Below, one piece after another: positions 1-64,000 of a stretch of 64,000 bases of DNA. Position 1 is the first letter of the stretch. The number at the start of each line of letters is the position of its first letter. The notes below the pieces were generated by a model. That model saw only the letters and a list, made by a program, of their open reading frames with translations. It was not told the origin of the DNA and searched no databases. This DNA is from Planctomycetota bacterium (GTDB lineage Bacteria; Planctomycetota; UBA8108; SXIK01), in NCBI GenBank assembly GCA_965223265.1, contig OZ244999.1, forward strand, positions 3,584,001-3,648,000, read 5' to 3'. A program made the translations under genes and the position numbers.

Positions 1-173
1 TCTTCGGCCGCTGTGTGGATCGTCCCAGGAAGCTTTGGATGCGGCTCGACGGTCTTAGCAACGATGACGACGTTGGCGCCATCTGCCGCGGCACGCAGCG
101 CGATCGCCTGTCCGATGCCGCGGCTGGCGCCAGTGACGAGAAGAGTCTTGCCCTCGAGGGAAGCTGTAGCCAT
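1..173 (-). CDS. Short-chain dehydrogenase/reductase (HSDL2-like), 5' part; runs off the window edge
   Basis: Manual translation from ATG at 173: MATASLEGKTLLVTGASRGIGQAIALRAAADGANVVIVAKTVEPHPKLPGTIHTAAE. It has the TGxxxGIG Rossmann motif and the PHPKLPGTI motif of HSDL2-like SDRs. Not in the ORF track because it is truncated. Confidence 0.9.
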   Translation of the reverse strand, partial: MATASLEGKTLLVTGASRGIGQAIALRAAADGANVVIVAKTVEPHPKLPGTIHTAAE

Positions 174-226
174 TCGGTTTAGCGTTAGGTTAGATCCGCG
201 CTGCGGTCGATCTCACGACACCACCC

Positions 227-1369
227 TCAGGTCTGCAAGGAGACGGGAGCACCTTTGGCAGCCGACTCGTAGGCGGCCAGCAAGACGCGAAGGTTGAGCG
301 CACCCTCGGCGGCGTCGACATCGCTGTCGCGATCCGACTCGATGCAGTCGACGAAATAGCTCGCGTCCGAAGCGCCTCCCGCGCCGACACCGCGCCACGC
401 CGTCTTTTCCACCGCCCCCCAGGCCCGTGTCGTGCTCGACCAAAAACCCATCGGGTCGTCGGGATTGGGCTCCGGCGGCTGCCACGAAGGAGTGTCGGAC
501 TGGACTTCGAGGCGCGGCTCCGCGGCATCGACGAGCGCGGACCCGTTCGAGCCGCACAGAAAGATCCGCATCGGGCCAAAGCCCGGGTAGCTGAGCCACC
601 CGGTTCGCCCGCCTGTGATTGTTGCCGTGAGTCCGTCGGCGAAGGTGAGCGTCAGGGCGCAAAAGTCTTCCACGTCGCGCGCTTGGTGCTCGCGAAAAAA
701 GTAGTTCGACGTCGTCGCGTACACTTGCCGGATCGGCTGCCGATGGATCGATCGTAGGAGTGCGATCGAGTAGACACACGTCGTGAAGAGTTCGCGCTTC
801 GCCTCCACGAAGGTGAATCGCTGTGGGGGAAAGCTCTCGCGACGTGCGCTCGTCAGGTCCGCGGTGCCGGCCGGTCCCTTTGGGAACAAGAGATCACAGT
901 GCATCGAGGTCAGCTCGCCGAGGCGACCGGAGACCGCGATCGCCTTTGCCTGTGCCATCCAGCCTTGGCGCAGCATAGTGAACATGTGACTCTTGACACG
1001 CTGCCGTTTGACGGCACCGACGAGTGCCGTCGCCGCCTCGTTCGTCGTACCGATCGGCTTGTCAACATACACATGCTTGCCCGCCAAGGCGCAGCGCGTG
1101 GCGATCTGGGCGCGACGCTCGAACTCGACGCAGACGCATGCGATGTGAACGTCGCGTCGCGCCAGCGCTGCGTCGACGTCAGGCAAGACAGGGATCTCCA
1201 AGTCGCGGGCGAGATCGTGAAGCCACTCGCGCCGCTCCGGCGGGATATCGGGCGCATCCGTGACTCCCACCAAATCGCAACGCTCGTCGTTCGCGAAGTC
1301 GCGCGCGTAATTCTCTTGGTGGCTGCGTTGACCGCCGAGGAGCAGGACGCCGTACTTTGACTTCTTCAT
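227..1369 (-). CDS. Gfo/Idh/MocA family oxidoreductase
   Basis: N-terminal Rossmann-like segment and AGKHVYVDKP (variant of GKHVxxEKP). Start placed at ATG 1369 (MKKSKYG), which overlaps the upstream stop as ATGA. Confidence 0.85.
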   Translation of the reverse strand: MKKSKYGVLLLGGQRSHQENYARDFANDERCDLVGVTDAPDIPPERREWLHDLARDLEIPVLPDVDAALARRDVHIACVCVEFERRAQIATRCALAGKHVYVDKPIGTTNEAATALVGAVKRQRVKSHMFTMLRQGWMAQAKAIAVSGRLGELTSMHCDLLFPKGPAGTADLTSARRESFPPQRFTFVEAKRELFTTCVYSIALLRSIHRQPIRQVYATTSNYFFREHQARDVEDFCALTLTFADGLTATITGGRTGWLSYPGFGPMRIFLCGSNGSALVDAAEPRLEVQSDTPSWQPPEPNPDDPMGFWSSTTRAWGAVEKTAWRGVGAGGASDASYFVDCIESDRDSDVDAAEGALNLRVLLAAYESAAKGAPVSLQT

Positions 1370-1860
1370 CGCGGGCTTCCTCCGCTGTTTGGCGGGACCC
1401 GAACGACACGTTCCTTCGCGAGCGACTCTTTCATAGCCGAGGCAAACGTCTGCGAGGCGCTCTCCTGCCAATCGCTGAATTCAGTGCCGCACTCGCCGTC
1501 GCTTTCGAGAAGCTCGCGGCGCGGCGCGTGTCGTATGCTGCCGTGATTGCCGAGCACGAAGAGATCAACGTTAGGCGCTGAGTGCCGCAGAAGGTTGACC
1601 GTGACCAGTCCAGTGCCGCCAGCAGCGAACACTGATTGAGCACTCAAGTGCCCAGCTTCGACGCGACCGGTGACGAATACCGACTCTACTCGCTGATCAA
1701 GAAGCGACGCGAGGAGCGCAGTGCCGCGAGCGAGGACGTCGAGAAGCGTCCCATGGTCAGCCGACAGCTCCAAGAAGAGTCGTGCGAATACCGGCTTTCC
1801 GATGCGGCCAGCGCGGATCTCTTCGCGGCTCGCACGCTCAACTCGTTCAAGGTAATGCAC
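1366..1860 (-). CDS. Hypothetical protein resembling only the C-terminal domain of Gfo/Idh/MocA oxidoreductases
   Basis: GTG at 1860 preceded by AAGGAG; IRAGRIGKPVFARL and VDLFVLGNHGSI resemble GFO C-terminal domain motifs; its stop overlaps the next start (ATGA). Confidence 0.6.
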   Translation of the reverse strand: MHYLERVERASREEIRAGRIGKPVFARLFLELSADHGTLLDVLARGTALLASLLDQRVESVFVTGRVEAGHLSAQSVFAAGGTGLVTVNLLRHSAPNVDLFVLGNHGSIRHAPRRELLESDGECGTEFSDWQESASQTFASAMKESLAKERVVRVPPNSGGSPR

Positions 1861-2110
1861 GCGTCGGTGAACTCCTTTGACGATACCCTTCTTTTGGTCT
1901 CCTTCCCGCGGTCCGCAATCGGGCGGTGACCATCGCCGATCGCGCTGCATTGTTGCCGCTGGTATCGATTTTCGTCAAGATCGACGTAGAGTTTTCGCAG
2001 CTCCTTCGATACGCTTCTTTTGAGTGCGTTCGGCGCCCGATGCCCGAGCACCGGTTCGGCGAAAACAAGCGAACATGGCCCTATAAGAGCCGGACGAAGA
2101 GAGACCTGAG

Positions 2111-2134
2111 AGGAGCCATAGGAGCCATAGGAGC
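2111..2134 (+). repeat. Tandem 9-bp repeat AGGAGCCAT x2 + AGGAGC forming a triple Shine-Dalgarno before ferritin
   Basis: aggagccat aggagccat aggagc read directly; TTG start at 2140. Confidence 0.8.
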
Positions 2135-2139
2135 TAACG

Positions 2140-2661
2140 TTGCCCACGATCACCCCCGAGGTTGAGTCCGCTCTCAACGGCCAACTGAACGCCGAGTTCT
2201 TTTCGTCTTATCTCTACCTGAGCATGGCGGCGTACTTCGAGGAGAGCGATCTGCCTGGAATGTCCAATTGGATGCGCGTGCAGGCAGACGAAGAGCACCA
2301 GCATGCGATGAAGTTCTACCAGTTCCTGCTCGATCGTGACGCGCGGATCGTCCTCGAAGCGATCTCCAAACCAGCGAGCTCGTGGGACTCTCCGCTTGCG
2401 GCCTTCGAGGACGCCCTCGAGCACGAACGCGGCGTTAGCCAGAGCATCAACAACCTCGTTGACCTCTGCCTGAAGAGTCACGACCACGCCACGAACAACT
2501 TCTTGCAATGGTTCGTCGCCGAGCAAGTCGAAGAAGAGGCGACGGTTCGGGATCTGCTGCGACGTGTCAAGCTCGTTGGTAACGACGGCCGCGGCCTCTT
2601 CTTGATCGACCAAGAGCTGGCGACGCGTACGCCAGCCTCCAGCGCCACCCCTGGCGCGTGA
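2140..2661 (+). CDS. ftnA: Non-heme ferritin
   Basis: [31 protein letters not shown] and [13 protein letters not shown] ferroxidase-centre motifs; 173 aa. Confidence 0.93.
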
Positions 2662-2714
2662 AGACCCCACCTCAGGTGACGAAGAGCAACCTGTCGCTCT
2701 CCCACAGCTCTGCG

Positions 2715-2720
2715 TATAAT
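2715..2720 (+). promoter_or_regulatory. Candidate sigma70 -10 box (TATAAT) upstream of the first DUF1549/DUF1553 operon
   Basis: Perfect TATAAT in a GC-rich intergenic region; no clear -35. Confidence 0.3.
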
Positions 2721-2854
2721 TCAGGGCGCGAGCTTGGTCTTCCGACCGCGTCTTGCTGACTGGTAACCCTGACGTTCCCCAACCCACCTATCGTCGCACG
2801 AGGCCGTCAGAGTTCAGATCTATCGATCACCGCCGCTCCCCGGAGTCAGATCTG

Positions 2855-5800
2855 ATGCGCAACAGGTTTTCTTGGGCTGCCGCCACTCTGGTCACGATCT
2901 GGACGCTACCTCTCAGCGCCGTCGACCTACCGCAGGCGTTGACAGCCGACGAACTCGAGTTCTTCGAGACGCGAATCCGTCCGCTTCTCTCGGAACGCTG
3001 TTACGCTTGTCATTCAACCCGCGCTGACGAGGTGAAAGGAGGGCTCCTCCTGGACAGCCGCGCCGGTTGGATGCGTGGTGGCGACCGTGGCGACCCGGTC
3101 ATCACGCCGGGAAGGCCGGAGCTCAGCGTCCTCCTCACGGCGGTCGCCTACACCGATCCTGACCTCCAGATGCCGCCGAAGGGGAAACTGGCTGCCGCGG
3201 AAATCGCGGCGCTCAAGCGCTGGATCGAGCTGGGGGCGCCAGACCCGCGCCGGGAAGACCGGACCGCGCGCCGGGAAGATGCGATCGATTTCGAGCAGCG
3301 TCGCCGAGAACACTGGTGCTGGCGACCGATCGAGAGGCCGCAGGCTCCGCCGGTATCCGATAGCGCGTGGGCGATCTCCCCGATCGACCGCCACATCCTC
3401 GCTCACTTGGAAGCGGCCGGGCTGAGTCCGGCTGCCGACGCGGAGCGCTCAACGCTCTTGCGGCGCATCTCTTTCGACCTGGTGGGGCTCCCGCCGACGC
3501 TCTCCGAGTTGAACGACTTCCTTGCGGATCATTCCCCAGACGCTTACGACAAGGTAGTCGATCGACTTCTCTCCTCACCGCGATTTCCGGAAAAGTGGGC
3601 GCAGCATTGGCTCGACCTCGTGCGCTACGCCGAGACGCGAGGTCACGAAAGCGACTACGCAATCCCGCATGCGTTTCGCTATCGTGACTATGTCCTCAAG
3701 AGTCTTTCTAGCGACGTTCCCTTCGACACTTTCGTCATCGAACATATCGCTGGCGACCTTGTCGAAGAGCCACGCCTCGACCCGTTGACGCAGACGAATG
3801 AGTCGATTCTGGGGACTGGCTTTTGGCACCTCGGTGAAGCGGCTCACAGCCCCGTCGACATTCGCGGCGAAGAAGCCGACCGCGTTGCCAATCAAATCGA
3901 CGTCTTCTCGAAGACGTTCCTCGGACTCAGCATCGGCTGCGCGCGCTGCCATGACCATAAGTTCGATGCGATCACGACCCAGGACTACTACGCGCTTTGC
4001 GGCTACCTCCAGAGTTCGGGCTATCACGAGGCAAACATTGCCGACCCGAAGCGCCGCCGGGAGATAGCTGACCGTCTCACGAGCCTACGCCAAGAATACG
4101 AGCCGCGTTCGCTCGCCGCCCTGCACCGTGCCGCTGTCGAGCGCACGGCTCAACTCGGTCGCTATCTGGTCGCAGCGGTTCGTCTTCGTCAGTCGGGGCA
4201 GAGCATCGTGGCGACAGAAGATACGCTGAAAGAAGCGGCTGCTCTCGGACTCGATCGCGACCGCATCGAGCGCTGGAGCGAGGCACTGAAGAGCGCAAGC
4301 GAGCAACCGGAACACCCCCTTTTCCCACTTGCGGTGCTGGCGACAAAGACCAGTTTGAGCGTGCCGCAGGTTGCTGCGATGCGCGAAAAAGTGCGCTCGA
4401 TATGGAACGTTCGAGAGCAAGAATCCGCGGACAAACTCGCCGCGCAGCACGTCGTCGCCACCCGAAAGGAAGGTGAGCACAACGACGTCAAGACAGAAAG
4501 GCCGTGGCGACCAGGCGACGACCTCATCGCAGGCGACGTCGACGCGTTGGGAGCCGACAGGCACTGGCTCACCGCCGGCCATCGCTTTGGCGACCGCGCC
4601 GCATCGGTTGGCAGCGTCGTTTTCGGGAGGGCGCCCGACCGCCCGATCGCAGCGATTCTGACGCGCCCCGCTGTGTGCAGCGATCTCTCTTCCGACAAGC
4701 TCACAGGCCTCTATCGTACACCGACGTTCGAAGTCGTTGGTGATAAGGTTTGGTACCGCTTCAGCGGTAAAGCCGACGTTTTCCTGGCGGTCGATTCGCA
4801 TCGAGTCGTCCACGGGCCGCTCCACCGCGTCGTCAAGCAGCATTTGGACAGCGACGCTGGCGGCGAGTGGTTCGCGCATTCAACCACGGACTACATAGGC
4901 CATCGAGTCCACATCGAATTCACATCGAAGGATAACTTTCGCCTGGAGCGGGTTGTTTTCTCTGAAACTCAACCTGTCGATCCGGCGCCCCCCAACGAAA
5001 GGTTGCGTCGACTCATCATCGGCGGCCAATTCGCCACTGCAGACGAGCTCGCAGAGGCGTTTCGCGATGCTGTGCTCTCGAGCCTCCACCGCATGGCACG
5101 GAGCCGCAGCGTTCGCGAAGAAGTTGACCGCGCCGACGCCGAGTTGGCGCAGTGGCTTGTGGCCTCATGGGATCTCCTCGGACCCGAAGGAAAGGCGTCA
5201 AGAGATCTCGGCACGCTCTTTCTCGAATACCAGCGGCAACGGCACGCACTAGAGTCAGAGCTGCCAGAGCCCGTTCGCGGGTTGGCGCTGCTGGACGGCA
5301 GCGGCGAAGACGAGCGTGTGCACATCCGCGGCAACCACAAGACGCTGGCGCGGCACCCCGTCGGGCGCCGTAACCTGGCGGCACTGGGAGGCGTTCGGGC
5401 GCCCCCCTCACCAAGCCGCGGCAGCGGGCGACTCGCTCTGGCACATCAAATCGCCTCACCAGCTAACCCACTGGTGGCGCGCGTCGCTGCAAACCGCGTT
5501 TGGCATCATCTTTTCGGTCGTGGCATCGTCCCGAGCGTCGATGACTTTGGCGTCATGGGACAGCCTCCGTCGCATCCGGAGCTGCTGGACTATCTGGCGG
5601 TACGTCTCATCGATTCGGGGTGGTCGCTGAAGACGCTCGTTCGTGAGATCGTGACGTCCCGGACTTATCGCATGGCGAGTCGTCCGGCGGCAGCGTCGGC
5701 GGATCGCGCGCCCGAAGTCGATCCGACCAATCAGTTTCTTCATCACATGCCGCTTCGGCGCCTCACAGGTGAGGCGCTGCGGGACGCGATCCTACATCTC

Positions 5801-6340
5801 TCCGGTCGGCTCGATCGAAGAATGCTAGGTCCGAGCGTCATGGTCCATATCACACCATATATGCGCGGCAATCGCAGCCCCGGCGGCAGTGGCCCGATAG
5901 ATGGCGACGGCCGCCGCAGTGTCTACATCGAGGCGCGTCGAAATCATCTTTCCCACTTTCTTGTCGCCTTCGACAAACCGATCCCATTCTCGACGATGGG
6001 ACGACGGTCGGTGTCGAATTCACCGGCACAGCCATTGATTCTTCTGAACGATCCGTTCGTGCACCAGCAAGCGAAGTTGTGGGCCGCGCGCTTGTTGGCT
6101 CCAGAGAGTGTGGGAAACAAAGAGGCGCAAAACGACGCACAACGCGTCGCCGCGGCTTACTTGAGGGCGCTCTCGCGCCGACCCCATGACTGGGAACAAG
6201 ACGCGGCCATCGAGTTTCTTCAAGACCAACGGCAAGAGTATGCGGCCTCAGGCGCCACAGCGGACGAGTCGCGTCAACTAGCTTGGGCCGATTTCTGCCA
6301 CACCCTGTTCAACGTCAAAGAGTTCGTGTTTTTACGCTAG
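2855..6340 (+). CDS. Planctomycete cytochrome c + DUF1549 + DUF1553 (PSCyt1/PSCyt2/PSD1) protein
   Basis: Signal peptide; FFETRIRPLLSERCYACH heme motif; WLDLVRYAET and GCARCHDHKFD (DUF1549); NRVWHHLFGRG and PSHPELLDYLA (DUF1553). Start chosen at ATG 2855; the ORF is open from 2753. Confidence 0.92.
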   Translation: MRNRFSWAAATLVTIWTLPLSAVDLPQALTADELEFFETRIRPLLSERCYACHSTRADEVKGGLLLDSRAGWMRGGDRGDPVITPGRPELSVLLTAVAYTDPDLQMPPKGKLAAAEIAALKRWIELGAPDPRREDRTARREDAIDFEQRRREHWCWRPIERPQAPPVSDSAWAISPIDRHILAHLEAAGLSPAADAERSTLLRRISFDLVGLPPTLSELNDFLADHSPDAYDKVVDRLLSSPRFPEKWAQHWLDLVRYAETRGHESDYAIPHAFRYRDYVLKSLSSDVPFDTFVIEHIAGDLVEEPRLDPLTQTNESILGTGFWHLGEAAHSPVDIRGEEADRVANQIDVFSKTFLGLSIGCARCHDHKFDAITTQDYYALCGYLQSSGYHEANIADPKRRREIADRLTSLRQEYEPRSLAALHRAAVERTAQLGRYLVAAVRLRQSGQSIVATEDTLKEAAALGLDRDRIERWSEALKSASEQPEHPLFPLAVLATKTSLSVPQVAAMREKVRSIWNVREQESADKLAAQHVVATRKEGEHNDVKTERPWRPGDDLIAGDVDALGADRHWLTAGHRFGDRAASVGSVVFGRAPDRPIAAILTRPAVCSDLSSDKLTGLYRTPTFEVVGDKVWYRFSGKADVFLAVDSHRVVHGPLHRVVKQHLDSDAGGEWFAHSTTDYIGHRVHIEFTSKDNFRLERVVFSETQPVDPAPPNERLRRLIIGGQFATADELAEAFRDAVLSSLHRMARSRSVREEVDRADAELAQWLVASWDLLGPEGKASRDLGTLFLEYQRQRHALESELPEPVRGLALLDGSGEDERVHIRGNHKTLARHPVGRRNLAALGGVRAPPSPSRGSGRLALAHQIASPANPLVARVAANRVWHHLFGRGIVPSVDDFGVMGQPPSHPELLDYLAVRLIDSGWSLKTLVREIVTSRTYRMASRPAAASADRAPEVDPTNQFLHHMPLRRLTGEALRDAILHLSGRLDRRMLGPSVMVHITPYMRGNRSPGGSGPIDGDGRRSVYIEARRNHLSHFLVAFDKPIPFSTMGRRSVSNSPAQPLILLNDPFVHQQAKLWAARLLAPESVGNKEAQNDAQRVAAAYLRALSRRPHDWEQDAAIEFLQDQRQEYAASGATADESRQLAWADFCHTLFNVKEFVFLR

Positions 6341-6375
6341 CATCGAGTTTGATTCCCTTCGTTTGAGTTCGTGCG

Positions 6376-7827
6376 ATGCCTCCAAGTGCAACGTCCCAAC
6401 ACAATCTTCTGAGCCGGCGACGGCTGCTGGATCGAGCTGCGGCGGGATTCGGTTCAGTAGCGCTGACAGCTCTTCTTTGCGATTCGGCATATGGCGCCAC
6501 GGTCTCCGCAAGCTCGCCCGGCAGGGCGCGGTCACCAAACGCTGTACGCCCAGCGCACCATCCGGCTCGCGCCAAACGCGTGATCTTTCTCTATATGGAC
6601 GGCGGCGTTTCGCAAGTCGACAGCTTCGATCCGAAGCCGCGCCTGGCACGCGAACACGGCCGTAAGTTCAACGCCAAGATCGAGCCGACGCAGTTTGACA
6701 ACATCGGCAAGACGCTCAAGTCGCCGTGGGCATTCTCGCGCTACGGTGAGAGCGGCCTAGCCGTCAGCGAGCTGTTTCCGCATGTCGGGCGCCTTGCGGA
6801 CGAACTCTGCGTGGTCCGCTCGATGGTTTCTGAGTTCTCAGAGCATCAGACCGCGAACTTCTTCCTCCACACCTGCTTCGGCATGCAGGGGCGACCGAGT
6901 GCTGGTGCCTGGGTCACGTACGGACTCGGATCGGAGAACCAGAGCCTACCTGGCTACGTCGTCATCAACGGTGGGCTGATTCCCTCCGGTGGCCTCGACA
7001 ACTTTGGCAGCAGTTTTCTGCCAGCTACCTACCAAGGTACGATCTTCAAGCCGGGCGCACGACCGGTCGCCAACGTCGAGCCACAGGAGAAGATTCCGCG
7101 GGCGCAGCGAAGAAAGCTCTCACTTCTCCGGCGTCTGGACCAGGGCGTTCTCGAGGCGACCGGTGAAGTCGACGCCATCGAGTCGGCGATCGCCAACTAT
7201 GAGATGGCTTTTCGCATGCAATCCGCGGTGCCGTCCTTGGTTGACTTTGCTGGCGAGAGCGCCGCCGTTCGCCGCCTCTACGGTATGGAGTCGGAATTCG
7301 AGCCGACGCGCACGTTCGGCGCGCAGTGCCTGATCGCGCGGCGCATGGTGGAACGCGGTGTTCGCTTCGTTGAACTGACTTGTCCTCGCATCAGCGGCTG
7401 TGATCGCTGGGATGCCCATGTCGGACTCCGTACCAACCATGGTCGCAACGCCCGCGCGGTCGATCAGCCGATCGCAGGCTTGCTCCAAGATCTCAAAGCG
7501 CGCGGGCTGCTCGATGAGACGTTGGTGGTTTGGGCGGGAGAGTTCGGACGCACACCGTTCGCGCAAGGGTCGAACGGACGCGACCACAGTCCGTTCGGCT
7601 TCACGATCTGGCTGGCCGGTGGTGGCGTACGCCGCGGCACCGTCCACGGGGCCACCGATGAGTTCGGCTACCACGCCATCGAGAACCGCGTCGAGATCTA
7701 CGACCTGCACGCGACGATCCTGCATCTTCTCGGGATCGACCACAAGCGGCTCACGTTCCGCTTCAGCGGCCGCGACATGCGCCTCACGGACGTTCACGGC
7801 GAAGTGGTGAAGGGTGTTGTTGAGTGA
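6376..7827 (+). CDS. DUF1501 domain protein (Tat-exported)
   Basis: SRRRLL Tat-like motif; AKRVIFLYMDGGVSQVDSFDPKP, WDAH, GEFGRTP, GRDH, RLTDVHG. Confidence 0.93.
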   Translation: MPPSATSQHNLLSRRRLLDRAAAGFGSVALTALLCDSAYGATVSASSPGRARSPNAVRPAHHPARAKRVIFLYMDGGVSQVDSFDPKPRLAREHGRKFNAKIEPTQFDNIGKTLKSPWAFSRYGESGLAVSELFPHVGRLADELCVVRSMVSEFSEHQTANFFLHTCFGMQGRPSAGAWVTYGLGSENQSLPGYVVINGGLIPSGGLDNFGSSFLPATYQGTIFKPGARPVANVEPQEKIPRAQRRKLSLLRRLDQGVLEATGEVDAIESAIANYEMAFRMQSAVPSLVDFAGESAAVRRLYGMESEFEPTRTFGAQCLIARRMVERGVRFVELTCPRISGCDRWDAHVGLRTNHGRNARAVDQPIAGLLQDLKARGLLDETLVVWAGEFGRTPFAQGSNGRDHSPFGFTIWLAGGGVRRGTVHGATDEFGYHAIENRVEIYDLHATILHLLGIDHKRLTFRFSGRDMRLTDVHGEVVKGVVE

Positions 7828-7835
7828 GGGGCGAC

Positions 7836-9338
7836 TTACTGCGCCGTGCGCACAGCGCGTACCCAGTAACTGCTGGATTTCGGCGCGTGGTATACGTCGC
7901 CGCCGTACCAGAAGTTCACGAAGTCTGCCGCTATCGGGTTGTCGCCCAATTCACCCGCCGGCTCAAGGTTGGATGAAGCCCAGTAACGCACCGACTCGCT
8001 CGTGAACGCCGAGTCGATGGCGGGATCGTGTCTACCGTAGTCGACGAGACTCTCGAGTTCGCGCGTATTGGGAAGCCGCCAGTCACTATGGCTCGCATGC
8101 TCGAGACCTTCGCAGTACTGGAGCGCCTCTTGCCACGTGACCCGGTCCGGACTCGCGGACGAAATCGTGATCTCGCCGTCGCCGTTGATATCAGCCGTCG
8201 CCTGCTGCCACATCAAGTCCGTGCAAGTGTCTGTGATCGTGCCGTCGCCGTTGTCGCGGAAGCGCTCCGCTGACGAGCAGCCGGTCGCATAGTAACCATC
8301 TTGCCCGGCCCAGTCCTCGCTTGCACAGTCAACGACGCCACCGAGGTCGTCAAAGCAGAGCGTCTGACCCGTGTCGGGGAGACCCAACCGCGCCGGGCAG
8401 GCTGGCGGGATCGTGACAGGATCTCCAAGAAAGAGATGCCCGAGGAGCGAGATCGCGTCGCTCACGTCGATCGAGCCGTCCGCATTGATATCACCGTTCT
8501 CTGCTGCACAGCCGGTCCGCACCGCCAGGACGAACGTACGGCGCTCTTTCGTCCACAGCGCGAGCTCGCTGGAGGCGTAGAACGTCACGAGAATCGCGAA
8601 CTCCGAAAGATCGGCGTGACTCGTAGAGGTCCAGTACTTTGCGAGCTGAACGTCGAAGACGGGATCTACGGCCGGCTGTGGATGACGTCTTTCATAGTCG
8701 ACGATGCTCTGGAGTTCTCGTGCGTTGGGGAGTCGCCAGTCGTCGTAGCCAGCGTGCCGAAGCTCCTCACAGTGTCGAAGGGCTTCCTGCCAAGTAACGC
8801 CATCGGGACCGGGGTCGACATTCGTCTCGGGCGTAATCTCGCCGTCCTCGTTGATATCGGCGGTCGATCGTTGCCACATGAGACCGGTGCAGGTGTCGGA
8901 AACAGTTTGGTCGCCGTTGTCGATGAAACGATCTTCGGAGGGGCAGCCGGTCGCGTAGAACGCGTCCTGACCGGGCCAGGCACTACTGTCACAGTCGACC
9001 GGACGCGCGGCATCGTCGTAGCACCCCGTCTGGCCGGTGTCCGGAATGCCGGCCGGCACCAGAGACAAGGGCGTGAGCTGCATCGGGGTGCCGATGAAAA
9101 GATGATTGAGCAGCGTGATCGCATCGCTCACGTCCGCTCCGCCGTCCGCGTTGACGTCGCCGTTCACCACAACAAACCCTTCGTCTGTATCTGCGGCCGC
9201 AGCGGTGCTTCCTAACATCAGCTGGCCGATCATTATCACGAACGCCAGTAGCGATGGCCCACGCACGTAATGCCCCGCCCGTGGGTTCGTCACACAAAAA
9301 GCACTCCCGCTGTCTCGGCTGACTGAGACGCACTGCAT
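7836..9338 (-). CDS. Secreted protein with two DUF1566 (Lcl C-terminal-like) domains, each preceded by a dockerin-like EF-hand segment
   Basis: Two copies each of PDTGQ.C, RF.DNGD.T..DTCT.LMWQ, WQEAL..CE and DWRLPN.REL; two GD.NADG..DVSDAI.LL.HLF segments; GGAGG SD. Confidence 0.88.
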   Translation of the reverse strand: MQCVSVSRDSGSAFCVTNPRAGHYVRGPSLLAFVIMIGQLMLGSTAAAADTDEGFVVVNGDVNADGGADVSDAITLLNHLFIGTPMQLTPLSLVPAGIPDTGQTGCYDDAARPVDCDSSAWPGQDAFYATGCPSEDRFIDNGDQTVSDTCTGLMWQRSTADINEDGEITPETNVDPGPDGVTWQEALRHCEELRHAGYDDWRLPNARELQSIVDYERRHPQPAVDPVFDVQLAKYWTSTSHADLSEFAILVTFYASSELALWTKERRTFVLAVRTGCAAENGDINADGSIDVSDAISLLGHLFLGDPVTIPPACPARLGLPDTGQTLCFDDLGGVVDCASEDWAGQDGYYATGCSSAERFRDNGDGTITDTCTDLMWQQATADINGDGEITISSASPDRVTWQEALQYCEGLEHASHSDWRLPNTRELESLVDYGRHDPAIDSAFTSESVRYWASSNLEPAGELGDNPIAADFVNFWYGGDVYHAPKSSSYWVRAVRTAQ

Positions 9339-9462
9339 AGGACGAACACCTCCCCGTTTCTGTACTTTCTGCGATTGTCCGCCGCGCGGAACGCAGAAGC
9401 AAGCGGAACCCTGTCCGGGCGCACGTATTGAAGCCAGCCCTTAGCGTCGATCGGATCAAGCA

Positions 9463-11394
9463 TCAAACGTCGCAGCGCCGAGCTGCGCAGGCATCGTCGG
9501 ATGCGGACTCGCAGGCGGGAAAGCTGCCTGGTGGAGGCCCACTGACGAAGAGGAAGCGGAGGAGAAAAATTGGGTCGGAGATGTCTATCTCACCATCGCT
9601 GTTGGTGTCGCACGCGGACGTGCACGCGGGAAGGTCCGCACCGCGAAAGAGGCCCTCGAGGATCAGCAACGCGTCCGACAAACGGGCGATGCCGTCGTTC
9701 AGGCAGTCACCGCGCAGAAACCGCGGATCGGTGTTCGGCAGGACCTCGAAATCGACCGCCGTGGCGTCTTGAGCTACACCGTCTGAGACCAGAAGCTCGA
9801 ACGAGTAGTCACCGGTCCGCGTCAGGCGGGCGATGGTCCGCGGCGCGGTCGGCTCAGTTAAAGTGACGCCTCCGGGTCCAGACGTCTGCCGCCACAGAAA
9901 GTCAAGCTGCTGCACTCCGCCGTCACCGTCGTCCGAACCGCTCGCATCGAGAAGCACCTCGGCCACGCCGCCAGCAAGGATGATCGGATCGTCACCGAAG
10001 TCAGTCTGCGCCACGGCTACCGGTGACGTGTTGACGAGCACAGGTTCGCTCGGGCCGTACGGTATCGCCGGGACAAGTCCCCAGTAGTCGAGCTCGATCG
10101 CATCGCCGGTCGTCGCTTCTCGCGGTAGATGGAGTTGCATGACTCCGACGTGTCTGTCCTCAGACCACTCTCCCTGCGTCGCGGCGTCCAGATCGAGGGA
10201 CCCGTCACTTCGCGCCTTGCCGGCGACGTCGATCAGCACGCTCTGCAAAGTGGACGCCCCGCCGTCGTCTCGAAAACCCGTGCTGTCGCGGTCGGCGAAC
10301 AAGTACTCGAACGTCCAAACATCCTCGCCCCCCTCACCGACCACGCTGCGCGCGACTTGGGCACGCCGAAAACCGAATGCGAGCCCCTGAAAGTCCGGGT
10401 CTAAATGACCGGCGAAAAGCGTCTCGAGGACCGGGCGAGGAGGGTCGTTCACGGTCGTGGCGAAAATGTCAAAATGGAGGGCGCCATTGGCCGCGACGAG
10501 ACCCGTGGCGTCCTGCACGGCAGTGAGACCCTGTTCATCGGCAGCAAACTCGAAGCGGTAATCCTCGCGCAAACGGATCCAGTCGACTTCGATGATAGCA
10601 TCTTCAAACCGCAAGTCGTCCTTCTGCAAGTCGTCGACGAAATCGAGTCGCAGCGCTGTGTTCACTTCACCGGCAGTCCAGAGCCCATCCTGAAGGTTTT
10701 GCTTGCCGTCGACAAACTGTGGTCCGGGAACGACGCTGAGCTCCTGGACGTTGAGGGGAACCAAGATCGTTTGGAATTCCTCCATGAGAGTCGGCAGCGA
10801 CACGATGTGGCGCGATTTGATCTGCGGCCACGGCGCGCCCCAAAAAATGCTCAGTCGATCGCGGTCAGTGGGGTTCTTGATGCGGATCTCGAGCACTTTG
10901 TAAAAATCTGCGGCGTACGTTGTGGTCGTCTCGATGTAAGGGTCAATGAACGAATCGCCGTTGAGATCGCCGATCTGCGCGCTCAACACACCGCCAGCGA
11001 TCGTGAGGCTCGCGTCGACGACGCGGTCGTTCCAGCCCTCGGGATCACCTGCGCGATCGAACTGCCAGCTGCGAGACAGAGTCGCGAAGTACGTGTCGCC
11101 GGTCATCACCTCGATGCCGCCGAACTCGAACCCGCCGCCAACGGCGCGGACAGAGCCGAGCGACGTGGCCTCTTGATCACCGCGCGAGCGGCGCCACAGC
11201 TCAACGTAGACGCCGAGCCGGTTCGGTGCTCCACGCCCCGTGACCGACTGGTTCGGCCCAACCGAGATCGGCTCGTCGATCACGAGCTGGGTGTCGTATG
11301 ACTTTGTTGGAATCTGTGCGTTGAGGCCTGACACCACAAGCAGGCAAACGCACGCGAGTCCCTGCGGTCCGAGAAGTGACGGTAGCGGCATCAC
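9463..11394 (-). CDS. Secreted protein with two putative beta-sandwich modules, a PKD-like domain and a C-terminal dockerin-like domain
   Basis: Signal peptide; NTSPVAVA...LDASGSDDGDG...FLWRQTSGP...GDYSFELLVSDG (PKD/Ig-like); RFLRGDCLNDG...ACDTNSDGEIDISDPIFLLRFLF. Confidence 0.8.
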   Translation of the reverse strand: MMPLPSLLGPQGLACVCLLVVSGLNAQIPTKSYDTQLVIDEPISVGPNQSVTGRGAPNRLGVYVELWRRSRGDQEATSLGSVRAVGGGFEFGGIEVMTGDTYFATLSRSWQFDRAGDPEGWNDRVVDASLTIAGGVLSAQIGDLNGDSFIDPYIETTTTYAADFYKVLEIRIKNPTDRDRLSIFWGAPWPQIKSRHIVSLPTLMEEFQTILVPLNVQELSVVPGPQFVDGKQNLQDGLWTAGEVNTALRLDFVDDLQKDDLRFEDAIIEVDWIRLREDYRFEFAADEQGLTAVQDATGLVAANGALHFDIFATTVNDPPRPVLETLFAGHLDPDFQGLAFGFRRAQVARSVVGEGGEDVWTFEYLFADRDSTGFRDDGGASTLQSVLIDVAGKARSDGSLDLDAATQGEWSEDRHVGVMQLHLPREATTGDAIELDYWGLVPAIPYGPSEPVLVNTSPVAVAQTDFGDDPIILAGGVAEVLLDASGSDDGDGGVQQLDFLWRQTSGPGGVTLTEPTAPRTIARLTRTGDYSFELLVSDGVAQDATAVDFEVLPNTDPRFLRGDCLNDGIARLSDALLILEGLFRGADLPACTSACDTNSDGEIDISDPIFLLRFLFVSGPPPGSFPACESASDDACAARRCDV

Positions 11395-11769
11395 GTAACT
11401 CCTGAATCCGGCCGAGTGCGGGAGCTGTCAGCACGTTTATCGGCAAGTCGTTCCCGGAACTTGAGTGAGGGCTTGCCCTGTTAGTAAGACGTTAGGTCAT
11501 GCTGTTCGGTAGGGGAGGCCCAGGCCGGAGACCTAAGACGTTCACAGCGCAGTGGGCGCACCATGAAACGAATCGGGCGCATCGACGTCTATTCTTACGC
11601 AGGAGAGCCGCGACTTGGCCGACGGAGTGATTCAGCGGCGTGATCGTCTCAGACGACGCAGTCCCGGTCAGGCGACGCAAGATCGGGCGAAAGCGCCGTT
11701 TGACGAGCCGTTTTGCAAGCGGCGCACGCTCCACCCTTCACTTTTGGCAGTTCATTGAGGAGGACGGAC

Positions 11770-12471
11770 ATGGGAAGGTACGCACTGAAGGATTTTCTCG
11801 CCGCGACACAACAGCGCGATCGCGATCAGGGGCACTTTGAGCTCGAGAGCGAGCGCATCCTAGAGGTCAACCTCGCTGGGTCAGTGTGGACCAAAAGCGG
11901 CTCAATGATCGCATACTCCGGAGACATCGCCTTCACGCGGGAAGGGATCCTCGAGCACGGCCTTGGAAAGCTGTTCAAGAAGGCACTCACTGGCGAGGGG
12001 GCACGGCTCACCAAGGCAGACGGGCACGGCAAGCTCTACCTCGCCGATGTAGGGAAAAAAATCTCGATCTTGGAGTTGAGCGGCGAAGCCGTCTATGTCA
12101 ACGGCAACGACCTTCTCGCATTCGAGGAGACTCTCGAGTGGAACGTCGAAATGATGAAGAAGATCTCCGCCATGCTCGCGGGGGGACTGTTCAACCTGCG
12201 CATTCAAGGCAGCGGTCTCCTCGCCTTCACGACTCACTACGAACCGCTGACCCTGGCCGTGCGTCCCGGGCAACCAGTGTTCACGGATCCCAACGCCACG
12301 GTGGCGTGGGCGTCATCCTTGAAGCCGGAGTTCAAGACCGACGTATCGCTGAAATCGTTCTTCGGTCGAGGTAGCGGCGAAAGCTTCCAAATGAAGTTCG
12401 ACGGGACAGGCTTCGTCGTCGTACAGCCATTCGAGGAAGTTGCGTTCCAGGGCGAGAAGTCGAATGGCTAG
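11770..12471 (+). CDS. AIM24 family protein
   Basis: VWTKSGSMIAYSG, ALTGEG, GGLFN, TDPNATVAW, GRGSGESFQMKFDGTGFVVVQPFE; GAGGAGG SD before ATG 11770. Confidence 0.9.
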   Translation: MGRYALKDFLAATQQRDRDQGHFELESERILEVNLAGSVWTKSGSMIAYSGDIAFTREGILEHGLGKLFKKALTGEGARLTKADGHGKLYLADVGKKISILELSGEAVYVNGNDLLAFEETLEWNVEMMKKISAMLAGGLFNLRIQGSGLLAFTTHYEPLTLAVRPGQPVFTDPNATVAWASSLKPEFKTDVSLKSFFGRGSGESFQMKFDGTGFVVVQPFEEVAFQGEKSNG

Positions 12472-12531
12472 TCCTGCGCTTGACGCCCAGCACACAGCCA
12501 CCGCCGCTATCGGCCTTCCGGGCGCGAATGG

Positions 12532-13146
12532 TTAGCGAGTTCCCGCTGACAGAATCGCCAGCGCCCGTTGGCGTACGGATGGGTAGGAATAGATGGCGTG
12601 CTGCTCAGCTGGCGGCAGCGACAGCTGCACGAGGAGCAGATCACTCAGGAGGCTGATTGATAGATCGTCCGGCAATTCAACCGGCGCATCGTTGAGATGA
12701 CTGAGCGCGCGAAGGAGTTCTGGTCGCAGCTTTGCTTCCTCTTCCTTTGAACACGCCGACTCCTGCACCAGCTTCGCGTTCACGAGTCGGTACGGAGAGC
12801 GACTCGGAATCTCTTCGATGAAGACGCGGGCGAAGCCACGCAGGAGAAGGTTGTAACGCCCATCCTCCAATCTTCGATACTTCTCGATCCGCCCAATACC
12901 AGCGACCGGAGCGACCGGCGGTGCCCCTAAAAGGTCCTGCGGCGAAGCGCCCAGCACAGTTCCAAGAACGATGTCGCCGGAACCATCCAACACATCTTCG
13001 ATCATCGCGATGTAACGTGGTTCAAAAATGTGCAGTGCTTGAAGGAGTCCCGGAAAGAGCATCACGTCAGGCAGAGGAAAAAGAGGAACGATGCGTTCGT
13101 CTTCGTTCTTGGGTGGATCTGCAAGGTCTCTGCTGTTCGCTTCCAT
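12532..13146 (-). CDS. LON peptidase substrate-binding (N-terminal) domain protein
   Basis: VPLFPLPDVMLFPG..QALHIFEPRYIAMIEDVL and DGRYNLLLRG motifs; no ATPase or protease domain. Confidence 0.88.
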   Translation of the reverse strand: MEANSRDLADPPKNEDERIVPLFPLPDVMLFPGLLQALHIFEPRYIAMIEDVLDGSGDIVLGTVLGASPQDLLGAPPVAPVAGIGRIEKYRRLEDGRYNLLLRGFARVFIEEIPSRSPYRLVNAKLVQESACSKEEEAKLRPELLRALSHLNDAPVELPDDLSISLLSDLLLVQLSLPPAEQHAIYSYPSVRQRALAILSAGTR

Positions 13147-13493
13147 CGATCGTGCCGCGTCAACTCCTTCGTTCGCGCCATGCAGTCGCACAGTCGCACA
13201 GTCACATACACAAATCACACAGCCGCACATAGGGGGCTGCGTGCATTCCGCTGCCAGCGGGTCCTTCCCATCATGTCGACGGGAGAGAGAAAAGCAAGGT
13301 CATCCCAAAGGCACGTCAAGAACGACAAAACGGAGTCAGGGAAATGGCGGGGAAAACAAAAACAGGTCACCCCCAAGCACTCTGTGCGGCGACTTCGAGG
13401 CGTTCAAAGGAGTGCGCAAAAGCGACCGACTCCGGTGCTGATCTGAGCCGCATGACTTGACCGCTCGCGCGACACCCAGTAACTTCTGTCTAC

Positions 13494-16400
13494 ATGAAAC
13501 GCTGTCGGCTGAATCAACTCTTTGAGCGGTTTGTGTTCGTGCGATCGGCCGGCCTCGAACGCCGAATGCAGCGCCGAGCGGCGTCGATGTTGACGCTGTT
13601 CGTTAGTTTCTCGCTCGCCGTGAACATACCCCAAGGGAGACACGACGCCTTGGCTCTTGCCGCCGACGTGTCGCCCACAGACGATCCGCGCGTTGACTTC
13701 GGCCGCGATGTGAGGCCGATTTTCAAGCGCCGTTGCTATCGCTGTCACGGCAGTAAGAAGCAGCAAGCGGGCCTACGGCTCGACGACCGTGAGGCGACGT
13801 TCGCCGGCGGTGATTCCGGGCCTGCGCTGGTACCAGGCGACGCCGCTGCGAGCGACCTCATCGCTCGCGTCTCCTCCGCCGATCCCGAACTGCGCATGCC
13901 TCCCAAAGGCCCGCGGCTGTCTTCCCAGGAGATCAAGCTGCTGCGCAAGTGGATCGACCAAGGCGCGCGCTGGCCGCAGGATCAGGCGACCAGCGCACGC
14001 TCCTCATCAGAGCACTGGGCATACCAACCTCTGCGGCCCGCCGCTCCACCGGCAGTAACCCAAGACGAGTGGGTGGTGCAGCCGCTCGATCGTTTCATCC
14101 TCGCGCGCCTTGAGTCGGCCAAGCTTTCGCCCTCGGCATCGGCGGACCGGGCAACGCTGATTCGCCGTGCCACGCTTGACGTCACCGGTCTGCTACCGAC
14201 TGTCGACCAGGTGGAAACGTTTGTCGCCGATCCACGCCCGGACGTTTACGGGCGCTTGGTCGACCGTCTACTGGAGTCACCACACTACGGAGAGCGCTGG
14301 GGAGCCCACTGGCTTGATGTCGCGCGCTACGCAGACTCCAACGGCTTCACCATCGACAGCTCCCGGTCGATTTGGAAATACCGCGACTGGGTGATCGACG
14401 CGCTGAACAGGGATTTGCCTTTTGATCAATTCACCATCGAGCAGATCGCGGGTGACTTGTTGGAGAATCCTTCGGTCGAGCAGATCGTCGCCACAGGGTT
14501 TCATCGAAACACGTTGATCAACGAAGAAGGGGGGACGGACGACGAGCAGTTTCGAGTCGAGTCCATCGTCGACCGCGTCAATACGACGGGCGCCGTTTGG
14601 CTTGGCCTCACCGTCGGCTGCGCGCAGTGTCATAGCCACAAGTACGATCAACTCACGCAGCGCGAGTACTATCAACTGTATGCGTTCTTCAACAATGCCG
14701 ATGAACCGACGATCCGCGTCGTTCCGCAGCCCAGGCTAGCAGAGCGAAAACAGCTGGAAGCCGCTGTCGGAGAGGCCGAAGAAGCGCTCGCAGCATATGA
14801 CCGAGCACTGGGCAAAAACCTCAGCGAATGGGAAGCTCAGTTCAAGGGAAAGCTGCCCCTCGCTTGGTCGATCGTGCAGAGCGAGGCCGCCCACTCGGCC
14901 GCCGGCGCGTCGTTGGAGACCCTCAGCGACGGGTCGCTGCTCGCCGGTGGCACACTCGCCGCGAAAGACACCTATACGATCAGCGCACGCACAAATCTGC
15001 GTCAAATCTCTGCGCTTCGCGTCGAGGTTCTCAAAGACGAAACACTTCCCGCGGGGGGACCGGGCCGGGCGCACCATGGCAATTTCATGCTCACGGAGAT
15101 CGAGCTGGAGATCGGCGGCAAAGCCGTCAGTTGGCAGAGAGCCTATGCCGACGACGAGATGCGAGGACGTGACGCCAAAGCGGCAATCGACGGCAAGCCA
15201 GACAGCGGTTGGTCCCTCGACCTTTCCGAGGGTCGCCTACCTGAGGCAAGCCAGGGTGGATTCGTCATCGCAGGCGGACCGGTCTCTGCCCCCGAAGGGG
15301 GCCAGTTGACTATTCGTCTGCGGCAGGAAGGCTTACCGAAGCAGCTCCTCGGACGCTTTCGCCTCAGCGTCAGCGATGGCGACTCGCTTGCCGTCGGCGC
15401 GACGTTCGCAGTACAGCGTGCGCTTGCGGTCGACGCCGATTCCCGCAGCGATTACGAGAGAGAAGTGCTTCGTGCTGCACAGCGAGAAAGTGATCCGAGC
15501 CGAGCTGCGCCTGTCAAAACAGTCAATGCGGCGAAAAAGGAGCTCGACACTTTTCTTGCCGCGTTTCCGAACTCGATGGTGATGCGAGAGCGTCGCGAGC
15601 CGCGTCAAACGCACATTCACATCCGTGGAAACTTTCTCCGCAAGGGAGATCAGGTATCACCGGGGGTTCCCGGAGTCTTGCCGCCGCTCGAGCAGAGTGG
15701 GCGACCGCTCAACCGCCTCGACCTGGCACGCTGGCTCGTCCGTACGGACCAACCTCTGACCGCGCGCGTCATCGTCAATCGTATTTGGCAGCGCTATTTC
15801 GGCATTGGTTTGGTGGAGACCGAGAACGATTTTGGTGTCCAAGGCACTCCTCCTTCGCATCCAGCCCTCCTTGATTGGCTGGCGGGCGAGTTCATGCGCG
15901 GCGGGTGGAGTCTGAAGCGGTTTCACCGCATGATTCTGACCTCGGCGACCTACCGCCAGAGCTCTCACGCGCGCCCGGACGCTGCTGCTCTCGACCCAAA
16001 GAATCTCCTGCTGGCTCGCCAAAACCGCATCCGACTCGACGCAGAAGTCATCCGCGACGCAGTCCTCAGTGCCAGCGGGCTGCTTGTGCAGCAGATCGGG
16101 GGCGCTGGCGTCTACCCGCCGCAGCCAAGTGGCATCTACAAGTTCACACAGAACGACAAGAAGTGGCGCGATAGTACAGGTCGCGACCGCTACCGCCGCG
16201 GTATGTACACGTTCTACTGGCGTTCAAGCCCGCATCCTTTTCTTACAACATTCGACAAACCGAAGCGAGTGCTGACATGCACCCGGCGTGTACGGTCGAA
16301 CACTCCTCTTCAGGCTCTGACGCTAGCGAATGATCGAGGTATCTTCGAAGTCGTTCGTGCGATGGGTCGACGGATTCTCGAAGAAACGCCAACAGCGACG

Positions 16401-16675
16401 ACGGAAGAGCGGATTGCTTACGCGTTTCGCATCTGCACAGGCCGCATCGCAAAGCCTGAAGAGCTCCAGAGCTTGCAGCGGTTTTGGTCAACGCAGCGGG
16501 CAGAGTTCGAACACGACCTCGAGGCGGCGTCGCGGGTGATCGGCGCTGCGGTGGAAGCTCCAGCAGATTCGACGCCGTCACGAGACAGGAGCGCGCCGAG
16601 CGAGGCGGCAGAACTCGCCGCGTGGACGAGTTTGGCTCGGGTGTTAGTGAACTTGGACGAGTTCATTACGAGGGA

Positions 16676-16679
<4 letters not shown>
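13494..16679 (+). CDS. Planctomycete cytochrome c + DUF1549 + DUF1553 protein with a central discoidin-like insert
   Basis: VDFGRDVRPIFKRRCYRCHG; YGERWGAHWLDVARYADSNG; GCAQCHSHKYD; PSHPALLDWLA; SNTPLQALTL. True start may be later (about 13566). Confidence 0.92.
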
Positions 16680-18169
<1,490 letters not shown>

Positions 18170-18326
18170 GCGTCGCTTCTTCCCGGCCGCGACAGCTCCG
18201 CATATCCGCGACAGCGCGGTACAACGTACTCTGTCGTTAGCTCCCAGGCAGGCGTGACCGGAACCCAGCAATGCTTCGAACCGGTTCGCAACGGTTCATG
18301 CACAAGAACAATTGAGGAAAAAAACC

Positions 18327-18563
18327 ATGGCTCAACGCAAGAAGCGCCGCAAGCGAGACATCGAAAAGAACTATCCGCGCCGTCAATTCATCGCTAAGCT
18401 CCGTCGTTTGGCCGACTGCCTCGAAAACGACAGTCGATTCCGCATCCAGATCGCGGGCGAGCGCGTCTCGATTCCACCCGACGCGGAAATCAACATCGAG
18501 CACGAACGCACCGCGACCGAGGAGGAGATCGAGCTGCAGCTCAAGTGGCGACTGGACGAGTGA
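18327..18563 (+). CDS. Amphi-Trp domain protein
   Basis: RDIEKNYPRRQFIAKLRRLAD...IEHER...EEEIELQLKW; small protein with a near-terminal Trp; GAGGA SD. Confidence 0.8.
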   Translation: MAQRKKRRKRDIEKNYPRRQFIAKLRRLADCLENDSRFRIQIAGERVSIPPDAEINIEHERTATEEEIELQLKWRLDE

Positions 18564-18605
18564 CGAGTACGGCTTGACCCGTGCTCCGAGATCGAACGAA
18601 ACGGT

Positions 18606-21122
18606 CTAACGTCGGTTCAGAAACGTCGATAACGTTCGGCGGAGAGCCGTTACGACATCCATGCGTCCGTCTCGATCGAGATCGATCAGAGCGAACACCG
18701 GAGCTACGCCGGTAACTCCTTCAGCCGGGAAAGCGAAGGATTGAGCATCCTCGAAGTCACCGAAACCAGTCCCGCGTGACAGCGTCAAATTCTTGTCGAA
18801 CGCCAGATCCCCGAATTGGAGGAAGTCCAGAGCACCGTCTGCGTCGACGTCCAGGAACTTCGTGTCGACTAGGGATTTCTTCACCGGGCTGCCGGTGGTG
18901 ATCCTCGAATAGTTGAAGTCTCTCTCGCCGAGTAGAGTGATCAGCGAACCGTCTCTGCCGTAGGCGATGTCGATCATTTCGTCGTTGTTTAGATCCACGC
19001 CCCCAAAAAACTGCGTGATTCTTTCGACTCGTACAAAAGTGAGGCGAGGAAAGTCGCCCGGGCCATCCGACCGAAAGATATGAAGGTGCCCGGAAGCGAG
19101 AATCAGCAACTCGTCCTGCCCCTGGCCATCGAGGTCTGACACGACGACGCCACCGATGTGAGCATTCGTGGAAATTGGGAGAGAGAGTGCTTGTACGGTG
19201 AGTGTTCCGTCACCTGCACCAAACAGGATCCACACCTGCTTCGCAGATGCCACGACGATATCCGTGAACGTGTCAGAATCGACATCACCGGCTACAGCAA
19301 GTCCTGGCTCGGGTTGGCGATCCGACACAAGAGCGAGCGTCGACCCGGCGGCTATCGTGCCGTCTCCCGAATTGAACAAAGTAGTGATTCCGGTCTCACC
19401 CACGACAACCAAGTCGGGACTCGAATCTTGATCGACGTCAGCGACGACAAACTTCTTGGGATGGTCATCCACCGCCAAGTCCTGGCTAGAAGAGAGATTG
19501 CCGTCACCTAAACTAAAAAACGTTCGAACCGACAAATTCGTCATGAGCACTAAATCGTCGAGTCCATCCCCGTCAAGGTCAACGGCCTCCAACTGCCGCG
19601 CGTAAGATCTGGGCTTGAAAGCGTCAAAGCGTTGATAGCTCCACGCAGGGTCGGCCACGGGTCCGAAGTCGATCGAGAACCCTCCACCTGCGTTGCCGAC
19701 GAGGTCCATATGGCCATCACCGTCGATGTCGACGACGGTGCCGGAACCGGTCACTGGACTGCGGCGGACAGGAAAGAATTCTCTCGGCCCGATCCGACTC
19801 AAGATGACACCGTCGTCGCCGAGTGTGACCAGTTCCTTCTGACCGTCTCCATCCATATCGACGGCGAACAATTGATCAAAATTGTCCGCAAATGTGGCTT
19901 CCTGATAGAGTCCCATGAATTCAAACTCCTCGTCCCTGCCGCCAACGAGCGCGCCCACGCTGCCCTCTTCGCTGAGAAGGACAATGTCAAGAACTCCGTC
20001 GCCGTCGATGTCTTCAGCCACCGACGCCAGAAACGATCCAGTCGGAATCTCGACGAGGTACATGGAACCCGCACCATCGTTGAAAAAAAGGAGTACGGCA
20101 CGGTCAACCACGAAGCTGATGTCGGTGCGTTCGTCGCCGTTGAAGTCAGCCGCGACGAGTCGGTCGCTCCCAATCTCTGGTGCAATGGCGCGCTCTTTCG
20201 TCGTTTTGAACACCAACGCCGGGCCGAACCCACCGGCGCCGTCACCGTTGACGACTACGACACCTTCCAAACGACCGACTTTCGAAGCAAAAACGAGGTC
20301 GAGATGGCCGTCATCGTTGATGTCAGCGGCAATTCCGGTTTTGAGTCTCCCCACGTCGTCAACGTCAAGCGGGTGAAAGTCGCCGGGACGAAAACCTCCG
20401 CTCTCGGGATCACGGCCATCGTTAAAAAAGATACGAAATCCGTTCTGAGACTCTCCCTCGATCTCTTCCGAGACCGAGACCAATTCGGATCGGTCGTCAC
20501 CATCGAGATCAGCGACAAAGAGCTGCCCTCGATTCATGACGATCCGCGGTTCGCTGAACACACCGCGTCCTTCTCCTAGGTAGACGGCGAAACGAAGAGA
20601 AGGGTCGTTGCGCACAACATCGATGCGACCGTCGCCGTTGAAGTCGCCTGTCATGATCGTCCTTGCGGAGATAGACGATCCAATGATCGGCATCGGCAGC
20701 AAGCTGTCTGCAGCAGGCAATTCTGGACACGCGAACGCGGCGTCACTTGGGCGATACTCGACGCAGTCGAGACCGTCCCCGCTCGCGGTGTCGCGACCGC
20801 ATTGCGTGATTCCCGGCGCCGGCAACTCTGGGCCACTGGCGAAAAGATGCCGCAGCAGAAAGATGGCATCGGAAAGGTCGAGATGACCGCTGTCATCGGC
20901 ATCGAGCGCGTCTCGACACGGCACGTCGCCCATGCCCAGAAACAGCGCACTCAGAATGCGCACGCCGTCGGCAAGGTCGACAATGCCGTCGACGTTGGCG
21001 TCGCCGCGGCGAAACGGCTCTTGAGTGAACGCGAACTCCGGGCTGCCGAGAAGGACCAAGGCCACTATTGGCACTACAGCAAAGCGCCTGCGGTTCACGG
21101 CGCTGAAAGTCTGAATGCGCAT
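18606..21122 (-). CDS. Secreted FG-GAP/VCBS-repeat protein with an N-terminal dockerin-like domain
   Basis: Signal peptide; FRRGDANVDG...LDADDSGHLDLSDAIFLLRHLF; more than ten D.DGDG..D repeats; GGAGG SD before ATG 21122. Confidence 0.88.
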   Translation of the reverse strand: MRIQTFSAVNRRRFAVVPIVALVLLGSPEFAFTQEPFRRGDANVDGIVDLADGVRILSALFLGMGDVPCRDALDADDSGHLDLSDAIFLLRHLFASGPELPAPGITQCGRDTASGDGLDCVEYRPSDAAFACPELPAADSLLPMPIIGSSISARTIMTGDFNGDGRIDVVRNDPSLRFAVYLGEGRGVFSEPRIVMNRGQLFVADLDGDDRSELVSVSEEIEGESQNGFRIFFNDGRDPESGGFRPGDFHPLDVDDVGRLKTGIAADINDDGHLDLVFASKVGRLEGVVVVNGDGAGGFGPALVFKTTKERAIAPEIGSDRLVAADFNGDERTDISFVVDRAVLLFFNDGAGSMYLVEIPTGSFLASVAEDIDGDGVLDIVLLSEEGSVGALVGGRDEEFEFMGLYQEATFADNFDQLFAVDMDGDGQKELVTLGDDGVILSRIGPREFFPVRRSPVTGSGTVVDIDGDGHMDLVGNAGGGFSIDFGPVADPAWSYQRFDAFKPRSYARQLEAVDLDGDGLDDLVLMTNLSVRTFFSLGDGNLSSSQDLAVDDHPKKFVVADVDQDSSPDLVVVGETGITTLFNSGDGTIAAGSTLALVSDRQPEPGLAVAGDVDSDTFTDIVVASAKQVWILFGAGDGTLTVQALSLPISTNAHIGGVVVSDLDGQGQDELLILASGHLHIFRSDGPGDFPRLTFVRVERITQFFGGVDLNNDEMIDIAYGRDGSLITLLGERDFNYSRITTGSPVKKSLVDTKFLDVDADGALDFLQFGDLAFDKNLTLSRGTGFGDFEDAQSFAFPAEGVTGVAPVFALIDLDRDGRMDVVTALRRTLSTFLNRR

Positions 21123-21222
21123 GGAAACCTCCATTTCTCCGGAAAAGTCTCGACCGCTTCACGCGAAGAGCTCAGCGAAGACGCGAAGGATCGAACGTGC
21201 ACCCTTTTCTCCAATCTCAAGG

Positions 21223-21345
21223 TTATTCCGTCCTTTGGCGTCGGTTGATGAACGTCGCGATCGACTCTCTCTCAAGGGCCGTGATGACGTCGATCTGGCC
21301 GTTTCCATCCAGATCTCCGAGAGCCATCGCTGGACGAAGAGTGAA
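21223..21345 (-). pseudogene. Orphan C-terminal fragment of an FG-GAP paralogue
   Basis: RPAMALGDLDGNGQIDVITALERESIATFINRR closely resembles the C-terminus of the adjacent gene, APVFALIDLDRDGRMDVVTALRRTLSTFLNRR. Confidence 0.65.
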
Positions 21346-21607
21346 CACACGCGCACCGCACAACCAACCGCCGTAGCAGCCGTGCCGGCGCCGCAAAAGC
21401 TCTAGATTGCGGGAAGATCCGAGCAGCTCCATGAGCGCTCCTTCCCCACACCAATCCAACCGCCCTCTCGCCTACCCGAGCGAAGGAAATTCCGTTAACA
21501 CTCAGGGTAGACCTACACCGTGCTCGCACCAAGAACAAACTGGCGCGGATTTTTCCGGCAGCGCGTCTGCGTGGCCACGCGCGCGTCGCCTTGCTGGCGC
21601 TCCCTTT

Positions 21608-22162
21608 TTAGATAAATAGCGACACGCCCGACTGTTGCGCATCGGCGAGGCAGGCCGTCGCACCACCGAACTCGACGCCGCCCCTCAGCTCGTCGGCAGC
21701 GATCCCCATCAGTTCCATCGACGTCTGACAGGCGACGAAGCGAACGCCCATCTGCTGACACAGCTCGATGAGCTCCGGCAAACCTTGCACGTTGCGCCTC
21801 TTCATGAGCGTTTTGAAGAACGCCGGCCCAATGCCGCCCATGTTCATCTTCGAAGTGCCAAGCCGGTGCGGCCCCGACGGCAGCATGAGCGCGAGAGCTT
21901 TCTCCAGAAAGGACTTCTTCCTCAGGGACCTGCCTTTTCTCAGGACAGAGAGACCCCAAAAGGTGAAGAAGACGCTCACCCGAGAACCCGACGCTGCAGC
22001 AGAAAGCGCCAAGGTGAAGGCGGCCATAGCGCGGTCGAAGTCGCCGCTGAAGAGAACGAGCGTGACCGGCTCCGGCGTCTTGTGGGACGAACCGGAGGTG
22101 GAACCGGGATCTGTGTCTGCTTTTGTTCTCGTCGCTTCACAAGCGTCCGTGGGATGTGACAT
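21608..22162 (-). CDS. DsrE/DsrF/DrsH-like (DsrE2/YrkE-type) protein
   Basis: LVLFSGDFDRAMAAF, VFFTFWGL, SKMNMGGIG, FVACQTSMELMGI and terminal SLFI. Confidence 0.9.
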   Translation of the reverse strand: MSHPTDACEATRTKADTDPGSTSGSSHKTPEPVTLVLFSGDFDRAMAAFTLALSAAASGSRVSVFFTFWGLSVLRKGRSLRKKSFLEKALALMLPSGPHRLGTSKMNMGGIGPAFFKTLMKRRNVQGLPELIELCQQMGVRFVACQTSMELMGIAADELRGGVEFGGATACLADAQQSGVSLFI

Positions 22163-22178
22163 GAGTCTCCGTTGTCGT

Positions 22179-22406
22179 CTACCTTCGCGTTTTCTTGATA
22201 AGCGCTCGTTTCACATCACCATCTTCGAAATGTTGTAGATGGTTCCCGGTCATCGAAGCCCAAGCCTTGATGTCTGCTTCGAATGCCGGATCCGTGGCCT
22301 CGACTAGAAGAGTCTGGTCTGAGTCGAGACCTGCGATCGCTTTGCTCACCTTAACAATCGGAAGAGGGCATTTGAGAGAAGTGCAGTCAAGAGTGTGATT
22401 AGCCAT
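22179..22406 (-). CDS. tusA: TusA/SirA family sulfur carrier
   Basis: 75 aa from ATG 22406: LDCTSLKCPLP (CPxP motif) and ATDPAFEADIKAW. Confidence 0.88.
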   Translation of the reverse strand: MANHTLDCTSLKCPLPIVKVSKAIAGLDSDQTLLVEATDPAFEADIKAWASMTGNHLQHFEDGDVKRALIKKTRR

Positions 22407-22764
22407 GCATTCAGTCTTCGTCAGTCGTTGTTTTCGTTCGAGGAATTCAACGGGCTGTGTTAGAGCCACGGCGGTCTTGTGCCCAGACGGTGGCGATAAC
22501 GCTCCCTTTTCAGGAGATCGTTTCCTTGTTTCTCCTATCGCTTTACATCCCCAAGAATCTTCAATCTCGATCGATAGGAAGGCCGACGAAGAAATGAAGC
22601 GATGAGGATCACCCAGAAGTGACGCTGGATCTCTCATGTTCCGCTCAAGAGAGACTTCACGCTGGGCCGGTAAAGGGCTCTTGCACAGCGGCATCGTCGT
22701 CACACGTCGACGACGGCTTTCAACTGCGGCGAGACGATCGAACCGCCGCTTCTACAGAGAACAC

Positions 22765-24171
22765 ATGACGCCACGGGAAATCTCCTTCGCACGGCTATTT
22801 CAGCTGCTTTCCTCCTTGCCAGCGCCGCAGCGAGAACCGCTGGAGGCTGAACTCTTGGCTGTGCAAGCTCAAGTCAAGGCGACTCTGAAAGATTTCGATC
22901 TCGTCTCCCAATCGCAAGCGGAGGCCATCGTCCGCTCGACGCAGATCATGGAAGAACTAGAAGAAGCACAGCAGAAAGCCGAGTGCGCTAGTGAGACGAA
23001 AAGCGCGTTTTTGGCGAACATGAGCCATGAGATCCGCACTCCCATGCATGGCGTGATCGGCACGATTCGACTCCTCCTCGATTCCGGCCTTGAGCCTCGT
23101 CAGCGCCGATTGGCCGAGGCGGCACGATCGTCCGCAGACATCTTGTTGGCGCTACTGAACGACATTCTTGACTTCTCCAAGATCGAATCTGGAAAGCTCG
23201 AACTCGAACTCGTCGAATGCGAGCTCCAACCAGTGGTCGAAGACTTAATGAATGGGTTCACCCCTCTGGCCATCGACAAGGGGCTTTGCCTGGAAACTCG
23301 ATTCGCCCCGAGTCTGCCGCAGACCGTGCTCGTCGACCCGCTACGGATTCGACAAGTCCTCGGCAACCTCTTGGGCAACGCCATCAAATTCACGGAGTCG
23401 GGGACGATCTGTGTGCGCGCCTCGTGTGCCTCCGGCGATAAGCTTGGGGAGAACGCCATCGAAATCTCCGTCCAAGACACAGGTTGTGGCATTTCGCCCG
23501 ACAACCTCTCACGTCTCTTCGAATCCTTCTCACAAGAGGACAGCTCGATCTCTCGGCGCTTTGGTGGTTCCGGGCTTGGTCTAGCGATCGCCAAGAGTCT
23601 CGTCGAGCTCATGGGCGGTAGGATCTCCGTCTCGAGCCAAGTCGGTGAAGGTTCCGTGTTCTCGGTCGTGATCCCTGCCACCTTGCTGCCGGCTCAGAGC
23701 GCTCGGACTTCTCCGCCTCTGACGGATCAGAGACTCGACCACAACGAGATCGACCAGACAGCGTTCGGCACGACCGACGACAGCCGCGTTCTCCTCGTCG
23801 AGGACCAAGAAATCAACCGCCTCGTCACCGTCGAGGTGCTGGCTGCAGCGGGCATCGAGTGTGACGCCGTCGACTCCGGCGCGGCCGCGCTCGAGAAGCT
23901 GACGGCAGAGACCTACGATTTGGTCCTCATGGACTGTCAGATGCCGGGCGTCAACGGCTTCGATACAACGCGGGAAATCCGCCGCCGGGAATCTGCGGAC
24001 CCAGATGCGGTGGCGATCCCAATCATTGCGATTACAGCCAGCGCGATGAAGAGCGATCGAGAGGAGTGCTTGCGAGCCGGGATGGACGACTACATGACGA
24101 AGCCGTTCGACCCAAACCACCTGATTGCCTTGGTGCGTCGGTATCTGGTGCGGACCTGTACCGATGCGTAA
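22765..24171 (+). CDS. Cytoplasmic hybrid histidine kinase/response regulator
   Basis: H-box [12 protein letters not shown]; N-box [10 protein letters not shown]; G-boxes DTGCGI and GGSGLGL; receiver LLVEDQ...LMDCQMP...KP. No TM or sensor domain seen. Confidence 0.92.
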
Positions 24172-24230
24172 GCTCGGGGCGCTCGCAGCTTGATCGTCTG
24201 CAGAGCGGTCCGACTGGAGTCCTAAAGAGC

Positions 24231-24866
24231 TCAAACCCAAGCGTCGGTGGGTAGTACGTACGCCATGACCGCGACATAGTGGCAAACGCTCCCGGCGAGA
24301 ACGAACAAGTGCCACGCCGCGTGCATGTAGGCGCGGTGACTCAACGCGTAGAAGATCACTCCACTGGTGTAGAACACCCCGCCGGCGAGAATCCAAACGA
24401 TACAGCCAATCGGGAATTGCGTCAGGATCGGATAGACCGCGACGAGCGCCAGCCACCCCATGAGGATGTAGGCGGCTGTCGAAATCACCTCGTAGCGACC
24501 GGTCCAGAAGACCTTGAAGCTGATTCCGGCGAGGGCGAACCCCCACACGAGCCCGAAGAGAGTCCAGCCCCACGCACCACGCATCATGACGAGAGTGAAC
24601 GGTGTGTAGGTTCCCGCGATGAGGAGATAAATGCAAGCGTGGTCAAGGATGCGTAGGAGTTTCTTCCAACGCGGTGTCACGACTGCGTGATAGAACGTCG
24701 ACGCACCGTAGAGGATGATCACCGCGGCAGCATAAACGCTGCAGCTGACAATGTGCCAAGCGTTCCCATGACGCGCAGCCATGACCACGAGCGCGGGCAT
24801 GCCCACGAACGCGAGCAGGAGCCCAAGGCCGTGCGTCGCGGTGTTGGCGATCTCCTCCCGAGGCAA
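24231..24866 (-). CDS. Hemolysin III family (PAQR/TrhA-like) membrane protein
   Basis: EEIANTATHG, ASTFYH, LDHACIYLLIAGTYTPF, HAAWHLFVLAGS.CH. Start uncertain (see findings). Confidence 0.92.
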   Translation of the reverse strand: MPREEIANTATHGLGLLLAFVGMPALVVMAARHGNAWHIVSCSVYAAAVIILYGASTFYHAVVTPRWKKLLRILDHACIYLLIAGTYTPFTLVMMRGAWGWTLFGLVWGFALAGISFKVFWTGRYEVISTAAYILMGWLALVAVYPILTQFPIGCIVWILAGGVFYTSGVIFYALSHRAYMHAAWHLFVLAGSVCHYVAVMAYVLPTDAWV

Positions 24867-25154
24867 TCTGCCGCGTCGCGTCTTTGTTCTCTCTACCAGG
24901 TCGATGATGTCCTCCGTCTGACTCTTGATACGGCTTCTGACTTGTCGGGTCGTCGCACGCTCGACTGGTTGTCAGTGAGCCACACGATGATGATAGAACC
25001 AAAACCGTTGGTGCGCCAATCACTCCATTTCCGCTCGTCTCTCTTACACATCTCTTCAATTGCTGCTGGCCCCAGGGCGTCCGAGAATCGTGCTACGCCG
25101 GAACGCGATCGAACCTGGAGTGCATGTCGTGATGACCGCGCGTTCAACACTCTG

Positions 25155-26207
25155 TCAAACGATCCGCGCGCCGCCGAGACAAATCTCACCGTCGTAGAAG
25201 ATCGAGAACTGCCCCGGCGTCACGCCGGCATCGGGTTCGTCCAGTTCTACCGCGAAGCCGCACGCATCGAGTCCGAAGATCCTACAGCCTACAACTTGTG
25301 GCGAATGACGCAGTTTTGTGGTCAAGCGATGCGTTTGCGGTGGGGCAGTGATCCAGTGCGCATCGACGACCCTAAAACGGTCCCGCTGTGCGCTGCGCAG
25401 ATCGTCCGCATGCGAGACATAGACGACATTATCTCCCACGTCCTTGTCCACGACGTACCAAGGCCCTTGCGACAGCCCGAGTCCCTTGCGCTGCCCGATC
25501 GTGTGGAACCAATAGCCTCGGTGCTCGCCAAGTTTACGGCCGCTACTGCGTTCGACGATGGCACCTGTGCGTTCTCCAAGGTGAAAACGGACGAAGTCGT
25601 TGAACTTGATCTTGCCGAGAAAGCAGATTCCTTGACTGTCGTCGCGCTCGGCAGTCGTGAGTTCGTACCTTGCCGCCAACTCACGCACCCGACTCTTCTC
25701 AAGGTGGCCGATCGGAAACATCGCCCGGGCCAACTGCTCCTGGCTCAGGTGCGACAGGAAGTAGGTCTGGTCCTTCACGGGGTCGATCCCCTTAAGGAGG
25801 TAGAAAAGACCGTCGCGCGCAACGATGCGCCCATAGTGCCCGGTAGCGATGGTGTCAAAGGACGAGCCGATTGACTCGACGAAGGCGCCGAACTTGACGC
25901 GCTGATTGCAAAAGATATCCGGACTTGGCGTATGGCCACGTCGCAACTCCTGGACAGCGTACGACACTACGCGCGCGTAGTAGTCCTGCTGCAGCGGTAC
26001 CACCTCGAGCGGCACACCGAAGCGCGCACACACTGATCGTGCGAAACGAAGATCCTCCTCCCAAGGACAGTCACCCAAGTAGGAGAGTTCATCTTCCAGC
26101 CAGATCTTTAGATAGAACGCGGTCAAATCGCGCTCACCGGCCTCGACGAGTTGAGACAGCGCCACGGAACTATCGACTCCCCCGGAGAGGAGAACTGCGG
26201 TCGTCAC
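25155..26207 (-). CDS. mnmA: tRNA 2-thiouridine(34) synthase MnmA
   Basis: SGGVDS PP-loop, TPSPDIFCN, ATGHY, KDQTYFL, DSQGICF, TIGQRKGL, TPGQ. Confidence 0.96.
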   Translation of the reverse strand: MTTAVLLSGGVDSSVALSQLVEAGERDLTAFYLKIWLEDELSYLGDCPWEEDLRFARSVCARFGVPLEVVPLQQDYYARVVSYAVQELRRGHTPSPDIFCNQRVKFGAFVESIGSSFDTIATGHYGRIVARDGLFYLLKGIDPVKDQTYFLSHLSQEQLARAMFPIGHLEKSRVRELAARYELTTAERDDSQGICFLGKIKFNDFVRFHLGERTGAIVERSSGRKLGEHRGYWFHTIGQRKGLGLSQGPWYVVDKDVGDNVVYVSHADDLRSAQRDRFRVVDAHWITAPPQTHRLTTKLRHSPQVVGCRIFGLDACGFAVELDEPDAGVTPGQFSIFYDGEICLGGARIV

Positions 26208-26288
26208 GGCTTCGGTGGACTCCCAGCAAGGTGGTGAAGACCTGCGGACGCGAGCATCCGAGGTGGCGAATCAAGTCGCCCAGTATAA

Positions 26289-26334
26289 CAGCCCTATTGA
26301 AAGAGTGCTTCGAGCCGAGAAACTGGCCGTCTTC
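26289..26334. mobile_element. Degenerate left end of the MITE family found at 45349
   Basis: cagccctattgaaagagtgcttcgagccgagaaactggccgtcttc versus cagcctgttgaagaagtgcttcgagccgaaaactggtctcttc; no matching right end found. Confidence 0.7.
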
Positions 26335-26545
26335 TTTCTCCGATGGCTGCCGCGATTCGCGCGTCCGACTCCAACTAGGCCGATGGAATTCGCGACGAGA
26401 CCCTCTGCGAATTCATTCAGCAAAGTGCCCAGTGGTTGTTGACCAGCTCGCTGAGGCTGTCAACTGATCGATTCATGTAACGGCTCTGGCACCCAAACGC
26501 GACACGACGGCGAGCACGACTACTCGGCAGAGAAAGCTCGGCACT

Positions 26546-26770
26546 CTACGACTCGTTTCCAGAAACCTCGCGCTCAAAAATCAGCTCGAAGTACCGTGAG
26601 GCGCCGTAAACACCGAGGCTGGGGGCAAATACCTGGACCAGACGCCAACCTTCTTTCGCGTGCCGGTGCACCACGTCCTGGTACCCTGCCAGTGCTGACC
26701 TGCGTACAATAAACCAGCCTTTGCCAAGGCGAACAAACTTGTACTCGTATCTGGGGTGCACGTTAGTCAA
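26546..26770 (-). CDS. DUF4177-like small protein
   Basis: YEYKFV...AKEGWRLVQV...ELIFER pattern. Confidence 0.75.
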   Translation of the reverse strand: MTNVHPRYEYKFVRLGKGWFIVRRSALAGYQDVVHRHAKEGWRLVQVFAPSLGVYGASRYFELIFEREVSGNES

Positions 26771-26884
26771 CTCAAGCCTGATGATTCAACATCCACGCCG
26801 GCATACCTGCGACCCGCGGAGGCAGAGCGCAAGCAAGCGCGGAGTTCCTGAAGTCCATAGTGTAGTTCCCGGTTGCGCAGCATC

Positions 26885-27946
26885 ATGACTCGAAAACCGA
26901 AACAACATCGTGTTTCCGAACTGTTGGTCTGGCGTCGAAAAGTCCGCAGCGCACGGCACGGATTTCTTCCGCCGTCAAATTCCAGGCCGAATCCACTGCT
27001 CCACGATTGTCTGGTGATCTCGTCGATTTTCTGTCCAGGTGCGGTCGTGGCGATGGAGCGTGATAGTGGGCAGCCACGCTGGAGGTTTTGTCCGGGAAGA
27101 TTCGCCGGAGATTCCGCCTTTGCGTTCGGCAACCATCTGCTTGTCAAGAGCTCCAGAGCCGTCTATTGCCTGGACCCTTCGACTGGTAAGGTCATCTGGC
27201 AGTTTGAGCCTTATCGAGAAGACGGTGAGTGGGTCTATTCCGCTCCGATCGGCTACCGGCGAAGCGTTTTCGTCGGCGACCGCAGGGGTTTTCTTCACTG
27301 CCTTGAGACGCACAGTGGACGAGTACTCTGGAGCAAGAAGCTCTCTCGGGCCAAGAACAATCAGCTCAACGGGACACCGTGTATTCACGCCGGCCAACTG
27401 CTGGTACCCACCAATGCCAGAAGCATCGTGAGTATGAACCCGACGACGGGAGAAGTGCTCTGGCGCTGCAGTATCGACGAGCCCTGCATTTACGAGGTCC
27501 AGCTCTTTCGTAGACAGCTGGTTGTTCACACCAGCCGGACTCTCTATCAAGTGAGTCCGTCGGACGGGAGTATCGTCAAGTCCTGGCAGTGGAAAGACGA
27601 AATGATTCGCTGTGTTGCCGTCACGAGACGTCACCTCATGGTCGTACATGGCCGGACTGCGAGCGGCTGCGACGAATCAAGAGAGCCTCAAGATGTAGCT
27701 ATGCGGATCACCGCGGTCACGCCGAACTCAACCCTTCACGAAGCATCCTGTTCCGAGCTCTTCATCGGCATGCGCCAGGACGCAAGCACGGGACTCGAGG
27801 TCATAGACCCCGTAACCGGCGACCATCTCCACCACATTAACTTCAGGGGGCGCGGCGGTGCCGGAGTCACGCTTCCTGCCCTGAGCGAGGGCGTCCTTTT
27901 CGTCTTAGACGACAGGGGGAACGTCTATGCCTTGCGACATCCGTAG
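26885..27946 (+). CDS. PQQ-binding-like (BamB-type) beta-propeller repeat protein
   Basis: Repeated CLDPSTGKVIW, CLETHSGRVLW and SMNPTTGEVLW blades; terminal GNVYAL; no signal peptide seen. Confidence 0.8.
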   Translation: MTRKPKQHRVSELLVWRRKVRSARHGFLPPSNSRPNPLLHDCLVISSIFCPGAVVAMERDSGQPRWRFCPGRFAGDSAFAFGNHLLVKSSRAVYCLDPSTGKVIWQFEPYREDGEWVYSAPIGYRRSVFVGDRRGFLHCLETHSGRVLWSKKLSRAKNNQLNGTPCIHAGQLLVPTNARSIVSMNPTTGEVLWRCSIDEPCIYEVQLFRRQLVVHTSRTLYQVSPSDGSIVKSWQWKDEMIRCVAVTRRHLMVVHGRTASGCDESREPQDVAMRITAVTPNSTLHEASCSELFIGMRQDASTGLEVIDPVTGDHLHHINFRGRGGAGVTLPALSEGVLFVLDDRGNVYALRHP

Positions 27947-28040
27947 AGATTCTCTCCCAGATGCAGCTCATGATCGCTTCGGTCGTGACCACTGGGCCGA
28001 GATGTGTGCGGCAGATGCACCGCCCGTGACGCGCTCCGCC

Positions 28041-31000
28041 TCACTTTGCCGCGACGGGCTCAGGCCTCTTCACGTGGAGAAGGACCGGCAACGACGTCGG
28101 CCGACCTTGATCGCGCGAGACCGCGAAGCAGAGGCGACTGGTCTCGGGCACCCAAGCATCACAAGTGAGAAAGATCTCACGCTCGACGGTGTCCGGCGTG
28201 ATGAGAACGCCGTTCAGCCCGATGTTGTCGACGATCACGCCGTGGGGGAGGTTCAGCACATCGAAGCCGACTCGGTCGTCATGGCGCAGTCGCTCGATAC
28301 GGATCATCGCGCTCATCGTCTCCCCGGGAGCGATGGTCAACTCGACGGGCTTGGCTGGCCGCAGTGTCGCCGGGACCGCGTGAGCTGAGACTCGAACGCG
28401 GGCCAAGTTGTTTCCTTCGCCTGCATGCTGCTTCAGGGTCAACGTCAGCGTCGTGCCGGCAGCAAAGCCAACCGCGGTCTCGAGCTCGAACGTCGCCGTT
28501 GCCTCTTTAGCATCCCCGGCGACGCTCCACCCGGTGTCGGTGTCGCCATCGAAAGCTGCCGTCACGTCACCGCCCTCGGCAGTGACTGACGCCGTCGCGC
28601 CTTTGATCGCGACCTCTACCTGGCTCGCCGGATCGCCACGCGGTGCGGCGGTCAGGGAAATCTCGCTGAGGACGAACGTGCCGCCGTCGCCTCTGCCAAG
28701 GCCGGTACTACGGCCGGGCGGTGGTGAGAGGTCGAGTCTCAGACGATCGATGTGCTGCGAACCCGTCTCGAAGTTGAGTGTGTAGGTGTCCGACTTCGGA
28801 TTGCGGCCGGCTGCTGCAATCACCCCTTCGGCGTCGACCGTCAGCTCCGCACCTCCAGCGGAAAGCGTTCCTGCCGGCTCAAGCACCTGCCACGTGCGCT
28901 GCTTCAGCCGTTCTTCGAGGGTGGTGACGGCCTCGAGGCTGACGAAAATCGATGGTTCCTCTTCAATGACCACGTCGTCAAACGCGGCGACGGTCCTCGT
29001 GACAGTCTCGCCGCCGATCGTGGCGCTGGCGACGACCTTGACGTCCTTCCACTGCGCGGCGAAATCCTCTCCGGCATGAGGCAAGACGTACGCGGTTCCT
29101 ACGGCGTTACGATGGCCGGCCTGAATGACGATCGGCGTTGACACTGTGCAGCCTTCAGGCACTCCCGTGATCTCGACACGAATGGCGCCCTCAAACCCGT
29201 CTCGACGCTGCGCAGAAACCTCGAACTCCGTACCGCTGCCGCGACGCAAAACGACCTTGCCGGGTGCACTGATCTCGAAACCGGGGACGGCACGTCGGAT
29301 ATTCAGTCGATAGGCGTGGAGGGCACTCCCACTGCCCGTGACATCCGTCACACGGACGACGTAGCCACCACTCCTCGGAGCTTCGAAAAGGAGACGTGAG
29401 TCGCGCCCGAGCAGGCGTTCACTGTCGTCATCGTTGGCATAGTTGAGCTTGAACACGGGCAGTCCGTTCGGCACCAACCTTGTGCCTGGGGCGTGAGGCT
29501 CGACGATGTAGCAATCGGAATGCAGTGGATGCGCCGTTGCCGACGTGCCGAAATAGTTCCTCCGTGCCCCGCCGGAGCTGTAGAAGTCCCAAGCCGAATC
29601 GGGCCCACGGGGCTTGCGAAACAGGCGCACGACTTCGCCATTCATGTACAGGTACTGATTGAGCTCCATCTCCTCCCAGTAGTCGAGCCGGGCGCCTCCG
29701 GTGCGTGAATCGATCGGGCGAAAGTTGATCACGGAGTCGCGAACCGCCTGCAGAACAACCTGAGGCACAGCGGCGCCTTCAGTGTCGAGAATCTCGATCT
29801 TCGTGTCGATGGGAGAGCCCAGCTTGGCAGCAGCGACCTCAAGCACGAGGTTCTCGCCCGCTTCGGCTTCAAAACGAAAACAGTCAACGTCCATCGATCC
29901 GTTCGACGCATCTCCGTGCCGCCAAATTCGACCGTTCACCGCTCCCGGAACACTCAACCGGCCAGCGGCAAGAGTGTCGTCGTTGGGTTCGCTCTCGACG
30001 CCGGAGTCGACGGCGTAGGCTTCGACTGTAAACGTCTCTCGCGCTCGCACCGGTACCTCGACCGTCGTCGTTCCCGGCTTGTCAGGATGCGCAGCTGCGG
30101 CCAGCCCCTCCGGCAAGTTGTAGCCGATGAGTTCGAGCTGCGACTCCTGCCCGCTCGACACGGTGAGAGGAAACACTCCCGTAATCAACGGCATTTCACC
30201 GACGGAGAGGCGGTAGTCGTGCTTTGCTGAGCCTTGTTGCTTGAGGTCGCTGACCCGGATAACGTACTCGCCGCTCGCAGGTAATTCGTGAACGATCAGG
30301 GGATCTTGGTCGACGCCATGATCGTTGTTGCTCGCGATGACGCGTCCTGCCTGATCCACGAGCGTCAGCACCAGATCGGCGTCGGAACCGAGCCGGCGCC
30401 CCTCCGCATCGAACACCCAGGTCTCGCCAGCTTCGCCGCGCAGCCGATACTCGTCGACGTCACCCAAGCTCTCGAGCTGACCCCAAACACTCGTCGGCTT
30501 GGTCACTAGACGATCGTCCTCGCGCGCGTCACGTTCGTAGAAGTGAGGCAGGTCACCAACGAATAGTTTGACGCGATTACTCTCCCCAGCCGCGTTCGTT
30601 GCGGCGAGTTCGATCGGGCCCGGCAGCTGCTTCGCCGCCACCGTGACCTCGACCCAGACGCTCGAGTCGTCTTCGGCGCCATCACCGTCTGCCGCAGGGA
30701 CCAGACGAGCCTTCGTGCCTTCCGCCGCGCCGTGGAGGTCGATCCTCGCCACCGCTGCGAGGTGTTTGCCGATGAGCCGCAGGCGCGTCGTCGCGGCCGG
30801 CCCGACACAGCGTGGTTCCACGCGCTCGAGCTCTGGCTTCTCCTTGCCATCTGCGACATCTGCGTTGTCCGGGGCGTCTCCGACTCCGGCCAGCGCTGCA
30901 GCGGCGATGGCACTTTCGAGCCAACCGCGCTGGCGAGCCCGTGGCGACGGCAGTAGCTCGGGCGCGCGTCGAGCGACTCCGCCCTCTACTGGTGCCGCGC

Positions 31001-32378
31001 AGGCGTAGCGCAGCAGCGAACCATGCTCCACGTCGAAAAACTGAAACTCCCCGTTCAGGCACGCGACCGCGACCTGCCGGCTATCGCCCGAAAAGGCGAC
31101 AGCGCCCGGCCAATCCGGCTGCTCTGGCAACAGGAAGCGCTCGGTGAGCGAGCCGGCGTTCCAGAGCTTGACGGTTCGATCCTCCGCAGAGGTGACCAGC
31201 TGCGTGCCATCGCGGGCGTAGCGTAGCCGAAGGATTGCACCTTCATGTCCGTAGCGGGAATAGACCAGTGAGTTCGTTCCCTCGCGGGCCGATTCGCTCA
31301 AGTCCCAGACGCGAATGCGACTCTCGACTCCCGCTGCAGCGATGCGTTTCCCATCCGGACTGAAGTCAACGGTGTAGACGCCCTTCGTCGCCTCGCTGAA
31401 CGTGTCGAGTCGCTCACGCGTCGACACATCCCACAGCTTCACCGTGCTATCTGCACTGGCGCTGGCGAGGACCCGGCCGTCGGATCGAAACGCCAAGTCG
31501 AACACGGCGGCGTTGTGTCCGCCGAGCGATCCAAGCTCCTCGCCGCTTTCGATCAGCCAGAGCTTGACCTCGCCGTCGTAGCTGCCCGTGGCAAGAAAGC
31601 GGTCGTCGCGACTGATCGCCAGTGAGATGATGTTTTCCGCATGGCCGCCGAATCGCCTCTGCTCCAGTTGATCCTGCAGCCGCCACAAAACGGCCTCTCC
31701 ACGAAGCCCCGGCTGCCCGCCACCGACGACAAGAAAAGTGCCGTCGTGCGCGTACGCGAGGGCGTTGACTTTCGCAGTCGCAGGGATTCGTGCACTGACG
31801 CGACCAGCGCGAAGCGAGTAGAGTTCCACCTCGCCGAAACGGCCGAGCGCAATCGTGGCATCGTCTCGTGAAAACGCGGCAGCGGTAATCGGCCGCGGCG
31901 GGGTACCACGAGGCACGATCTCCGGCACCGTCAGGAGTCCGTCCGTATCGACAGCCGGTTTGGGAGCCCCGGCGTCGATCCAGGCTTCGAGAACGGCGAT
32001 CTCGCCCGCTGTGGGGCGCTCACGTTTCCCCGGCGGCATGAACGGCTTCTTCTCGCGCTTGACGAGCTGAATCAAAAGGCTCTCTTTGGCCTTTCCAGCT
32101 GCGACCGCAGCTCCACTTTCGCCTCCCTGCGCGAGGGTACTGTACGAGGTCAAGTCGAGATCGCCACGCGCTTTCTCACCGTTGTGACAGCCGGTGCAGT
32201 GCTTGCGAAGAATCGGTGCGACGTCCTTGGCGAAATCGGGAACCGCTTCGCCGCGCACGGTAACACACAACGCCAGCAGCATGACGAACGCAAAAGGGAG
32301 ACTCTCGATGAAAGGGTTACGGTGCACACGCGACGCTGCTCGATGTGCGGGAGATGGCGTTGAGTGTTGGGCGTTCAC
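28041..32378 (-). CDS. Planctomycete cytochrome c + WD40 repeats + PPC (pre-peptidase C-terminal) domains fusion protein
   Basis: PILRKHCTGCH; WD40 repeats (GHNAAVFDLAF...ASASADSTVKLWD); PPC motifs ESEPND and DVDCFRF. The ORF is open to 32432; GTG 32378 chosen to avoid overlap. Confidence 0.9.
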   Translation of the reverse strand: MNAQHSTPSPAHRAASRVHRNPFIESLPFAFVMLLALCVTVRGEAVPDFAKDVAPILRKHCTGCHNGEKARGDLDLTSYSTLAQGGESGAAVAAGKAKESLLIQLVKREKKPFMPPGKRERPTAGEIAVLEAWIDAGAPKPAVDTDGLLTVPEIVPRGTPPRPITAAAFSRDDATIALGRFGEVELYSLRAGRVSARIPATAKVNALAYAHDGTFLVVGGGQPGLRGEAVLWRLQDQLEQRRFGGHAENIISLAISRDDRFLATGSYDGEVKLWLIESGEELGSLGGHNAAVFDLAFRSDGRVLASASADSTVKLWDVSTRERLDTFSEATKGVYTVDFSPDGKRIAAAGVESRIRVWDLSESAREGTNSLVYSRYGHEGAILRLRYARDGTQLVTSAEDRTVKLWNAGSLTERFLLPEQPDWPGAVAFSGDSRQVAVACLNGEFQFFDVEHGSLLRYACAAPVEGGVARRAPELLPSPRARQRGWLESAIAAAALAGVGDAPDNADVADGKEKPELERVEPRCVGPAATTRLRLIGKHLAAVARIDLHGAAEGTKARLVPAADGDGAEDDSSVWVEVTVAAKQLPGPIELAATNAAGESNRVKLFVGDLPHFYERDAREDDRLVTKPTSVWGQLESLGDVDEYRLRGEAGETWVFDAEGRRLGSDADLVLTLVDQAGRVIASNNDHGVDQDPLIVHELPASGEYVIRVSDLKQQGSAKHDYRLSVGEMPLITGVFPLTVSSGQESQLELIGYNLPEGLAAAAHPDKPGTTTVEVPVRARETFTVEAYAVDSGVESEPNDDTLAAGRLSVPGAVNGRIWRHGDASNGSMDVDCFRFEAEAGENLVLEVAAAKLGSPIDTKIEILDTEGAAVPQVVLQAVRDSVINFRPIDSRTGGARLDYWEEMELNQYLYMNGEVVRLFRKPRGPDSAWDFYSSGGARRNYFGTSATAHPLHSDCYIVEPHAPGTRLVPNGLPVFKLNYANDDDSERLLGRDSRLLFEAPRSGGYVVRVTDVTGSGSALHAYRLNIRRAVPGFEISAPGKVVLRRGSGTEFEVSAQRRDGFEGAIRVEITGVPEGCTVSTPIVIQAGHRNAVGTAYVLPHAGEDFAAQWKDVKVVASATIGGETVTRTVAAFDDVVIEEEPSIFVSLEAVTTLEERLKQRTWQVLEPAGTLSAGGAELTVDAEGVIAAAGRNPKSDTYTLNFETGSQHIDRLRLDLSPPPGRSTGLGRGDGGTFVLSEISLTAAPRGDPASQVEVAIKGATASVTAEGGDVTAAFDGDTDTGWSVAGDAKEATATFELETAVGFAAGTTLTLTLKQHAGEGNNLARVRVSAHAVPATLRPAKPVELTIAPGETMSAMIRIERLRHDDRVGFDVLNLPHGVIVDNIGLNGVLITPDTVEREIFLTCDAWVPETSRLCFAVSRDQGRPTSLPVLLHVKRPEPVAAK

Positions 32379-32389
32379 GCTTCGTTCCG

Positions 32390-34909
32390 TCAATGGTTGA
32401 AGAGGAATTCCTTCGTGCTCACGAGGCTCCAATAGATGTCCTCGAGCGTTGCTCGCCGCTCACCCGGCGACACGCCACCCAGGACCTTGAGCAGTCCTTC
32501 TGCCTCAGCGGCACGGGGAAAGCGGCTCAATGTACGCAGAAACGCATCTTCGACGATTTCCTTGTCGCTAACGCCCGACTCGAGAACCTTGGAGAGGTAG
32601 TTCTCTGTCGCTCCGAGCTTGTCATTGAGCGTCGATCCGTTCGTGATATGGAGGACTTGCGACACACTGGGCTCAGCCGTGCGCTCACACTCGCACGTTT
32701 GCTCGCGTGCAGGCCGACCGAAGCTCTGTAGGAAATACGAAGCCACGTTCGAGTCGGGGAGCTGCATAGCGCGCCATCCCGAAGCGTAGCCGGCAAAAGG
32801 CGTCGGCACACCGGTGACTTGAGAGAAGGCATCGAGGAGGACCTCTGCACGAAGCCGTCGCGGGTAGTACCGCGAGTAAAACCGTTCGTCGTCGCTGTTC
32901 CGCGCAGTTGCTCGACTCGAGCGCTGATAGGTGTTCGACTGAAGAATCAGACGCATGAGCGCCTTCAAGTCAAAGTCTTGCTCCACAAGATATCCGGCAA
33001 GTTCGTCCAGCAGTCTCGGATTGCTCGGTGGGTTGGTGACACGAAGATCGTCGACCGCCTCGACGATGCCAACGCCCATGAAGTTGGCCCAAACACGGTT
33101 GGTGACGGCACGGCTGAAGTATGGGTTGGACGCATCGACCATCCAGTCAGCGAGCGTCAACCTACGGTCAGCGGTTGCCTTGAACGAAACGGGAATCCCG
33201 TCGAGCGGACGTGGTGGCTGCGCTCGACCCGTCAGCGGCTGGATCAACTCACCCTCGGTAGAGCTGAAAACGATCCTCTCTCCGTTTTTGGTGCCGCTCT
33301 TCGTGCGGACGCGGGCGAAGAGGTTCGCCATGCCGTAGTACTGATCGTTCGTCCACTTTTCGAGCGGATGGTTGTGACACTTCGCGCAGCCGATCGAAAG
33401 CCCCATAAAGGCTTGCGAGCTGGTCTCAGCCATGTCGCGCGGATCTTGGTGAAGGACATAGAAATTCGCGCCACCGTTTTCGAGCGTACTTCCCGAGGAA
33501 ACAAGGAGAGAATGAACCATCTCATCCCAGGGAGTGTTGGCTTCAACGTGGTTGCGGATCCACTTGTAGAATGACCACATCCCCTCGGTACGTAGCTTCC
33601 GACTGGTGACCAAGAGCAGATCTGACCACTTGTAGGTCCAGTAGTCTATGAACTCCGGGCGGGCAAGAAGCTCGTCAATGAGCGCGTCACGTTTCTCCTG
33701 CGAAGCGATTTCGGAGGTCAGAAATCGGCGCGCCTCGTCCGCGGTCGGCAGCACACCGATCGTGTCGACGAACGCGCGTCGGAGAAACTCCTCGTCGGAG
33801 GACCGCGCCGACGGCGGCACGCGGAGCGAGCTCAGTTTCTCGAGCACCAACGCATCGATCAGATTGCGCTGCGGCGATGCCGTGATCTCCTCGGACGAAA
33901 CATCGTGTTCGTAGGGTACGGTCACTGTCGCGATCGCAATGCGGCTCGAATACCAGACAGTGATGGCGCACTCGCCGTGACCGCGCACGACGACATGCCC
34001 ATGCTCGTCGGCCTCGGCTACTGCTGTCGATGTTGCCGTGTACTTAGCCCAACGCGTCACATCCTCAACGCGGCCGGTGCTGTAGTGTGCCAAGACAACG
34101 AGTGGCTGCTCTGCGCCGGGCTGCAGCGTGACGCCGCGCGGCAGCACTTCGATCCGCACGATGCTCGGGTCGTTGGCAGCAGGCCCCGGCGTGCCAGCGG
34201 CGATCCATCCAGAGAGCACCCGATACTCCTTCGACCCTTCCTCGATCTTCTGTCCACCTTTGTGAGGCAGCGCGGTGGTCGGTTTCAGGAGGAGCAAACT
34301 TCGCCCCGGATCCGATGGCTCGATACGTCGGCCTTGCGCCTGCCTGGTGATTTGGTCGAAGTCGCCTGCCGGGAAGTGGCCGCGAAGCGACAACTTGAAG
34401 CCTTTCTGACCGGCGGCTGCACCGTGACACGCCCCGGAATTGCAATCTGCTTTTGACAGCACTGGTAGTACGTGGTGGCGAAAGCTCCATTCAAAGGGAC
34501 GATCGAATCCCGTCACGCGTGCCGGCACCGACGCAGTTGACCCGCCGACCTTGACGCTGATGGTAGCCTCCCCATCACCCGTAGCGACTGCGACGTCGCC
34601 ATCGATGCGGACCACCTGGGCATTGCTGCTCGACCATTCGGCACGATCGTGCAGAGACTCTTCGAGTCCGCCATCGTGTACGCTCTGAACGAGAAGGCGC
34701 TGCGTCCCCTCACGGCCGAAAAGGAGGACCTCCTCCGGCAGGACTGCAACGGTCGACGTCCCCGCGTTCACCGCGTTGACCGAACGTCCTAGCAGGCTCG
34801 TTGGCAAGATCAAAGCGATGAGTGACAAAATCAGTACGCCGCGGCAAGTCGACGACGAGGGGCAAGTGTTCATATCGGTGTGAGGATTGAAGGTCTTCAT
34901 CTGGGTCAA
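32390..34909 (-). CDS. DUF1549/DUF1553 protein with Ig-like (Big_2) domains
   Basis: CNSGACHG, GFKLSLRG, GCAKCHNHP, FGRPAR...CECER, terminal EFLFNH. Start uncertain by a few codons. Confidence 0.92.
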   Translation of the reverse strand: MTQMKTFNPHTDMNTCPSSSTCRGVLILSLIALILPTSLLGRSVNAVNAGTSTVAVLPEEVLLFGREGTQRLLVQSVHDGGLEESLHDRAEWSSSNAQVVRIDGDVAVATGDGEATISVKVGGSTASVPARVTGFDRPFEWSFRHHVLPVLSKADCNSGACHGAAAGQKGFKLSLRGHFPAGDFDQITRQAQGRRIEPSDPGRSLLLLKPTTALPHKGGQKIEEGSKEYRVLSGWIAAGTPGPAANDPSIVRIEVLPRGVTLQPGAEQPLVVLAHYSTGRVEDVTRWAKYTATSTAVAEADEHGHVVVRGHGECAITVWYSSRIAIATVTVPYEHDVSSEEITASPQRNLIDALVLEKLSSLRVPPSARSSDEEFLRRAFVDTIGVLPTADEARRFLTSEIASQEKRDALIDELLARPEFIDYWTYKWSDLLLVTSRKLRTEGMWSFYKWIRNHVEANTPWDEMVHSLLVSSGSTLENGGANFYVLHQDPRDMAETSSQAFMGLSIGCAKCHNHPLEKWTNDQYYGMANLFARVRTKSGTKNGERIVFSSTEGELIQPLTGRAQPPRPLDGIPVSFKATADRRLTLADWMVDASNPYFSRAVTNRVWANFMGVGIVEAVDDLRVTNPPSNPRLLDELAGYLVEQDFDLKALMRLILQSNTYQRSSRATARNSDDERFYSRYYPRRLRAEVLLDAFSQVTGVPTPFAGYASGWRAMQLPDSNVASYFLQSFGRPAREQTCECERTAEPSVSQVLHITNGSTLNDKLGATENYLSKVLESGVSDKEIVEDAFLRTLSRFPRAAEAEGLLKVLGGVSPGERRATLEDIYWSLVSTKEFLFNH

Positions 34910-35079
34910 CGGGCTGTCAAACGACGCGTGATGTCAGAGGAGCGAAACGGGGAAAAAATCGCGCTACCAAGCGGGCAACCGAAACTGTACGCAAAACGAC
35001 CGCCGCTCAGCCGGCTGAGCAGCAGCCAGTCGTCGTCGCAGCGCGCCGGAACCATGAAGGACCGACGCCAAGGCAACGA

Positions 35080-36456
35080 CTAGAACAGCTCCTTAATCTC
35101 CTCGTGGCCATAGTCGACCAGCGGAAACGGTCGTGACTGCGGCCCCGGAAGAGTCGTTTCAAGATCGAGCCCGAGGCTGCGGTACACCGTCGCGACGACC
35201 TCAGGTGGGCCGACCGGGCGCTCGGCCGGGTAAGCGCCGATCTCGTCGCTGCGTCCGACAACGCGGCCGCCTTGGACGCCGCCACCGGCGAAGTACATCG
35301 TCCAGCACTGCGGCCAGTGGTCACGTCCGCCCGCTGGGTTGACCTTCGGCGTGCGGCCGAATTCCGCCAGGTTGCAGACGAGAGTCTTGTCGAGCAGGCC
35401 GCGATCAACGAGGTCTTCGAGCAAGGCGCCGTAGCCTTTGTCGTACGCCGGCGCGACAATCCGCTTCATGCCTTCGATCGAGGTGAATGGTCGCGAACCG
35501 TGAATGTCCCAAGTGATTTCGTTGAACACTGTGATGAACGTGTTGATCGTGACGAACCTCACCCCAGCCTCGATAAGACGACGCGCAAGAAGGCAGCACT
35601 GACCGAAGCGCGAATGGCCATACTTTTCACGCACCTTCGGCGGTTCTTGACTGAGGTCGAACGCGGCGCGCGCCTTCGCACTCGTCATGAGGCGAAACGC
35701 TGCCTCAAAGTTCGTGTCCATCAGCTTCGCGTTCTCGCTCGCCTCGAAGCTTTTGACGGTGTCGTCAACGATGCTTCGAAGTTGACGTCGGCGCGCCAAG
35801 CGCGCATCGCCGATCTTCTCGGGCGGCAAAAGATCTGGCACCTTGAAGTTCGGTGACGACGGATCGGCGTTGAGGACGAAGGGGTCGTATGCTTTGCCGA
35901 GAAACCCACCGTCCTGTCCATGCGGCATGCCGCCGCCGGTTGGCCCCATGGGCTCGGGCAAAAGAACATGCGCCGGCAAGTCGGTCTTGCGGCCACGCAG
36001 ATAGGCTAACGCACATCCGGCATGCGGCGAGTTGATCCCGCCGGTAAAAAGCCGCCCGGTTTGCATCATCTGATGGCCGGTATCGTGAACCGCTGCCGCG
36101 GAGTGATAGCAAGAGCGCACGAGTGAGAATTTGTCGGCGTGCTTGGCGTGCTCTGGAAAGATCTCCGAGATCTGAATGTCGGGATTGTTCGTCTTGATCG
36201 GCTTGAATGGCCCACGCACCTCTCTTGGGGCATCAGGCTTCATGTCCCAAGTGTCCATCTGACTCGGCGCCCCGAGGTTGAAAATCATGATGACGGACCG
36301 GTCGTCATGACCGGAGTCGACGGCGCCTTGAGCCCGGAGGGCTTCCATTTGAGCCAGAGAGAATCCGAGCGCCCCGAGGGTGCCCACCTGCAGAAAGTCG
36401 CGACGGGTCAAGCCGTCGCAGGTCCGCGTATAGCCAGCGCCGCTAACGTCTAACAT
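35080..36456 (-). CDS. DUF1501 domain protein (Tat-exported)
   Basis: CDGLTRRDFLQVG; GAPSQMDTWDMKP, WDIH, EFGRTP, GRDHW. Confidence 0.93.
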   Translation of the reverse strand: MLDVSGAGYTRTCDGLTRRDFLQVGTLGALGFSLAQMEALRAQGAVDSGHDDRSVIMIFNLGAPSQMDTWDMKPDAPREVRGPFKPIKTNNPDIQISEIFPEHAKHADKFSLVRSCYHSAAAVHDTGHQMMQTGRLFTGGINSPHAGCALAYLRGRKTDLPAHVLLPEPMGPTGGGMPHGQDGGFLGKAYDPFVLNADPSSPNFKVPDLLPPEKIGDARLARRRQLRSIVDDTVKSFEASENAKLMDTNFEAAFRLMTSAKARAAFDLSQEPPKVREKYGHSRFGQCCLLARRLIEAGVRFVTINTFITVFNEITWDIHGSRPFTSIEGMKRIVAPAYDKGYGALLEDLVDRGLLDKTLVCNLAEFGRTPKVNPAGGRDHWPQCWTMYFAGGGVQGGRVVGRSDEIGAYPAERPVGPPEVVATVYRSLGLDLETTLPGPQSRPFPLVDYGHEEIKELF

Positions 36457-36648
36457 GATGGTTCCACGAATTTTAAGACCGCGGTTCGTTTGAACGGATC
36501 AGCACCACGAGCCTCGGTGGGCCAGCGCCCGACCGCAGGCTCTCTCCAGGCTAACAGAACGCCTGACGCTTGAAAACCTCGTCATCGCAACGAATCCGCG
36601 CGCTGAACCTGTGGCGGACAAATCGGCGCCGCTCTCTTCGCGCTGCGT

Positions 36649-37839
36649 TCAGGAAACCGCCTTGATGGCGCTGGCGAGACGGTCAATGTTCGCCTCAGTG
36701 ATACCGGCGACGTTGATGCGGCCAGAGCCGACGATATAGATTGCGTGCTCGTCGCGCAGCCTCTGAACCTGATCCTTCGTCAGACCAGAGAAGGAAAACA
36801 TGCCCTTCTGAGCCGTGATGAAAGCGTAGTCGCCAGGCACGCCGGCTGCAGCGAGGCGCTCGACGAGAAGGCTGCGCATGCCGTTGATTCGACTGCGCAT
36901 AGCGGCGAGCTCCTCTTCCCACTGCGCTCGCAATTGCGCGTCGTCGAGAACGGTCGTCACAATCGAGCCACCGTGGGCCGGCGGATTCGAGTAATTCGCT
37001 CGGATGCGCACCTTGATCTGGCTCAAGACTGATCCAGCGGCACTGCTGTCACCGGCGACGACGCTGAGGGCACCGACGCGTTCGTTGTAGAGACCAAAGT
37101 TTTTCGAAAAGCTACTCGCAACGAGAAACTCGGGAACGGTTTCGGCGATGGCGCGCAGCCCCGCCGCGTCGGCGGCGAGATCCTCGGCAAAGCCTTGATA
37201 CGCGAAGTCTACAAGCGGCGTGACACCGCGCGCCTTGAGAATCGCGGCGATTTCGTGCCACTGGTCGACGCTCGGGTCGACGCCCGTGGGGTTGTGACAG
37301 CAGCCGTGCAGCAGCACCACGTCACCCGTAGGAATCGATTCAAGTGCGCTCTTCAAACTTGCGAAGTCGAGCGCGTTGGATGCGGCATCGAAGTAGGGGT
37401 AGGTCTTCAGGTTCACCCCAGCCGCCTTAAAAACCTGCGGATGATTCGCCCACGTCGGCTCGCTGAGCCACAGCGTCGCTTGTGGATGGACGGTGTGCAG
37501 GTAGTCGCCAGCGACGCGTAGGGCACCCGTGCCGCCGGGGGTATGAGCGCTGACAGCGCGCCCCGACTCGATGACAGGATGTCCGGGCGCGAAAAGGAGG
37601 CGCAAGACGTGTGCCGCGAACTGCGGGCTGCCATCGATTGGGCGATAGCCCTTTGAACTCTCCTCGGCGAGCAGTCTCTTCTCCGCCTCTTTGACACACT
37701 CGAGGATTGGAGTGTTGCCGCTCGCATCCTTGTAAACGCCAACGCTTAGGTTGATCTTCTCGGGATTGGGGTCGCCACGAAAGGCCTCGGTGAGTCCAAG
37801 AATCGGGTCCGGAGGGGCGGACTGAACCTTCTCAAACAT
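36649..37839 (-). CDS. aspC: Aspartate/aromatic amino acid aminotransferase (class I PLP)
   Basis: PPDPILGL, KINLSVGVYKD, GGTGAL, HGCCHNPTG, DFAYQGF, SFSKNFGLYNERVG. AspC and TyrB cannot be distinguished by eye. Confidence 0.93.
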   Translation of the reverse strand: MFEKVQSAPPDPILGLTEAFRGDPNPEKINLSVGVYKDASGNTPILECVKEAEKRLLAEESSKGYRPIDGSPQFAAHVLRLLFAPGHPVIESGRAVSAHTPGGTGALRVAGDYLHTVHPQATLWLSEPTWANHPQVFKAAGVNLKTYPYFDAASNALDFASLKSALESIPTGDVVLLHGCCHNPTGVDPSVDQWHEIAAILKARGVTPLVDFAYQGFAEDLAADAAGLRAIAETVPEFLVASSFSKNFGLYNERVGALSVVAGDSSAAGSVLSQIKVRIRANYSNPPAHGGSIVTTVLDDAQLRAQWEEELAAMRSRINGMRSLLVERLAAAGVPGDYAFITAQKGMFSFSGLTKDQVQRLRDEHAIYIVGSGRINVAGITEANIDRLASAIKAVS

Positions 37840-38071
37840 GATTGCAGTTCCGTGCGGTTCTCTCAGGGCCAAAGTTCGAAATCCAACACACTCGTCGGCT
37901 ACCACAGAGTAGGCCGCAGAGAAACTTACGGAATGCACGGAGGGAAGGGAAGCAAATTCGCCTGCCCTTTGAGAAGTCGAGAAAGGCTTGAAATCTCCCG
38001 CCGCCGCTGTCTATTTGTTGCGGACGCCCCCACAGCCGACTGCGGACTGACAACCGTCAAAGGAGAATTCC

Positions 38072-39148
38072 ATGCAAGATGCCGAGCGCGGCTTTCTGTT
38101 CGACCTCCTCAGAACGCCGAGCCCCTCCGGCTTCGAGATGGCTGGGCAACGGGCATGGGCCAAGTACGTCGGCCAGCACGCCGACCGCGTCGAGACCGAC
38201 GCGTACGGGACGACCTGGGCGACGCGCGACGCAGCGCAGCCGGATGCAGCTCCAACCGTGATGCTCGAGGCGCACGCCGACGAGATCGGCTTCATGGTCA
38301 ACTTCGTCAGTGACGAGGGGTTCATTCACGTCACCCGCATCGGTGGTTCCGACCGGGCCATAGCTCGAGGCAAACGGGTGCGTGTTCTCGGCGCAAAGGG
38401 CTCGGTGAACGGAGTGGTGGGGAATCTTGCAATCCACCTGCGGGAAGCGAAGAGCGATCGGATTCCCGAGTGGCACAAGATCTACATCGACGTGGGTGCG
38501 ACGAACCGCGAGGGCGTCGAGGAGATGGGGATTCGGGTCGGCAATCCTATCGTCTATGACGACGAGCCTCTCGAGCTTTCGAGTTCGCGGCTTATTGGGC
38601 GTGCGCTCGACAACCGGATCGGTGGATTCATCTTGGCCCAGGTCATGGCGAAACTTGCCGCAAAAGACCGCATAGCATCGACGGTGTATGCAGTCAACGC
38701 CGTACAAGAAGAGATCGGTGGTCACGGCGCCAAGATGATCGCCTACCGACTGCATCCAAGCGTCGCGGTGGTCCTCGACGTGACCCATGCGACGGACACA
38801 CCCGGCATCGAGAAGGGTAAGCACGGCGAAATCAAGCTGGGGGGAGGGCCATCGGTGACGCACGGCAGCTGCAATCACGCCAAGGTCGTCGAGCGGCTGA
38901 TTCAGGTCGCCGAAGCCGAAGAGATCCCGCTACAGCATGAGGCGGCATCGCTCTACACGGGAACCGATACCGACGACGTGTTCATAGCCCGCACGGGCGT
39001 GCCGAGCGCGCTGGTGTCACTGCCGATGCGCTACATGCACTCAACCGTCGAGATGGTCGACACCTCCGACATCGAAAACTGTGTCCGCCTCCTCGAGGCG
39101 TTCTCTCGTTCGGTGGAGAGTGCCGAGGCGTTCAATTTGAAGCTATAG
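38072..39148 (+). CDS. M42 family metallopeptidase
   Basis: AHADEIG, RALDNRIG, VQEEIG, LDVT, GTDTD, RYMHS; AAGGAG SD. Confidence 0.93.
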   Translation: MQDAERGFLFDLLRTPSPSGFEMAGQRAWAKYVGQHADRVETDAYGTTWATRDAAQPDAAPTVMLEAHADEIGFMVNFVSDEGFIHVTRIGGSDRAIARGKRVRVLGAKGSVNGVVGNLAIHLREAKSDRIPEWHKIYIDVGATNREGVEEMGIRVGNPIVYDDEPLELSSSRLIGRALDNRIGGFILAQVMAKLAAKDRIASTVYAVNAVQEEIGGHGAKMIAYRLHPSVAVVLDVTHATDTPGIEKGKHGEIKLGGGPSVTHGSCNHAKVVERLIQVAEAEEIPLQHEAASLYTGTDTDDVFIARTGVPSALVSLPMRYMHSTVEMVDTSDIENCVRLLEAFSRSVESAEAFNLKL

Positions 39149-39243
39149 CTTCCGCCTGCGTTTCGCACGGTCCCGGCCGACGTGGCGGCTTCGCCTCATG
39201 GCCTTGTTTCCAGGCTTTGGGTCGTTTAAATGCCACGGCGTTG

Positions 39244-42200
39244 CTACCTGGAGCGCCGGCGTCGCAGATCCTTCGGCTTCAGTCCAATTCGCTCGAAGCG
39301 GCGATAGACACTACGTGTTGTCGTGTTCAGCTCTTTCGCGATCGCGTCAAGGTCGCCGCCATGCTTCTCAAGCAAGAACTCGAGATATGATTCTTCGACA
39401 CCACGCTGGACTTCGTCGTAGGAGTGGTTGACAAAAATCCCGGTGTCGATCAATCGCGGCGTGTCACCTCCTCCCAACAGCTCGCGGACTGCTGCGACAG
39501 ACGGCACATCATTCTGTTCGAGATAGAGGCGTCTCAAAACGGCGACGAGCTCGCGCACGTTTCCCGGCCACGTGTGTTCGCCGAGTGCGTCGACCGTTGC
39601 CCGCGGCAAGGCGCGCTGGCTGCCGCTAAGCTCAGCCCAAAAGTGACGCACCAGAGCGGGCAGATCACCGCTTCGTTCACGCAAGGGAGGAACGTGTACA
39701 CGCCCGACGTTCAGCCGGTAAAAGAGGTCACGGCGAAACTCGCCTCGTTCAACCAGTGCTTCGATGTCGCGATGCGTCGACGCCACGAGACGGATATCGA
39801 GTGGTTTCTTCGCGACGGCGCCGAGCGGACGCACCGCATGCTCTTCGACCACGCGTAGTAGGCTCTGCTGCAGGTCGATCGGCAGATCGCAGACCTCCTC
39901 GAGGTGAAATGTGCCACCGTCGGCGCGAAAAAGAAAGCCTGTGCGCGTCGTGTCGGCACCCGTGAAAGCGCCGCGCTGATAACCAAAGAGATCCGCCTCG
40001 AACAGCTTCGTCGGGATAGCGCTTGCGTTCTGCGACACATAGGGCGCGTTCGATCGCGGACTGAGCGTGTGCAGGATGCGAGCGAGGTGATCTTTCCCTG
40101 TACCGGATTCACCTGTTATGAGTATGGGCACGTCGGAGCGAGCAAGTTTTTCGACAAGGCGGAGCACCTTACGCGCTGCACGGCTCCGCGCCACGAACCC
40201 ATGAGCTTCGAAGTGGCGCACAAGATTCGGTGTCGTCCAGTCGTCGCTGGTCAGTGCCTGCGTCTCGCGCTGCGATGCACCGCTGCGACTGTCAGCGAGA
40301 AGCGCCGTCGGCGCATCCTTCTCCGTGCTGCGCTGCGAATGACCGAATGGAACCTCTCCCGTGATTCCCGTGCCGGCCAATCGTACCGCGTCGAACACCG
40401 CGGTAACAAACGCCCTGTCGGCGTCGGAAAGCTTGGCACCTGCAGCCGCTTCCACCTGCAGCTCGACGGACTGAGTCGTTCCCTCCTCGGCGCGCGAAAG
40501 GATTTCTGAGGCAACACCACGGCTCTTTGATGCAGGAGGCGCAGCGGCGGACCACTCGGCGCGGTTGTTCGGTGCGCTGGTCAGTAAGACGCGCGCTGCC
40601 GGAAGCGCCTGGCCGACCTCGGCGGTCACCGCCTGAAAGCGCTCAACGAGTGCAGCGGCGTCGTCGGCAAGCACCGACAGGATCTTCGTCAAGGCCTTGG
40701 TTGCGGCTGGACGCAGCGGCGCACTCGATGCAGGCTCTAGCAGCGTCAAACCGAAGCGCGCCCACAGCGTCCGTCGCCGATCCTTCGGTACACCTCGTTG
40801 CCTCTGCCATTCGTCGAGCCGGGCGAGAGAAGCCGCCGCGGCGCTTCGTTCGCCTCGAAGCTCGAGCACCGCAGTCTCGATAAGCAGAAGCTGCAATTGA
40901 CAACCAGGATCAGCGGTGAGACCGGCGTCGCCCGAAACACGTCGGAGCAGGGATCCGATCTGCTTCAGCGCCGCAGCGAGCTCGCCTGGACGCCGCAGCG
41001 CGGTGACCGCACTGAGCGCCGTCTCACGCGCCTCAAGCAGCGCCAGTCGCATACCCAAACGACGCGGTGTCAAGTCGTTGGAAACGAGCTTGTGCTGTTT
41101 CAGTCGTTCGAGATCGCGATGCACCGCCAGCCGCGCTCTCGATTTCGCCCCGCCTGATGCAACCAGTCGGAGGCGAAGATCGACACGACACAGACGAACT
41201 TCGAGTTCGCCAGCGACGATGCCGGAGTGAGAAAACGACTTTTCCGCCCGTGACAGCCACCTCTCCGCCACCTTCGAATCACCTCGCTCCAGCGCGGCGA
41301 GTGCAAGGAAATACCACGTCCAGCCGGCGTGAAACGAAGGCAACCGGCCGGCGTCTCGCTTGGCATCGTCGGCAGCTCGATGAGACACCTGCCGCTTGCC
41401 GCAGAGAGCCGCGAGCCAAGAGAGACGCGCACTGCGGAACGCGCGCAGCGGAGCGGACTCGCTACCCCGTCTGCGCGGGCGACGCAGCAACTCCTCCGCG
41501 GCCTCGTACTCGCAACCGTGAATGAGATCTTCAGCGAGATACGTGCGTGCGAAGAAGGGCAGGAAGCGATCGTCCTGCTCGTGCGACAGCTGCAGCACTT
41601 CACGCCAAAGGGAAGCTGAGTCGTGCCCGAGTAGATGGGCGTTGAGAGCCCGGCTGTAGAGACACGTCAGCTGGAGATACTTCGACTGCTTCACCGCAGC
41701 ACTCTTTTCAAGTGCGCTGAGGAGATCGATCGCCTTCTCGAACTCACCCTGCTTGGAGAGAATCTGAGCGATGTTGGCTCGGATGCTGGCCAGCGCGCCG
41801 ACGTCCTCGCGTTCGTTGGCGACGCGCTCGGCACGGCGAAAAAGCTTCAGCGCCTCGGACAGATCGCCGTTCAAGTGACGCGCAAGAGCGAGGTTGTTGA
41901 GCAAAACCGCCACGTTGCTCGAGGCGGCACCATGCTCTTCAGCGATGCGGAGTCCGGCCTCGAGATCCAACATCGCCTGTTTCAGTTCAAGGCGTCGAAT
42001 GTGGATCTGCCCGGCGGTGCTGAAGAGATCGACCGCAGCCTGGACGACCCCTCGACGCTGTTTCGGGTCGAGGGTTTCCCAGAGGCGCGACCCCGCGCGG
42101 GCGTGCTGTAGAGCCTCATCAACGCGACTGTGAAAATGATGGAGGAGGGCCAACTCGGCATGAGCCCGAAGCGATTCGTCAGGCACAGCTCGCTCGGGGT

Positions 42201-44574
42201 CGCGCCCGACGCAGACGCTCAGGTGGGTGATCGCCTCCTCCGTGCGGCCGGTTCGCTGGCAAACGGCTCCGAGCTTGCGGGCGCAGCGTACGGCGCGTGG
42301 GTCGGAGTGGGGTCGAGAAATAGGGGCCGCCGCAGGGCGGCGCTCGCGAGCACGTCGACTGCCGGCTTTCGGCGCCCGCCCGGGCATGTCGACGATGGGT
42401 CGCACCAACTTCGAACGCACTGCGTAGGACTCTTCGTAGCGTCCTGCTCCTTCGAAGACGTCGCCGAGAGCTTCGTTCAACGCCGCCTCTTCTGGCGCAT
42501 CTGTCGATAGACTTCCTGCCCAGGGTAGGAGCTCTTCTGCTAACTTCACTTCGCGGGAAGAGTGCACCTCGGTGTCCGGTAGCCAATGGCGCAGCTGCTT
42601 CAACGCGTCTTCGTCGTTGCCGGCTTGACGGAAATGCCAAGCCGCCTCGAGCCGGCGTCGGCTTCGGTCACGTGCGAACACGCGTGCCAGCGCCGCGTGC
42701 CGTTTCGAACGAGTCGACTCGTCCATATGCGACAGGACGGTAGCGCTGACCTGCTGATGTGTAACGCGCAAGTGACGGCCTGCGACGGCGATCAGTCCAA
42801 GTCGCACGAGTGTACGCAAACACGACTCCCAGTCACACCGCTCCCAATCGGAGTGTCGCGAAATCAGTGACCGCAGTTCGTCGCGGGTTGTCGGTCGGTC
42901 CAGGATCGACATCGTTCGGACAACTTCTGTGGCGACCTCTGGTACGGCTTCCAGTTGCTCAGCGAGTCGCTGCGACAGTGTCCGCAGTCCCGCCCCCGCT
43001 GCAGCCGAGTCGAGCTCTTGGAGGCCTTGAACGAAGAACAGCGGGTGCCCACCGGTCTGACTATGAAGATCCCTCTTCAACCGCTCGACAGTGGCGGGCG
43101 GGAGCGTTGTACGCCCGTCGCGCTGCACGAATTCGAGCTGCAGGCACTCCTTACGCGTCAGCGGACCGAGGTCGACACAGACCGCTGCGGGAACGCTCTC
43201 GGTATTGAGTTCCAGTTGACCTTCATGGGTCAGGATGACCGCACCGCGGGCCGCGTCTGAATTGGCCGCGAGTCGTCGAAAGAGCTCACCGAGCTCGCGG
43301 CGCTGCGAAGCGCTCGCCAAGTGCACATCGTCGACGAGCCAAAAGAGTCCATCTCGTATGAGTGGTAACAGATAGTCGAACGGGCTCCGCTCACCTCGTC
43401 GCGGCGTGTCGCGACTGCGTGAGGCGGTCGATCCACAGCGGCCTAGTTCGCGAAGGTAGTTTCCAAGCGCAGTGAGGTCGTCGCCTCCAAAAAAACGGGT
43501 TGTCAGCGTCTCTTTGGCGGAAGTTTCCAGGCGCAATTCCACCTCTTCAAGAAGGCGCGACTTTCCCATTCCGCTGGCGCCTTGAATGGTCAAGAGCGGC
43601 GTTTCACGACGCGACGAATTCGTCCAGCGCTCGATGCGCTTCAGCTCGCTAGTCCTGCCGGCGAAGCGCGGCTCGTAGAATGCGCTCGTTAGCGCACTCA
43701 CGTTGGACGCCACTGGGTGAGACAATGCTGACTCTTGGAGTGCCGTGCGCCAGGCATGCGCGAATTCACCGGCGGTCTGAAACCGCTGCGCTGGGTCGAC
43801 GAGCAGAGCGCGCTCAACCACCGGATCGAGTTTAGGGTCAACGCCAAGTGGAGGCACGGGTCGCGCGCTCTTGTGAGCGCGGTAGAAGGCTTCGAAGCTG
43901 TTGCCGGCGACGGGAAAACGACCGCCGAGCACGAAATAGAACATCGCGCCAAGCGAGTAGACGTCGGCAGGATAGCTCGGAGCTTGACCGGCGAAAAGCT
44001 CCGGCGCGGCGTAGGGGAGTGTACCGAGACCGAGTCCGCCGTCCCCGCCGCTCGCTTCCCGCACCAGGCCAAAGTCGATCAGCATAGGCTGCTGCTCGAC
44101 GCCGGCGTCTTCCACGACGAGTACATTCTCGGGTTTTAAGTCGAGATGCAGAACGCCGTGCTCGTGCAGATACGAAACCGCTGCGACAACCTGCGTCAAG
44201 ATCCGCACAGCGTCGCCCGTTCGCTTTGATCTTCGGCGACGCGTGTTCTGTCGGGGCTCCCGAGAGGGCGAGGAGAAGTGACGCAGCGAGCGACCGCGCA
44301 CGAACTCCATCGTAAAGAACGGTGTTCGCCCCTCATCGAGGGAAACGCCGAAATGGTACGCCCTGGCAATACCCGGATGCCGCAGCCGTCGCAGCGCGAT
44401 GAACTCGCTCTTTAGTCGCTCGTGGTGCTCGCTCGAGGGGTACAGCTTCAGCGCGACGGGAACATGAGGTTGGAGCACATCCGTGGCCAGGTAGACTGTG
44501 CCCATACCGCCTTTTCCGAGGAGGCGCTCCAATCGATAACGAGGGTGAGTGAACGAAACCCGGGCGACCGCCAT
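39244..44574 (-). CDS. Ser/Thr kinase - P-loop ATPase - TPR - sigma54-interaction - HTH fusion regulator
   Basis: Kinase motifs GKGGMG, VALK, HLDLKPEN, DFG, APE; central GASGMGKS...WLVDD; helical repeats; bEBP motifs GESGTGK, GAFTGA, FRRDLFYRL, WPGNVREL; C-terminal HTH. Confidence 0.92.
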   Translation of the reverse strand: MAVARVSFTHPRYRLERLLGKGGMGTVYLATDVLQPHVPVALKLYPSSEHHERLKSEFIALRRLRHPGIARAYHFGVSLDEGRTPFFTMEFVRGRSLRHFSSPSREPRQNTRRRRSKRTGDAVRILTQVVAAVSYLHEHGVLHLDLKPENVLVVEDAGVEQQPMLIDFGLVREASGGDGGLGLGTLPYAAPELFAGQAPSYPADVYSLGAMFYFVLGGRFPVAGNSFEAFYRAHKSARPVPPLGVDPKLDPVVERALLVDPAQRFQTAGEFAHAWRTALQESALSHPVASNVSALTSAFYEPRFAGRTSELKRIERWTNSSRRETPLLTIQGASGMGKSRLLEEVELRLETSAKETLTTRFFGGDDLTALGNYLRELGRCGSTASRSRDTPRRGERSPFDYLLPLIRDGLFWLVDDVHLASASQRRELGELFRRLAANSDAARGAVILTHEGQLELNTESVPAAVCVDLGPLTRKECLQLEFVQRDGRTTLPPATVERLKRDLHSQTGGHPLFFVQGLQELDSAAAGAGLRTLSQRLAEQLEAVPEVATEVVRTMSILDRPTTRDELRSLISRHSDWERCDWESCLRTLVRLGLIAVAGRHLRVTHQQVSATVLSHMDESTRSKRHAALARVFARDRSRRRLEAAWHFRQAGNDEDALKQLRHWLPDTEVHSSREVKLAEELLPWAGSLSTDAPEEAALNEALGDVFEGAGRYEESYAVRSKLVRPIVDMPGRAPKAGSRRARERRPAAAPISRPHSDPRAVRCARKLGAVCQRTGRTEEAITHLSVCVGRDPERAVPDESLRAHAELALLHHFHSRVDEALQHARAGSRLWETLDPKQRRGVVQAAVDLFSTAGQIHIRRLELKQAMLDLEAGLRIAEEHGAASSNVAVLLNNLALARHLNGDLSEALKLFRRAERVANEREDVGALASIRANIAQILSKQGEFEKAIDLLSALEKSAAVKQSKYLQLTCLYSRALNAHLLGHDSASLWREVLQLSHEQDDRFLPFFARTYLAEDLIHGCEYEAAEELLRRPRRRGSESAPLRAFRSARLSWLAALCGKRQVSHRAADDAKRDAGRLPSFHAGWTWYFLALAALERGDSKVAERWLSRAEKSFSHSGIVAGELEVRLCRVDLRLRLVASGGAKSRARLAVHRDLERLKQHKLVSNDLTPRRLGMRLALLEARETALSAVTALRRPGELAAALKQIGSLLRRVSGDAGLTADPGCQLQLLLIETAVLELRGERSAAAASLARLDEWQRQRGVPKDRRRTLWARFGLTLLEPASSAPLRPAATKALTKILSVLADDAAALVERFQAVTAEVGQALPAARVLLTSAPNNRAEWSAAAPPASKSRGVASEILSRAEEGTTQSVELQVEAAAGAKLSDADRAFVTAVFDAVRLAGTGITGEVPFGHSQRSTEKDAPTALLADSRSGASQRETQALTSDDWTTPNLVRHFEAHGFVARSRAARKVLRLVEKLARSDVPILITGESGTGKDHLARILHTLSPRSNAPYVSQNASAIPTKLFEADLFGYQRGAFTGADTTRTGFLFRADGGTFHLEEVCDLPIDLQQSLLRVVEEHAVRPLGAVAKKPLDIRLVASTHRDIEALVERGEFRRDLFYRLNVGRVHVPPLRERSGDLPALVRHFWAELSGSQRALPRATVDALGEHTWPGNVRELVAVLRRLYLEQNDVPSVAAVRELLGGGDTPRLIDTGIFVNHSYDEVQRGVEESYLEFLLEKHGGDLDAIAKELNTTTRSVYRRFERIGLKPKDLRRRRSR

Positions 44575-44579
44575 ACTGG

Positions 44580-44608
44580 AGTATCGCCGTTTTGACAGAA
44601 TGCGTCAA
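44580..44608 (-). promoter_or_regulatory. Sigma70-type promoter TTGACG-N17-GATACT, probably giving a leaderless mRNA
   Basis: Exact 17-nt spacer; the -10 ends 5 nt before the ATG at 44574; no SD. Confidence 0.65.
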
Positions 44609-44634
44609 TTCGAGGGTTTGACACGTACGGTCAT
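44592..44634. promoter_or_regulatory. Two tandem palindromes TTGAC-N7-GTCA(A/T), candidate operator/enhancer pair
   Basis: ttgac agaatgc gtcaa (44592-44608) and ttgac acgtacg gtcat (44618-44634), 26 bp apart. Confidence 0.6.
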
Positions 44635-44815
44635 TCACCGTAGCGAGCCCGGGACCGAGTCCGATGCCCGATTTCACGGCAACACCGAAACGCCCCAATT
44701 CTCGGCTCGTCGGCAAGCGGAAAAATTGAGGAGCTGGCCGCCTCAGATGCGGTGGTCGTGAGAGGCCGTTCGCGAGCTTACTTCGAAAGCAGACGGCACT
44801 CGAGTTCTCATGGAG

Positions 44816-46241
44816 TCATTTGTGCACGGCTTCGATCTTCGGCATGGAGACATACAGAATCGGCATTTCACCGTCCTCGGACGTGAAGTAGGGGATGTGA
44901 TAGATGCCGCAGGCTAGTTTGCCTCCGCCCGTCGGGTCAACTTGCTGCCACCCCTCACCCTCGCGATAAAACTCTGCCCAGACATGCCCGCTACCTGCGT
45001 ACAGCCAGCCAGCAACCTGTCGGCTGGGCACCCCCGCGGCACGGGCGAGTGTCACAAAACAGTCGGAAAAATCCCAGCAGTGACCGAACTTCTGCTCCAA
45101 GACTCTGAGCGTACCCCAACGCGAGCCGGTACGACCGGAGTACTTGAGATTTGACCCTGGTGTTAGCCACTCCAAGATCGCCATTGCCTTCTGGTCGTTC
45201 GTTCTCTTGCCGGCAGTGATCTGTCGCGCCAGGGCTTTGACGCTCGGATCAGCTGCAGGCCACCACGGTGTGGACGCGGTCGAGGTCATTGCCGGCTTTG
45301 TCTTGTCCTTGCTAAAGCCGCTGCCGTCTACCGCGAGTTCGAGCCTAACAGCCTGTTGAAGAAGTGCTTCGAGCCGAAAACTGGTCTCTTCGCGTCCAGA
45401 TCGGCTGCGGCAAACGCAGGTAATCTCCGAGATTTTTGAGTATTGACGCCGTCGAGCTGGGCGTGAAGAGGCCAGTTTCTCGGCCGAATGACTTTTTCAA
45501 CGGGCTGCTAACACGAACATAAGGGATGCCGTGTCGCTTCGGGGGACCGTCAAACTCGTAAGCAACCGCCGCAGTGTTCTTCTTCAACTTCGCGGCAGCT
45601 GGCTCAAAGCCATACGAGGTTCCGCGTCGCAGTTGCGGATTTCTGAGAACCAAAGAACGTCCGAAGTGGAACTGCTTCGACAAATCCTTGATCTTGCGGA
45701 GAGATCGTCGATCCGACTCGGCGGCCAGGAAGTGGTTAAAGAGAGGGTTGCACGCCATGTAGTCCGCTTTGTCAACGGTAGCCAACTCGGCACTGACCTG
45801 ATAGCGAACACTTTCAGGCTTCGGCTGCACGCCGAGTTCGTACGAAGTTTTGACGGCAAGTCCTGCGTCGTTCGTCTTCGCAAACTCGACGACAAATCGC
45901 CCCTTTCGCATGAAGAAGGGGTATCTCCTGAATTTGCCGAAAGCGGAGTGGATGGTCTTTGCGTTTGACTCATCCGTCGCGGTGACCACGTTCACCTGAA
46001 TGGAGCGACCATGCAACCGAACGACCGAGTTCGTAAGTCGCTCAATCTTGCCGCCGAACTTCCGTTCAAATCCTTTCGTTTGTTCGCGTGGAATCTCAGT
46101 TGAGCTCAGAACAAAGACTCCAGGTGGGAGGGTGCGCAGTATTGGTTCTGCGGGCGGCCCTTCAGCTCGAACGAACACCGCCAAAGATAGTGCGAGCACA
46201 AAGGCGATCGGAAGTATGCGATGTCTCTTCATTGTGTGCAC
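44816..46241 (-). pseudogene. Secreted transglutaminase-like protein gene interrupted by a MITE
   Basis: The 5' half has a signal peptide; the 3' half has GHCWDFS...GHVWAEF...WQQVDPT (Cys-His-Asp triad). Removing 163 bp joins them in frame (...GIPYVRV-RLELAVDG...KPAMTST...). Confidence 0.88.
45349..45507. mobile_element. 159-bp MITE with IS5-like ends and CTAA target-site duplication
   Basis: TIRs CAGCCTGTTGAAGAAGT and (reverse complement) CAGCCCGTTGAAAAAGT, extending imperfectly for about 55 bp; CTAA at 45345-45348 and 45508-45511; no transposase. Confidence 0.9.
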
Positions 46242-46470
46242 ACTGCTCCTTTTCAGATCAAAAGCGGCTACCCGGGTGGGGTAGTCGACTCGTTCGAAAG
46301 TGCGCGTTCTGTAACGTCAGGAGTCCGCGCTGCTGCGAGAAGCCCCTCCTCGGAGCCCCTCAAACGCCGGCATTGTACGCGAATTTCCGTCGAGGTAGAG
46401 TCCTGAAGGCGTGCTCGGGCTCTCCCGAATGAACGCGCAGTCTCCAACGATCTCTCCCGGCAATCGCGCT

Positions 46471-49400
46471 CTACCTGTTCAGAAGCGACCCGATTCGGTC
46501 CAGTCCCGATTGCACGTCGCGGACAATACCGCTCGAGTCGATCACAAACACGATGGGCCACTTGCCACGCCCGTAATCGACCATCGTCGCGTTGTTTGAG
46601 TGGAGAGAATTCGACCGCGGGAGAAACCGGTCGATTCCCACCGCGAGAGTTAGACTCCTCCTCTCCAGCTCAGGTCGGACCACGCTCGAATGAGCTTGAT
46701 GGGCCAAGATCAGTACTGGGACGGCGTCTGCGTCCCTGCACGCTCGCACAAATCTCTCGAGATCGTCGAAGAACCTGGAGGACTTCGAGTGTTGTCGGGG
46801 CAGCCAGTTGTAGACGAGCACGGTCTCCTTCCCTCCGCGTTGATTCGGGCTACTCGAATCGTACGGTTCACGAATCCACTCACCTACCGACCAAGGCGGA
46901 GCGACCTGCCCGATCATCGTCTCAGCCATCTTGAGAGGAACCTTCTCGACGAGATCTGTATCGACCTCTCGGTCGATCCGATGGAGCACCAAGCGCATGT
47001 CCACAGTTCCGGGAGAAACCAAAAAGTCACGAAACTCGAAGTCGATGTTGTCTACGCCGAGGTGAATCACCTCATCGGAAAGCAGATGGGCGACCCGAAA
47101 GCGTCCCTCTGCGTCCGTTTTCACCATTTCGGGTCGCTTACTCTCCGATGATGCAATGAGAAGGATTCCCTCGACGGGGTTGCCTTGCAAATCGACGACC
47201 AGCCCGCTGACAAAGCTGTTCGCGTCTCGGACGATGAGGTCCTCAAGCTGTAAGGTCTCGCCCGAAAACACATCGAACTCTTCTGACGAAACGGTCGAAA
47301 TCCTCTCCCCCTGGACTCTGACCTGGTATCCCCTCCCGGGACGAACGCTGAAGGAATAGTTCCCACTCGCGTCTGTGAAGTCCCTACCGTCCCACGTCTC
47401 TCCCGGGATGTTGCGGATGATGACCAAAACACCCTCGACCGCACTCCCATCTGCCCGAACGACTGCCCCTTGGATCTCGATGCGCGCATCAACCGCGTCC
47501 TCTACGGTCTCCGGGGCGCTCTCTTCATTCGGAGATAGCTGAAAGTCCAGGCCCTCGATGTGCTCGCCCTGAGCGGAAATCTCTGCCGACCGTTTGGCCG
47601 AACTCCACTGATACCCTTCCGGCACCGAGCGGGTTCCGATCCTCGACTGCCCAGTAGGGATCCGGAGCTCGTAGCGTCCGGTTTCGTTTGTTTTGGCTCG
47701 CGCAACCACAGTCTGGTCAAAAGGGCCACTCGTCCCGCGGATCTCGACGCCCCGGATAGGTTCTTGAGTCGATGCGTCGTGGACCATTCCGCTGATCGTA
47801 CCGCCCTCTTCGAGAAAGAGTTCTATCCCCGACCTGGCGCCGCCCGACGTTTCCCGGATGGGGCCGAACACCTGCATCGTCCAATCGCTGCGGTCGAATG
47901 AGTCTGCGAGAGTGATGACGTATGGAATGGGAGCCAGCCCTTGAAACCGAAAGCGTCCGAACTCATCAACCTCTGCCAGAAAATCTCCAAAAAAATCTAC
48001 GCCAATTTCCCGAGGAGACGCGGTCAGCAAAACTCCCGGGGCAGCCTCGCCAGTATCCGAGTATCTGAGGCTCCCTTCGATCCGTACTTCCGGAGAGAGC
48101 CGAAGCTCCACTGTCCGTAGCAAGGTTGGGTTACTGCTCGCGAACCCACGGCGGCCCAGTCCCGCGGCCTCTGCGACGAGATCAACGCAGGCACGTTCTG
48201 GAAGGCCAGTGATTGAGAATTGTCCGTCGAGGTCGGGCCGGACTTCGAATAAGGATGGCCAAAGTTCTCGCCCTCGACCCTCGTAGCGTTCTATAAAATG
48301 CTCGTTCCCGCCCAGTCTGACCACACTGACGGTGACCTCCCGTGCATCGAACTGCTCGGGTACGATCACGACTCCGGCAACCTGCATCGTTCTGAGAAGT
48401 GCTATTCGCGTCGGGAAATCGGCTTCGTTTCGTATGGAGCTGGAGTGCTCTCGGCGTAGGGCTGCCGCCTCATCTCCGATGGCGGCATAGATCCATCGCA
48501 GCGAGCGTTCCCCGCGGTAGTGGGCGACGTCTTCGAACTGAACGACCCCTTTCTCATCGGTTGTGCGAGGACCGTAGGTGGTCGTCTGTGGAAGGGCTAT
48601 CCCGTCTACAGTCGCTACGTAGACGTCAACGCCCGCCTCGGGGATACCCTCCTGGTTGACGCAAAGAATCGTAAGTTGTCGATCCATGTCGACGTTCAAC
48701 GGGGATTCTTGAATGTCTTCAGTGATCTCACGGTCCACCGTTACGTAACCCTCTGCAGAGATGGTCAGGCGATCATCTGCTTTCTCGATCCAGTCGAACT
48801 GGTAGACTCCTTCAGCATTGGTCTCCGCCACGACATTCCGCAAACGCAGCCAAGCGCCCACCACGGGATCTCCAGTCTTGGCGTCGCGAACCGTCCCAAC
48901 GATCGTAGGGTGCCGTCGTCGACTCTCCTTTCCGTGAGTCGCTGTCGGTTTTAATGGTGAGTCTCGATTCAACTTCTCTCTTTCGGCGTGGTTGCGCGGG
49001 GGGGCAGCCAACTTGTCACGATGCGTCGACGTTTTCTCCGACTTCCATGGCGACAGGTAACCGATAAAGCCGCCGATGGAGATCAAGAGCGCGGCAAGAA
49101 GCACTGACGCTGAAATCTTCTTTCCCATGACAATCACGCCTCCAACCTTTGTCCATGTGCCGGTCGCGGAGAAGGCCGCCGCTGTCGTAGAACTGGCGGG
49201 AAAACCGGCCACAGCTAGTTTCCCGAGAGAAGCCAAGAGCGACGGCGGTGCCGATTCGACCAACCGCGTTGCGAGAATCGATGCGAGCGAACCAACGCTG
49301 ACTTGAAGAACTCGTTTCCGCGCGAGCGAATCGCGAACGGCCTCGATGGCCTTGCGAATTCGGTACGACACGCTTTGCCTGGTCACTCCGAGTGTCTTGG

Positions 49401-49830
49401 CGATCTCGGCGTGCGTTCGACGCTGAATGAAATGAGCGATGATCACGTCGCGCAGATCGAGCGGTAGCTCTTCAATGGCCTCGTCAACGTAGGGTTCGAC
49501 CTCGCTCCAGTCCTGTCGTTCTGGAGGGGTGTGAATGGCGAAGCGCTTCTCCACCGCACGACGACGAGCCTCCCGCCTTACATGGTCGATCGCCACTCGC
49601 GTCGCCATGGAATGTAGCCACGAAACGAAAGACGACTTGGGAACCATCCGAGAGCGCGCGAGCTTCACGAAGCAGTCCTGGGTCACGTCCTCCGCGTCAG
49701 CGCTGTGACGCAGGACACGTCTGCAAACTGAATACACCATCCCCGCGTGACGCGAAACGAGCTCGTTGAAAGCTTCGCCGTCGCGCTCGTCGATCCAGCG
49801 CTGTAGCAGGAATATGTCGTCCGTGGCCAT
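46471..49830 (-). CDS. ECF sigma factor with a TM helix and long C-terminal extension (carboxypeptidase-regulatory-like repeats, thioredoxin-like end)
   Basis: Sigma2 AFNELVSRH...DAEDVTQDCF; sigma4 THAEIAKTLGVTRQSVSYRI; TM ASVLLAALLISIGGFIGYL; repeated G.V.D..G.PV.G...TD..G.Y modules. Confidence 0.9.
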   Translation of the reverse strand: MATDDIFLLQRWIDERDGEAFNELVSRHAGMVYSVCRRVLRHSADAEDVTQDCFVKLARSRMVPKSSFVSWLHSMATRVAIDHVRREARRRAVEKRFAIHTPPERQDWSEVEPYVDEAIEELPLDLRDVIIAHFIQRRTHAEIAKTLGVTRQSVSYRIRKAIEAVRDSLARKRVLQVSVGSLASILATRLVESAPPSLLASLGKLAVAGFPASSTTAAAFSATGTWTKVGGVIVMGKKISASVLLAALLISIGGFIGYLSPWKSEKTSTHRDKLAAPPRNHAEREKLNRDSPLKPTATHGKESRRRHPTIVGTVRDAKTGDPVVGAWLRLRNVVAETNAEGVYQFDWIEKADDRLTISAEGYVTVDREITEDIQESPLNVDMDRQLTILCVNQEGIPEAGVDVYVATVDGIALPQTTTYGPRTTDEKGVVQFEDVAHYRGERSLRWIYAAIGDEAAALRREHSSSIRNEADFPTRIALLRTMQVAGVVIVPEQFDAREVTVSVVRLGGNEHFIERYEGRGRELWPSLFEVRPDLDGQFSITGLPERACVDLVAEAAGLGRRGFASSNPTLLRTVELRLSPEVRIEGSLRYSDTGEAAPGVLLTASPREIGVDFFGDFLAEVDEFGRFRFQGLAPIPYVITLADSFDRSDWTMQVFGPIRETSGGARSGIELFLEEGGTISGMVHDASTQEPIRGVEIRGTSGPFDQTVVARAKTNETGRYELRIPTGQSRIGTRSVPEGYQWSSAKRSAEISAQGEHIEGLDFQLSPNEESAPETVEDAVDARIEIQGAVVRADGSAVEGVLVIIRNIPGETWDGRDFTDASGNYSFSVRPGRGYQVRVQGERISTVSSEEFDVFSGETLQLEDLIVRDANSFVSGLVVDLQGNPVEGILLIASSESKRPEMVKTDAEGRFRVAHLLSDEVIHLGVDNIDFEFRDFLVSPGTVDMRLVLHRIDREVDTDLVEKVPLKMAETMIGQVAPPWSVGEWIREPYDSSSPNQRGGKETVLVYNWLPRQHSKSSRFFDDLERFVRACRDADAVPVLILAHQAHSSVVRPELERRSLTLAVGIDRFLPRSNSLHSNNATMVDYGRGKWPIVFVIDSSGIVRDVQSGLDRIGSLLNR

Positions 49831-50205
49831 GGTCTACCGCTGTCCCGATTGTCTTTCCCGTTGGGTAGACGTACGGAAACACGCCACGGCAAAACGAAAA
49901 CACGTGAATCCGGGCGAAATCGCCCGATTCCCATACGGTCCCCGGCGTGAAGCCAGGAGATCTTGCATGAGACAAGGCCCAGAAGTTCCCGGTGATGAAG
50001 AAGACGGCCAAGCAAGGGAGCTCGACATCAAGAGCTCGTCGAGTTGGCGCCACCACAGAGGCGCTGATCCCCGAGTGTAACTGAAGAGCCTCGCGCCTCC
50101 TTCGAGCTCTACGTGGCGATCGAGGCCGGATCGAAAGACTCGAGCACCTTCAAGGCGATGCGGCGACGTGCCTTCTCAGACGGAAAGAACACGCTAAGCC
50201 TGGCC

Positions 50206-51411
50206 TCAGACAAAGACCGCCGCCACTGCCGCGGTCAGAAAAGACGCCAGCGCTCCACCAGCCATGGCGCGCAGAGCCAAGGTGGAGAGATCCTTTCGGC
50301 GCTCCGGGATCAGCTGACCGAGACCACCGAGCATGACGCCGATCGAGCCGAAATTAGCGAAGCCGCAAAGTGCAAACGTCGCGATCTTGATCGTCCGTGG
50401 GTCGAGCGTTCCGGCCTCGATCAACTCGCTCAGCTTCCCATAGGCGATCCATTCGTTCAGGCAGATCTTGACGCCGAGTAGGCTCCCGAGTTGCTCTGCT
50501 TCACGGCCCCATTCAGCACCGAGAAGCCAGGCGAGCGGCCGCAAAAAGTACCCAAAGATCTCCTCAAGCGAGGTACTGAACCACGCCTGCAGCGGCCAAT
50601 TGACGAGCGCCAAGAGCGAATAGAAGACGAGTAACATCGCGCCGATGTTGAGTGCCAGAAAGAGTCCGTCGCGGATACCAGTGGCGAGAGCATCGAGTGT
50701 ATTGTGTGCGGTGCGATTGAACTCGAGAGTCAGTTTGGCGCCGGTTTTCGGCTCCTCTGTCTCCGGCACAAGGATCTTCGCAATCACGAGAGCCGCCGGC
50801 GCCGACATGACAGACGCTGCAATCAGAAACGACCCGTACTCCTCGCCGACGAAGCCGAGATAGACGCCCAAAACGCTGCCAGCAACCGTCGCGAAGCCAC
50901 CGCACATGAGCGCGTTGAGCTCTGAGCGCGTCATCGCGGCCAAGTATGGTTTCACGGCAAGCGGCGCCTCGGTGATGCCGACGAAAACGTTCGCGGCCGC
51001 AGCCATCGACTCCGCGCCGCTCACGCGCAGGAGCGCACCTAAGACGCGAGCGAACCCGTAGACGATGACTTGCATGACGCCGAGGTGGTAGAGCACCGCC
51101 ACGATCGCGGAGAAGTAGATGATCACGGGTAACATGCTGAAGGCAATCGTTCCGCCTTCACGAGAACCTGCCTCACCGAAGACGAACTCAGAGCCTCCAT
51201 AGCTGAACCCCAAGACGCGGTTGAAGCCATCCGTGACCCCCCGGATGATCTCGGCGCCAAGCTGCGTCTTGAAGACGAAGAGCCCCAGAATCACCTGGAC
51301 AACCAAACCAACCACGACGAGACGCCACGAGATCGCGCGCCGATGCGTCGACAGCAGTGCGCAGCAGGCCAGAATGATGCCGACGCCGAGAAGACCTTGG
51401 AATTGAGGCAT
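50206..51411 (-). CDS. nupC: Concentrative nucleoside transporter (NupC/CNT family)
   Basis: FVFG, AANVFVGITEAPL, GFATVAGS, ASVMSAPA, KICLNE, FALCGFANFGSIG. Confidence 0.93.
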   Translation of the reverse strand: MPQFQGLLGVGIILACCALLSTHRRAISWRLVVVGLVVQVILGLFVFKTQLGAEIIRGVTDGFNRVLGFSYGGSEFVFGEAGSREGGTIAFSMLPVIIYFSAIVAVLYHLGVMQVIVYGFARVLGALLRVSGAESMAAAANVFVGITEAPLAVKPYLAAMTRSELNALMCGGFATVAGSVLGVYLGFVGEEYGSFLIAASVMSAPAALVIAKILVPETEEPKTGAKLTLEFNRTAHNTLDALATGIRDGLFLALNIGAMLLVFYSLLALVNWPLQAWFSTSLEEIFGYFLRPLAWLLGAEWGREAEQLGSLLGVKICLNEWIAYGKLSELIEAGTLDPRTIKIATFALCGFANFGSIGVMLGGLGQLIPERRKDLSTLALRAMAGGALASFLTAAVAAVFV

Positions 51412-51416
51412 AAGTG

Positions 51417-52841
51417 TCAGGCCGATAGATCAAAGTAATCGAGAATCGACGCGCGGATGTCGTCGCTCTGCACCAGCTCCACGATCTTGAGGAGGCGCTT
51501 GAGGTCTCGCGTTCTTTTGGCCGCGAGTTCGTTCGAATCGACTTCCTCGCTGCGCAGGGGACGAACGAAACGATATCGCCCCAGTTCGTGAGACGGTTCG
51601 ATGGCGCCGAGCTTTTCAAGCGCCGTGACGCAGTACTCGGCGCGACGGTCGCCACGATTTCTATGCACGATCGCATCGCGCAGCTCATCGATCGAAAGAT
51701 CCGAATACGGCGTAGACTCGAAGACATGCGAGGCCTGCAGCAGGAACTCGCCCCCCGGATTCATCCACTCGACGAATTCCTGTTGGATGGCCAAATCGGC
51801 TTCGTCATAGAGAAGTGTGCAGCGAGACGGCTTGCCATCTCGGCCTGCACGCCCAACTTCCTGATAGTACGCCTCGACAGACCCGGGAATCTGAGCGTGG
51901 ATGATATAGCGGATGTCGGCCTTGTCCACGCCCATGCCAAACGCGTTGGTGGCGAGGAGCATCAGACCATCGTCAGGGCGCGATCCCGTGAATCGATCGT
52001 AGACTCGCTTTTTCTCTGCCGGCGAGAGCTGACCGTGATAGATCGCGACGCGCCGAGAACCCCATCGCGGCCTGAGTTCCAGGGCGGCCTCCTCCATGTG
52101 CTTGATCAGTGAGAAGTAGACGATTCCCGTACCGCGGCAAGCGTCGGCGATTCGGCAAATTGAGTCCACCTTGTCGCCCGCCTGCCAAACGCGCTCGACT
52201 TCGAAGGAGAGGTTCGGGCGATCGATGCCAGATGCAAAGAGCGGAATCTCTTCTTCGGTAAGGCCGAGTGTGACGCGAATGTCATCACGTACAGAGGCGG
52301 TCGCGGTCGCGGTGAGCGCGACGGTGAGGGGCGAGCCCAGGACGCGGCGAAACTCACCGATTTCGTGATACGCGGGTCGAAAGTCATGCCCCCATTTCGT
52401 AATGCAGTGAGCCTCGTCGACCGCGAGGAGCTTGACGCCACCGGGAACACTGGAAACCGCCTCGACAAACTCGGGCTTGTGCATCCGCTCAGGAGTGACA
52501 TAGATCAGCTCGTACGCGCCTTCAGCCAGCCGACTGTAGCGCTTCAGCCGCGTCTCACGGTCGAGGGTGCTGTTGATGAACTCGGCGCGGATGTTTTTTT
52601 TCTTCAGCGCGGCAACCTGATCTTGCATAAGTGCGATCAACGGGCTGAAGACAACTGTGACACCCGTCGTTGGGAGTGCCAGGGCTGGAAGCTGGTAGCA
52701 GAGGCTCTTTCCTGATCCGGTCGGCATCACCACCAAGGCGTGACGACCGGCAAGAAGGTGATCGATGATCTGCTGCTGGAGTGGGTAGAGCCGCTGAAGT
52801 CCGAAACGTTGGCTCAAAATGGTCTGAGTCGCTGCATTCAC
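51417..52841 (-). CDS. RecQ family ATP-dependent DNA helicase (short, no HRDC seen)
   Basis: MPTGSGKSLCYQLP, VDEAHC, WGHDFRP, TATA, ATNAFGMGVDK, YYQEVGRAGRDG. Confidence 0.93.
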   Translation of the reverse strand: MNAATQTILSQRFGLQRLYPLQQQIIDHLLAGRHALVVMPTGSGKSLCYQLPALALPTTGVTVVFSPLIALMQDQVAALKKKNIRAEFINSTLDRETRLKRYSRLAEGAYELIYVTPERMHKPEFVEAVSSVPGGVKLLAVDEAHCITKWGHDFRPAYHEIGEFRRVLGSPLTVALTATATASVRDDIRVTLGLTEEEIPLFASGIDRPNLSFEVERVWQAGDKVDSICRIADACRGTGIVYFSLIKHMEEAALELRPRWGSRRVAIYHGQLSPAEKKRVYDRFTGSRPDDGLMLLATNAFGMGVDKADIRYIIHAQIPGSVEAYYQEVGRAGRDGKPSRCTLLYDEADLAIQQEFVEWMNPGGEFLLQASHVFESTPYSDLSIDELRDAIVHRNRGDRRAEYCVTALEKLGAIEPSHELGRYRFVRPLRSEEVDSNELAAKRTRDLKRLLKIVELVQSDDIRASILDYFDLSA

Positions 52842-52847
52842 GCCCGG

Positions 52848-52856
52848 AGTATATCA
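52848..52856 (-). promoter_or_regulatory. Extended -10 promoter TGATATACT, probably giving a leaderless recQ-nupC transcript
   Basis: TGnTATACT lies 6 nt before the GTG at 52841; no SD. Confidence 0.55.
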
Positions 52857-52917
52857 TTCGCGGCGCGCGAAGCCAGAGCCCACGGGCTCGTCGACGGGCA
52901 CACCCCCGTCAAGGGGC

Positions 52918-53646
52918 TCACTCTTCAGGATGCAAATCGAGAGGCAACGACGAGACGGCAATGTCGCCGCCGAAGCACACCTCAACATCGCGGCCGGGGT
53001 CGCGCGGACGGTTGTGGTAGTCACCTGAATAAGTGGCGACAAAGTGTCTCTCGCCTGACTGTGGCTCGATGGCGAACCGCACGCTGAGCGGCTGCGTGTC
53101 CACGGCGCAGAAGCGCAGCTCCGGCTTAGGCGCGTCGCCGCCGACGTGGGGGAGATTCACGTTCCAGAAAGTGCCCTCGCGGCGTTCCCGAGCCAACAGG
53201 AGACGCAACACGCGCGCGGTCAATTCTGCAGAGCGTTCCCAATCAATCGTCAGATCTGGCCTCAGGTACTGAGAGAGTGCGATCGAAGGGCGGGCGAGCA
53301 ATGCGGCCTCTCGTGCCGCGGCTACGGTACCCGAGACGTACGTATCAGCGCCAAGGTTGCCGCCGCTGTTGATCCCAGCGATGACAATGTCGGCGTCGGG
53401 CGCGACGTGGGTGAGTGCTACGCGGGCGCAGTCAACCGGCGTGCCGTCGACGGAATACCAGTTTTCGGTGTGGTGCTTGACGTCGATCGGGCGGTGGGTC
53501 GTGCAGGCGTGACCGACGCCCGACTGGGGAGTTCGCGGCGCGACGACGACGCAGCTTCCGAATTCCTGGCAAACGCTAAAGAGCGCTGCGAGCCCTGGCG
53601 CCTGCATGCCATCGTCGTTCGTCAGCAGCAGTTTGAGTCCAGACAC
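52918..53646 (-). CDS. surE: 5'/3'-nucleotidase SurE
   Basis: LLTNDDG, VVAP...QSGVG, GTPVDC, GINSGGNLG, SGTVAAA, NVNLP. Confidence 0.93.
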   Translation of the reverse strand: MSGLKLLLTNDDGMQAPGLAALFSVCQEFGSCVVVAPRTPQSGVGHACTTHRPIDVKHHTENWYSVDGTPVDCARVALTHVAPDADIVIAGINSGGNLGADTYVSGTVAAAREAALLARPSIALSQYLRPDLTIDWERSAELTARVLRLLLARERREGTFWNVNLPHVGGDAPKPELRFCAVDTQPLSVRFAIEPQSGERHFVATYSGDYHNRPRDPGRDVEVCFGGDIAVSSLPLDLHPEE

Positions 53647-53858
53647 GTCGTAGGCGGCTCCAAAGCTATGGCGCGATCGCAGAGTTCATCGACAGGATCA
53701 GACCAACGCGGTCTCCACGATCACTCAACTGTGAAAGCATACCGCTGCGCAGCCCAAGATTCCTCTACTGCATGCCGACCGGGCGGCGAACCCAGTTGAG
53801 TAGCACCTCCGTCGCGCGAGCTGTGGAATCACGTCGCCGCGGCCGTCGGCGCTGAACT

Positions 53859-54062
53859 TCAGGTGAGCTGCGGAACGCGATCCTCGACCGACTCGGCGGA
53901 AACGTGATCGTCTGAAATCTCCTGGAGACCCCGAATCAATTCATGGACGTGTCTCTTGGGCAAGCAAGCGTGCGCGTATTGCAGGATATCTTCGACTCGC
54001 ACGCCCATTTCCTCCATCGCCACAGCGATGTCGCAATTGCAGTCAAAACGAGGGGCTTCCAT
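53859..54062 (-). CDS. Small hypothetical protein
   Basis: 67 aa, ATG start with GGAG SD, in an otherwise empty intergenic region. Confidence 0.5.
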   Translation of the reverse strand: MEAPRFDCNCDIAVAMEEMGVRVEDILQYAHACLPKRHVHELIRGLQEISDDHVSAESVEDRVPQLT

Positions 54063-54291
54063 GATGGTCTCCGCAAGGTGTTGATTCCCTCTCCGTAGAG
54101 ACTATCGGTCAGTCACCCCTCGGTGCTTGGGTCGAACCTCACGCCAGGATGGTCCGAAAAGCTTAAGATCCTCACTCCTTCTCACTTCCCGGCGTGCAAA
54201 TGTCCGCAGGAAGGTGTCGGATCTCTGGTTCCTGTCGCATGTGGCAGGCAAGTGTGCTCGGAGAGAGCAATCGCAAGCAAGAAGCAACGGT

Positions 54292-54322
54292 ACTTAAGAT
54301 GAGGAACTTAAGATGAGGAACT
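54292..54322. repeat. Perfect 14-bp tandem duplication ACTTAAGATGAGGA x2 (+ACT)
   Basis: Read directly; lies about 25 bp past the stop of the Ku operon's last gene. Confidence 0.8.
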
Positions 54323-54346
54323 GAACGAAGCGAAAAAAAGCGGTAG

Positions 54347-55525
54347 TCAAACTTCGTCTTCCCGCAACCGCTCCCTCGCCTTGGCCGCCCAAGTGCTCCG
54401 GGGATCGAGACGCAGATACGCCCGCCAATGATGAGCGGCCTCGCTCTTGCGGCCACTCTGTGACAAGCACTCCGCGAGGTTGAAGTGAGCGTCTGCGTAC
54501 CCTGCCTCAATCGATAGCGCCCGCTGATAGGCCTCGATCGCTTTCTCCGTGTCGCCGAGATCGGCCCGTGTGTTGCCGAGGTTGTTCCACGCTTCGATGA
54601 ACTCCGGATCAAGCTCGATCGCCTGCAAGAACCGCTCAATCGCTTGTTCCTTGCGCCGCAGCGCATACAGCACATTGCCCAAGTTGAAACAGAGCTCGGG
54701 TGTGGGGCGCAGCAGCGCCAGTGCCTGGCGGTATGACTCTTCCGCCTCCTCGAGTCGTCCCAACTCTTCACAGTCGAGTCCACGCTCAAACCACTCATCG
54801 CCACTGCGCGGCGCCGGCCGTTTAAGCGAAGCGCTCTCTGTTTCGCCACTGCCGAACAGGTCTGGGAATGGAAAATAGAGTTGCCCCGTCGCGTCCGCAA
54901 CGAGCTCCTCGTCGATTCGAATGAGCACGTTTCGCTCGTCGCCGAGCCGCGTCAAGTTCACCATCGCCCCGCGCGCGCCCGGCAGCCATGACTCGAGCGC
55001 GCTGAGGCTGGCTCGAACACGGTCGACAGGCACGCCCGCTTGAATCAAATCCCACAGCGCCTTGGCCGACGCGACCTCGCGAAAGTCGAAGTAAGCCAAT
55101 CGGTGCACCGTCTTCGCAGGCTGCAGAAGACCGGCTCGCATCCAACGGCGCAGGCGGTCGCGCGAAACGCCCAGCAGGCGCACCAGCTGCGCCATCGTGT
55201 AATGTTGGTCGACCTGAGCCTGCTCCGCCCCGACCGTGAGCCGCGACAGAAACTCCTGCTCGCGCCAGACCTCGAGCTTGTGCCCCGCCCCCTGAAGCTC
55301 GCGGGCGCGCTCAAGACTGCGGGACACTCTGCCGTCGCTTGCCAGCGGCAAGCCATGGTCACCGACAACGAGCACGTCGGTTTGGCGACTTGGATAAGCG
55401 ACGACACGACCGCCAGCCTCTGCCACCGCTGCAGCGGCCTCCGTCTGCGTCATCGCAAACATCCGACCGGTGAAAGCCAGCGTCCGCCCACGCAGCTGAT
55501 CAAGGTTTACGGCCGCTTCAACCAC
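54347..55525 (-). CDS. BRCT + MerR-type HTH + TPR protein
   Basis: LRGRTLAFTGRM...EAAAAVAEAGGRV...SRQTDVLVVG...ARELQ...VWREQEFL (LigA-type BRCT); YTMAQLVRLLGVSRDRLRRWMRAGLLQP (MerR HTH); about four TPRs (FNLGNVL, AWNNLG, AHFNLA). Confidence 0.88.
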   Translation of the reverse strand: MVEAAVNLDQLRGRTLAFTGRMFAMTQTEAAAAVAEAGGRVVAYPSRQTDVLVVGDHGLPLASDGRVSRSLERARELQGAGHKLEVWREQEFLSRLTVGAEQAQVDQHYTMAQLVRLLGVSRDRLRRWMRAGLLQPAKTVHRLAYFDFREVASAKALWDLIQAGVPVDRVRASLSALESWLPGARGAMVNLTRLGDERNVLIRIDEELVADATGQLYFPFPDLFGSGETESASLKRPAPRSGDEWFERGLDCEELGRLEEAEESYRQALALLRPTPELCFNLGNVLYALRRKEQAIERFLQAIELDPEFIEAWNNLGNTRADLGDTEKAIEAYQRALSIEAGYADAHFNLAECLSQSGRKSEAAHHWRAYLRLDPRSTWAAKARERLREDEV

Positions 55526-55531
55526 TCGTTC

Positions 55532-56446
55532 TCACTCCACCCAGTATCGCTCGAAGACAGGTCCACGTAGCAGTCCCTTCGAGCTGCGCTCGAGGTAGCT
55601 TACTTTACAGTAGACGCCCGGCTCGACCCAGTGAGCAGCCAGGGCACAAGGCACGATGGGTTTAGCGCGATGCCGCGATTTCAGCAAACTAAAAAGCTCT
55701 TCGCGGGATTTCTCACGCAAACCCGAGCCGACTTTGCCAACGTAACGCAGCTCGCCCGCATCGCCAACAGCCGCGAGTGCGAGGCTCCGAAACTCATTCT
55801 CTCGAGTGAGGTACCCGATCACGACACAGTTTAGCGAGCGCCGCGGCTTCACCTTCACCCAGGCGTCGCTGCGCTGCCCAGGCGTGTAAGTACTCGTCAA
55901 ACGCTTTGCGACCATGCCTTCGAGTCCCTTTTGACACACCGCGTCGAAGAATTTGACGCCATCGCCGACCACGCCGTCGGAAAAAACGAGACGCACATCT
56001 CCTCCAAGCTTGACGACCTCCTCAAGCGTCTTTCGCCGCGCAGTGAGTGGCTCGCGCAGGAGCGGTCGAAATCGATCGTAGAGTTGATCGAACACAACAA
56101 AGGTCGCCGGGTACTCCAGGGCACCCGCCTGCCAGCGTAGGGGGCTTCTAGCCTGCTCGCGCGAAAGCAGACACTCAAAGTCAGGCTTGCCGTTTCGTAG
56201 AACGATCACCTCACCGTCGAGCACTGTCCCTGGCGGCAGCTCTGCGAACGACTCGAACTCAGGGTAACGCTCAGTGAGCTCACGTTGGCGCCGATTGACG
56301 AGTCGGTACCCGTCCGACTCGACAAACAGAAGCGCGCGGGTGCCGTCCCACTTGACCTCGAAAAGGTGCTCCGGTGAGTCGAATGGTTCGCCTGGCTGCG
56401 CGAGCATCGGCGCAATGAACTCAGGCAAACGTTGCCGCGGGGTCAC
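55532..56446 (-). CDS. ATP-dependent DNA ligase (LigD-type ligase domain only)
   Basis: PMLA, EVKWDG (motif I), LDGEV, FVVFD, EGMVAK, Y.PGQRS..WVKVK, YVGKVGSG, LRGPVF; 304 aa with no polymerase or phosphoesterase domain. Confidence 0.92.
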   Translation of the reverse strand: MTPRQRLPEFIAPMLAQPGEPFDSPEHLFEVKWDGTRALLFVESDGYRLVNRRQRELTERYPEFESFAELPPGTVLDGEVIVLRNGKPDFECLLSREQARSPLRWQAGALEYPATFVVFDQLYDRFRPLLREPLTARRKTLEEVVKLGGDVRLVFSDGVVGDGVKFFDAVCQKGLEGMVAKRLTSTYTPGQRSDAWVKVKPRRSLNCVVIGYLTRENEFRSLALAAVGDAGELRYVGKVGSGLREKSREELFSLLKSRHRAKPIVPCALAAHWVEPGVYCKVSYLERSSKGLLRGPVFERYWVE

Positions 56447-56466
56447 AGAACGTCCCTACTCGCGTC

Positions 56467-57375
56467 TTAGCCAGATTTCTTCTTCGATTTCTTCGCCTGA
56501 CTACGTTTCGCGGTGCTGGGCGCCATTTTCTTAGCGCTGCTCTTGGATGCGGAGACCTTCTTCTTCGCCGTCGTCGATTTCGCTGCACCGGTCGTCTCGA
56601 CGTTCGCGACACTCTGCTTCAGTGCATCCATCAGCTCAATGATCTGTGGCTCCTCGGTTTGCGGCGCTTCGACGATCTGCTTGCCTGCCACCTTTGCCTC
56701 GATGAGTTCAGTCAACTGTTCGACGTAGGCGTTGCGATATTGTGACAGGTCCAGTTCTTCCTGAGTCGTAGCATCCACAAGAGTCTCGGTGAGGACAACT
56801 TCGTCCTCCGCCACGTCGAGCTCGGAGACTTCGTCATCGAAAATGCTCGCGTCCTTGACGTCTGAGGCATACGACAACACACTGGCCGCAAGCAACTTCT
56901 CAAGCGGACGCACCCAAACGATCTGCTCCTTGTTCGACAGCACGATTTTGGCAAGAGCAGCGACGCCTTTTTCTTCCATGACGTGCCGTAGCAAAGCGTA
57001 AGCTTTTTGTCCGACCGGACCATCGGGCACCAGATAGTACGTACGTCCGGAGTAGTAAGAGGGATCGAGCGCATCTGCCGGATAGAACGCCTCGATCTGG
57101 ATCGCCTTGTCGCTTTGACGCCGCAGCTTGGCAAGCTCCTCAGGTTCGATGACGACGTATTGTCCCTTCGCATATTGATACCCGGAGACAATCTCGTCAC
57201 TCTGCAGCTCTCCGTGATTCGGGCAAACCTTGCGGTACTTGATGGGACTGTTGCAGTCCTTGTGCAGCTGGTTGAGACGGATCTCGCTGCCTGTCGCATG
57301 CGCAGTGAATGCCTTGACGGGAACGGAGACAAGGCTCAGCCGTAGGAATCCCTTCCAACTCGATCGTGGTGCCAT
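56467..57375 (-). CDS. ku: NHEJ protein Ku
   Basis: RSSWKGFLRLSLVSVPVK, LNQLH, IVSGYQY, YYLVP, KAYALL, LMDALKQS; Lys-rich C-terminal tail. Confidence 0.95.
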   Translation of the reverse strand: MAPRSSWKGFLRLSLVSVPVKAFTAHATGSEIRLNQLHKDCNSPIKYRKVCPNHGELQSDEIVSGYQYAKGQYVVIEPEELAKLRRQSDKAIQIEAFYPADALDPSYYSGRTYYLVPDGPVGQKAYALLRHVMEEKGVAALAKIVLSNKEQIVWVRPLEKLLAASVLSYASDVKDASIFDDEVSELDVAEDEVVLTETLVDATTQEELDLSQYRNAYVEQLTELIEAKVAGKQIVEAPQTEEPQIIELMDALKQSVANVETTGAAKSTTAKKKVSASKSSAKKMAPSTAKRSQAKKSKKKSG

Positions 57376-57414
57376 GACGATCCCTCTCGCGGAGTGTTCT
57401 GAAGACTACGGGCG

Positions 57415-57438
57415 GACGCAAGAGTGAGCGGCCATTCC
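57415..57438 (-). promoter_or_regulatory. Possible ECF-type promoter GGAAT-N15-CGTC upstream of ku
   Basis: Resembles GGAAC...CGT ECF promoters; short motif that could be chance. Confidence 0.25.
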
Positions 57439-57841
57439 CGGTCGACCACGGACGTCCGAAGAAACGTCCGGTAACGCCAACGTCTATAGAGATTGGCGAA
57501 ACGTATATCGGCAGTCCACCTCTTCCTCTGTAGTTTTCTCGTCTCGACGGCGAGGTCAGAGAGTCGCCATGACAGTGTAGCGATCCTTTTTGCTACCGGG
57601 ACAACCTGCGAGTCACCGCGCCCACAAGACGACTCGGCTCGAGGATTCGTGACGTTTGGCAATCGCCGGACACGCCGGCCAGCGCCGCACGTTGCCACAG
57701 CAGAAATCATTGACAGACGCACGAGCTGGAGTGGAACCGTCCCTCAGCCTACCGTATTCTGAGTCCTCACGAACGATCCACCGCGGCCTCGCTGGCTCGA
57801 CGATCGTCCCAAGCCAACTGAGTAACATGAGGGAACGAGGA

Positions 57842-58936
57842 ATGCAGAAAAACAAGTCAACTCGCCTGCTTCGAGCGGATCGCGAGCGTCCCACAAACCG
57901 CCGTCAGTTTCTTCGCGCGGGCGGTGCCGCCGTCCTCAGCGCCTCCCTCTCACCGACGATTCTCGGAGCCGCGCGAAGATCGAGCGACACTGACGTCGTG
58001 ATCGGCTCCGGTGAGCATAAGTATGTCGTCGATCACAACTGGGGCAAGTTACCTGCGAACGTGATCTGGGGGGACACCCACGGTGTCGCGGTCGATGCTG
58101 CGGGCTTGATCTATATCAAGCATCGTGCGACGACTGAGAAGCCGTTGGACGCGATCGTCGTCTTCGACCCGGATGGCAACGCGGTTCGCTCGTTCGGCAA
58201 GGAATATCATCGCGGCGGTCACGGCATCGATGTCCGCAATGAAAATGGAGAAGAATTCCTCTATCTATCCGATGTCTACAATCGCCAAGTCGTCAAGACA
58301 TCACTGACCGGCGAACAAGTGTGGCGCATCGAAGCGCCACCTGAGCCTGGGGTGTATGGGGTGAACGCGATCTTTCGTCCTACCAATATTGCGTTTGCAC
58401 CCGACGGCGGGTTTTACATCGGTGACGGCTACGGATCGCACTACATCCACCAGTACGACAAAGATGCCAGCTGGGTGCGCACGTGGGGTGGTGTTGGAAG
58501 TCAACCGGGACAAATGAAGACACCGCACGGAATGTGGCTCGACGATCGCCCCGGTCGCACGCCGTCGATCGTCGTGGCCGACCGCGCCAACGCTCGGCTG
58601 CAGTACTTTTCGCTCACCGGCGAACACCTTGGATTCGTGGACGACGTCAGCTTTCCGGCGGACATCGACATCGCCGGCGACAAGATGCTTGTTCCGGATC
58701 TCCACGCACGCGTTTCGATCTTCGACAAGGACAACCAGCCGATCATCCATCTCGGCTATGACCCGGAGTGGACCAAGACGGTCCTCGACGGATTCAAGCT
58801 ACGTCGTGAGCCAAAACGCTGGCAGGCCGGAAAGTTCATCCATCCACATGATGCTTGCTTCGACAAGGACGGAAACATCTTCGTCGTCGAGTGGGTGCCG
58901 ACAGGGCGAGTCACGAAGCTCACTCGAGTGAGCTGA
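57842..58936 (+). CDS. Tat-exported NHL-repeat (six-bladed propeller) protein
   Basis: TNRRQFLR; THGVAVD, PTNIAFAPDG...DGYG, TPHG, VADRANARLQ, HPHDACFD. Confidence 0.88.
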   Translation: MQKNKSTRLLRADRERPTNRRQFLRAGGAAVLSASLSPTILGAARRSSDTDVVIGSGEHKYVVDHNWGKLPANVIWGDTHGVAVDAAGLIYIKHRATTEKPLDAIVVFDPDGNAVRSFGKEYHRGGHGIDVRNENGEEFLYLSDVYNRQVVKTSLTGEQVWRIEAPPEPGVYGVNAIFRPTNIAFAPDGGFYIGDGYGSHYIHQYDKDASWVRTWGGVGSQPGQMKTPHGMWLDDRPGRTPSIVVADRANARLQYFSLTGEHLGFVDDVSFPADIDIAGDKMLVPDLHARVSIFDKDNQPIIHLGYDPEWTKTVLDGFKLRREPKRWQAGKFIHPHDACFDKDGNIFVVEWVPTGRVTKLTRVS

Positions 58937-58959
58937 GCAGGATGCATCGGTGAGCAAAC

Positions 58960-60087
58960 ATGAAGATAGACCGAGTCGAAGTTCGCGTCGTCGGCCCCAA
59001 GGTGAAGAGATACACCTGGTCGCACGACATTCCCGAACAGTACATGACCAACACGATCGTGCGGATCTTCACCGACTCTGGAGCCGAAGGTCTTGGGGCG
59101 GTCGCCAACTACACCTCCTTTGACTACGATCGCTACACGGCTGAAACGCTTCGCCATCTCATTCCGCTGCTGATCGGCTGTGACCCGTTCGAGCGCGAAA
59201 CGATCCAGCGACGACTCTGGCCGCGCGTCTTTCCACCGACCCCGGGTGCGCTGGCAGCAATCGACATCTCCCTGTGGGATCTTTTCGGCCGCGTCGCGAA
59301 CCAGCCGCTCTATCAGCTCCTGGGAGGTGCCCGCAACCGCATTCAGTCGTACGCTAGCACGCCGATGTTCGAAGACGTCGCGTCTTACTTGCGATTTGTC
59401 GACGAGATGGTGGCCGCTGGATTCCGCGCCATAAAATTTCACACGTGGTGCGTTCCCGAGCGCGACCTCGAACTCTCGCGCGCAGTTCGGCGCGAGCATC
59501 CGAGCGGCGTCGAGTTCATGCTCGACGTCGAAAACAACTACGATCGTGAGAGCGCGCTGCGGGCCGCCCGCGAGCTGGAGGAACTCCACTTCACATGGTT
59601 CGAAGCGCCGCTCTTTGACTACGACCTCGAGGGCTACCGGCAATTGACGAGCGCGGTGAACATTCCAATTCTGCCGTCCGGCAACTGGCTACAGGACCTC
59701 CCGGCGTTCGCCCATGCGCTCAACACGAAGGCATGGACTCGAGCCCGCACTGATGTCACGATGCTTGGCGGCATTACCGGCGTGCGCAAGGCGATGGCTC
59801 TCGCCGAAGCAGCCGACATGCGCTGCGAGATCATGTCCTGGGGTTATACGTTGGTGTCGGCGGCCAACCTCCACATCATGCTCGGATCCGATCGCTGCTC
59901 TTTCTATGAACAGGCGGTACCGTACGATGCGTACGAGTACGGCATGAACGACGTGATCCGCACCGATTCCGACGGCTACGTGACAGCTCCGACTGGCCCG
60001 GGTCTTGGCGTCGAAGTCGATTGGAAAGCGATGGAGGCTGCGACGATTCACACGATAGTGTGCGACGGTTCCACCAAGAGCGTGTGA
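58960..60087 (+). CDS. Mandelate racemase/muconate lactonizing enzyme (enolase superfamily) protein
   Basis: MKIDRVE, AAIDISLWDL.GR...PLYQLLGG, GFRAIKFH, MLD, WFEAP, PTGPGLGVEVD. Confidence 0.9.
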   Translation: MKIDRVEVRVVGPKVKRYTWSHDIPEQYMTNTIVRIFTDSGAEGLGAVANYTSFDYDRYTAETLRHLIPLLIGCDPFERETIQRRLWPRVFPPTPGALAAIDISLWDLFGRVANQPLYQLLGGARNRIQSYASTPMFEDVASYLRFVDEMVAAGFRAIKFHTWCVPERDLELSRAVRREHPSGVEFMLDVENNYDRESALRAARELEELHFTWFEAPLFDYDLEGYRQLTSAVNIPILPSGNWLQDLPAFAHALNTKAWTRARTDVTMLGGITGVRKAMALAEAADMRCEIMSWGYTLVSAANLHIMLGSDRCSFYEQAVPYDAYEYGMNDVIRTDSDGYVTAPTGPGLGVEVDWKAMEAATIHTIVCDGSTKSV

Positions 60088-60150
60088 TCAACGACAGCTG
60101 GGGCAGCATTCGTCGTCTCACCTCGAGTTTGGCCATCCGGTGCACCCAAA

Positions 60151-60286
60151 GTGACAGGCACACATCGTGTGTCTGTCACGGTCCGGACGGCACACGGCGT
60201 GTGCCTACTACTTTAAAGAGACGTCCCACGCTCACGCTCACGGATATTACGGACGTCCGGTCGGCCCACAGGAGTGTGCCTGCTAC
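60151..60286. repeat. Cluster of three REP-like hairpins (GTAG + GGCACAC...GTGTGCC)
   Basis: 60151-60179 gtgacaggcacac-atc-gtgtgtctgtcac; 60184-60211 (reverse complement) gtagtaggcacacgccgtgtgccgtccg; 60258-60286 (reverse complement) gtagcaggcacactcctgtgggccgaccg. Confidence 0.75.
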
Positions 60287-60366
60287 CACAAACTTGCTCG
60301 GGAGAGCAAGAAGTGCGAAAGGCCTCTCAGCCCCGCTGAACTTGTCCGACGCGGCTCGCGGCGGCT

Positions 60367-60421
60367 GAGCTGGGCGTGAAGGGGCCAGATTCTCAGCCGA
60401 ATGGTTTTTTCAGACGGGCTG
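60367..60421. mobile_element. Right-end remnant of the MITE family found at 45349, followed by CTAG
   Basis: gagctgggcgtgaaggggccagattctcagccgaatggttttttcagacgggctg versus gagctgggcgtgaagaggccagtttctcggccgaatgactttttcaacgggctg. Confidence 0.8.
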
Positions 60422-60467
60422 CTAGCTAACCCCCACGACACGCCACGAACAAGGCGACGCAAGCACT

Positions 60468-61067
60468 TCACGGCGCCGGGAACCGCGCCGCGATTTCATC
60501 CCAGCTCTCAACGCGAGTCACGCGAGAGTGTGTCGCGTCGGCTGACGCGTTCCACGGGCGTGCGAAGAGAGCCACGTGCGTCCGGGTGCGCTCAGAAAGG
60601 AACTCCGTCGTCGCAAGGCAGTCCTCCACGGCGAGTCGAAAATCGGTCGCAGCAATCGAGTCCAGGTCGCTGCCGCGCCCACCGTAACGACCGTACTTGT
60701 CGACGAACGTGACGTCGTCGTGGGGTACCGCATGTGTGCACAACCAGTTGCGCGTCGCTTTCTCCGTCTCAGGGCGCCGTCCGGTCACAATGTGCACCGC
60801 ATAGCCAGAGCGCTGCCAGGCCTCCAGCACACGGAAGGCATCTGTGACCGGAGTGTACCGTTCGATCGTGTCGTCGGCCTCCGCAATCTCGAGGAGTCGA
60901 ACATGCTCGCTCGGATTGAGTGAGAAGGACTTCGCCAAGTCAAACGAAGCGATGCGCTCAAACACAACGCGCCGCCCAAACAGCCGATCCGCCAATCGAA
61001 TCAGCTCTCGCGTGGTCTCACACAACACGTCGTCGATGTCGACATAGATGGCTGGCTTTGCGCTCAC
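60468..61067 (-). CDS. HAD-family 5'(3')-deoxyribonucleotidase-like protein
   Basis: IYVDIDDVL, IVTGR, TRNWL, VED, ARPWN, RVESWDEI. Confidence 0.85.
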   Translation of the reverse strand: MSAKPAIYVDIDDVLCETTRELIRLADRLFGRRVVFERIASFDLAKSFSLNPSEHVRLLEIAEADDTIERYTPVTDAFRVLEAWQRSGYAVHIVTGRRPETEKATRNWLCTHAVPHDDVTFVDKYGRYGGRGSDLDSIAATDFRLAVEDCLATTEFLSERTRTHVALFARPWNASADATHSRVTRVESWDEIAARFPAP

Positions 61068-61119
61068 GTTTCCTGTGGACTCTCATGCTGAAACAAAAGC
61101 GGCACCAGGGTCGAATGTG

Positions 61120-62271
61120 TCATGCAGAGACGTAAGCTTCCGGACGCAGGTCGACGGAAAACTCCGACAAACACTCGAGGCCACTCTCCGTGACAAGATA
61201 GTTATGCTCGATCCGAACGCCAGCACGCAGTTCATCCCCGTAAAGGCCTGGCTCCGCCGTGAAAGCGTCTCCGATCTGGAAATGGTCGTCCCAGTGAGGG
61301 TTCAACCGCGGGGCCTCGTGCGCTGCCATACCGATGCCATGGCCCAGATGGTGAGAAAAACGCCACCCGTTGTGCCCATCGAGGCTGTTGAACACGTGAT
61401 CGTAAATCTCCCGGCAGCTCGCCCCGGGCCGCGCGTGCTCCTCCACGTAACTCAAGGCGGTCAGGACCTTCGCGTGTGCTTCGCTTTGCGCCGCGGTCGC
61501 CTCACCGCCGACGACGAGCGTGCGACAGACGTCTGCGCTGTAGCCACGATAGACAACGGAGACGTCTAGGATCACCATTTCGCCCGCACCGACGGGACGA
61601 GTTCGCGGCAGGCTACCAAGCGATCCGCACTGAAAATCGTTCCCGAATTCGATGATCGGCTCTCCGACACGACTGACAGCGGCGCCGAGCATCTCGGCGT
61701 ATAGATCCACCTCGCGTAAGCCCGGCTGAAGGACTTCTGCCGCGCGCCGATAAGCCGCCTCACATCCTGAAAGGGCGTGGCGCAAAATCGCCACCTCGTC
61801 CGCATCCTTCTGGCGACGCAGGCGCATGATCGCAGCCGAGAGGTCGTCTTCCGCCGCAACGCTGATCCCTCGCTCGCCGAGTGCCCACGCAAGCCCTCGA
61901 CGATCAAAGCCGACGCGTCCGCTACTCTGCAGGTAAGAACCCAGGCGGTCACACAGCGCGGAATCCTGATCGTCGACCAGCGTTGCGCATCGACTTGCCT
62001 CGTACTCGATCACTTCGCCGACGACCGAGTTCTCCACAGTAAACGGAACAAACAACCGGCTCGCGCCGTCGGCATCCAGGAGGAGCGCGCTGCGAAAAAG
62101 CGGTCGTCCCGCATACCAAAACCCCGTTAAGTAGTGAACGTGACGCGGCTGCGCGATCAACGCGGCCTTCAGTCCACGGGCTCGCAGGATCGAACACAAC
62201 CGCTCTTGCCGCGCGCGACAGCCCTCCGTCGTGAGTCCGACGGGTGTATCCTCACGTAGCCTTTCGTGCAC
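61120..62271 (-). CDS. Xaa-Pro peptidase (M24 family)
   Basis: Creatinase-like N-terminal domain; ILD...GYSADVCRT, HHLGHGIG..HEAP, TAEPGLY, GVRIE. Confidence 0.92.
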   Translation of the reverse strand: MHERLREDTPVGLTTEGCRARQERLCSILRARGLKAALIAQPRHVHYLTGFWYAGRPLFRSALLLDADGASRLFVPFTVENSVVGEVIEYEASRCATLVDDQDSALCDRLGSYLQSSGRVGFDRRGLAWALGERGISVAAEDDLSAAIMRLRRQKDADEVAILRHALSGCEAAYRRAAEVLQPGLREVDLYAEMLGAAVSRVGEPIIEFGNDFQCGSLGSLPRTRPVGAGEMVILDVSVVYRGYSADVCRTLVVGGEATAAQSEAHAKVLTALSYVEEHARPGASCREIYDHVFNSLDGHNGWRFSHHLGHGIGMAAHEAPRLNPHWDDHFQIGDAFTAEPGLYGDELRAGVRIEHNYLVTESGLECLSEFSVDLRPEAYVSA

Positions 62272-62312
62272 GCCTTACCTCGAGTTTGGCGCTCGCTCGG
62301 CGCGAGTCCCCA

Positions 62313-64000
62313 CTACTTCGACTCACTCCCGGCCACCGGAGTTCGATTCTCGGTTCGCGGACGTCTCGTCAACGGCGGCGCCGCCGCGCGCCACACGATC
62401 TCGAACTCTGCTTCGGCAATCGTCCGGCGGTCCCCGTCATGTTGTGCTGCGGCGCGAATGGTCAGCGGCATGTTGAATGGCCCCGCGTCCGCGCCGGCCT
62501 GCAACCGCAACTCGCCACGCGAAGCGTCGGCGGGGAGCACCACCGGGGCGGCGGTGACACCACGAATGTGTGCCGGCAAGATCAGCTCGCAGCGCATGGG
62601 AACAGTGAGCTCAGGACCTCGCAGCACCGTGAATGGCAGTGTGGCGCTCGCTCCAGGCCAAAGAACAACCGTCTCGTGCATGAGCTGAAGATCCAAACGC
62701 GGCGCCACAATGTTCAAAACGCCCTGGGTTCTTTCGCTGTCCGCATAGCAGACCACATGACGCTTCCCGTCAACCTCTACGACGCCGCTCGCTTGAATCA
62801 ACACGCGTGCAGTTCTCGGCGATTCCATTTCTGTCGCCAGATAAAAGGGAAAGTCAAAACGTTCAACGCCGGCAGGAATCGTCAGCACCCCGCCGCGCGC
62901 ACCTTGAAGATGGCGGCGCTGGCGATCGCAAAGCCTCACTTCAAGCGGTCCATCGAATCCGCCTCGCTCCAAGGCAAAGGTAATCCACTGCGTGTCACCG
63001 CGAGTCGCTCGCTTGTAGTACGGCCCCTCTGACTTGAGGGCAAAGGGAGTCTTGAGCCCGATAGCAAGGCGCGCATGATCAATCGTCCCGAGGCCACCTC
63101 CAAGACGGAATTCAGCACTGCGAGAGAAATGGAAGCCGCCGTGCGAGGCGCGCCCGCGGACACGGAGTTGGCTCGAGTCGAGCGGAGCATCGGCGGCGAC
63201 GCTGAATGCGAGACTCGTTTGCGATTTGTCCGCAGCAATTTCTGCGCCGGTCACGCTCACTCCAGGGGGCAGTCCTTCGACCTCAAGAGCAATCGGGCCA
63301 CTCAGCCCACCACGTCGCTCCGCCTGAATCGACAGTCCTCCCTTGCCGGCGCGATCGACGGTGATAGCGTCCGCCCCGAACTTCAACACCAAATCCGGGG
63401 CGTCGCGCAAGAGCGCGTTCAGTCGGTAGGCGAACTCAACTCCACCGCGCGAGGCGTAACGGTCTCGCACGTGGGCGTAGTACGTGCCGTCAGCGGGGAC
63501 GGAGAACTCCAGTGCGGCATCCGTTGTGCCGGCTGTGTCGTCCGCCGCGGCGACTTCTTCACCCGCAGCGTTGGTGAGCCGCAGAAGGGCATCGAGCTTC
63601 GTCCCCAGTCGATGGCCAAAGATCTCAAGACGAACGACACTACCAGCGGTCGCCGCGAAGGCCCAAACGTCGACGTCTTTGCCGCGGTCGACACGCCCGT
63701 TGGCAACGCCTGGCAGCGCCAAGCTTCCGGCGTTGCTGACGGTGTCGTTCGGCTCGTGCTCAAGGGTCTCGGGGACGTCGCTGACCTGAAAAGTGACTTG
63801 GTTCGACCGCTGCTCGCCGATGCGAAAACGGTACGTGTACGCCGGCGCATCAATGCGCGGCAGCTCGACCGCGTTGCGATACAACTCGCGCGAACCATCT
63901 GTGCTGGTATCGCCGGCTACAAACTCAACGCGGCTCCCCTTGCGGCCGCCCAGGGGATAAATCCACTCCGCAGTCGCCCCCTCAACGATCGTCATGCGGT
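62313..64000 (-). CDS. Planctomycete PPC (pre-peptidase C-terminal) domain protein, 5' end outside the window
   Basis: IYPLGGRKG, EHEPND, DVDVWAF, RLGTKLDALL, DGTYYAHVRD; the frame is open to the window edge. Confidence 0.85.
   Translation of the reverse strand, partial: RMTIVEGATAEWIYPLGGRKGSRVEFVAGDTSTDGSRELYRNAVELPRIDAPAYTYRFRIGEQRSNQVTFQVSDVPETLEHEPNDTVSNAGSLALPGVANGRVDRGKDVDVWAFAATAGSVVRLEIFGHRLGTKLDALLRLTNAAGEEVAAADDTAGTTDAALEFSVPADGTYYAHVRDRYASRGGVEFAYRLNALLRDAPDLVLKFGADAITVDRAGKGGLSIQAERRGGLSGPIALEVEGLPPGVSVTGAEIAADKSQTSLAFSVAADAPLDSSQLRVRGRASHGGFHFSRSAEFRLGGGLGTIDHARLAIGLKTPFALKSEGPYYKRATRGDTQWITFALERGGFDGPLEVRLCDRQRRHLQGARGGVLTIPAGVERFDFPFYLATEMESPRTARVLIQASGVVEVDGKRHVVCYADSERTQGVLNIVAPRLDLQLMHETVVLWPGASATLPFTVLRGPELTVPMRCELILPAHIRGVTAAPVVLPADASRGELRLQAGADAGPFNMPLTIRAAAQHDGDRRTIAEAEFEIVWRAAAPPLTRRPRTENRTPVAGSESK

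Follow-up and report, generated by a model that had tools for sequence, protein, structure and literature searches.

A BRCT/MerR-type HTH/TPR protein encoded directly behind ku in several bacterial phyla, a candidate accessory factor of non-homologous end joining

The window analyzed in this study (64,000 nt of a planctomycete genome, contig OZ244999.1) contains a three-gene operon encoding (i) a bacterial Ku protein, (ii) a stand-alone ATP-dependent DNA ligase and (iii) a multidomain protein, hereafter referred to as X, which is encoded by the final gene (Table 1). The coordinates of the open reading frames confirmed the original prediction of three same-strand genes separated by only 20 nt (ku-ligase) and 6 nt (ligase-X). 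All three genes begin with a GTG start codon preceded by a purine-rich stretch; that of X lies 6 nt past the ligase stop codon and has GGAG upstream. A consensus scan detected no terminators inside the operon and no sigma-70-like promoters between positions 53600 and 57900. The genes for SurE and a RecQ-like helicase that lie further downstream are not retained as neighbors elsewhere: they had no matches in the corresponding loci of seven relatives, and just 1 of 80 loci has RecQ adjoining X. When compared with the PADLOC defence models, neither Ku nor the ligase gave any match, and the sole hit was a weak one of the X HTH to mad1 (E 2.9e-7, aa 106-152), which does not place the operon among the defence systems.

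Table 1. Features of the ku operon and its upstream region (positions within the window).
Feature	Position	Strand	Description
ku	56467..57375	-	bacterial Ku, 302 aa
Stand-alone ATP-dependent DNA ligase	55532..56446	-	LigD-ligase-domain type, NTase + OB only; 304 aa
X	54347..55525	-	BRCT / MerR-type wHTH / family-specific middle segment / TPR protein, 392 aa
BRCT domain of X	55238..55504	-	aa ~8-96, LigA/RFC1 type; sequence + structure matches
MerR-type winged HTH of X	54995..55201	-	aa 109-177; PF13411 + structural matches
Family-specific middle segment of X	54860..54994	-	aa 178-222; short helix + small beta-hairpin
TPR domain of X	54353..54802	-	aa 242-391, ~4.5 repeats + capping helix; TPR_2
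Region upstream of ku	57376..57655	-	imperfect 24-bp palindrome at 57475-57498, arms 12 nt, 83% complementary

Ku is represented by a single match in the whole 9.18-Mb genome. The protein is recognized by PF02735 (E 1.5e-44) and by TIGR02772 over the entire profile (positions 1-259 of 259; 250.9 bits, cut-off 150). Its C-terminal tail, with a KKMAPS-like motif and a basic end, is common to other X-linked planctomycete Ku proteins, and the X-linked Ku proteins of acidobacteria have tails other than KKMAPS. The motif was considered as a marker of linkage to X and dropped, since shared descent among closely related planctomycete Ku proteins could explain it.

The ligase matched PF01068 (E 1.3e-30, 107.1 bits) and PF04679 (E 1.6e-14, 54.5 bits), both above the cut-offs, while its best NCBIfam match, the NHEJ ligase domain TIGR02779, scored just below the cut-off (216.5 bits versus 227.75). 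Motif I is intact (FEVKWDGTR, containing KxDG). Since the protein consists of NTase and OB domains only, it is not a multidomain LigD (PE-LIG-POL). The original prediction had raised the question of whether POL and PE domains of LigD are encoded elsewhere in the genome; both were found, in a 710-aa LigD-like protein (G000:C1:8893331-8895463) located 5.25 Mb from the operon. The ligase domain of this protein has neither the catalytic lysine nor an OB fold and is predicted to be dead, which explains the presence of the stand-alone enzyme. The active ligase would therefore be physically apart from PE/POL and may need a tether; this arrangement could explain a need for an additional factor that tethers or regulates.

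Bacterial NHEJ is described in PMC7969030 and PMC12784962 as a two-component system composed of Ku and LigD, and PMC4889933 describes a minimal C-terminal region together with a basic extension in bacterial Ku. The locus resembles the two-component systems of Mycobacterium, Bacillus subtilis and Pseudomonas in that (i) the gene for a LigD-type ligase adjoins that for a Ku protein of the homodimer type, (ii) putative PE and POL activities are encoded in the genome and (iii) both C-terminal parts of Ku are present, as judged from the alignment. It differs in that the ligase is a separate protein, with PE/POL placed in a distant protein carrying a dead ligase domain, and in the presence of a conserved third gene behind ku. 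Neither X in described bacterial NHEJ systems nor a Ku-linked MerR/TPR/BRCT protein was found in the literature searched (subscription journals lay outside its scope), and a term search of PMC11936186 gave no mention of an X-type protein.

Profile and structure matches showed that the BRCT, MerR-like HTH and TPR domains originally proposed for X are all real. The full-length AF2 model of X has a pLDDT of 88.8. Foldseek searches with this model returned TPR proteins only, hence the N-terminal 230 residues were folded separately (pLDDT 85.6). The BRCT domain lies slightly below the Pfam threshold (PF00533, 19.9 bits versus 21.3), and is confirmed by NCBIfam, where a DnaQ-type model (NF004844, E 1.6e-10) and that of LigA matched it with their BRCT ends. 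In a phmmer comparison it aligned to residues 598-644 of E. coli LigA and agreed with it at TG and S-[KR]-x-T. Foldseek identified the LigA BRCT (9a6z_B; E 5.4e-5, rmsd 1.5 Å over 86 columns) and that of RFC1 (2ebu), and VIA-align the RFC p140 BRCT-dsDNA structure (2k7f; Z 10.0, rmsd 2.5 Å over 84 residues). The BRCTs of ligase IV (3ii6, Z 8.0) and XRCC1 (2d8m, Z 7.7) both scored under the RFC1 match. The X BRCT thus belongs to the LigA/RFC1 class, whose members gave the best matches in both sequence and structure, including the T-G and basic-x-T pocket. Across the X family the pocket positions (T-G and R/K-x-T) are kept, G20 is invariant and R21 nearly so. According to PMC6334254 the RFC1 BRCT binds DNA ends through a conserved pocket, and according to PMC10386641 the LigA BRCT aids nick joining; the conserved pocket residues suggest that the X BRCT may likewise bind 5′-phosphorylated ends or nicks. 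X differs from LigA and RFC1 in that its BRCT shares a polypeptide with a MerR HTH and TPRs rather than with a ligase or clamp loader, and in that many Ku-linked members of the family are devoid of this domain.

The HTH was assigned to MerR_1 (PF13411, aa 109-176, profile positions 1-68 of 69) with 42.9 bits against a cut-off of 21.6. It has the canonical R-x-W...GL pattern, W128 is invariant, and its structural matches include SkgA (Z 7.9), SoxR (7.8), CbpM (7.7), TipAL (7.6) and TnrA (7.3), as well as the GlnR-DNA structure 4r4e (Foldseek). It is followed by the family-specific middle segment (consensus WLP...LLVRL.DG.LAEP.GQL.FDF), matched by no Pfam family, in which Q215 is invariant and W180, R203, G214 and F220 reach a conservation of 90% or more (45 sequences). 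In both AF2 models this segment has a pLDDT of 60-70, and there a 14-residue helix (184-197) and a hairpin are predicted where a canonical MerR protein has a long coiled coil. Members of the GlnR/TnrA type of MerR proteins are likewise without a long dimerization helix.

The C-terminal part of X was matched by TPR_2 in four stretches (aa ~245-385; E 3.3e-30, 102.1 bits). It is modeled as ten helices (pLDDT 91-98) that match consensus TPR proteins (rmsd 1.0-1.6 Å) and the OGT TPR in Foldseek. An HTH combined with TPRs is a classic regulator architecture, that of the RRNPP proteins (PlcR, Rgg, NprR), in which an N-terminal XRE-type HTH precedes a TPR ligand domain responding to secreted peptides. 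X has the same order of HTH and TPR, but its HTH is of the MerR and not the XRE type, and no Pfam or NCBIfam match connected it with RRNPP regulators. A complex prediction for two Ku copies and X aa 100-392, run with our own alignments and without controls, gave 0.07 against a mark of 0.32, a value that counts neither way.

The X family is large (135 clusters at E<=1e-30). A word-index search for homologs yielded four proteins including the query, and an exhaustive search was used to define the family; the search for related loci was built on a 9-row alignment. Among close relatives of the window's genome, 6 of 40 have Ku above the cut-off, and all six also have X; the Ku-Lig-X order on one strand was present at six of the seven X loci. 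The phylum-wide sample of Planctomycetota comprised 301 genomes, including that of the window. Ku was detected above the cut-off in 42 and X in 38 (query X aa 1-240, E<=1e-8). Both occurred together in 21 genomes, in 19 of these within 3.3 kb and on the same strand. Inspection of 20 of the 21 Ku-positive, X-negative genomes revealed three with a MerR-TPR gene right behind ku or ku-lig. In total, X adjoins ku or ku-lig on the downstream side in 22 of the 42 Ku-positive genomes, the 22 being spread across 13 family codes.

A similar picture was obtained for Acidobacteriota (198 genomes, three unpublished ones having been left out), where Ku was present in 70, the X core in 58 and both in 44; 28 of the 70 Ku-positive genomes have the X core immediately downstream of ku and on its strand. 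X is consequently 5-9 times commoner in genomes with Ku (24/42 versus 17/259 without a Ku match above the cut-off in Planctomycetota, and 44/70 versus 14/128 in Acidobacteriota), although related genomes are not independent. In a one-genome-per-species collection ku was immediately upstream of X at 28 of 80 loci, and the ku-X loci include MAGs labeled Chthoniobacterales, Spirochaetia, Brocadiaceae and Candidatus Cybelea. The gap between the upstream gene and X has a median of 7 nt and is <=50 nt at 29 of 43 distinct loci, with many 4-nt stop/start overlaps, and Ku-linked members are found in both halves of the family tree. The enrichment of X near ku that the original prediction named as a test is strong directly downstream of ku, across phyla. 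The Ku-ligase-X arrangement is far beyond chance, being repeated in the same order in many genomes that belong to several phyla.

At Ku-linked loci, a stand-alone ligase accompanies 4 of 12 BRCT-bearing and 7 of 16 BRCT-less forms of X. BRCT-less subclades, in which the Ku-Lig-X order is kept, are nested within BRCT-bearing planctomycete sequences, and at nine loci X is still found directly behind ku although the multidomain LigD is intact there and a stand-alone ligase is missing. X is thus tied to Ku and not to the minimal ligase, and its BRCT is optional: what stays the same from locus to locus is Ku as the partner and, within X, the MerR-HTH/TPR core.

X also occurs apart from Ku. In one planctomycete family (f9) it was present in 16 of 16 genomes, of which three have Ku; these sequences form a separate clade (SH-aLRT 97; 17 rows, none Ku-linked), whose only recurrent neighbor is serine hydroxymethyltransferase (5 loci). 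Among 40 genomes with unlinked X, 12 were without Ku, one of them the complete genome of Telmatobacter bradus, and the neighbors of 40 X loci (119 ORFs) showed no common partner beyond DUF2760 and FeoB (5 loci each). About half of the Ku-positive genomes have no X, so the protein is not needed for NHEJ in general.

The region upstream of ku was compared in 35 planctomycete-type and 12 acidobacterial-type loci, and no shared k-mer or dyad exceeded the shuffled controls. The palindrome of the window was absent from the other ku loci compared. A CCGATA-like word upstream of several ku genes was dropped as a candidate, because it occurs in 8 of the 35 loci only and no k-mer beats the shuffles. Spacers of acidobacterial ku promoters, read by eye, are 17-18 nt long, compared to the 19-20 nt typical of MerR-type promoters.

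We tentatively propose, with a probability of roughly 45%, that X is a Ku-coupled accessory or adaptor protein of a variant bacterial NHEJ, acting on broken DNA. Co-produced with Ku (here also with the stand-alone ligase) from a single operon, X would grip duplex DNA through its MerR-type winged helix and, in planctomycetes, a 5′-phosphate DNA end or nick through its BRCT. The TPR domain would hold a partner peptide, most likely of Ku, since Ku is the sole constant neighbor of X. X might thereby modulate the ends bound by Ku, or act as their scaffold, on behalf of the ligase and of the PE/POL protein encoded elsewhere. The linkage to ku, the tight gaps, its occurrence in both halves of the tree, the class of the BRCT, the negative operator search and the 17-18-nt spacers were counted in favor of the adaptor proposal. 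Counted against it were the Ku-independent f9 clade, the Ku-less genomes with X, the Ku-positive genomes without it, and the MerR_1 HTH and HTH+TPR architecture, both typical of regulators. To our knowledge, a MerR_1 HTH above the Pfam threshold is a transcription-factor domain in nearly all studied proteins. CbpM and DafA (PDB 3ucs and 9dvi) share the MerR fold and take as partner the protein encoded by the gene upstream; their PDB titles show chaperone-partner complexes, not DNA; in the cbpA-cbpM operon CbpM is encoded behind its partner. The X HTH aligns with them at Z 7.7 and 6.8, respectively, a range that indicates a common fold only (rmsd 8.6 Å for CbpM), and X differs in retaining the MerR DNA-binding signature and in the additional BRCT and TPRs.

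A further-reaching version, in which X is a true third structural, non-catalytic subunit of a widespread bacterial end-joining machine, appears rather unlikely to us. With the BRCT on the 5′-phosphate end, the winged helix on the duplex and the TPRs on the Ku tail, X would synapse or hand over ends, or help to load or remove Ku rings. If so, these lineages would possess a multi-protein NHEJ (Ku, ligase, X and a PE-POL protein that carries a pseudo-ligase domain) in place of one built from Ku and LigD, and X would be an independently arisen functional analog of the eukaryotic scaffolds XRCC4, XLF and XRCC1. The possible shared logic, a non-catalytic BRCT protein beside Ku and ligase (as for XRCC4 with the ligase IV BRCTs, and XRCC1), is a functional analogy only, as homology to X is limited to the BRCT fold and X has an HTH and TPRs.

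The main rival reading, quite possible though we incline to doubt it, is that X instead belongs to the MerR-family regulators and controls the ku operon by feedback: its TPRs (and BRCT, if it has one) would respond to unbound Ku or to DNA breaks, titration of Ku onto DNA ends altering ku-lig-X transcription. A model for this is HspR, a MerR-family repressor whose gene closes the dnaK operon and whose corepressor is DnaK. X, a MerR-type HTH protein, is similarly placed last in its operon and could have the main operon product as ligand, but HspR has neither TPR nor BRCT, and no operator resembling the known HspR binding motif was seen upstream of ku. The score and canonical pattern of the HTH, its closest structures (the DNA-bound regulators SkgA, SoxR, TipAL, TnrA and GlnR) and the automatic, database-derived cluster name (MerR family transcriptional regulator) fit a regulator. 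The persistence of the family in Ku-less genomes is also easier to explain for a regulator, and the divergent orientation of ligD relative to ku-X at the acidobacterial loci is one often found with MerR-type regulators. Against this stand the non-conserved palindrome, the length of the promoter spacers, the short predicted helix in place of a long dimerization coiled coil, and the LigA/RFC1-type BRCT, a module of repair proteins and not of transcription factors. The lack of a shared k-mer or inverted repeat upstream of ku speaks against a regulator too, though weakly, since operators may diverge along with their regulators.

The many stand-alone members with heterogeneous neighbors and the Ku-independent clade would also be expected if X were a general regulator or TPR protein with no functional tie to NHEJ, travelling with ku by descent or operon hitch-hiking. 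We consider this improbable, as the adjacency recurs across phyla, ligase arrangements and both tree halves, stop/start overlaps are frequent, and X is enriched in Ku-positive genomes, related though some of these are. Least probable is the view that X supplies in trans a BRCT/TPR recruitment module missing from the bare ligase, bridging it to Ku like XRCC4 and the ligase IV BRCTs: the Ku-Lig-X order in the window and six relatives, the lack of extra domains in the ligase and its separation from PE/POL agree with it, but the BRCT occurs independently of the stand-alone ligase, the nested BRCT-less subclades keep the gene order and X follows ku where LigD is intact. Of the original prediction, the domains and the linkage to ku stand, the POL/PE domains that it asked about exist elsewhere in the genome, and the recruitment of the minimal ligase by the BRCT is not supported.

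Since X follows ku in several bacterial phyla, end joining in these bacteria probably has a third partner or a dedicated regulator, undescribed in the literature searched. In two large environmental phyla the link between X and ku holds for roughly 40-50% of the Ku-bearing genomes, and MAGs labeled as further phyla also have X beside ku. The LigD proteins whose conserved ligase domain is predicted to be dead each have a stand-alone active ligase as partner and offer a clear example from nature of domain decay with replacement in trans. The X family makes it testable how bacterial Ku is regulated, recruited or removed, and whether bacteria possess non-catalytic NHEJ scaffolds.

The operon arrangement of the original prediction is real. 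ORF listing placed ku, a stand-alone ligase gene and the gene for a BRCT/MerR-type winged HTH/TPR protein (here termed X) in this order on the minus strand, separated by gaps of 20 nt (ku/ligase) and 6 nt (ligase/X). All three genes start with GTG, each preceded by a purine-rich stretch, and a consensus scan detected no terminator between them. The description of the second product as a bare 304-aa ligase was upheld by the domain search, which returned NTase and OB domains only; its closest family is TIGR02779, the ligase domain of LigD (216.5 bits, slightly below the cut-off of 227.75), and its motif I (KWDG) is intact. PADLOC placed X in no defence system.

X is followed on its strand by a putative small gene, without a match in Pfam, NCBIfam or PADLOC, and by the genes for SurE and a RecQ-like protein, which are not conserved beside X among the relatives' loci. 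In one acidobacterial locus (L113), a gene for RecQ with an HRDC domain comes after the X homologue.

Features of the ku-ligase-X region, the LigD-like gene and the domains of X
Feature	Position	Strand	Remarks
ku	56467-57375	minus	302 aa; TIGR02772, 250.9 bits (cut-off 150)
Stand-alone ligase	55532-56446	minus	304 aa; PF01068 + PF04679
X	54347-55525	minus	392 aa; MerR_1 HTH and four TPR_2 stretches
Putative ORF	53859-54062	minus	67 aa; between X and surE
SurE	52918-53646	minus	
RecQ-like DEAD/Helicase_C protein	51417-52841	minus	474 aa
Imperfect palindrome	57475-57498		24 bp; CGCCAACGTCTA / TAGAGATTGGCG; ~100-120 nt upstream of ku start
PE-NTase-POL protein	C1:8893331-8895463 (= L003:7332-9464)	plus	710 aa; outside the window
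X, BRCT	aa 8-96		AF2 model
X, winged HTH	aa 111-177		AF2 model; MerR_1 match at aa 109-176
X, helix and small hairpin	aa 184-197 (14 residues) and 201-211		lower confidence in AF2 model
X, linker	about aa 222-240		disordered (AF2 model)
X, ten TPR-type helices	aa 242-391		AF2 model

The genome, in which the window spans C1:3584001-3648000, is a single 9.18-Mb contig encoding one Ku and two ligase NTase domains. The phosphoesterase (PE) and polymerase (POL) domains of LigD, whose presence elsewhere in the genome had been left as a question, do occur there, in one copy each and within one 710-aa ORF. The motif I lysine of ligases accepts AMP; this protein reads FEPEFDGKR, with Glu in place of Lys. 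Since only ~49 residues separate its NTase and POL domains, it lacks an OB domain. The same substitution was observed at other loci: where a stand-alone ligase lies beside ku (15 distinct loci), the neighbouring PE-NTase-POL protein is without the motif I Lys (mostly E-[ML]-E-F-A-G); where there is none (9 distinct loci), LigD keeps K-[FW]-D-G. The 710-aa protein thus looks like one with a conserved pseudo-ligase domain, the ligase being supplied in trans, and because loss of the lysine tracks the stand-alone ligase, the bare enzyme probably provides the ligase activity of a split LigD.

The enrichment of X-type genes next to ku, for which a survey had been proposed, was observed across phyla. 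Of 40 relatives, seven gave a strong match to X (E<=1e-38) and six have Ku over the cut-off, all of them among these seven. BLAST of the fetched loci showed that six of the seven share the co-oriented gene order Ku-Lig-X, and in three of these a LigD-like gene (694-750 aa) immediately precedes ku on the other strand; the seventh relative (G036, 95% complete) has X and no Ku. An even sample of 301 genomes from the window's phylum (completeness >=85%, the window's genome included) contained Ku over the cut-off in 42, X at E<=1e-8 in 38 and both in 21. In 19 of these 21 (exceptions G184 and G300) the two genes share contig and strand and lie <=3.3 kb apart. For the 21 Ku-positive genomes scored as X-negative, the ku locus was fetched in all but G358: three (G122, G157, G193) have a BRCT-less MerR-TPR gene right after ku or ku-lig, and the other 17 encode a Ku only 24-38% identical to that of the window, with tandem ku genes or a canonical LigD in the vicinity. 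With the three rescued loci, X adjoins ku in 22/42 Ku-positive genomes, representing 13 family codes. X was also found in 17 of the 259 genomes in which no Ku match exceeds the family cut-off, most of them of family code f9.

X-linked planctomycete Ku proteins carry a KK[ML]APS motif between the conserved NLMDALK.SV region and the basic, K/R-rich end (window 56467-56560); it is absent from the Ku proteins of the same phylum without X linkage (24-38% identity). The motif could be a TPR ligand or merely reflect shared descent. Functions of the Ku C-terminus are treated in passages of PMC4889933.

In a one-genome-per-species collection, 80 X loci were sorted by tblastn. BRCT-bearing X (20 loci) has ku immediately upstream on the same strand in 12 cases, four with the ligase between; one locus has the ligase only and seven have neither. 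For BRCT-less X (55 loci; ORFs of ~290-310 aa that begin with the HTH) the numbers are 16 with ku so placed, seven with the ligase between, and 39 with neither; five loci are partial. The titles of Ku-linked records name Planctomycetota, Acidobacteriota, Chthoniobacterales, Spirochaetia, Brocadiaceae and Candidatus Cybelea. Acidobacteriota were likewise sampled evenly (201 genomes minus the unpublished G386, G411 and G509; n=198): 70 genomes have Ku, 58 the X core and 44 both; in 28, X comes immediately after ku in the same orientation, and 14 of the 128 Ku-negative genomes have X. As related genomes are not independent, these counts are given without a P value. In three of these genomes (G417, G500, G410) the ku beside X seems to be split or to carry a frameshift, with either two adjacent partial matches or one internal TGA. 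Across 43 distinct Ku-linked loci the median gap from the upstream stop to the X start is 7 nt (<=50 nt in 29) and 4-nt overlaps are numerous, single values being approximate as start codons were picked by a script rule. The association of X with ku is strong and extends across phyla.

The 119 ORFs that flank 40 unlinked X loci revealed no common theme: DUF2760 lies downstream in five, FeoB is divergent in five, and RecQ lies downstream in one. Ku is encoded elsewhere in 28 of these genomes and is missing from 12, among them the complete genome of Telmatobacter bradus and 6/8 of the planctomycete MAGs; the count is subject to MAG incompleteness.

A word-index search with X retrieved only three relatives; an exhaustive search with aa 1-240 against cluster representatives retrieved 1353 at E<=1e-3, 555 at E<=1e-10 and 135 at E<=1e-30. 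Among the matches listed, most are of 370-430 aa and align over aa ~10-222. The Atlas automatic name of the clusters is "MerR family transcriptional regulator" and their commonest phylum is Planctomycetota. In a quick IQ-TREE phylogeny of 115 distinct sequences (SH-aLRT support; rooted at the midpoint only for display), the window's X falls within a planctomycete group of 47 rows, 35 of them Ku-linked, in which BRCT-less subclades that keep Ku-Lig-X are nested. A separate clade of 17 rows (f9, f79, f93; support 97) has no Ku-linked member, and since one genome (G260) carries a copy from each, the two groups are paralogues. In the other half of the tree, a Candidatus Acidoferrum subclade is linked to Ku and a large Bryobacterales/Terriglobia clade is not. 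Both halves thus include Ku-linked members, and several losses or gains of the BRCT have occurred.

The paralogous BRCT-MerR-TPR clade of f9 and its neighbours (loci L114-L133) is represented in 16/16 sampled f9 genomes, many of them complete, and Ku in 3/16; serine hydroxymethyltransferase is its only recurrent neighbour (5 loci). Locus L127 (G150:C4:217152-219176) contains a tandem pair of X-like genes, both long-branched.

The domains predicted for X were largely found by HMM. In Pfam, the MerR_1 HTH scored 42.9 bits (cut-off 21.6) and TPR_2 was recovered; the BRCT stayed below threshold (19.9 bits, cut-off 21.3). It is nevertheless confirmed, since the N-terminus matches the BRCT ends of the DnaQ-type model NF004844 and of LigA in NCBIfam, aligns with residues 598-644 of E. 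coli LigA, and has the appropriate fold (Foldseek against the LigA BRCT, rmsd 1.5 A over 86 columns; VIA-align against the RFC p140 BRCT-dsDNA model, Z 10.0, rmsd 2.5 A over 84 residues). AF2 models were obtained for full-length X from a 45-sequence alignment (pLDDT 88.8) and for aa 1-230 alone (pLDDT 85.6). Residues 178-222, over which Pfam has no family, follow the consensus WLP...LLVRL.DG.LAEP.GQL.FDF, with Q215 invariant and W180, R203, G214 and F220 at least 90% conserved in that alignment, and constitute a signature peculiar to the X family. The modelled HTH resembles MerR-type DNA binders (SkgA, Z 7.9; SoxR, 7.8; TipAL, 7.6; TnrA, 7.3; also GlnR) as well as MerR-fold proteins from protein complexes (CbpM, Z 7.7; DafA, Z 6.8), values that speak for a common fold alone.

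We tentatively favour X as a Ku-coupled accessory protein at broken DNA (probability about 45%). Its BRCT belongs to a class that includes the DNA-end-binding BRCT of RFC1 (passages of PMC6334254) and that of LigA, which assists in nick joining (passages of PMC10386641); this argues against a regulator.

A feedback regulator of the ku operon resembling HspR, likewise encoded last in its operon, is possible but somewhat less probable. The canonical MerR HTH, its combination with TPRs, the last position of X and its retention in Ku-less genomes all agree with such a role. However, upstream of ku (35 planctomycete-type and 12 acidobacterial-type loci) neither a k-mer (k = 6-8) nor a common inverted-repeat half-site (k = 5-6, spacer 0-14) exceeded shuffled controls, the window's palindrome is not common to other ku loci, acidobacterial ku promoters read by eye have spacers of 17-18 nt, and the long MerR coiled coil is absent from the predicted structures. 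As operators drift and models are predictions, these negatives weigh little, hence the restrained preference for an adaptor. The original proposal, in which the BRCT would bring in the minimal ligase in trans, fits poorly, since BRCT and stand-alone ligase occur independently (4/12 vs 7/16) and X directly follows ku even where LigD is intact.

A MerR/TPR/BRCT gene linked to ku was not described in the open-access full-text literature searched; term searches found no MerR, TPR, BRCT, operon or neighbo- in a 2025 paper on Ku evolution (PMC11936186), and neither MerR nor tetratricopeptide in a BRCT review (PMC10386641) or its passages. Adaptor and regulator are both proposals for the biochemical role of X, and by either X would be predicted to bind Ku.
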